This document shows positions 1 through 32,000 of a DNA stretch of 32,000 bases, piece after piece. The notes beneath the pieces are model-generated. The model was not told where the DNA came from, ran no database searches, and was given only the letters and a program-made list of their open reading frames with translations. A program made the position numbers and the translations under genes. The stretch is taken from positions 3,720,001-3,752,000 of the forward strand of contig NZ_LN831039.1 in NCBI RefSeq assembly GCF_001457595.1, written 5' to 3'. Positions within the stretch are counted from its first letter, which is position 1; the number at the start of each line of letters is the position of its first letter. The stretch comes from Mycolicibacterium smegmatis. GTDB lineage: Bacteria; Actinomycetota; Actinomycetes; Mycobacteriales; Mycobacteriaceae.

Positions 1-94
1 GCTCGACGACGTCAAGGCCCTGATCCGGTCGCGGGAACCGGTCGACCCCGACCTGCTGGCCGATCCGGGCCGGCCGCTCAACGCGCCCGGCTGA
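1..94 (+). CDS. 3' end of an unidentified CDS entering from upstream of the window
   Basis: Frame 2 reads ...LDDVKALIRSREPVDPDLLADPGRPLNAPG* with G/C-rich third positions and TGA at 92-94. It is too short to assign a family. Confidence 0.35.
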   Translation, partial: LDDVKALIRSREPVDPDLLADPGRPLNAPG

Positions 95-231
95 GCAGGG
101 CGATCGCCGCGGCGCTGGGAATGCGCTGCGGGTCAACCGTATTCTCGGCATTCCCGGCCGTGCCCGGCGTGCGCTGTAACGTGCACACGGCCGCCCGTGC
201 CCGGACAATCGATACACGTGACGGCAGAAAG

Positions 232-909
232 GTGAGCCCGTTGAACGTCGCCCCAGCCGAACTGACCGGCACCGAACAGGCAGTTCTGCTGGTGCTCATG
301 GCCGAGTCGCGGCCCGTGCCCAATCCGGACCTCGAACGGCTCGGACCGAAGCTCGACAAGCGGGGCCGGGACCGGCTCAACGAACTGGGGCTGATCGAGA
401 CCACACCGGGGCGTCCGCTGGTCCACGAACTCACCGACGCGGGTTGGGCGGTGTGCCGCCAGTTGCTCGCCGCCGACACACCGCCGCGGTCGTCCGGCCA
501 GGGCCGCGCTCTCTACACCGTGCTCAGAGCGCTGCACCGCCACCTCGAACGCGCAGATCTCGCGCCGGCCGACGTGTTCCTGCCTGGCGACTCGCCGGCG
601 CCTGCCGCCGTCGACACGCCGGGCACCGCGAGCGGCTACGCGCTCGCGCCGCGCGCCGAGGAGGCCCTGCGGGCCGCCTACGCGAGGCTCGCGGACCGGC
701 CCGGCGGCTGGGTCGGCCTGGCCCGGCTGCGCGGCGAGGTGCCCGATCTGCCGCGCAAAGAGGTCGACGCGGCTTTGATCAGCCTCTACCAGCAGCCGGG
801 TGTGAGCCTGATTCCCGAAGAGAACCAGAAGACGCTGACCGAAGCCGATCGCGCCGCCGCCGTGCGCATCGGTGACCAGAACAAACACCTGATCGCGATC
901 GAGTCCTGA
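232..909 (+). CDS. Winged-helix DNA-binding protein of unknown function, first gene of a two-gene cassette
   Basis: The track ORF is 121..909. Codons 121-231 have many A/T third positions, unlike the rest, so GTG 232 or TTG 241 (preceded by GAAAGG at 227-232) is the likelier start. LTGTEQAVLLVLMAESRPVPNPDLERL...LNELGLIET...LVHELTDAGW has a MarR/PadR-like wHTH pattern. The C-terminal segment GWVGLARLRGEVPDLPRKEVDAALISLYQQ looks like a second winged-helix-like module. Stop TGA 907-909 overlaps ATG 909-911 of the next gene (TGATG). Confidence 0.6.
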   Translation: MSPLNVAPAELTGTEQAVLLVLMAESRPVPNPDLERLGPKLDKRGRDRLNELGLIETTPGRPLVHELTDAGWAVCRQLLAADTPPRSSGQGRALYTVLRALHRHLERADLAPADVFLPGDSPAPAAVDTPGTASGYALAPRAEEALRAAYARLADRPGGWVGLARLRGEVPDLPRKEVDAALISLYQQPGVSLIPEENQKTLTEADRAAAVRIGDQNKHLIAIES

Positions 910-3900
910 TGCAGCAACACGAACGGGAAGCGCTCAGCGCGCTGCGGCTCACCTGGGCGCCCACGGCCGACGACCTGTGGCACTCGCAGGGCGCGCTGCA
1001 CGTGCCCGGCCTGCACGAACGGGCCATGACCGACGTGCTTGCCGCGTTCGACGACGCCGCGCGCGAGACCGATTCCAGCCCGCTCGGGGTCGTCGTGCGC
1101 GGACCGGCCGGTTCGGGCAAGACGCACCTGCTCGGTCAGGTGCGCGAACGCGTGCAGACCGCGGGCGGCTTCTTCTTCCTGGTCGAACTGCTCGACGCCA
1201 CGAGCTTCTGGCAGTCCGCACGCGCGGGCATCCTGGAGAGCCTCGGCCGCCCCGGCGGGGAGCGGGAAACCCAGCTCAAAGACCTGCTGTGGGAACTGGC
1301 GTCGATCGCCCACATCTCGCGGGCCAATCGCCGCGCCATCATCGGCGACGACGACCTGACGCCGGAGATCCTCACCGATTTCGTCACCGCGCTGCACAAG
1401 GCCAGGCGCCAGACGGTCAAACGCGCCCACCACACGCTGCGGGCGCTGGTCCTGCTGGGCGCCGCGGATCTGGACCTGCAGGACATCGGCGAGGCCTTCC
1501 TCGTCGGCAACGTGGGCACTCTCGGCGCGACCGACGGCTCGGAGGCCGAACTCGCGGCGTGGGGCCTGCCCGTGCCCACCCTGACCCCACAGGAATCGGT
1601 GCGGGACATCTCGCGGTTGGTCGCACTGGCCGGGCCCGCGGTGCTGGCCCTCGACCAGATCGACACGCTGTTGGCGCAGTCCATCGAGCGGACCGCCGAT
1701 CGTGTGTCCGGCGAGAACTCCGAGCCCGCGAGCCTGGACAACCGCGACCTCGAGCACGTGGCCCACGGGCTGATGTCGGTGCGCCAGACCATGCGCCGGA
1801 CGGTGTCGGTGGTCGCGTGTCTGCCCGCGGCGTGGGAGGCCATCGAGAACCGGGCTACCGCGAGTGTGCACGACCGGTTCCGCACCACGGCGCTGCTGCA
1901 GGGCCTGCCGACGCCCGATATCGGCCGCGCGATCCTGGAGCGCCGGTTCTCGGCGACCTACAGCGCCGTCGGGTTCAGCGCGCCGTACCCGAGTTGGCCG
2001 ATCCTGCCGTCGGCGTTCGACGACGCGACGCAGTACACACCGCGGCAGTTGCTCAAGCGCGCCGACGCCCACGTCCGGCACTGCCTGGAGCACGACACCG
2101 TCGAGGAACTCACCCGGCTCACGGGCGAGGTGGACACGACGCACGGGCCCGGCCACGCAGGAGGCACGCGCACCGACACGTCCGAACTGGACCGCCGCTT
2201 CGCCGAGTACCGGAGTCGCGCGGTCACCGCGGCCGCGCTGGATCCCGACGGCGAGGACACCACGATGCCCGGCCTGCTCTCGGCCGCGCTGGAGGCCTGG
2301 ATCACCGAACTCGGCGAGGTCGAGCAGACCTTCTGGCCGGACCCGCCTCCGGGCCAGCGCGTCGTCCTGCATGCACGACTGCGTCAGAGCCTGGACGCGG
2401 CGACCGACGACGAGCGGCACTGGGCGTTTCGCGCGGTCGCGTCCGGGAACGCCATCGCGGTGCAGAACCGCATCAGGAAGGCCTTGGAGGCAACAGGTCT
2501 CAACCCCGAGCGGCGCACGCTGTTCCTGCTGCGCAACACGCCGTGGCCGCGCGGCGCCAAGACGGCCGCGATGGTCGACGAGTTCACGGCGGCGGGCGGA
2601 CGCGTGCTGCCCATGAGCGACGACGACATCCGCACCATGACCGCGCTGCGTGACCTCATCGACGACAACCACCCGGACCTGCCCGGGTGGCTGCGCCGGC
2701 GCAGGCCCGCGCACGCGATCGACCTGTTGCGCGCCGCGCTCGGTGACGTCGCCGGTGAGGCGCCGGACCTGGAGGCCACCGATCCTCGGATGCCCATCGA
2801 ACTCCCCTCTGCGGGAAGCGAATTCGTGCCGCAACCTGATCCTGCCCCGGCAGTGGCGATCGAGCACTCCCCCACCGCGATCACACTCGGCGTGGACGCC
2901 ACCGGCGGGCAACCGGTTTCGGTGGACCTGGCCGCATTGCGCAAGCACACCGCGATCTTCGCCGGCTCGGGCTCGGGCAAGACCGTGCTGATCCGGCGAC
3001 TGGTCGAGGAATGCGCGTTGCGCGGGGTGTCGTCGATCGTGCTGGACCCCAACAACGATCTGTCCCGCCTGGGCAGCAGATGGCCCGAGTCGCCGCCCGG
3101 ATGGAATCCCGCCGACGACGAACGCAGCGACGAGTACTTCGCCAACACCGAGGTGGTGGTGTGGACGCCGCGCCGGGCCACCGGGCGGCCTTTGTCGTTC
3201 CAGCCGCTGCCGGATTTCGCGAGCGTGCTCGACGACGACGATGAGTTCTCCGACGCCGTCGAATCGGCTGTCGCCGCGCTGGAGCCGCGGGCACTGATCG
3301 TCGGGAACACCGCGAAGGCCAACCGGTCGCGCGCGGTGCTGCGCGAGGCGCTGCGCTATTACGGCGCGTCGCGGTCGGTGACACTGAGCGGGTTCATCGA
3401 CCTGCTGGGCGATCTGCCCGACGACGTCAGCGCACTGGGCAACGCCCGCGCGCTCGCGGCCGAACTCGGGCAGAACCTGCGCGCGGCGACCGTGAACGAT
3501 CCGCTGTTCGGCGGCGCGGGCACCGCGGCCGATCCCGGCGTGCTGCTGACACCGTCTGCCGGCTACCGCGCGCGGGTTTCGGTGATCAGCATGGTGGGGC
3601 TGACCAACGAACAGCAGCGCGAGGGGTTCGTCAACCAACTCCAGATGGCGTTGTTCGCATGGATCAAACGCAATCCGGCAGGCAACCGGCCGCTGGGCGG
3701 GCTTCTGGTGATGGACGAGGCGCAGAACTTCGCGCCGTCCAGCCACACCACCGCCTCCACGCACAGCACGCTCGCGCTGTCGTCGCAGGCCCGCAAGTAC
3801 GGCCTGGGCCTGGTGTTCGCGACACAGTCGCCGCGCGGGCTGCACAACCACATCCCCGGCAACGCCGCGACGCAGTTCTACGGGCTGCTGAACTCACCGG

Positions 3901-4115
3901 CACAGATCGCGGTCGCCAGGGAGATGGCGCGCGTCAAGGGCGGCCTGGTGCCGGACATCAGCAGGCTGCGCTCGGGACAGTTTTATCTGGCGTTGGAGGG
4001 CAACGCCTTCCACAAGATCCAGACACCGTGGTGCCTGTCGCACCACCCGCCGAGCCCGCCGACCACCGACGAGGTGCTGAGGTTGGCGCAGCAGCGCGAA
4101 CCCGCAGCACCCTGA
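909..4115 (+). CDS. 1068-aa dual P-loop NTPase: N-terminal AAA/ORC-BrxD-like module plus C-terminal HerA/FtsK-superfamily (DUF87-like) module
   Basis: Uninterrupted GC3-rich ORF. Walker A no.1 is GPAGSGKT (nt 1101-1124), with a putative Walker B VLALDQID (1641-1664). Walker A no.2 is GSGSGKT (2964-2984), followed by Walker B LLVMDEAQNFAP (3702-3737) and then ARKYGLGLVFATQSP. That motif order is typical of HerA/FtsK/VirB4-type ATPases. Family assignment is by eye only. Confidence 0.85.
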   Translation: MQQHEREALSALRLTWAPTADDLWHSQGALHVPGLHERAMTDVLAAFDDAARETDSSPLGVVVRGPAGSGKTHLLGQVRERVQTAGGFFFLVELLDATSFWQSARAGILESLGRPGGERETQLKDLLWELASIAHISRANRRAIIGDDDLTPEILTDFVTALHKARRQTVKRAHHTLRALVLLGAADLDLQDIGEAFLVGNVGTLGATDGSEAELAAWGLPVPTLTPQESVRDISRLVALAGPAVLALDQIDTLLAQSIERTADRVSGENSEPASLDNRDLEHVAHGLMSVRQTMRRTVSVVACLPAAWEAIENRATASVHDRFRTTALLQGLPTPDIGRAILERRFSATYSAVGFSAPYPSWPILPSAFDDATQYTPRQLLKRADAHVRHCLEHDTVEELTRLTGEVDTTHGPGHAGGTRTDTSELDRRFAEYRSRAVTAAALDPDGEDTTMPGLLSAALEAWITELGEVEQTFWPDPPPGQRVVLHARLRQSLDAATDDERHWAFRAVASGNAIAVQNRIRKALEATGLNPERRTLFLLRNTPWPRGAKTAAMVDEFTAAGGRVLPMSDDDIRTMTALRDLIDDNHPDLPGWLRRRRPAHAIDLLRAALGDVAGEAPDLEATDPRMPIELPSAGSEFVPQPDPAPAVAIEHSPTAITLGVDATGGQPVSVDLAALRKHTAIFAGSGSGKTVLIRRLVEECALRGVSSIVLDPNNDLSRLGSRWPESPPGWNPADDERSDEYFANTEVVVWTPRRATGRPLSFQPLPDFASVLDDDDEFSDAVESAVAALEPRALIVGNTAKANRSRAVLREALRYYGASRSVTLSGFIDLLGDLPDDVSALGNARALAAELGQNLRAATVNDPLFGGAGTAADPGVLLTPSAGYRARVSVISMVGLTNEQQREGFVNQLQMALFAWIKRNPAGNRPLGGLLVMDEAQNFAPSSHTTASTHSTLALSSQARKYGLGLVFATQSPRGLHNHIPGNAATQFYGLLNSPAQIAVAREMARVKGGLVPDISRLRSGQFYLALEGNAFHKIQTPWCLSHHPPSPPTTDEVLRLAQQREPAAP

Positions 4116-4119
4116 CCCG

Positions 4120-4160
4120 AAAAAAGAGGCCGGCCACCGAGGTTCGGTGACCGGCCCCTT
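4120..4160 (-). terminator. Intrinsic terminator between convergent genes (clear for the leftward ABC operon, possibly bidirectional)
   Basis: Hairpin GGCCGGCCACC (4128-4138) / GGTGACCGGCC (4146-4156): 11 bp with one C-A mismatch and a 7-nt loop. On the minus strand it is followed by TCTTTTTT (complement of 4120-4127). It lies 13 nt after the stop of the rightward ATPase gene. Confidence 0.6.
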
Positions 4161-4169
4161 GTGCGTAGA

Positions 4170-5219
4170 TCAGGGCTGGGTCTGCCCCGGGATGCCCTCG
4201 TAGGCGATGTCGCCCGTCTTGAGGTTCTGCTGTGTGAGCTCCACCAGACCGTCGAGGAACTTCTGGCGCTCGGTCACCACGTGCTCGATCGCGACGTCGA
4301 CGTTGTCCTTGGTGATCGCGGGCATGACGTAGACCGGATCGGTCTTGACATCCTCGCCCTTCACCAGCGCGTCGGCGACCGCGAGCCCCGCCGACAGTTC
4401 GACGGTGCCGTTCTGCAGTGACGTGCCGATGAAATCACCGCTCTTGACGGCGTTCAGACCGTCCTCGATGCCGTCGATCCCGACGATCGGCACGCCCGTG
4501 CGGCCGGCTTCCTTGAGCGCCTGCAGCGCACCGAGACCCATGTCGTCGTTCTGCGCGACCACGCCGTCGATCTGCGGGCCGAACGACGAGATCCAGTTCT
4601 TCATCTTGTTGACGGCCTCGTCGCGCTTCCAGTTCGCGGTGTCCTTGGCCAGCACCTTGATGTCGGGATACTTGGCGAGCACCTGGTCGATGCCCTTGCC
4701 GCGGTTGATCTCTCCGGAGCCGCCGAGTGGGCCCTGCAGGATCACGATGTTGCCCTTGCCGCCGAGGCGGTCGGCCATCATCTGCATCTCCTGCGCACCG
4801 GCCGCCACGTCGTCCGGTTGCACGTTGCCGGCCAGGTCGGGAGTCTCCAGCGCGGCGTTGACCGCGAGCAGCGGGATGCCCTTGGACTTGGCCGAGGCGA
4901 CCTGCGGGCCGAGCGAATCCGCCTGCACCGGAACGACGATGATGGCGTCCACGCCCTGGTTGATCAGCGAGTCGACCTGGCTGGCCTGGGTGGACACGTC
5001 GTTGTTGGCCGAGTTCCACACCAGCTCGATGTTGTTGGCCTTGGCGTAGGTGTCCATCCCCTCCTTGCCCTCGGTGATGAACGAGCTCATGTCGTACACC
5101 GTGACGCCGATGCGCTTGGTGTCGCTGTTGGCCGCGGTGTCGCCCGCGCCGCACGCGGTCAGGCCCAGTCCGACGGCCCCGGCGGCGGCAATCGCGCCGA
5201 TCTTCGACGTGATGTTCAT
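4170..5219 (-). CDS. ABC sugar/polyol substrate-binding lipoprotein (PBP type I, CUT2/ribose-like), copy 1
   Basis: 349 aa. The N-terminus [23 protein letters not shown] is a signal peptide plus lipobox (LTAC). The body has the periplasmic monosaccharide-binding pattern. SD GAAAGG lies upstream of the ATG. Confidence 0.9.
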
Positions 5220-5253
5220 GAATGCCTTTCTACTTGTGGCGGGGGATCAGGGA

Positions 5254-6303
5254 TCAGGGCTGCTTCTGGCCGGGGATGCCCTCGTAGGCGATGTCGCCGG
5301 TTTCGAGGTTCTTGTTGATCAGCTCGGTGAGGCCGTCGAGGAACTGCTGACGCTCGGTGACCACGTGCTCGATCGCGACGTCGACGTTGTCCTTGGTGAT
5401 CGCGGGCATGATGTACACGGGCTCTTTGTTGACCGGTTCGCCCTTGGCGAGGCGGTTGGCCACCGCGAGACCGGCCGCGAGTTCGACGGTGCCGTTCTGC
5501 AGTGAGGTGCCGATGAAATCACCGCTCTTGACGGCGTTCAGACCGTCCTCGATGCCGTCGATGCCGACGATCGGCACGCCTGTGCGGCCGGACTCCTTGA
5601 GCGCCTGCAGCGCACCGAGACCCATGTCGTCGTTCTGCGCCACCACACCGTCGATCTGCGGCCCGAAGCCCGAGATCCAGTTCTTCATCTTGTTGACGGC
5701 CTCGTCGCGCTTCCAGTTCGCAGTGTCCTTGGCCAGCACCTTGATGTCCGGATACTTGGCCAGGACCTGCTCGATGCCCTTGCTGCGGTCCAGTTCACCG
5801 GACTGCCCCAGCGGACCCTGCAGGATCACGATGTTGCCCTTGCCGCCGAGGCGGTCAGCCATCATCTGCATCTCCTGCGCGCCTGCGGCCACATCGTCGG
5901 GCTGGACGTTGCCCGCGATGTCCTTGCTGTCGAGCGCGGCGTTGACCGGGACCAGCGGGATGCCCTTGGCCTTGGCCGAGGCGACCTGCGGCGCGAGCGA
6001 ATCCGCCTGCACGGGAACGACGATGATCGCGTCCACGCCCTGGTTGATCATGGAGTCGACCTGGCTGGCCTGCGTCGAGACGTCGAGATTGGCCGAGTTC
6101 CAGATCAACTCGATGTTGTTGTCCTTGGCGTAGGCGTCCATCCCCTCCTTGCCTGCGGTGATGAACGAGCTCATGTCGTACACCGTCACGCCGATGCGCG
6201 TGGTGTCACTGTTCGCGGCGGGGTCACCCGCACCGCAAGCCGTCAGACCCAGCCCCAGCGCGGTTGCCGAGGCGATCGCGAACGCCGTTGTCCCCAGTCT
6301 CAT
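5254..6303 (-). CDS. ABC sugar/polyol substrate-binding lipoprotein, copy 2 (tandem paralogue of 4170..5219)
   Basis: 349 aa. [23 protein letters not shown] carries the lipobox. It aligns without gaps to the downstream copy, with about 300/349 identical residues by my count. SD AGAAGG lies upstream. Confidence 0.9.
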
Positions 6304-6344
6304 CTGCCTTCTCTTTCAGTTGTTGTGGATGTGTCGTGGTGCCG

Positions 6345-7379
6345 TCAAGTTCGTCGCCGGGACGACCACACGTCGACCGCGACCGCGGCGACGATCAGCA
6401 CGCCCTTGATGACGTCCTGCCAATAGGCCGGGACCACCAGGATGTCCAGGCCGTTGTTGAGGGTCTGGATCATCAGCAGACCCAACGCGGTACCCCAGAT
6501 GGTTCCGCGGCCGCCCATGAGGCTCGCGCCACCGATCACGACGGCCGCGATGGCGTCGAGTTCGTAACCCTGGCCGAGGTTGGGCGGACCGGAGATGACG
6601 CGCGACGCCAGCATGACGCCCGACAGACCGGCCAGCAGACCCGAGAACGCGTAAACGCTGAACAGCACGTTCTTGGCGTTGATACCGGCGATCTCGGCGG
6701 CGTGGCGGTTGCCGCCGACGGCGTAGACCCGCATGCCGTAGGTGGTGCGCTTCATGATGATCGCGAGCGCGATGATGCCGATGATCATCAGCAGCACCGG
6801 GATCTGCAGACCCAGGATCTTGGTGTTGGCGATCGACCCGAACTCCGGCGGCAGGCCGTTGATCGGTGCGCCGCCGCCGATCACATACGCCAGACCAGAC
6901 CCCGCGGTGAGCGTGCCCAGGGTGGCGATGAACGGCGGGACATTGATGCGCGACACCAGGAATCCGTTGACGCAGCCCACCGCGAGACCGACCAGCATCG
7001 ACACCAGCACGGTCAGCCACACCTGGCCGGGGTTGGCCTTCGCGGTGGCCGCGCCCGCCATGGCCGACACCGCGATGACGCTGCCGACCGACAGGTCGAT
7101 GCCGCCGGTCAGGATGACCAGCGTCTGCCCCAGCGCGATGAGCGCGAAAGGTGCTGCGGCGACGAGGATCGTCACCAGGTTGTCCGGGGTGGCGAACCGG
7201 GCGCTGCGGTAGCTGAAGTACGCGATGACCAGCAGCATCACGATCACCATCGAGTAGCGCACCGCGATGCCCGTGGCCCAGGCCCGGGAGAACAGCTTGA
7301 CGGGTTCGCCCGTGGTCGGTGAGGTGACGGTGGCGGAGGAATCCGGCACGGCGTCGTCGGGTTTCAATTCGGTGGTCAC
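6345..7379 (-). CDS. ABC sugar transporter permease (RbsC/AraH-like)
   Basis: 344 aa and highly hydrophobic with multiple predicted spans. Contains the LTGGIDLSVGS motif typical of CUT2 permeases. The GTG start at 7377-7379 overlaps the TGA stop (7376-7378) of the upstream ATPase gene. Confidence 0.9.
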   Translation of the reverse strand: MTTELKPDDAVPDSSATVTSPTTGEPVKLFSRAWATGIAVRYSMVIVMLLVIAYFSYRSARFATPDNLVTILVAAAPFALIALGQTLVILTGGIDLSVGSVIAVSAMAGAATAKANPGQVWLTVLVSMLVGLAVGCVNGFLVSRINVPPFIATLGTLTAGSGLAYVIGGGAPINGLPPEFGSIANTKILGLQIPVLLMIIGIIALAIIMKRTTYGMRVYAVGGNRHAAEIAGINAKNVLFSVYAFSGLLAGLSGVMLASRVISGPPNLGQGYELDAIAAVVIGGASLMGGRGTIWGTALGLLMIQTLNNGLDILVVPAYWQDVIKGVLIVAAVAVDVWSSRRRT

Positions 7380-8914
7380 GATGTGATCTCCTGGCTTGTC
7401 TGGTCACTTCTGGCGTCCAGTGCGGTGGCCAACCGGAACACCGACTCTTGGACCTCGGGATGGTCGAGCGCTTCTCGGTCGAGTTCGCCGACAAACGCGC
7501 CGCCGCGCATGACGAAGGCGCGATGGGACAGGCCGACGACCTCCGGCATGTCCGAGGACGCCATCACCACGGCCATCCCCTGCGCGGCGAATTCGGTGAT
7601 GATGCGGTAGATCTCGCTGCGGGCGCCGACGTCGACGCCGCGTGTGGGCTCGTCGAGCAGCAGGACGTTGACCTTGCCGGTCAGCCACCGCGCGAGCACC
7701 ACCTTCTGCTGGTTGCCGCCGGAGAGCGTGCCGACCTCCTGGCCGAGCCCGCGGCTGCGCAGCCGCACCGACGACATCACCTCCGACACGGCCTGCGTGC
7801 GGGACTTGCCCCGCAGCCAGCCCGCGATGGAGAACGAGGACAGCCGCGGCAGCGTGCCGTTGTCCAGGACGCTCATCGACAGCACCGCACCGGACAGCTT
7901 GCGGTCCTCGGGCACCATCGCCATGCCCGCGGTGATCGCGGCCGCGGGCTGGTTGCGTTTGACGCTGCGCCCGCGCACCACCACGTCACCCGCGGTGCTG
8001 CGGCGGGCGCCGAAGATGGCCTCCAGCAACTCGGTTCGCCCGGCGCCGACCAGCCCGGCCAGACCGACGATCTCACCGGCGCGCACCGAGAAGGACACCG
8101 GTTCCGAGGCGCCCTCGACCTGAAGGTCGCGCACCTCGAGCACGGTCTCGTCGGCGGGTTCGGGACGGTCCGGGAACAGCGCCTCGAGTTCGCGGCCGAT
8201 CATCGCGGTGACGATGTCGTCGTCGGACACGTCGTCGATCGGTTTGTCGAGGATCAACCCGCCGTCGCGCAGCACCACGACACGGTCGGCGATCGCGCGG
8301 ATCTCGGCCATCTTGTGCGTGGTGTAGACCATCGCGACACCGTGGTCGCGCAGCCTACGCACGATCTTGTACAGGCCCTCCACCTCGCGCTCGGAGATCG
8401 CCGAGGTCGGCTCGTCGAGCATCACCACCTGGGCGCCGGTGCGGGCGGCCTTGACGATCTCGACTATCTGGCGCAGGCCCACGGGCAGGCTGCCCATGCG
8501 GGCGGTCGGCGAGATGCCGACGTCGAAGACCGCGAGGGTCTCCTTGGCCTCGGCGATCATCGCGCGCCGGTTGAGGAACGGTCCGCGCTTGAGTTCACGT
8601 CCGACGAACAGGTTCTCGTAGACGGTCATGTCCTCGATGGACGCGAGTTCCTGCGGCACGATCGCCACACCGTGCCGGACGGCGTCGCGCGTGTTGCCCG
8701 GGGTGAGGGTGGCGCCCTTGACCGACACCTCACCCTGGTCGGCGTTGTACTGACCCGAGATGATCTTCATCAGCGTGGACTTGCCTGCGCCGTTCTCGCC
8801 GGCCAGCGCGGTGACCGTACCGGGCTCGAGTTGCAGGCTGATGCCCTTGAGCACCGGCACACCGCCGAAACTCTTGTGGATGTCGGTGCATTCGAGCAGA
8901 GCGTTGGGACTCAT
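7376..8914 (-). CDS. ABC sugar transporter ATP-binding protein with two fused NBDs (RbsA-like)
   Basis: 512 aa. Walker A GENGAGKST is in the first half; GLVGAGRTE plus signature LSGGNQQK are in the second half. The ATG at 8912-8914 overlaps the stop of the upstream dehydrogenase gene (ATGA). Confidence 0.92.
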   Translation of the reverse strand: MSPNALLECTDIHKSFGGVPVLKGISLQLEPGTVTALAGENGAGKSTLMKIISGQYNADQGEVSVKGATLTPGNTRDAVRHGVAIVPQELASIEDMTVYENLFVGRELKRGPFLNRRAMIAEAKETLAVFDVGISPTARMGSLPVGLRQIVEIVKAARTGAQVVMLDEPTSAISEREVEGLYKIVRRLRDHGVAMVYTTHKMAEIRAIADRVVVLRDGGLILDKPIDDVSDDDIVTAMIGRELEALFPDRPEPADETVLEVRDLQVEGASEPVSFSVRAGEIVGLAGLVGAGRTELLEAIFGARRSTAGDVVVRGRSVKRNQPAAAITAGMAMVPEDRKLSGAVLSMSVLDNGTLPRLSSFSIAGWLRGKSRTQAVSEVMSSVRLRSRGLGQEVGTLSGGNQQKVVLARWLTGKVNVLLLDEPTRGVDVGARSEIYRIITEFAAQGMAVVMASSDMPEVVGLSHRAFVMRGGAFVGELDREALDHPEVQESVFRLATALDARSDQTSQEITS

Positions 8915-9957
8915 GACGGGTTTCCCATCGATACCAGGACTTTCACGTTCTCACCGTCGGCCGAGGCCGCGAATGCCTCGTCGGTGTGGTCGAATTCGTA
9001 TTCGGCGCTGATGATCTCGTCGACCGGCACCGCGCCCGATGCGAGCATGTCGATGGCGGCGGCGAAATCGTCGCGAACGTACATCAGGTTGCCGATGAGT
9101 GCGATCTCGCGGTCCTGGATCAACCCGAGCGGCACGGGTGTGGCGCCTTCGGCGACCCCGACGATCATCACCGCACCGCCCTTGTCCACCAGGTCGACCG
9201 CCTGGGCCACCGAGCTCTCGCGCGCCACGCAGTCGATCACCACCGCGGCCGGACCGCCGAGCAGATCGAGCGCGGTCGCGACCGCGTCGGGGGCTGCGGG
9301 ATCGAAAGTGCCGACGGCGCCGAGCCGTTCGGCGCGTACCCGTTTGGACTCCAGCAGATCGGCCACCACGACCCGCGCGCCCGCGTGGCGGGCGGCCAGC
9401 AGCGCGAACAGGCCGATGGGTCCGGCGCCGATCACGACGACCGGGCGGTCCGTGAGATCACCGACGACCTGCTCGGCGCGGCGCACGGTGTGCACCGGGG
9501 TGGCCAGCGGTTCGATGAGGATCGCGTGGCGGTCGTCGAGGGCGTCGTCGAGTCGTACGAGCCGGTCGGCGCCGATGACGAACGAGTCAGCGAGCGCGCC
9601 CGGGGTCTGGCAGCCGAACACCCGCAGTTCGCGGCAGATGTTGTAGCGCCCGTCGCGGCACTGTGCGCACGCACCGCACGCCAGGTTGGGTTCGACGGCC
9701 ACGCGTGCGCCCAGCCAGGAGTCGTCGACTCCCGCACCGAGCATCTCCACCACGCCGACGGCCTCGTGTCCGGGCCGGTACGGCAGGTCGATGAACGGGT
9801 GGTGTCCGCACGCGGCGTGCAGATCGGATCCGCAGATGCCAACCAGCACGGTGCGCACCCGCACCTCGCCGGGGCCCGGCTCCGGTTGCGGCACGGTCTC
9901 GATCGCGATGTCGTCGAGCGCGCTGACGACGACCCTTCTGATCTCGGTTCCTACCAT
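8911..9957 (-). CDS. Zn-dependent medium-chain dehydrogenase (polyol/threonine dehydrogenase-like)
   Basis: 348 aa. Contains GICGSDLH, PGHE, the structural-zinc motif CGACAQCRDGRYNIC, and the Rossmann motif VIGAGPIG. Confidence 0.88.
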   Translation of the reverse strand: MVGTEIRRVVVSALDDIAIETVPQPEPGPGEVRVRTVLVGICGSDLHAACGHHPFIDLPYRPGHEAVGVVEMLGAGVDDSWLGARVAVEPNLACGACAQCRDGRYNICRELRVFGCQTPGALADSFVIGADRLVRLDDALDDRHAILIEPLATPVHTVRRAEQVVGDLTDRPVVVIGAGPIGLFALLAARHAGARVVVADLLESKRVRAERLGAVGTFDPAAPDAVATALDLLGGPAAVVIDCVARESSVAQAVDLVDKGGAVMIVGVAEGATPVPLGLIQDREIALIGNLMYVRDDFAAAIDMLASGAVPVDEIISAEYEFDHTDEAFAASADGENVKVLVSMGNPS

Positions 9958-10718
9958 GCGGTGTATCCGCCGTCCGCGACGAGCACCGAGCCGGTGATGA
10001 AGGAGGCCGCGTCGCTGGCCAGGAACACCACGCTGGGCGCGATCTCCTCGGGCACCGCGTAGCGCAGCTGCGGGGTGTCGTCGATCCAGTACCGCTTGAA
10101 CTCCGGCCGGTCAACCGGGGCCATGTCGGTCTTCACGTATCCGGGAGCCAGCGCGTTGACCCGGATTCCCAACGGGGCCCACTCGGCGGCAAGGGATTTC
10201 GTGAGGTGGTGCACCGCGGCCTTGGAGGCGTTGTACGCGGGCTGCATCTGGGGGCGGTTGACGATGATGCCCGACATCGAGCCGATGTTGACCACCGAGC
10301 CGCTGCCGCGCTCACGCATGTGCGCACCGACGGCGAGCGAACACGCCCACAGCGCCTTGACGTTGAGGTCGAACACGTCGTCCCACTGCTCTTCGGTGAC
10401 CGTCCAGGACTCACCGTGGTGGCACGTGCCCGCGTTGTTGACCAGGATGTCGATGTGACTGAGCGCGTCGATGGCCTCGGCCGTCATGCGCTCGACGTCC
10501 TCGGCCCTGGTGATGTCGGCCGTGATCGCGTGCAGTTGGTGTCCGGCCGCGGCGGCCTCGGCCGCGGTCTTCTCGTTGCGTTCGGCGTTGCGGCCCGAGA
10601 AGGCCACACGGGCACCGGCCTGTGCGAGTGCGATCGCGAAAGCCTTGCCCAGGCCCTGGTTTCCGCCGGTCACCAGCGCAGTGCGCCCGCTCAGATCGAA
10701 TGCCGAACGCACATCCAT
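9951..10718 (-). CDS. Classical short-chain dehydrogenase/reductase (polyol or ketose reductase-like)
   Basis: The track ORF extends to 10892, but its first 58 codons are Arg/Pro-rich junk that overlaps the upstream gene. ATG 10716-10718 (MDVRSAFDLSGRTALVTGGNQGLG) is preceded by AAGGGGAG. Contains the NNAG and YNASK motifs. Confidence 0.85.
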   Translation of the reverse strand: MDVRSAFDLSGRTALVTGGNQGLGKAFAIALAQAGARVAFSGRNAERNEKTAAEAAAAGHQLHAITADITRAEDVERMTAEAIDALSHIDILVNNAGTCHHGESWTVTEEQWDDVFDLNVKALWACSLAVGAHMRERGSGSVVNIGSMSGIIVNRPQMQPAYNASKAAVHHLTKSLAAEWAPLGIRVNALAPGYVKTDMAPVDRPEFKRYWIDDTPQLRYAVPEEIAPSVVFLASDAASFITGSVLVADGGYTAW

Positions 10719-10744
10719 AGCGGTGCTCCCCTTCGCTTCGGCCG

Positions 10745-11785
10745 TCACTCGGGCACCACGATCGACTTGAGGCTCGCGGGGTCGCTGTCGCTGTCGAGGG
10801 CCTCGGCGACATGGTCGAGGTCGTAGCGACCGGTCACCAGCGCGTCGAGATCGACAGCACCAGAACTCACGAGATGGATTGCCGCAGGCCACGTGTCGGT
10901 GTACCGGAACACGCCGGTCACGTTGATCTCCATGTTCTGGATGTAGCCGACGGGCAGCGTCACGTCGTCGGCGCCCATGCCGACCAGCACGACGTTGCCC
11001 GCGGGGCCGACGGCCTTGATGCCGGACACCACGGCAGGCGCGGCGCCGCTGGCATCGACGAACGCGTCGACCTTGGGGTCGAGTGCGGCGACGTCATCGA
11101 CCGCGGGATCGAGCACCTCGGTGGCCCCGAACCGCAGGACCCGCTCGCGGCGTTCGGCCACCAGATCGGTCACCACGATGCGCGCGGCACCGAACGCGCG
11201 CGCGGTCTGCGCGCAGATCACGCCGATGGGCCCGGCGCCTGCGATGAGGATCGACGAACCTGGTACGACGCCGGCCTTGCGCATGGTCGCGATGGCCACC
11301 GACAGCGGTTCGAGCAGCGCCGCGGCGTCGTCGGAGATGGAGTCCGGCACGGCATGGGCCATGTCGTCGTCGATGGTGACGTAGCGGCAGAACGCCCCGT
11401 CGATCGGCGGGGTGGCATAGAACTTGATCTCGGGGCACAGGTTGTAGCGGCCGGCCTTGCACTGCTCGCAGCGCCGGCACGGGTGCTGCGGTTCGACCGC
11501 GACGCGCTGTCCGACCCGTGCGGGGTCGACGCCCTCACCGACCGCCGCGATCCGTCCCGACAACTCGTGGCCCAGGATCATCGGCTCGTTGACCACGAAG
11601 TCGCCGATACGACCGTGCCGGTAGTAGTGCACGTCGGAACCGCACACCCCGACGGCCGCGACCTCGACGAGCACCTCGTGCGGGCCCGGGGTCGGCACCG
11701 GCCGGTCCTCCACCACCACCGTGCCCACCGAGGTAAGCACGCTGGCGCGCATGGTGCCGCGGGCATCGGCTGCGACGGCGTTCAT
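10745..11785 (-). CDS. Sorbitol/xylitol (L-iditol 2-) dehydrogenase-like Zn-dependent MDR enzyme
   Basis: Contains GVCGSDVHYY, GHELSG, CRRCEQCKAGRYNLC and FYATPPIDGAF (the polyol dehydrogenase signature region). The start was chosen at ATG 11783-11785 (MNAVAAD...), preceded by AAAGGA. ATG 11752 or the track start 11854 remain possible. Confidence 0.85.
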   Translation of the reverse strand: MNAVAADARGTMRASVLTSVGTVVVEDRPVPTPGPHEVLVEVAAVGVCGSDVHYYRHGRIGDFVVNEPMILGHELSGRIAAVGEGVDPARVGQRVAVEPQHPCRRCEQCKAGRYNLCPEIKFYATPPIDGAFCRYVTIDDDMAHAVPDSISDDAAALLEPLSVAIATMRKAGVVPGSSILIAGAGPIGVICAQTARAFGAARIVVTDLVAERRERVLRFGATEVLDPAVDDVAALDPKVDAFVDASGAAPAVVSGIKAVGPAGNVVLVGMGADDVTLPVGYIQNMEINVTGVFRYTDTWPAAIHLVSSGAVDLDALVTGRYDLDHVAEALDSDSDPASLKSIVVPE

Positions 11786-11926
11786 CTCGTTTCCTTTCCG
11801 GGGCGCGACCGGCGGTCTGCAGGCATGCATGGCCGTCGCGTCCGAGTTGCTCATCTGTTAGCGCGAAATCTCATTTGATGCTTGTGATGTGGATCATGCA
11901 ATGCTCTATGCTCATGTGTCAACGCG

Positions 11927-11944
11927 TCTGCACATATGTGCAGA
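11927..11944. promoter_or_regulatory. 18-bp perfect palindrome TCTGCACATATGTGCAGA in the divergent promoter region; candidate SorC-regulator operator
   Basis: Read directly from the sequence; it equals its own reverse complement. It lies in a locally AT-richer ~200-bp gap between the leftward dehydrogenase/ABC operon and the rightward SorC gene. Confidence 0.5.
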
Positions 11945-11983
11945 ACGTCGGTGCAGAGCGGCCGGACAGAAGGGAGATGCGGC

Positions 11984-12964
11984 ATGGGACCCGATGAGCT
12001 GTTCCAACGCGCGGTGATCGCGCGCCGCTACTACCTCGAAGGACGAACCCGCGTCCAGATCGCCGAGGAATTCGGCATCTCCCGGTTCAAGGTCGCCCGC
12101 ATGCTCGACGAAGCACTCGGCTCCGGCATGGTCGAGATCAAGATCCACAACCCGGGATCCATCGACGTCGAGCTGTCCACCGCGCTGCAGCGGCGCTACG
12201 GGCTACAGCACGCGTACGCCGTGATGACCAGCCCCGACAGCGATCCGCGCGGCACCGACACCGTCGGCGCCGACGACCGCGTCGCCTCGGTCGCCAAGGC
12301 CATGGCCGAGCTGCTGCAGTCGATCCTGCGCGACGGCGACGTGATCGGCGTGGACTGCGGCCGCACCCTGGCGCACATCGCCGACCACATCACCGAACTC
12401 CCGCACTGCGACGTCGTCCAGCTCACCGGTATGGCAGGCGCGATCACGCACAACGGCGTCGACCTGGTGCGCCGGATCAGCGAGGTCAGCGGCGGGCAGA
12501 CCTGGCCGCTGTATGCCCCGCTGGTGGTGTCGGACGCCCGCACGGCCGCGAGCCTGGCGAGCAGCCAGCAGATCCAGGACACCATCGCGCAGCACGCGAA
12601 GGTCACGTGCGCGATCGTCTCGGTCGGCGCCTGGGTCGAGGGCGCCTCGCAGGTGTACAGCTCGCTGACCACCACCGAGGTGGAGGCCCTGGAGGCCGCG
12701 GGCGTGTGCGCCGAATCGTGCGCGCTGCTGCTCGACGCCGAAGGCAACCGCCTGCCCGGGCTCGACGACCGCCGGATGGGCATCGACGAGGCCACACTGC
12801 GGGAGATCCCGACCGTCATCGCGATCGCCACCGGCCCGGAGAAGATCGCGGCGACACGCGCGGTGCTGCGCTCGGGAATGGTCTCATCACTGGTCACCGA
12901 CGTCGAGATCGCCGCCGCGGTGCTCGACGACAACGCAAACGAGGAAGGCGCAAAGCGAACATGA
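11984..12964 (+). CDS. SorC/DeoR-type sugar-binding transcriptional regulator
   Basis: RRYYLEGRTRVQIAEEFGISRFKVARMLDEA is the characteristic SorC-family N-terminal HTH, followed by a sugar-phosphate-binding-like domain. ATG 11984 is preceded by AGGGAG (11971-11976). The track start 11936 lies inside the palindrome. Stop TGA 12962-12964 overlaps the ATG at 12961 of the next gene. Confidence 0.85.
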   Translation: MGPDELFQRAVIARRYYLEGRTRVQIAEEFGISRFKVARMLDEALGSGMVEIKIHNPGSIDVELSTALQRRYGLQHAYAVMTSPDSDPRGTDTVGADDRVASVAKAMAELLQSILRDGDVIGVDCGRTLAHIADHITELPHCDVVQLTGMAGAITHNGVDLVRRISEVSGGQTWPLYAPLVVSDARTAASLASSQQIQDTIAQHAKVTCAIVSVGAWVEGASQVYSSLTTTEVEALEAAGVCAESCALLLDAEGNRLPGLDDRRMGIDEATLREIPTVIAIATGPEKIAATRAVLRSGMVSSLVTDVEIAAAVLDDNANEEGAKRT

Positions 12965-13743
12965 CTCAGGCACAAGAGCTCTCGGTCGACTTCGACTTCA
13001 GGCTCGACGGCAAGGTGGCGCTGGTGACCGGCGCCGCGTCCGGGATCGGCGCCGCGATCGCCTCGGCGTATGCCACCAAGGGCGCCCGCATCGCCGCGGT
13101 CGATCTCAACGCCGAGGGTGCCGAGGCGCTCGCCGCCCAACTGGGTGGCGACCGCGGTGCGCATCGTGGCTTCGCGTGCGACGTCGCCGACGCGGCATCG
13201 GTGCAGGCCGCCGCCGACGCCGTCGCCGCGGAGTTCGGCCGCATCGACATCCTGGTGAACAGTGCCGGTGTCGCCCGTCTGGCGCCGGCCGAGGAACTGT
13301 CCCTTCAGGATTGGGACAGCACGCTCGCGATCAACCTCAGCGGCACGTTCCTGATGTGCCAGGCCGTGGGCAAACGGATGCTCGAGGCCGGCGGCGGCGC
13401 CATCGTCAACATGGCGTCACAGGCCGCGACGGTCGCCCTGGATCAGCACGTGGCGTACTGCGCGTCGAAGTTCGGCGTGGTCGGCGTGTCGAAAGTGCTT
13501 GCCGCCGAATGGGGTGGGCGCGGCGTGCGGGTCAACACCATCTCGCCCACCGTGGTCCTGACCGAACTTGGCCACAAGGCGTGGGACGGCCCGCGCGGGG
13601 ATGCCCTCAAGAAGCTCATCCCCACGGGCCGGTTCGCCTACCCGGACGAGATCGCCGCGGCCGCAGTGTTCCTCGCGTCCGACGCCGCCGCGATGATCAA
13701 CGGCGCCGACCTGGTCATCGACGGCGGCTACACCATCAAGTAG
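12961..13743 (+). CDS. Classical SDR oxidoreductase (polyol dehydrogenase-like), translationally coupled to the SorC gene
   Basis: Begins MTQAQELSVDFDFRLDGKVALVTGAASGIG. Contains NSAG and YCASK. ATGA overlap with the upstream gene. The track ORF from 12607 is an out-of-context 5' extension. Confidence 0.88.
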   Translation: MTQAQELSVDFDFRLDGKVALVTGAASGIGAAIASAYATKGARIAAVDLNAEGAEALAAQLGGDRGAHRGFACDVADAASVQAAADAVAAEFGRIDILVNSAGVARLAPAEELSLQDWDSTLAINLSGTFLMCQAVGKRMLEAGGGAIVNMASQAATVALDQHVAYCASKFGVVGVSKVLAAEWGGRGVRVNTISPTVVLTELGHKAWDGPRGDALKKLIPTGRFAYPDEIAAAAVFLASDAAAMINGADLVIDGGYTIK

Positions 13744-13759
13744 CCCGGCACCCGCGCCG

Positions 13760-15232
13760 TCACAACAGGGTCGCGGTGCCGTCGGCGTGCACCTCGACGC
13801 GTGCCCCGGCGATGTCCTCACGCACGGTGGCCGCGGCCTGCGACTCGTCGGTGATCACCGCGAGCGTGCGCGCGCCATCGGGCGTGCGCACCGCCAGGAA
13901 CGCCTTCTCCGGCGCACCGTCCCGGTTGAACGGCGTGGTCCAGGATTCGACCGTCCCGGTGCCCACCCATTCCACGGCCAGCTTGCGGGTGGGCTCGGCA
14001 TCCACCACGGATTGCACGTCCTCCCAACGGAATTCCTGTTCAGGCGGTTCGGTGCCGTACACCCCGAAGCTGTGCTTGGTGAGGTATCCGCCGTTGGCGG
14101 TGATCAATCCGCGCGTGCCGGGCTCGGCGACGAGCTTCTCGGCCATGGTCGCGATCGAGTGCGTGACGTAGTTGTTCCATGGTCCGCCCGCGAAGGTCAG
14201 GCCTCCGGTCACCGTGAGCGGCCGTGCGGGATCGTCGGTCGGCAACCCGAGTTCGGCGGCCGCGACCTGGACCGCCGAGGGAAAGCACGAGTACACGTCG
14301 ACGAAGTCGATCGCGTCGATATCGGCGCCCGCCAGTTCGAGCACCCGGCGTCCGGCGATGCGGATCGCCGGGGACCGGTGCAACTCGTCGCGTTCCCCGA
14401 TCGCGTAGGTGTCGTGTGAATCGGTTCCCGCGTACGGGAAAACCCAGCGGTCCATGGGGATCTGAAGGTAGGTCGCCATCTGGACCGTGGTGAGGATCAG
14501 CACCGCACCCTGGTCGACCATGTTGTTGGAGTTCATGAGCTTCGGGTACGGCCAGCTGATCATCCGGTTGTCCGGCCCCACCTGCGTGATCTGCTGCGCG
14601 GTCACTGCGTCACGATTCCAGGCGTGCGGGTTCCTGGCGGCCACGGCGCTGAACCGCGACCACAGCGCACCGATCCGGTCGCGGTGCTCATCGGGTGTCT
14701 CCCCCGCCGCGATCCGCAGCGCCTGCTCGAACATCGGATACACGAACGCCGGGCGGTCCAGCTTGATCCGGTTCTCGGCGTCACCGGCCATGGGGACGTT
14801 GTCGTCGCCACCCGGGGCCACGGGCACGGTGTCGTCCTGACGTGTCCAGTCCGGGCGCACCCCGCGCGCCCGCAGACGACTGCGGGTCCGCCACGTCTCG
14901 GCACCCGCGATCAGCACCACCTCGGCACGTCCGGCCTGCAGATCCAGGCACGCGTGATTGACCAGGGTCTGCGGCACGTTGCCACCGATACCCGTGTACC
15001 GCGTCCGCGCCCCGGCGGCGCCGATGCGACCTGCGAGCAGCAGGCCCGGGTCCCGGTACCGCCACGACAACAGGTTGACCACGCGCACCGAGTCCACGGC
15101 CTGCAGCACACGGGGATCCACGGCGTTCCTGGCGGCCTCGGCCATCAGGTCCACCGGTTCGGTGGCAGGGTTCTCGTCGTATTGACTGACCTGGCCGTAC
15201 CCGACCAACACGGGCGTTCGATTCACGGACAC
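13760..15232 (-). CDS. Thiolase-like protein with extra C-terminal beta-rich domain (TLP1/SCP2-thiolase-like, probably non-catalytic)
   Basis: 490 aa. Thiolase-fold hallmarks are present (VVLIAGAE, VYSCFPSAVQVAAAELGL, TGGLTFAGGP). The expected nucleophile position reads GIGGNVPQ rather than CxSG. The last ~90 aa are beta-rich. GTG start. Confidence 0.8.
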   Translation of the reverse strand: MSVNRTPVLVGYGQVSQYDENPATEPVDLMAEAARNAVDPRVLQAVDSVRVVNLLSWRYRDPGLLLAGRIGAAGARTRYTGIGGNVPQTLVNHACLDLQAGRAEVVLIAGAETWRTRSRLRARGVRPDWTRQDDTVPVAPGGDDNVPMAGDAENRIKLDRPAFVYPMFEQALRIAAGETPDEHRDRIGALWSRFSAVAARNPHAWNRDAVTAQQITQVGPDNRMISWPYPKLMNSNNMVDQGAVLILTTVQMATYLQIPMDRWVFPYAGTDSHDTYAIGERDELHRSPAIRIAGRRVLELAGADIDAIDFVDVYSCFPSAVQVAAAELGLPTDDPARPLTVTGGLTFAGGPWNNYVTHSIATMAEKLVAEPGTRGLITANGGYLTKHSFGVYGTEPPEQEFRWEDVQSVVDAEPTRKLAVEWVGTGTVESWTTPFNRDGAPEKAFLAVRTPDGARTLAVITDESQAAATVREDIAGARVEVHADGTATLL

Positions 15233-15282
15233 AGGACGTATTCAACAACTCGGCGTGCGGGTGAGGTCAGCCGCCCGCTGAT

Positions 15283-16164
15283 TCAGGCCACGAGTTTCTC
15301 GACCCAGCCCAGCACCGCGTCCACGTCGGTCTCGACGTACATCAGGTCGACGAACGCGTCGGGGTAGCCGCCCTCGGCGAGGATTTTCACCGCGTCGGCG
15401 ACCTGGCTCACGCTGCTGCCCGGCGCGACGTTGATCCGCACGTGGGTCGCGATGTTCGCCGGATCGCGGCCTGCGGCCTCGGCGGCCGCGTCGATCACCC
15501 GACGCTGCGCCCGCAACGCGTCGATGCTCACCGCGCCCGGCACGAACACCGCGGGCAGCCACCCGTCTCCGCGACGGCCGATGCGGCGCAGGCCCGCGGG
15601 TGTGAACGCGCCCAGACAAATCGGCAGCCGTGGCCGTTGCACGGGTTTGAGCCCGACCCACGACTCCGGTACCGACCACCGCTTGCCTTCGTGTCTCACG
15701 GGATCGTCGGTCCACAGCGCCTCGAGCGCGTCGAGGATCTCGTCGAGTTGCGCGCCCCTACCGTCGAACGGGGCACCCGCGGCCTGGTACTCCTCGGGCG
15801 ACCAGCCGATGCCGAAACCCGGGGTCAGGCGGCCACCGCTGACGGCGTCGATGCTCGCGAGCTGACGCGCCAGCTGCACGGGCGGGTACCACGGCGCGAC
15901 GAAGACACTGCTGCCCAGCCGTGCCGTCGACGTCGCGGCCGCGGCGACCGCGAGCGCGGTGAACGGGTCCAGGCAGGCCCGGAACTGCTCGGGGATGGTG
16001 TCACCGCCGGCATAACCCACCGTGGGGTCGACCGCTGCCAGCAACCGGTCCCCCACCCACAGACTCTGCGCTCCGAGCTGCTCGGCGGTGGACGCGAACC
16101 GCGCCAGCTCACCCCCGGCGGCAAAAGCGGCCGAACCGAACTGCGGTAACGCGAATCCCAGCAC
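15283..16164 (-). CDS. LLM-class (luciferase-like) flavin/F420-dependent oxidoreductase
   Basis: The luciferase-like pattern starts at [11 protein letters not shown] chose GTG 16162-16164 as the start. The track ORF reaches 16311, but that N-terminal extension is Trp/Arg-rich and overlaps the start of the divergent phosphoketolase gene. Confidence 0.75.
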
Positions 16165-16292
16165 GTGGCAAGGGTAACCGGCGCATCGACCGATCGCGGG
16201 TTCGATCGCCGCACCGGGGGTATCCGAAAACAGGTACCGCGAGAACACGCGGTTGCCCCACACCATCGACCGCCAACCCTCACGATGGAGCC

Positions 16293-18665
16293 ATGAGCGA
16301 CGCGACCACATCCCCGGCGCTGACCGATTCGGAACTCGAACTGCTCGACGCGTACTGGCGCGCGGCCAACTACCTGTCCGTCGGCCAGATCTATCTGCTC
16401 GACAACCCCCTGCTCGCCGAACCGCTCGCGGCCGAACACGTCAAACCGCGTCTGCTCGGCCACTGGGGAACGACACCCGGCCTGAACCTGATCTACGCAC
16501 ATCTCAACCGGATCATCCGTGAGCGCGACGCCAACGTCATCTACATCACCGGCCCTGGCCACGGCGGTCCCGGTCTGGTGGCCAACGCATATCTGGAGGG
16601 CACCTACAGCGAGGTCTACACGGGAATCGGGCAGGATGTCGACGGGATGCGGAAACTGTTCCGGCAGTTCAGCTTTCCGGGCGGCATCCCCAGCCACGTG
16701 GCAGCCGAGACGCCCGGCTCGATCCACGAGGGCGGCGAACTGGGTTATGCACTGGTGCACGCGTACGGTGCGGCGTTCGACAACCCCGACCTCGTGGTGG
16801 CCTGCGTCGTGGGCGACGGCGAGGCCGAAACCGGTCCGCTCGCGGCGAGCTGGCACTCCAACAAGTTCCTCAATCCCGTCACCGACGGCGCGGTGCTGCC
16901 GATCCTGCACCTCAACGGCTACAAGATAGCCAATCCCACTGTGCTGTCCCGGATTCCGCAAGAGGAGCTCGAATCCCTGTTCCTCGGCTACGGATACCGG
17001 CCGATCACGGTCGCCGGTGACGACCCGGCGAACGTGCACCAGCAGCTGGCGATCGCGATGGACGAGGCGTTCGACCAGATCGCCGCGATCCAGCGCGCGG
17101 CGCGCCTCGACGACGAATCCGGGCGACCGCTGTGGCCGATGATCATCATGCGCACACCCAAGGGATGGACCGGTCCGGTTACGGTGGACGGGAACAAGGT
17201 GGAAGGCACCTGGCGCTCGCACCAGGTGCCGCTCTCGGAGACCCGCACCAATCCCGACCACATGGCCCAGCTCGAAGAGTGGCTGCGCAGTTACCGCCCG
17301 CACGAACTGTTCGACGGCACCGGGGCACTGCGACCGGAACTGCGCGCACTGGCGCCGGCAGGCGACCGCCGGATGAGCGCCAACCCGCACGCCAACGGCG
17401 GCCTGCTGCTGCGCGATCTGGACCTGCCCGATTTCACCGACTACGCGGTGCCCGTCGACAGGCCCGCGACCACCAGCGTCCAGGCCACCCAGGTGCTCGG
17501 CGAGTTCCTGCGCGACGTGATCGCCCGCAACCCGGACCGGTTCCGCGTCATGGGGCCCGACGAGACCGCGTCGAACCGGCTCTCGGCGGTGTTCGAGGCG
17601 ACCGACAAGACCTGGCTGGCCGAGACCGGGCCCGACGACGAACACCTCGCGCCCGACGGACGCGTCATGGAGGTGCTGTCCGAGCACCTGTGCCAGGGCT
17701 GGCTGGAGGGTTACCTGCTGACCGGCAGGCACGGCCTCTTCAGTTGCTACGAGGCGTTCGTGCACATCGTCGACTCGATGCTCAATCAGCATGTCAAGTG
17801 GTTGACCAGCAGCGCGGCACTCACGTGGCGCAGGCCCATCGCGTCGCTGAACTACCTGCTGACCTCACATGTGTGGCGCCAGGACCACAACGGCGCGTCA
17901 CACCAGGACCCCGGCTTCATCGACCACGTCGCCAACAAGCGACCCGAGGCGGTTCGGGTGTACCTGCCGCCCGACGCCAACACGCTGCTGTCGGTCGCCG
18001 ACCACTGCCTGCGCAGCCGCCACTACGTCAACGTCGTCGTCGCGGGCAAGCAGCCCGCGCTGAGTTACCTCACGATGGACGAGGCGATCGCGCACTGCAC
18101 GCGCGGGCTCGGCATCTGGGACTGGGCGAGCTCTGACACCTCGGGTGAACCGGATGTCGTGCTGGCCTGCGCGGGCGACATCCCGACGCTGGAGACGCTG
18201 GCCGCCGCCGACATCCTGCGCCGCAGGCTGCCCGATCTGAAGGTGCGTGTGGTCAACGTCGTCGACATCATGCGGCTGCAACCGGAATCAGAGCATCCGC
18301 ACGGCTTGTCCGAACGCGACTTCGACTCGGTCTTCACCACCGACCGGCCGATCATCTTCGCCTACCACGGCTATCCGTGGCTGATCCACCGCCTGACCTA
18401 CCGGCACGCCAACCACGCGCAACTGCACGTGCGTGGCTTCAAGGAGCGCGGCACCACCACGACACCCTTCGACATGGTGATGCTCAACGACCTGGACCGC
18501 TTCCATCTCGTCATGGACGTCATCGACCGCGTCGAGGGGCTCGGGACCCGGGCGGCCGCACTGCGTCAGGAGATGGCCGACGCGCGGCTGGCGGCGCGCC
18601 GGTACACCCGCGAGCACGGCGAGGACGATCCGGCCATCTCGGAGTGGACCTGGCAGGCCGATTGA
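16293..18665 (+). CDS. xfp: Xylulose-5-phosphate/fructose-6-phosphate phosphoketolase
   Basis: 790 aa. Contains [28 protein letters not shown] and the phosphoketolase signature EGGELGY, with a full-length TPP-enzyme layout. Confidence 0.95.
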
Positions 18666-18726
18666 GTTCGCCCGCGAAAGCTCGCTGAGCTTGGAGTTCG
18701 CGCCTGCTGGGTACACTGCGCAAGTT

Positions 18727-19494
18727 ATGTCTGACCAGAGCGCCGTGGCCGCGCAACATCCCCACCCGCTGATGGCGCAGCTGGCCGCCCTGCACCACTT
18801 CCGCATCTACGTCGACATCGCGATCGTCGTCGTGGTGCTGGCGATGACCAATCTGATCGCCCACTTCACGACCCCGTGGGCCAGCATCGCGACCGTCCCC
18901 GCGGCAGCCGTCGGACTGCTCGCGCTGGCGCGCGCACGCGGCTGGGGCTGGACCGAGCTGGGCCTGGGCCGCGAACACTGGAAGACGGGTGCGGGCTATG
19001 CGCTCGCCGCGGTGGGTGTGGTTCTCTCGGTGATCGCGATCGGCGCGTTGCTGCCGTGGACGCGACCGATGTTCATGAACGACAACTACGCGACGCTGTC
19101 GGGCGCGCTGATCGCGTCGATGATCATCATCCCGCTGCAGACCGTGATCCCCGAGGAGCTGGCATTCCGCGGCGTGCTGCACGGCGCGCTGGACCGTGCG
19201 TGGGGTTTCCGAGGTGTCGCGGCGGCCGGGTCGCTCCTGTTCGGGATGTGGCACATCGCGACCTCCCTGGGTCTGACGAGCAGCAACGTCGGCTTCACAC
19301 GCCTGTTCGGCGGTGGCATTCTCGGCACCGTCGCCGGCGTCGTGCTCGCAGTCGTCGCCACCGGCATCGCGGGTTTCGTGTTCAGCTGGCTGCGCAGGCG
19401 CAGCGGCAGCCTCCTGGCTCCGATCGCCCTGCACTGGTCGCTCAACGGCATGGGCGCGCTGGCCGCCGCAGTCGTCTGGCACATCTCGACCTGA
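18727..19494 (+). CDS. CPBP-family (CAAX/Abi-type) intramembrane glutamic endopeptidase
   Basis: Multi-pass hydrophobic protein with the three CPBP motifs EELAFRG, FGMWH and HWSLN. I prefer ATG 18727 over the TTG at 18691 used in the track. Confidence 0.8.
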   Translation: MSDQSAVAAQHPHPLMAQLAALHHFRIYVDIAIVVVVLAMTNLIAHFTTPWASIATVPAAAVGLLALARARGWGWTELGLGREHWKTGAGYALAAVGVVLSVIAIGALLPWTRPMFMNDNYATLSGALIASMIIIPLQTVIPEELAFRGVLHGALDRAWGFRGVAAAGSLLFGMWHIATSLGLTSSNVGFTRLFGGGILGTVAGVVLAVVATGIAGFVFSWLRRRSGSLLAPIALHWSLNGMGALAAAVVWHIST

Positions 19495-19495
19495 G

Positions 19496-20107
19496 TCAGG
19501 GGCGATCGACGTCGTCCACGTCGGTTCCGGCTTTCCCATCGGCACGGTGGCGCGCGCGGAACTGCCGGTTCTTGAGCTTGTTCCCGCAGACCGACATCGT
19601 GCACCAGGATCCCCCGTGGTTGCGGGAGCGGTCGTAGAACGCCCAGCGGCAGTCCTCGTTGGCGCACGCCTTGAGCCGGCCCCACGTGCCGTCGCGTTGC
19701 GCGTCGCGCATCACGACCAGAAGTTCCACCAGGCGCTCGATGACCGAGTCACCCGCGGCGCACAGTGCCACCTCTCCGTCGGCGCCGAGTTCGGCGCGTG
19801 CGGTCGCACTGTCGGCCACCTGGCGCAGTGCACCGAGCGTCTCGGGCGCGGGCGCGGGACCCCCCACGTTGACCACCAGAAGCGCCCGCAGCGCCTCCCT
19901 GACGCCCAGCAGCAGGTCCATCTCGTCGCGCGTCGGTGTGGATCCGGGGCTCAGCAGGTCGTTGTCGATCAGCCACGGAACGGCGTGGGCGGGATCCGCC
20001 AGCCGGTCCTGCCCGCGCTCGAGGTCGACGGTGTTCACCAGCGCCTGGATGCGCGACAGCGGCCCAGGAGCGGGTTTTGTTTCGCTGTCTCCGGTCCATG
20101 TCACCAT
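19496..20107 (-). CDS. CGNR zinc-finger (ABATE-domain) putative stress-responsive regulator
   Basis: The C-terminus CANEDCRWAFYDRSRNHGGSWCTMSVCGNKLKNRQFR carries the CGNR zinc-finger signature. The stop at 19496-19498 lies 1 nt from the stop of the convergent CPBP gene. Confidence 0.85.
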   Translation of the reverse strand: MVTWTGDSETKPAPGPLSRIQALVNTVDLERGQDRLADPAHAVPWLIDNDLLSPGSTPTRDEMDLLLGVREALRALLVVNVGGPAPAPETLGALRQVADSATARAELGADGEVALCAAGDSVIERLVELLVVMRDAQRDGTWGRLKACANEDCRWAFYDRSRNHGGSWCTMSVCGNKLKNRQFRARHRADGKAGTDVDDVDRP

Positions 20108-20125
20108 GACCCCACTCTACCCTTC

Positions 20126-20164
20126 GTGACCGGTGAAATGGTTTGACTAGTCATTCATGACCGG
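20126..20164. promoter_or_regulatory. Candidate operator: 10-bp palindrome TGACTAGTCA flanked by direct TGACCGG half-repeats
   Basis: TGACTAGTCA at 20144-20153 is a perfect palindrome. GTGACCGGTGAAA (20126-20138) and ATGACCGGCGTAA (20157-20169) flank it. The site lies in the 117-bp divergent gap between the CGNR gene and the 163-aa ORF. Confidence 0.4.
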
Positions 20165-20224
20165 CGTAACCTTTTAGGAAGTCACGGTCTTGAACCGGAA
20201 TTCGTAACTACACGAGGTAGCGGC

Positions 20225-20716
20225 ATGACTGACAACCGAACTTCACCGGCCCTGGCGCCGGCACCACGCACCCACCGCCGCGTCACCGCAACCCCGGTGG
20301 CCGTGCGCGCCTCGATCCGCGCCCGCATCGAGGCCCGCATCCACGCGAACAAACTCGACGCGGCCCTGGCCGTCGGGGCGCCGACGCCGCCGGGCAGTGC
20401 CATCGCAGTGCGCGCCGACCGGTTGACCTCAGCCTCGGAACGGCACGCCATCGCACGCACGTTGCGACGCGCCGTACGCGACGCTGCGAGTGACATATGG
20501 CAGATCTCGGCACGGGTTCCGTTGCACCGCAAGAACATCGACGAGTGCCGCGAGCTCATCGAGGCGATCGCACAACGCCTGCACGCGCCCGCGCCGGTGA
20601 GCGCACGCGGCATGGCCCGGCTGAGCCGCCTGATCGGCGACGGATGCGGGCCGCTGTACGCGATGGGTCGCGGAGACCTTGCCGGCCGTCTCGGCGCGGC
20701 ACTCGCCGCGCTCTAG
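20225..20716 (+). CDS. Conserved-looking hypothetical protein, Ala/Arg-rich and helical, no recognisable domain
   Basis: 163 aa with GC3-rich codons. GAGG at 20214-20217 lies 7 nt before the ATG. I recognise no catalytic or DNA-binding motif. Confidence 0.6.
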   Translation: MTDNRTSPALAPAPRTHRRVTATPVAVRASIRARIEARIHANKLDAALAVGAPTPPGSAIAVRADRLTSASERHAIARTLRRAVRDAASDIWQISARVPLHRKNIDECRELIEAIAQRLHAPAPVSARGMARLSRLIGDGCGPLYAMGRGDLAGRLGAALAAL

Positions 20717-20730
20717 GTTCACCGCGGGGT

Positions 20731-21744
20731 TCACAGAACGAGCACCGCGGCGCCCGAGATCCGCCCGGCGCCCAGATCCGCCAGGGCCTGATCCGCACGG
20801 TCCAGCGGATACTCCGGCGTGGTCACCTGCATGCGGTGTTCGGCGACGAACGACAAGAACTCGCGGGCATCGGCCCGGGTGTTGGCGGTGACCGACCGGA
20901 TCTCGCGCTCCTGGAACAGGTGGTCCTGGTAGTTGAGTGACGGGATGTCGCTGAGGTGGATGCCCGCGATCGCCAGCACGCCGCCGCGGTCCAGCGCGGC
21001 CATCGCGGGCAGGACCAGATCGCCGACGGGGGCGAACAGGATCGCCGCGTCGAGCGGTTCGGGCGGCATGTCGGTGGCGCCCTGCGCCGACGCCGCGCCC
21101 AGCGCGAGCGCGAGTTCACGAGCCTGCTCACCACGGGTCATGACGTGCACGCGCGCACCCCGCGCCAATGCCACCTGAGCCGTGAGGTGCGCGCTGCCAC
21201 CGAAGCCGTAGATGCCGAGGCGCCCGCTCGCAGGAAGCCCGGTGCGCATGAGAGCGCGATAGCCGATGATGCCCGCGCACAGCAGCGGGGCCAGTTCGGT
21301 GTCTGAGTACCCGCCAGGCAGACGATGCGCGTATGCCGCGGGCACCGTGGTGTATTCGGCATAACCGCCGTCGGCATCCCACCCTGTGTACCGCGATTCG
21401 GGGCACAGGTTTTCCCGCCCGCGCAGGCAGTATGCGCACCGGCCGCACGTGTATCGCAGCCAGGCGACACCTACGCGGTCACCTGCGGCGAACCCGTGCA
21501 CGTCGGGACCGGCCGCGACAACTTCGCCGACCACCTCGTGGCCCGGGATCACATTGGGCCGGTGTACCGCCAGATCACCTTCGGCAACATGCAGGTCCGT
21601 GCGGCACACGCCGCACGCACGAACCGCGACGAGAAGTTCGCCGTCGCCCGGTTCCGGCCTGGGCACCGTCGCGCGGTGCAGAGGGCGCGTGTCGACCGGC
21701 CCCGGGCTGACGACCTGCCATGCGGTCATGGCGGAGGAGCTCAT
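20731..21744 (-). CDS. adhA: Zn-dependent alcohol dehydrogenase (AdhA-like, Rv1862 position)
   Basis: 337 aa. Contains [33 protein letters not shown] and GFGGSAHL. Its position next to the Rv1861-like and apa genes matches M. tuberculosis synteny. The start could instead be ATG 21729. Confidence 0.85.
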
Positions 21745-21764
21745 GACCTATGTATTACCGGGAG

Positions 21765-22067
21765 TCAGCTACGGCTGCGCACCATACCGACAAGCCACAG
21801 CAGGATCACCGAGCCCAGGATGGCCGTGAACAGGGTGAACCACCAGCCGCCGCCCGCGGTGTCGAGGAAGAAGCTGAGCAAAAAGCCGCCGATGAGCGCG
21901 CCGACCACTCCGATGACGATGTTCATCAGGAGCCCCGATCCGCCGCCTTTGACGATCTTGCCCGCGATCCAGCCGGCGATCGCGCCGATGATGATGTAGC
22001 CGATCCAGCCGACACTCGTCAGCGTGCTCGAGCGCGCCAGGATCTCGGTTGCTGCCAGTACGTCCAT
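21765..22067 (-). CDS. GlsB/YeaQ/YmgE-family small membrane protein (Rv1861-like)
   Basis: 100 aa with three Gly-rich hydrophobic spans (IIIGAIAGWIAGKIV, VIGVVGALIGGFLL). A strong SD AAGGAGG lies upstream of the ATG. Confidence 0.85.
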   Translation of the reverse strand: MDVLAATEILARSSTLTSVGWIGYIIIGAIAGWIAGKIVKGGGSGLLMNIVIGVVGALIGGFLLSFFLDTAGGGWWFTLFTAILGSVILLWLVGMVRSRS

Positions 22068-22174
22068 TAGAGGCCTCCTTGCCTTTCTTGGCCGCCCAAC
22101 TCGGGCCTTACGCCCTGGCTCGGCTCCTTCGCCGGGCCACTTCCAGGTCTACCCCGCGAACGTAACGATTTAGC

Positions 22175-22198
22175 CGACCGATCGAACACGATCGGTCG
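22175..22198. other. Perfect 10-bp stem / 4-nt loop hairpin in a long intergenic region
   Basis: CGACCGATCG-AACA-CGATCGGTCG. No adjacent T-run on either strand, so it is not an obvious terminator. Confidence 0.4.
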
Positions 22199-22548
22199 TC
22201 GGTGCGAGGGGCATCGACGATGCACGGACTGGGCCGGCTACGTTCCGCCGACAGCGAAACGCACATATGGCAAAGGAATTCCCCGTTGTCGGGACACAAG
22301 CAGTTAGCTACCCTAGTCATTATCTGGCAACTTGCTGTGATCACGCGGCGGCGCGAGCCGCACCGCTGCCGTCGAGATTGGGATGTTGCTATGTGCAGCA
22401 CATACCGCCGGGTGGCGCGCCCCGCGTGCGTCGCGATCCCCGCGCGTGCCGACGCATCAGCTATCTCACATCCACCCCGTCAGTCACATTGTTCACACGT
22501 GTCACAGCATCGGTTAGGCAAATGATGCCGACGTGCGAGGAGGCAACG

Positions 22549-22806
22549 ATGAAGGCACTGATCGGACTGGCTGTCGGCGCACTCGCGGCCGGCGGCATCG
22601 CCCTGGCGACGGCGTCGCCTGCGAGTGCCGGATGTCAGGGTGGATGGACACCGTGGGGTGGCGGGACCACGTGTGACGGGCCCATCGCCCAGGACGGCAC
22701 GTTCCAGCGCTGCGTCACCGCGGGCGCTCTCGGCTTCGGCGGCACCAACTGCTACCTGCTGAACGTCAACAACCTCGCGGGCAACATCCCGTACGTCGGG
22801 CCGTAG
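22549..22806 (+). CDS. Small secreted (or lipo-) protein, 85 aa, Gly-rich with four Cys
   Basis: SD GAGGAGG (22537-22543) lies 5 nt before the ATG. The signal peptide is MKALIGLAVGALAAGGIALATASPASA, followed by GC. The mature ~57 aa contains 4 Cys. The track ORF from 22267 would bury the signal peptide internally, so I rejected that start. Confidence 0.7.
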   Translation: MKALIGLAVGALAAGGIALATASPASAGCQGGWTPWGGGTTCDGPIAQDGTFQRCVTAGALGFGGTNCYLLNVNNLAGNIPYVGP

Positions 22807-22822
22807 AGCGAAACACAAAAGC

Positions 22823-22857
22823 GAACGACCCCGGACCCATGCGGGCCGGGGTCGTTC
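22823..22857. terminator. Strong hairpin terminator between the convergent secreted-protein and apa genes
   Basis: GAACGACCCCGG (22823-22834) pairs perfectly with CCGGGGTCGTTC (22846-22857), and CCC/GGG pairing extends into the loop. On the minus strand it is followed by GCTTTTGTGTTT, which makes it an intrinsic terminator for apa. Confidence 0.7.
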
Positions 22858-22869
22858 ACCACGTGCGGA

Positions 22870-23913
22870 TCAGGCCGGAGGCATCATCTCCGGCGGCGCA
22901 TCGGTCACCGGGACCGGAACGCCGACGCCGGGGCGGGCCGGCGGCGCGTTGGGATCCGGCGGCGGAGGTGCCGCGTTGGGATCGGCCGGATCGGCCGGAG
23001 CGGGCGGCGGAGGCGGCGGAGGCGCCCACGGGCGGATCGAATTCGCCAGTGCCACAGCGGCATCCTTGTCGATCGGGTTGTTCGCAGTGCCCAGCCACAC
23101 GACGAACCAGCGTTCGGGCGTGCGCTGTCCGCGCGGCGTACCGGGCGCGACCGGCTGCCCGACCACGCCGGCCCAGATCTGACCGGCAGGCTTGTTGGCG
23201 TCGGTGAATTTGACCTCGTAATACGACGCCACGCCGGGCATACCGTCGGCGTTCAGCTGCACGGTCTGCTGATTGACCCGCGTACCGGGGAACGGCATGA
23301 AGAACTCACCCATGTCGGAGGCGAGTCGCACGGCGGCCTTGTTGTTGTCGGGTTCGGCGCCCGCGAAGAGCTTGAGGTCAAGACGGCCCAGCAGCACGCT
23401 GGTGTCGTTCGGCGGCTCGGCACCCTCGGCAACGGTCTTGGTCAGCAACGCCTGGCCGTACGAGAGCTGCGTGGCGTCCGACACCTGCCAACCCTCGGGA
23501 ACCACATAGCTGAAGCCACCCGCCGCGTTGTCGACGCGGCCGGGCTCGGGCGCAGGCGGCTCCTCGGCAGGTGCGGGCGCGGGTGCGTTCGGATCGGCGG
23601 GCGCGGGTGCGGGCGCATTGGGATCGGCGGGCGCGGGTGCCGGAGCAGGCGCCGGGGCCGGAGCACCAGGAGCCGGCGCCGGGGCAGGTGCGGGAGCCGG
23701 AGCAGGCGCGGGAGCCGGAGCGGGCGCGTTCGGGTCTGCAGGCGGCGGCGCGGGCAGGAAGGTGTTACCGGGCGGCGGCGGTGGCGGCTCGGGATCCGCG
23801 TGCGCCACCGACGGCAGCGCCACCGCGACCGCCGTCATGCCGGTCACCGCAGCCAGCGTCAGCTTCTTCGACAGACCTGAGCGTCGATGAGACATCGAGT
23901 CCGACTCGTACAT
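22870..23913 (-). CDS. apa: Alanine/proline-rich secreted glycoprotein Apa (fibronectin attachment protein, 45/47-kDa antigen homologue)
   Basis: Signal peptide ending [14 protein letters not shown] and AP-rich N- and C-termini. The central domain has strings I recognise from M. tuberculosis Apa ([55 protein letters not shown]). An alternative start is ATG 23895 (MSHRRSG...). Confidence 0.92.
23542..23754 (-). repeat. In-frame low-complexity coding repeat: (AP)n tracts and three [10 protein letters not shown] units within apa
   Basis: Protein residues ~54-124 read [71 protein letters not shown]. They are encoded by imperfect GCN-CCN hexamer repeats. Confidence 0.8.
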
Positions 23914-24227
23914 GGGGAAGAAACTACCGTGTTACGGCCGTGACGCAAGTGTGAGTTGCTCTTAGAGTGTTTTTCTGAGAGGTTGCTGAGCACAGCGACA
24001 GTAGAAGTCAATGGCATGAAGGCCAGTTGCTGGCACGACGAGGCCCGGACCGCCACGCCGAGGCCGTCAGACTCCCGCCGGCAACACCGTACCGCCCGTA
24101 TTCTGACCGTTTAATCGCGCCCCGCGCGCGCCGCGTTACGACTCCGGGGACCGCTCGCGAGCGAACTTCGGCACGCGAGCACGGGCGCGTTGAGTTTCGT
24201 CAGCTAGCTACCGTCCAGTAACATTGG

Positions 24228-24262
24228 GGGCTGATCACCCGCCGACCGGCGTGGTGATCCCC
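24228..24262 (+). promoter_or_regulatory. Imperfect long hairpin in the 5' leader just upstream of the SD of the SDR-like gene
   Basis: GGG(ct)GATCACC-CGCC-[gacc]-GGCG(t)GGTGATC-CCC gives about 14 bp with two bulges. It is followed by the duplicated GGTACAT motif (GGTACATGGAGGTACATCATG) that contains the SD and ATG. Confidence 0.35.
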
Positions 24263-24280
24263 GGTACATGGAGGTACATC

Positions 24281-24952
24281 ATGGCGGAGGTGCTGGTCAC
24301 CGGCGGCGACACCGAACTCGGACGCGCGATCGCGCAGGGTTTTCGGGACGCAGGCCACAATGTGGTGATCGCGGGCGCCCGCCGCGACGATCTTGAGGTC
24401 GCCGCCAAGGAACTGGATATCGAATCGATCGTCTTCGACAACACCGACGCAGCGAGCCTCGAAGCCGTGCGCGGCCAGTTCCCGCACCACCTCGACACCC
24501 TGGTCAACGTGCCCGCCCCGCGCTGGGAGGCCAAGGATCCCCGTACCTACACGCTCGCCGACCTGGCCTCGGCGTGGCGCAACAACCTCGACGCGACCGT
24601 GGTGTCGGCGGCGCTGACGGTGCAGATCGTGGGCGACCACCTCCGCTCCGGCGGTTCGATCGTCAACGTCCTGCCGGAGAGCGCCAAGGAGGGCAGCGTC
24701 GAGGCCGCGATCAAAGCCGCGCTGTCGGACTGGACCGCCGGACAGGCGGATTTCTTCGGCACCCGGGGCATCACCATCAACGCGGTCGCCGCGGGTCGCA
24801 GCGCCGAGCAGGCCTACGACGGGCTGACCCGCACTCCCCCGTCGGTCGCCGACGAGTTCACCAGGCTGGCGCTGTTCCTGTCGACGCCGGCCGCGCGGCA
24901 CATCACCGGGCAGACGCTGCACGTCAGCCGCGGTGCGCTCGCCACCGTCTGA
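24281..24952 (+). CDS. SDR-fold protein with degenerate catalytic motifs (Rv1856c position)
   Basis: MAEVLVTGGDTELGRAIA is the Rossmann glycine motif. GGAGG lies upstream of ATG 24281. The NNAG position reads NVPA, and the YxxxK position reads E-A-A-I-K. Confidence 0.8.
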   Translation: MAEVLVTGGDTELGRAIAQGFRDAGHNVVIAGARRDDLEVAAKELDIESIVFDNTDAASLEAVRGQFPHHLDTLVNVPAPRWEAKDPRTYTLADLASAWRNNLDATVVSAALTVQIVGDHLRSGGSIVNVLPESAKEGSVEAAIKAALSDWTAGQADFFGTRGITINAVAAGRSAEQAYDGLTRTPPSVADEFTRLALFLSTPAARHITGQTLHVSRGALATV

Positions 24953-24974
24953 CAACGCGTTTAGGGTCGGAGAA

Positions 24975-25904
24975 GTGACAATCCGACTCGCTCTCCAGAT
25001 TCCCAACTTCAGCTACGGCACCGGCGTCGAAGAACTCTTCCCCACCGTCATCGCGCAGGCCAAAGAAGCCGAGGACGCGGGGTTCGACACCGTGTTCGTG
25101 ATGGACCACTTCTACCAATTGCCGGGCATCGGTGAACCCGAGGAACCGATGCTGGAGGCCTACACCGCGCTCGGCGGCCTGGCCACCGCGACCGAACGCG
25201 TGCAACTGGGCACGCTCGTCACGGGCAACACCTACCGCAATCCCACCCTGCTGGCCAAGGCCATCACGACGCTCGACGTGGTCAGCCGCGGCCGCGCGGT
25301 GCTCGGCCTCGGCACCGGGTGGTTCGAACTCGAGCACGACCAACTCGGTTACGAATTCGGCACATTCACGCAGCGCTTCGAAAAGCTCGACGAGGCACTG
25401 CAGATCATCCTGCCGATGCTCAAAGGCGAGCGCCCCACGTTCAGCGGGAAGTACTACCGCACCGAGAACGCGCTGGCCAATCCCCGCTTCCGCGACCACA
25501 TTCCGTTGATGATCGGCGGTAGCGGCGAGAAGAAGACGATCCCCATGGCCGTCCGCCACTTCGACCACCTCAACGTGATCGCCGGATTCGACGAACTGGC
25601 GCGCAAACTCGACGTCATCAAGAAGAACTGCGACGAGATCGACCGGGATCCGGCGACGCTGGAGACCAGCGTGCTGCTGAGCGCGATCATCGACGAGAAC
25701 GCATCACTCGACGCGATCCCCGAACCGTTCAGGCAGCGCAGCGTCGTGGGAACGCCCGAGCAGATCGCCGAACAGGTCAAGACCAAGGTGCTCGATCTGG
25801 GCATCGACGGCGTCGCGATCAACATCCCCACGTGGCAGCTCGGATACCGCCCAGGAGACATCACAGCCATCGGCGAAGCGTTGAAACCACTGATATCTGG
25901 GTAG
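24975..25904 (+). CDS. LLM-class F420/flavin-dependent oxidoreductase (Rv1855c position)
   Basis: VTIRLALQIPNFSYGTG...VFVMDHFYQLPG...GLGTGW is a luciferase-like monooxygenase pattern. I chose GTG 24975 as the start. The track start 24933 would overlap the preceding gene. Confidence 0.85.
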   Translation: MTIRLALQIPNFSYGTGVEELFPTVIAQAKEAEDAGFDTVFVMDHFYQLPGIGEPEEPMLEAYTALGGLATATERVQLGTLVTGNTYRNPTLLAKAITTLDVVSRGRAVLGLGTGWFELEHDQLGYEFGTFTQRFEKLDEALQIILPMLKGERPTFSGKYYRTENALANPRFRDHIPLMIGGSGEKKTIPMAVRHFDHLNVIAGFDELARKLDVIKKNCDEIDRDPATLETSVLLSAIIDENASLDAIPEPFRQRSVVGTPEQIAEQVKTKVLDLGIDGVAINIPTWQLGYRPGDITAIGEALKPLISG

Positions 25905-26003
25905 ACGTTCGGTGCGGTTGCCCACGTCACCGCGCTGTGGGGAATCGCGCCGACTAATCTGTTCGTTGTACCGAGTGGTAGAAAACGTTTGCGAGGAGCA
26001 TCA

Positions 26004-27377
26004 ATGAGCCATCCCGGAGCTACGGCGTCGGATCGGCATAAAGTCGTCATCATCGGTTCGGGTTTCGGTGGTCTCACCGCTGCCAAGACCCTCAAGCGCG
26101 CTGACGTCGACGTCAAGCTAATCGCCCGTACCACGCACCACCTCTTCCAGCCGCTGCTCTACCAGGTGGCGACCGGCATCATCTCCGAGGGCGAGATCGC
26201 CCCGGCCACTCGAGTGATCCTCCGCAAGCAGAAGAACGCCCAGGTCCTTCTCGGCGATGTGACGCACATCGATCTGGAGAACAAGACCGTGGATTCGGTG
26301 CTGCTCGGTCACACCTACTCGACGCCCTACGACAGCCTCATCATCGCCGCGGGCGCGGGTCAGTCCTACTTCGGCAACGACCACTTCGCCGAGTTCGCAC
26401 CCGGCATGAAGTCGATCGACGATGCGCTGGAGTTGCGCGGTCGCATCCTCGGCGCGTTCGAACAGGCCGAGCGCTCCAGCGACCCGGTGCGCCGCGCGAA
26501 GTTGCTGACGTTCACCGTCGTCGGCGCGGGCCCGACCGGCGTCGAGATGGCCGGACAGATCGCCGAATTGGCCGACCAGACTTTGCGGGGCAGCTTCCGC
26601 CACATCGATCCCACCGAGGCCCGGGTGATCCTGCTCGACGCCGCACCGGCCGTGCTACCGCCCATGGGCGAGAAGCTCGGCAAGAAGGCGCGGGCCCGTC
26701 TGGAGAAGATGGGCGTCGAGGTCCAGCTGGGTGCGATGGTCACCGACGTCGACCGCAACGGCATCACCGTCAAGGATTCCGACGGGACCATCCGTCGCAT
26801 CGAGTCGGCGTGCAAGGTGTGGTCGGCCGGTGTGTCGGCCAGCCCTCTCGGCAAGGATCTCGCCGAGCAGTCGGGTGTCGAACTCGACCGCGCGGGCCGG
26901 GTCAAGGTACAGCCCGACCTGACGCTGCCCGGTCACCCGAACGTGTTCGTCGTGGGCGACATGGCGGCCGTCGAGGGCGTGCCCGGTGTGGCGCAGGGCG
27001 CCATCCAGGGTGGCCGCTACGCCGCGAAGATCATCAAGCGTGAGGTCAGTGGCACCAGCCCGAAGATCCGCACGCCGTTCGAGTACTTCGACAAGGGCTC
27101 GATGGCGACGGTGTCGAGGTTCTCCGCGGTGGCCAAGGTGGGTCCCGTCGAGTTCGCGGGCTTCTTCGCCTGGTTGTGCTGGCTCGTGCTGCACCTGGTG
27201 TACCTGGTCGGGTTCAAGACGAAGATCGTCACACTGCTGTCGTGGGGCGTGACGTTCCTGAGCACCAAGCGTGGTCAGCTCACCATCACCGAGCAGCAGG
27301 CCTATGCGCGAACCCGCATCGAGGAGCTCGAGGAGATCGCGGCGGCGGTGCAGGACACCGAGAAAGCCGCGTCCTAG
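26004..27377 (+). CDS. ndh: Type II NADH:quinone oxidoreductase (NDH-2)
   Basis: 457 aa from ATG 26004, with GAGGAG 5 nt upstream. Two dinucleotide-binding motifs are present (VVIIGSGFGG and VVGAGPTGVE), plus a C-terminal amphipathic/membrane anchor segment. Position next to the urease genes matches M. tuberculosis. Confidence 0.93.
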   Translation: MSHPGATASDRHKVVIIGSGFGGLTAAKTLKRADVDVKLIARTTHHLFQPLLYQVATGIISEGEIAPATRVILRKQKNAQVLLGDVTHIDLENKTVDSVLLGHTYSTPYDSLIIAAGAGQSYFGNDHFAEFAPGMKSIDDALELRGRILGAFEQAERSSDPVRRAKLLTFTVVGAGPTGVEMAGQIAELADQTLRGSFRHIDPTEARVILLDAAPAVLPPMGEKLGKKARARLEKMGVEVQLGAMVTDVDRNGITVKDSDGTIRRIESACKVWSAGVSASPLGKDLAEQSGVELDRAGRVKVQPDLTLPGHPNVFVVGDMAAVEGVPGVAQGAIQGGRYAAKIIKREVSGTSPKIRTPFEYFDKGSMATVSRFSAVAKVGPVEFAGFFAWLCWLVLHLVYLVGFKTKIVTLLSWGVTFLSTKRGQLTITEQQAYARTRIEELEEIAAAVQDTEKAAS

Positions 27378-27418
27378 CCGGTTCAGTCGAGCCGGTTCGG
27401 TCCAGCCGGTTCAGTCGG
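27377..27418. repeat. Three tandem 14-nt units at the ndh/ureD convergent junction
   Basis: GCCGGTTCAGTCGA / GCCGGTTCGGTCCA / GCCGGTTCAGTCGG, read directly. The first unit starts at the last base of the ndh stop codon. The third unit contains the ureD stop codon (27411-27413). Confidence 0.8.
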
Positions 27419-28052
27419 CAGGCAGCCGGTCACCCTGCCAGGTGGCCAGGCTGCCGCCGCGGGCCAAGCCCAGCACCAGTTGGTCTGGCGCATCGAAAGT
27501 CGGCTCCGGATAACGCATTTCGCTGATGCATGCGCGTGGGGCGGCGATCTCGTCGTCACCGAGTGCGCCGGATCCCAGCTCGATGCGGTGCCGCAGCAGC
27601 GGCGCTCCGGCCGCGTCGGCGTGCAGCAGCCCCGACCAGAAACCGGCTCTCTCGTTCGATCTGCCGATCTGGATCTGCTCGCGGATGCGCACCCGCGCGG
27701 AATCGGCGAGCTGCAACCGGGTTTGCGTGTGATGTGCCGAACCGCCGGCCACCACGGTCGGTTGCGGGTCCAGGTCCAGTTCGCCCGCGACCTCGATGTC
27801 CCAAACCGCCTCGGAGAGCAGGGTTTCGGTGCCGGGGAGCACGAGCGTCGCGGCAACCGTACGAATCCGCAGCCGGGCGCCTGCCTCGACGACCACGCGC
27901 ACCCGCAGCGTGTCGCCGCCCAGCGGGGTGGCCGCCGTCGACACCAGGTGCACGGTGTCGGGTTGCGTGCAGCGGCCGGCCAGCCCCCCGGTGGCCTCGA
28001 TCCGCGGCAGCCGCCCCGGCACGGCCACGATGAGGACCTGCGAGTGCATCAC
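27411..28052 (-). CDS. ureD: Urease accessory protein UreD
   Basis: 213 aa, last gene of the urease operon, of the short mycobacterial UreD type. The start (GTG 28052 or ATG 28049) overlaps the ureG stop (GTGATG). Confidence 0.85.
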
Positions 28053-28735
28053 ACCGTCTGCGCCGCGGCGACCCGCAACTGTTCACGCACCCAGTCCAGC
28101 ACCGGACCGGCCGTCGGATCCTCGGTCAGTGAGATCAGCGCGGTGGGCCGCTCCGCGCGCACCTTGGCCGCATCGCGGCGCATCACGTCCAGATCCGCAC
28201 CCACCAGCGGCGCGAGGTCGGTCTTGTTGACCACCAACAGATCCGAGAACGTGACGCCCGGACCGCCCTTGCGTGGCACCTTGTCGCCGCCGGCCACGTC
28301 GACGACGAAGATCTGCACGTCCACGAGTCCCGAGGAGAACGTGGCGGTGAGGTTGTCGCCGCCCGACTCGACGAGGATGAGGTCGAGCGCCGGGTTCATC
28401 TCGATCAGATCGTCGATCGCGTCGAGATTGGCGGTGATGTCGTCCCGGATCGCGGTGTGTGGGCACCCGCCGGTCTGCACGGCCGCGATCCGCTCGTCGG
28501 GCAGCACCGCGTTGCGGCGCAGGAAGTCCGCGTCCTCGGTGGTGTAGATGTCGTTGGTGAGCACCGCCAGTGACAGTTCGTCGCGCAGCTGACGGCACAG
28601 CGCCGCCACGAGTGCGGTCTTGCCCGAGCCGACCGGGCCGCCCACCCCGATGCGCAGCGGTTCACCGGGTTTGCGCACCCGTTTGGGCCGGTCGGTGTGG
28701 GTGTGGGGTTCACCGTCGAGGAAATGCGGTGGCAT
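28049..28735 (-). CDS. ureG: Urease accessory GTPase UreG
   Basis: Contains the P-loop GGPVGSGKT, plus ESGGDNL and NKTDL motifs. Confidence 0.95.
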
Positions 28736-28765
28736 GTCGAGCCTTTCGGGATGCGAACAACGAAA

Positions 28766-29401
28766 TCAGGAGACGAACAGCGGACGGTCGCGTTGGGCGT
28801 GGCGTTCTGCCATCACGTCGAGTAAGGGATCCGACAGATCGGCCAGGCCTGCGGTGGCCTCCTCGGCGACGGTGTCGCACAGCGCCGCCAACTCGAAGGT
28901 CACCGCGGCCACATCACCGGGGTCGAGCGCCAGCAACCGCTGCGCGGCGGTGGCCGACCCGGTCATCGTGGTGTAGACGACCGAAAGCGCGGTCTGCAGC
29001 GGATCCAGGCCGCTCGCGGCGCCCACCGCACCCGCCGCGACCGCCAGGTGCGGGCGCGTGCCAAGTGTGTCCCACGGACCGTCGGGCCATACCCGCCGGG
29101 CCAATCGCACCAGTCCGCGGCCCTGCGCACGCGACGCGTCGCGGCTCGCGGGTGACGGTGTGCGTGCGTCGATCTCGGCGTCGGCGACACCTGGGGTGAG
29201 CGTGCCCTCGTGCACGGCGACCGCGACCGACGCCGCGACGAGCCCGTGACTGCGGATGCGCCGCACCAGGTAGGCGCGCAGCGTCGACAGATCCGTGAGC
29301 AGCCCGCTGGTCACCGCTTCCTCCACGCCGCCGGAGTGCACGTGTCCCCCGGTCGGCAACCGGGAGTCGGCCAGGGTGAGAAGCGTTGTCAGGCTGTTCA
29401 T
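28766..29401 (-). CDS. ureF: Urease accessory protein UreF
   Basis: 211 aa. Begins LADSRLPTGGHVHSGGVE, a typical UreF N-terminus. The start lies directly adjacent to the ureC stop. Confidence 0.9.
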   Translation of the reverse strand: MNSLTTLLTLADSRLPTGGHVHSGGVEEAVTSGLLTDLSTLRAYLVRRIRSHGLVAASVAVAVHEGTLTPGVADAEIDARTPSPASRDASRAQGRGLVRLARRVWPDGPWDTLGTRPHLAVAAGAVGAASGLDPLQTALSVVYTTMTGSATAAQRLLALDPGDVAAVTFELAALCDTVAEEATAGLADLSDPLLDVMAERHAQRDRPLFVS

Positions 29402-31135
29402 CTAGAACAGGAAGTATCGCTGTGCCATGGGTAGCTCGGCGGCGGGTTGTTCGTCCCACACCTCGCCGTCGATGCGCACCGTGAACGTGTCGGGTTCGAC
29501 CTCGATGCGTGGCAGCGCGTCGTTGAGCGGCATCTGCGCCTTGCCGACCTTGCGGACGTCCTTGACCGCGACGAGTTTCCGCCTGACGTCGATGCGTTCG
29601 GCCAGGCCGTCCTCGATGGCCTGCGGCGCCACGAAGTGCACCGAGGTCGCGGCCGCTGCGGCCGGTGCGGCTCCGAACATGGGCCGCGGCAGCACGGGCT
29701 GCGGTGTCGGGATCGACGCGTTGGCGTCGCCCATCGCGGCCCACGCGATCATGCCGCCCTTGATCACCGCATGCGGGCGCACCCCGAAGAACGCGGGCTC
29801 CCACAGCACCAGATCCGCGAGCTTGCCGACCTCGACCGAGCCGATCTCGTGGTCGAGGCCGTGCGCGACCGCGGGACAGATCGTGTACTTGGCGACGTAG
29901 CGGCGCGCGCGCAGGTTGTCGGCGCCGTGCTTCCCGGAGCCGTCGCCTTCCAGCGCGCCGCGGCGGCGCTTCATGACGTGCGCGGTCTGCCAGGTGCGCA
30001 TCACGACCTCGCCGATGCGGCCCATGGCCTGCGCGTCACTGCCGATCATCGAGATGGCCCCGATGTCGTGCAGCAGGTCCTCGGCCGCGATGGTCGACGG
30101 CCTGATGCGGCTCTCGGCGAACGCGAGATCCTCTGGCACACTGGGTTTCAGGTGATGGCAGACCATCAGCATGTCCAGGTGCTCGTCGAGGGTGTTGACG
30201 GTGTGCGGCCGGGTCGGGTTGGTGGAGCTTGGCAGCACGTTGGGATGGCCCGCCACCGTGATGATGTCCGGCGCGTGCCCGCCGCCGGCACCCTCGGTGT
30301 GGTAGGCGTGGATCGAGCGGCCGCCGATGGCGGCCAGGGTGTCCTCGACAAAGCCCATCTCGTTGAGCGTGTCGGTGTGGATGGCCGCCTGCACGCCTGC
30401 GACGTCGCACACCGTAAGGCACGCATCGATGGCCGCCGGGGTGGTGCCCCAATCCTCGTGGAGCTTGAAACCCGCTGCGCCGCCGCGCAACTGCTCCCAC
30501 ATCGAGTCGGCGCTGACGGTGTTGCCCTTGCCCAGCAGCACGATGTTCATGGGCCAGGAGTCCAGGGACTCGAGCATGCGCGCCAGATGCCATGCGCCCG
30601 GCGTGACCGTGGTGGCCTTGGTGCCCTCGGCCGGGCCGGTGCCGCCGCCGATGATCGTGGTGATGCCGCCGCCGAGCGCCTCGTCCATGATCTGCGGGCA
30701 GATCAGGTGCACGTGGCAGTCGATGGCACCCGCGGTGAGGATGCGACCGTTGCCCGCGATGATCTCGGTGGACGGGCCGACCACCAGATCGGGGTGCACG
30801 CCCGACATGATGTCGGGGTTGCCCGCCTTGCCGATCGCAACGATCCGGCCGTCGCGGATCCCGATGTCGGCCTTGATGATCCCCCAGTGGTCGAGGATCA
30901 CCGCTCCGGTGATGACGGTGTCGGGGGCGCCGTCGGCGCGGGTGGCCCGGCCCTGCCCCATGGACTCGCGCAACACCTTGCCGCCGCCGAACACGGCCTC
31001 GTCACCGGCGAGCTCCGGTCCGCCGCTGCGGTCCTCGGTGATCTCGATCAGCAGGTCGGTGTCGGCCAGCCGGATGCGGTCCCCGGTGGTGGGACCGAAC
31101 AGCGCGGCGTAGTTGCTCCGTGACAGTGCGGTCAT
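29402..31135 (-). CDS. ureC: Urease alpha subunit UreC
   Basis: 577 aa. Contains the nickel-site motifs [24 protein letters not shown] and MVCHHL. The ATG overlaps the ureB stop (ATGA). Confidence 0.97.
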
Positions 31136-31464
31136 CAGCCGTCCAGCCTCCCTGGTGGATTGATGCTCAGGCCGTACACCTCACGGGTGCCGCGCAGCGG
31201 CACCAGCGTGACGCGCTGTGCCACACCGGGTTCGAACCGCACCGCGGTGCCTGCGGGGATGTCGAGACGGTGGCCGTGCGCGGCCGTGCGGTCGAACTCC
31301 AGCGCCGAGTTGGCCTGCGGGAGATGCACGTGGCTACCGACCTGCACGGGCCGGTCGCCGGCGTTGACCACGTCGAGCGTCAGACGCGGTGCGCCCGCAT
31401 TGATCTCGATGTCGCCTTCGCCGTGGAGGATCTCGCCGGGCACCACCGGTTCGCGTGACGTCAT
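31135..31464 (-). CDS. ureB: Urease beta subunit UreB
   Basis: 109 aa. [40 protein letters not shown] is the canonical UreB sequence pattern. Confidence 0.95.
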
Positions 31465-31473
31465 GGCGGCCCC

Positions 31474-31776
31474 TCAGGCGATCGGCTGGTGGACGGTGAC
31501 GAGTTTGGTGCCGTCGGGGAACGTCGCCTCGACCTGGACGTCGTGCAGCATCTCCGGCACGCCGTCCATGACGTCGTCGCGGGTGAGCACACTGCGCCCG
31601 CTGACCATCAACTCGGCGACGGTGCGGCCGTCCCGTGCGCCCTCGAGCAGGTGATCGGTGATCACCGCGACGGCCTCGGGATGGTTGAGCCGCAGCCCTC
31701 TCGCCCGTCTGCGGCGGGCCAGTTCGGCGGCATACGAGATCAGCAAACGATCCTGTTCATGCGGGGTCAAGCGCAT
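31474..31776 (-). CDS. ureA: Urease gamma subunit UreA
   Basis: [35 protein letters not shown]... matches the canonical UreA start, so I chose ATG 31776. The track ORF begins 6 codons earlier, at 31794. Confidence 0.93.
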
Positions 31777-31858
31777 AGACGGCGATATTGCCATGCCCCG
31801 GGGTGATCGGCAGCCTCAGCCGCGGAGGCAGTTCTCACACGGCCGGTCGGCGTGTCGG

Positions 31859-32000
31859 TCAGGACTCGGCCGGCATGTTCTGCAAGCGCACCTGTCCGCG
31901 CGCCACCGTGCGGCCGTCCTCGTCGGTGAGGGTGATGAGCCAGAGCTGCTGGCGGCGGCCCCGGTGGATCGGCGTCGACACCGCGGTGACCGTCCCCGAG
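31859..32000 (-). CDS. C-terminal part of a PaaI/hotdog-fold thioesterase-like protein (Rv1847 position), truncated by the window end
   Basis: Not in the ORF track. My translation of the minus strand gives ...SGTVTAVSTPIHRGRRQQLWLITLTDEDGRTVARGQVRLQNMPAES* with TGA at 31859-31861. The H-x-G-R...W...D-x-x-G-x-x-VA pattern is typical of PaaI-type thioesterases. Confidence 0.55.
   Translation of the reverse strand, partial: SGTVTAVSTPIHRGRRQQLWLITLTDEDGRTVARGQVRLQNMPAES

Follow-up and report, generated by a model that had tools for sequence, protein, structure and literature searches.

The locus and its borders

The window analysed here is a stretch of 32,000 nucleotides of Mycolicibacterium smegmatis DNA, at whose left end the ORF list and translations place two reading frames on the + strand, one spanning 121–909 and the other, of 1068 amino acids, spanning 909–4115. 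The small gene ends in a TGA (907–909) whose last base is also the first base of the ATG (909–911) that opens the large gene, so that the two form a TGATG stop/start overlap (907–911, + strand) of the type associated with translational coupling. Both products can be regarded as real rather than chance reading frames, since each has hundreds of full-length homologues.

The left border is occupied by the 3′ end of a ferredoxin-reductase-type gene (Pyr_redox_2/Reductase_C; 1–94, + strand, TGA at 92–94), nt 2–63 of the window matching the 3′ end of the ferredoxin-reductase gene of M. grossiae and of other species. The original prediction had allowed that the coding sequence ending at nt 94 might belong to the same unit; it lies outside the unit and forms instead the conserved boundary on the left-hand side of the locus. 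The following 146 nt (95–240) are intergenic and correspond to the slot that in related species accommodates a ~1.05-kb gene encoding a DUF559 (Vsr-like) endonuclease, no remnant of which was detectable by tblastn and blastn of the window. On the opposite side, an imperfect 15-bp hairpin with an A-run on its left flank (4124–4160) separates the large gene from a convergent sugar-binding-protein gene ending at 4170; its folding energy (−26.2 kcal/mol, z = −3.3 versus shuffles) and position make it a likely bidirectional terminator, which a simple consensus terminator scan missed because the hairpin is without a T-run. The gene table of the locus lists metabolic and transport genes as neighbours of the pair and neither defence genes nor a defence island flanking it.

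The small gene had been taken to start at 121. However, its homologues start at an aligned M-x-V, DNA homology with other species picks up again at nt ~241 and the NCBI annotation gives a protein of 222 amino acids, so that the start is, on these sequence grounds, most likely TTG 241 instead of ATG 121, and the gene occupies 241–909 (+ strand). The AlphaFold model of its product (pLDDT 72) contains two winged-helix units: a MarR-like one at aa ~10–80 and a second one at aa ~139–224 that bears the near-invariant motif LIPEENQK...HLIAI, the two being separated by a variable linker (aa ~83–137). The model, together with a MarR-type match (Foldseek, E 4e-3) and the similarity to ZitR seen in a profile search (E 1e-3), supports the presence of two winged helices and upholds the wHTH character initially assigned to this protein. 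Alignments reveal cross-phylum homology of the small protein, for which Pfam, NCBIfam, PADLOC and PHROG offer no family.

Architecture of the large protein

The domain architecture of the large protein (hereafter BIG; 909–4115, + strand, residue n beginning at nt 909 + 3(n − 1)) was read from a structure model of pLDDT 87 and its DSSP secondary structure, and consists of an AAA+ module, a restriction-endonuclease-like insert, an HTH unit, a linker and a HerA/FtsK module, all of whose nucleotide positions given below refer to the + strand. The N-terminal AAA+ NTPase module (aa 1–330; 909–1898) is recognised above cut-off by Pfam AAA_22 (1.3e-11) and AAA_16 (5.3e-8) and in the model contains a helical insertion at aa ~97–240. 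Its Walker A is GPAGSGKT (aa 65–72; nt 1101–1124, or 1101–1127 for GPAGSGKTH), with K71 as the Walker A lysine, and its Walker B is LALDQID (aa 246–252; 1644–1664), in which Gln replaces the catalytic Glu. This replacement is a property of the family: among 60 members from several phyla D249 is present in all and Q250 in 59, none having Glu at position 250, and profile alignment pairs LALDQID with the Walker B of an engineered Cdc48 E→Q mutant. The AAA+ profile yields weak AAA+ matches in the PDB (Cdc48, 5e-3; DnaA, 0.06), and an E of 0.14 at best is obtained with orc1/cdc6 TIGR02928; the module may thus be placed in the Orc/Cdc6 clade with the caution that these weak scores impose.

The insert (aa 449–568; 2253–2612) has in the model the order alpha-beta-beta-beta-alpha-beta(-alpha-beta) and would resemble, in topology only, the cores of PD-(D/E)XK restriction endonucleases. 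The canonical D...(D/E)xK motif is not present in it, nor does it find a sequence match in PDB or Pfam, and its invariant or nearly invariant residues are E467, H488, R490, E502, H504, R508, R521, R536 and R542. It is followed by a three-helix, HTH-like unit (aa 571–615; 2619–2753) with conserved W594, L595 and P600 and then by a Pro/Ala-rich linker of variable length (aa 623–651; 2775–2861; pLDDT < 50) that is variable in the family alignment and joins the two halves of the protein.

The C-terminal half is a HerA/FtsK-type P-loop translocase module (aa 657–1040; 2877–4028) recognised above cut-off by Pfam DUF87 (1.5e-10). Its Walker A is GSGSGKT (aa 686–692; 2964–2984), with K691 as the lysine, while LLVMDEAQNFAP (aa 932–943; 3702–3737) includes the Walker B LLVMDEAQNF (3702–3731), whose D936-E937 are found in 60/60 members; further downstream, QARKYGLGLVFATQSP (aa 960–975; 3786–3833) contains R962 and Q973, present in 57 and in all 60 of the members, respectively. 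Within this domain the model places a four-helix insertion (3237–3497; helices at aa 777–791, 802–819, 826–834 and 846–863). The PADLOC models that recognise the module are mad8 (1.8e-19) and those of HerA, and the structural matches found by Foldseek in the PDB comprise HerA-NurA (9x1m, 2e-11), S. solfataricus HerA (4d2i), SIR2-HerA, DUF4297-HerA, TdpAB and the C-domain of DndH (7es4, TM 0.59 on target), D. radiodurans HerA being among the best for BIG. Pfam, the structure model and Foldseek therefore agree with the proposal that AAA+ and HerA/FtsK-type modules are combined in one protein, and the positions first assigned to the two reading frames, their overlap, the two P-loops, the Walker B and the hairpin are all correct.

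Distribution of the cassette and fate of its nuclease gene

The dual-ATPase fusion, which had been considered unrecognised, is in fact a large cross-phylum family comprising 3004 cluster representatives (619 at E ≤ 1e-30), and a class of this kind has been predicted (PMC10853773). Full-length matches reach down to 33% identity and relatives occur in Actinomycetota, Cyanobacteria, Gamma- and Deltaproteobacteria, Myxococcota and Planctomycetota. A homologous two-winged-helix gene lies directly 5′ of BIG in 161 of 162 loci, and a start codon overlapping the stop of the small gene by 1 or 4 nt (−1/−4) is available in 137/169 family loci, which substantiates the premise of a co-expressed unit. Outside the mycobacteria the usual form is an operon in which a DUF559 (Vsr-like endonuclease) gene, the two-winged-helix gene and the gene of the big ATPase follow one another: DUF559 is directly upstream in 49 complete triads and 9 partial loci, as opposed to 15 loci having the pair only, and the endonuclease-type residues of this partner (Pfam match DUF559/MTES_1575) are invariant. 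Accordingly, the earlier statement that there is no nuclease partner holds for the M. smegmatis genome but not for the family.

In distant genomes the cassette has different flanks each time, including toxin-antitoxin genes, transposases and STAND NTPases, and some of its neighbours are PADLOC-positive; in Tsukamurella it resides in an island with VapBC within a ribosomal-protein operon. The enrichment of defence genes among the neighbours in other phyla is modest, and the measure is a crude one. The M. smegmatis copy is not in a defence island. Relatives were found in only 4 of 72,556 plasmid records. At least three of the four resemble chromosomes or chromids: one record measures 11.9 Mb, another is a megaplasmid of 1.57 Mb and the third, of 224 kb, carries ribosomal-protein operons. 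No hits turned up in phages or in 2.9 M viral contigs.

No fewer than 80 species-level genomes of Mycolicibacterium share a single syntenic site for the pair. At this site M. grossiae has the order ferredoxin reductase, DUF559, small gene, BIG and, further on, the sugar ABC operon, while the pair is without DUF559 in M. smegmatis and 60 other species and fragments of the DUF559 gene are seen in sister species; the lineage leading to M. smegmatis has lost the nuclease gene from a locus that is otherwise syntenic. The dN/dS values (0.13–0.18 for BIG and 0.14–0.28 for the small gene, at dS ~0.6–0.9) strongly indicate that the pair is under purifying selection, and both dS and dN/dS are similar to those of the adjoining ferredoxin-reductase gene, a finding which, with the synteny, lends no support to the "non-core" placement initially given to the cassette. 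Every M. smegmatis strain and context examined has the pair, and in identical form. Such core-like behaviour in Mycolicibacterium is unusual for a defence system.

Possible function and relation to described systems

What could be the function of a pair that has lost its nuclease? Since the nuclease is gone and yet both genes are under purifying selection, the pair must still do something useful. On balance, it is probably a nuclease-less derivative of a conserved, self-contained cassette (DUF559/Vsr-like, tandem winged-helix, dual-ATPase) sporadic across phyla, which would most likely be a HerA/FtsK-type DNA "capture" machine directed against mobile elements; domain content and patchy phyletic spread make a defence role plausible. 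The C-terminal module would assemble into a ring and translocate double-stranded DNA at the expense of ATP, as suggested by the invariance or near-invariance of its Walker A, of its D-E Walker B and of the candidate arginine finger R962. The AAA+ module, with its endonuclease-like insert and HTH, could be a nucleotide-dependent switch or loader and, in light of the family-wide D-Q Walker B, should bind ATP and hydrolyse it poorly, while the co-translated two-winged-helix protein would provide DNA recognition or targeting. In the full cassette the captured DNA would be cut by the DUF559 enzyme; the nuclease-less pair may use a nuclease encoded elsewhere, act via the conserved endonuclease-like insert of BIG or operate by motor and DNA-binding activity alone. 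Capture and defence are spoken against by the absence of the presumed effector nuclease in M. smegmatis, by the metabolic and transport nature of the flanks, by the core-like behaviour in Mycolicibacterium, by the modest enrichment of defence genes in other phyla, by the weak Orc/Cdc6 scores of the AAA+ module and by the topology-based assignment of the insert.

A role in mycobacterial DNA maintenance (repair, processing of recombination intermediates or segregation, as with HerA-NurA and FtsK), housekeeping or domesticated, with the nuclease shed as unneeded, is a less probable though serious contender, kept in play by the vertical, core-like inheritance of the pair. The single fixed locus, the selection values shared with metabolic neighbours, the invariable presence and identity of the pair in M. 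smegmatis, its retention without the nuclease in sixty species and the occurrence of repair helicases (HerA-NurA, D. radiodurans HerA) among the best structural matches all agree with it; on the other hand, a patchy cross-phylum spread with unrelated flanks is a poor fit to a universal function, the M. smegmatis locus lacks NurA, Mre11 and Rad50 partners, the family is usually accompanied by a Vsr/DUF559-type endonuclease in an operon that is compact and looks mobile, and the Tsukamurella copy sits in its VapBC island. That the pair has been inactive since the loss of DUF559 and is simply undegraded so far would account for the missing gene and its fragments in sister species, but is very improbable considering that both frames are intact in more than 60 nuclease-less species, that the catalytic motifs are all invariant and that selection has been strong over a long divergence.

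An abortive-infection switch of the STAND/NLR type, in which a phage protein would be detected by the N-terminal NTPase and the HerA module, instead of capturing foreign DNA, would kill the cell or halt its growth, for instance through ATP drain or damage to the genome, is suggested by P-loop matches to nSTAND5, NACHT and Avs2, by a D-Q Walker B more befitting a switch than a motor and by the abortive-infection activity that the literature attributes to the HerA partners of SIR2-HerA systems. It appears improbable, however, because every one of these matches is below cut-off and confined to a ~30-residue P-loop region, the BIG model has no sensor repeats (TPR, WD40, LRR), and the three separate units of DNA-binding type, like the partner DNA endonuclease, suggest that the substrate is DNA. 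Most remote is a module for conjugation, AICE or plasmid transfer or partition, made of an FtsK/TraB-like pump and a DNA-binding adaptor: the superficially TraB-like combination of a HerA/FtsK pump with a wHTH protein and weak domain-level P-loop matches to TraD, VirB4, TrwB and FtsK_SpoIIIE speak for it, but it is largely refuted by conjugation-family scores far under their cut-offs, by the lack of adjoining relaxase, integrase, Rep or Spd genes in the loci examined and by the aforementioned rarity on plasmids and absence from phages and viral contigs.

As to described systems, the pair stands, as originally proposed, outside those first listed for comparison, PADLOC returning the partial mad8/HerA domain match and none to BrxC, BrxD, SIR2 or DUF4297, and literature searches found no characterised system of this composition. 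The capture reading finds its counterpart in the "HerA/FtsK capture systems" (Orc/CDC6–HerA/FtsK) predicted in silico by comparative genomics (PMC10853773), a prediction repeated in PMC12839542. Such systems bring together Orc/CDC6 AAA+ and an inactive REase insert with an active REase, with HerA/FtsK and with wHTH proteins, and are proposed to intercept invading DNA. Compared by domain set, the cassette appears to fit this class, and the four-helix insertion of BIG (aa 777–863) resembles the HerA/FtsK version described there with a "4-helical bundle inserted". Among the profiles of the defence library, the closest to BIG is mad8 of MADS, the match being partial and limited to the HerA domain; Mad8 is HerA-like and acts beside the DndG-like Mad7, and the role in DNA recognition or targeting proposed for DndG/DptG beside DndH and for Mad7 beside Mad8 is the one that the small protein may have beside BIG.

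Coordinates and architecture of the gene pair

The gene pair described in the original prediction was found where it had been placed: two open reading frames lie on the plus strand at 121..909 and 909..4115, sharing one base within the TGATG overlap at 907-911, and the preceding coding sequence, that of a ferredoxin reductase, ends at nt 94. The motifs claimed for the 1068-aa product of the second frame (hereafter the large protein) were likewise recovered, namely GPAGSGKT at nt 1101-1124 (aa 65-72), GSGSGKT at nt 2964-2984 (aa 686-692), LLVMDEAQNFAP at nt 3702-3737 (aa 932-943) and QARKYGLGLVFATQSP at nt 3786-3833. An NCBI entry from M. smegmatis shares 99% identity with the large protein, and the exact sequence is found in GCA_039889255.1 and other assemblies. 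The terminator presumed to part the cassette from the sugar-transport operon corresponds to a hairpin (nt 4124-4160, -26.2 kcal/mol, z -3.3) lying between the cassette and a convergent gene for a sugar-binding protein; a scan of this high-GC DNA for consensus promoters and terminators yielded nothing useful. The convergent ABC-transporter operon is headed by two tandem genes for periplasmic sugar-binding proteins (4170-5219 and 5254-6303, minus strand), both of 349 aa and with an identity of ~88-94% in tblastn; another M. smegmatis assembly (L002) has a single copy, so that the copy number of this gene varies between strains.

The first, small gene most likely starts at TTG 241 and encodes 222 aa, since the homologues begin at the aligned position, the nucleotide homology to other species picks up at ~241 and NCBI calls a protein of 222 aa. 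In several assemblies the gene is called from ATG 121 (262 aa); this call is probably an annotation artefact, because no homologue conserves the 40 extra codons (121-240), which fall within the stretch replacing a lost DUF559 nuclease gene. The small protein belongs to no family in Pfam, NCBIfam, PADLOC or PHROGs and has no sequence match in the PDB. Its AlphaFold model (pLDDT 72) consists of two winged-helix units and a variable, low-confidence linker; its Foldseek matches are MarR/RosR-type regulators (E 4e-3 and weaker), with ScpB and TubR lower in the list, a cross-phylum profile matches ZitR in the first unit (E 1e-3), and the second unit carries in mycobacteria the strikingly conserved motif LIPEENQK...HLIAI. 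The protein defines a new two-winged-helix family that has no Pfam entry.

In its model (mean pLDDT 86.9, built on a 60-sequence alignment) the large protein begins with an AAA+ core (aa 1-330), itself bearing a helical insertion, and a lid (aa 336-395), followed by an alpha-beta-beta-beta-alpha-beta unit (aa 449-568), three helices (aa 571-615), a disordered, length-variable linker (aa 623-651) and a HerA/FtsK domain (aa 657-1040) with a four-helix insertion (aa 777-863). Pfam AAA_22 and AAA_16 both score above their cut-offs at aa ~42-175, whilst the profile of the AAA+ half gives a weak, generic AAA+ signal against the PDB, the orc1/cdc6 model TIGR02928 matching weakly (E 0.14) and Hda/DnaA at 1.6e-4. 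The Walker B motif of this half (D249-Q250, nt 1653-1658) reads Asp-Gln in 59 of 60 family members from several phyla, none of the 60 having Glu at the position of Q250, and is aligned by profile to an engineered E to Q mutant of Cdc48. In AAA+ proteins an E to Q exchange still allows ATP to be bound and cripples its hydrolysis, and is engineered as a "trap" mutation; judged by this motif, the AAA+ module would therefore more likely be a switch than a motor.

The unit at aa 449-568 may be endonuclease-like, a reading that rests on the restriction-endonuclease-core topology of the model, since the searches of the mid-region (aa 421-620), both by profile against the PDB and by member-by-member Pfam scans, gave nothing meaningful. 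The canonical D...(D/E)xK is not found in this insert, and a set of its polar residues (E467, H488, R490, E502, H504, R508, R521, R536 and R542) is invariant or nearly so. The second half of the protein is recognized by Pfam as DUF87/HerA-central at aa 666-783 (42 bits, cut-off 23.2); K691 of GSGSGKT and both D936 and E937 of LLVMDE are present in 60/60 members and, after the Walker B strand, R962 is kept in 57 and Q973 in all 60. The best 50 PDB matches listed by Foldseek are all HerA-type chains (HerA, TdpA, DndH C-domain; E 2e-11 to 7e-8) and span ~420-510 alignment columns, the top ones including HerA-NurA, S. solfataricus and D. radiodurans HerA, SIR2-HerA, DUF4297-HerA, TdpAB and the DndH C-domain.

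Distribution of the family and fate of its nuclease gene

An exhaustive profile-free search returned 3004 cluster representatives of the large-protein family, 619 of them at E<=1e-30, many members aligning end to end with 33-54% identity; those named come from Rhodococcus, Natronoglycomyces, Nitrosococcus, Ca. Magnetomorum, Leptolyngbyaceae, Romeria, Sorangium, Tautonia and Desulfobulbaceae. No relative was found in 50,697 phage records or in 2.9 million viral contigs, on which account an origin from phages was rejected, and just 4 of 72,556 plasmid records contain one, at least three of these resembling chromosomes or chromids, with sizes of 11.9 Mb, 1.57 Mb (a megaplasmid) and 224 kb (with ribosomal-protein operons). 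The record NZ_LR134464.1 (L089), "plasmid 22" of Tsukamurella tyrosinosolvens, carries the main ribosomal-protein operons and, between rpsQ and rplN (locus 5541-13012), an island with VapBC, the three-gene form of the cassette, a transcriptional-activator-domain gene and a DEAD/DEAH helicase.

For synteny and gene sets, tblastn was combined with HMM searches of ORFs from all six frames; the gene sets were counted by HMM in 178 fetched loci and read from gene neighbourhoods. A homologue of the small protein is encoded directly upstream of the large gene in 161 of the 162 loci with room for it, and in 137 of 169 loci a start codon overlaps the stop of the small gene by 1 or 4 nt; in L139, the sole non-adjacent locus with room, ~1.5 kb is inserted between the small gene (3798-4451) and the large one (at 5992). 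Outside the mycobacteria the usual form is a three-gene operon in which the gene for a ~350-aa DUF559 protein precedes the small and the large gene (49 complete and 9 partial triads versus 15 pairs). Pfam supports a C-terminal DUF559/MTES_1575 (Vsr-like) endonuclease domain in this partner, a domain whose catalytic-type residues are invariant across actinobacteria, cyanobacteria and planctomycetes. The conserved N-terminal ~250 aa of the partner (for example L098 4230-5000 and L091 853-1650) match no Pfam family and contain the invariant residues P76, W78, W178 and L179 (alignment A7).

Family-level PADLOC and Pfam counts give the rough impression of an enrichment of defence genes near the cassettes. 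The flanks of the cassette change with every distant genome; in some they contain toxin-antitoxin genes, IS200-type (Y1) transposases, STAND NTPases or PADLOC-positive genes, and just as often ordinary metabolic genes. Among the metagenomic loci L099-L178 some nearest neighbours match the PADLOC profiles mad8 (4), mad3 (3), mad6, PDC-S03 and HEC-02A, further matches being to AriA, SspH, a type I methyltransferase and, in Pfam, Uma2 endonucleases (3), and a small number of cassettes therefore adjoin MADS-like or other defence genes. An apparent second HerA-like gene lies downstream in L104.

Within Mycolicibacterium the locus is instead fixed and syntenic. A scan of one genome per species gave 224 relatives, the best 80 of which are all from Mycolicibacterium or Mycobacterium (63-85% identity); the left flank (amino-acid permease ... 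DUF72, ferredoxin reductase) is kept in the closest species, and the right flank, the sugar ABC operon, in part of them. In M. grossiae the order is ferredoxin reductase, DUF559, small gene, large gene, glyoxalase and the same sugar ABC operon, so that this locus, by its gene order, represents the site of M. smegmatis in a form that retains the nuclease gene. Among mycobacterial species 15 loci have the triad and 60 the bare pair, the latter being the form of all 8 M. smegmatis contexts. Several Mycolicibacterium species have short or partial DUF559 matches immediately 5' of the small gene (L042 7181-7345, L048 7156-7296, L073 6277-6945 and L081 7319-7369), which look like stages in the decay of the nuclease gene; of this gene no trace is left in the stretch of 146 nt that separates the reductase gene from TTG 241 in the window. 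Accordingly, the claim that the cassette has no partner nuclease holds for the window and the 8 M. smegmatis contexts and fails for the family, DUF559 being present in relatives.

In the nuclease-less clade dN/dS amounts to 0.13-0.18 for the large and 0.14-0.28 for the small gene, the corresponding range for the adjoining reductase gene being 0.12-0.20 at similar dS; both genes of the pair are under purifying selection, and the endonuclease is evidently dispensable for whatever keeps the pair selected. The GC content of the cassette (69-72%) is equal to or slightly above that of its neighbours, with no foreign-DNA signature in its base composition. Since its flanks are syntenic, its selection is neighbour-like and its GC is not foreign, the cassette is an old, vertically inherited and core-like constituent of Mycolicibacterium.

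A putative DNA-capture function and its alternatives

By a modest balance of probability, the ancestral cassette was an anti-mobile-element DNA-capture system in which the large protein acted as the pump, the small protein as the recognition element and DUF559 as the cutter, M. smegmatis having kept the sensor and motor pair. The large protein would form a HerA-type ring and pump DNA under the control of its AAA+ module, an ATP-bound switch of poor hydrolysis that carries endonuclease-like and HTH appendages; the co-translated tandem winged-helix protein would supply DNA recognition and DUF559, where present, would do the cutting. The M. smegmatis pair would still work as sensor and motor, with no cutter encoded in cis.

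The main rival, in itself rather unlikely, is a housekeeping or domesticated role in DNA maintenance in mycobacteria. A fixed locus, a core-like rate of evolution and a dispensable nuclease favour this role, and the patchy distribution across phyla and the compact, nuclease-bearing operon found elsewhere speak against it. Doubtful, too, is a more specific proposal for the fast-growing mycobacteria, according to which a capture cassette was stripped of its endonuclease and the pair was kept, vertically inherited and core-like, as a nuclease-free immune or surveillance motor or as a domesticated chromosomal machine, the D-Q AAA+ module being the ATP-locked switch that gates the pump; such a motor would either exclude or evict foreign DNA or make use of its own conserved, non-canonical endonuclease-like insert.

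An abortive-infection switch of the STAND type is improbable: nSTAND5 (25.1 against a cut-off of 34) and NACHT (24 against 26.7) match the P-loop only, whereby a STAND NTPase was ruled out, Avs2 aligns with E 2e-3 over 32 residues and the model of the large protein contains no sensor-repeat domain. That the pair is a dead relic is very improbable, being contradicted by the dN/dS values. Least credible of all is a conjugation or AICE module, as both the plasmid and the neighbourhood data speak against it; indeed, the conjugative ATPases (TraD, VirB4, TraB, AICE FtsK-like) were ruled out by scores of 15-24 bits against cut-offs of 366-643, and no relaxase, Rep, integrase or other mobility gene adjoins the cassette.

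The HerA/FtsK defence systems (SIR2-HerA, DUF4297-HerA, DndFGH and MADS) are just beginning to be understood, and M. smegmatis is a genetically tractable organism for which large mycobacteriophage collections are available. The locus represents a test case for the predicted Orc/Cdc6-coupled capture class in this tractable host and offers a natural comparison between the full triad, at the same site in sister species, and the sensor and motor pair of M. smegmatis, which could show whether the nuclease is the effector, reveal the job of the D-Q AAA+ module and show whether domestication of a defence cassette is possible. Furthermore, a family now annotated just as "DUF87/HerA domain-containing protein" gains a name and a set of partners.

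Relationship to known and predicted systems

The view that the cassette lies outside the named systems stands, the defining features of SIR2-HerA/DUF4297-HerA and BREX being missing by PADLOC and gene neighbourhood. In DndFGH/DptFGH and MADS, as in the cassette, a HerA/FtsK motor (DndH C-domain, Mad8) is found beside a multi-winged-helix protein (DndG/DptG, Mad7), and the large protein resembles the DndH C-domain (7es4) well in structure. On the other hand, DndG/DptG/Mad7 have three winged-helix domains whereas the small protein has two and no sequence similarity to PADLOC models of the DndG/DptG/SspB/Mad7 type; DndH has N-terminal domains of its own in place of an AAA+ half; and MADS includes the Mad6 kinase and a methyltransferase, whereas the cassette has neither, nor phosphorothioation genes. 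Mad8 is HerA-like and acts next to the DndG-like Mad7 (MADS supplement), and the MADS authors' model treats Mad6, Mad7 and Mad8 as mandatory, plus methyltransferase and specificity genes. The best PADLOC profile for the large protein is mad8 (1.8e-19); membership in MADS was ruled out, the mad8-like domain standing alone with no kinase, methyltransferase or DndG-like match, as was membership in DndFGH/DptFGH, DndH matching with E 0.014 over ~45 residues and DndF and DndG being absent.

SIR2-HerA, DUF4297-HerA (Gao_Her) and TdpAB couple a HerA-family hexameric ATPase, structurally matched by the large protein with E 1e-8 to 1e-10, to an effector, but their SIR2, DUF4297/Cap4-like nuclease and TdpB partners are absent from the cassette, whose HerA module, unlike theirs, has no detected N-terminal HAS-barrel and is fused to an AAA+ half. 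The PADLOC HerA profiles match partially, over short stretches (E 9e-10 and weaker), and SIR2-HerA and DUF4297-HerA were ruled out, there being no such effector within 10 kb and the adjoining gene matching no PADLOC family. The HerA-NurA end-resection complex of archaea and Deinococcus provides top structural matches (9x1m, 4d2i, 7wrw) and combines a translocase with a nuclease, as does the full cassette; the nuclease family is however a different one (DUF559), and the cassette has an additional AAA+ half and a wHTH partner and lacks NurA, Mre11 and Rad50. This repair complex was excluded by NCBIfam HerA equivalogs scoring ~22-23 bits against cut-offs of 800-970 and by the lack of NurA. BrxC/PglY of BREX bring, like the large protein, an Orc/Cdc6/STAND-like AAA+ module into DNA-directed defence (PMC12839542); BREX was ruled out, no BrxC, PglY, BrxD, PglZ or PglX profile matching, none of these genes lying nearby and the neighbours being metabolic or transport genes.

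Comparative genomics of the Dnd systems has defined "HerA/FtsK capture systems" (PMC10853773, NAR 2024), one class of which unites an Orc/CDC6 AAA+ ATPase, an active REase, HerA/FtsK and wHTH domains, on a single polypeptide or on several. An inactive REase sits between the AAA+ core and the C-terminal wHTH, one HerA/FtsK version has a 4-helix insertion and no FtsK-alpha, and in some cases 2-4 wHTH domains make up a fast-evolving protein of their own; its authors propose that Orc/CDC6 places the apparatus on DNA and HerA/FtsK intercepts the invader for the nuclease (PMC10853773), a view restated in PMC12839542. The class is known as a bioinformatic prediction alone, no experimental work on Orc/Cdc6-coupled capture systems having been found in the literature searched; nor is the cassette described in that searched on DUF559 with DUF87, HerA or antiphage and on smegmatis HerA.

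With these capture systems the cassette shares a HerA/FtsK domain whose model contains the four-helix insertion (aa 777-863) and no FtsK-alpha-like region, a wHTH partner modelled as two winged helices and, in relatives (15 mycobacterial and 49 other loci), the endonuclease; its AAA+ module may be of the Orc/CDC6 type, and the insert between the AAA+ core and the three helices may be the REase-like one of the class. It differs in that capture systems have an active endonuclease whereas the window and the 8 M. smegmatis contexts have none; in that the endonuclease of the relatives is DUF559/Vsr-like, whereas PMC10853773 names two families and does not mention DUF559; in that the insert of the class is called inactive whereas that of the large protein keeps its strongly conserved polar residues; and in that the mycobacterial locus, in place of being mobile, is fixed and vertically inherited. 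At the level tested (four-helix insertion, HerA module and wHTH partner) the architecture fits this class, itself predicted in silico. The fusion of two ATPase types, originally not recognized as part of any described system, probably belongs to a kind of system already predicted (PMC10853773), the M. smegmatis pair being a nuclease-less, vertically fixed variant of it rather than a categorically new fusion.
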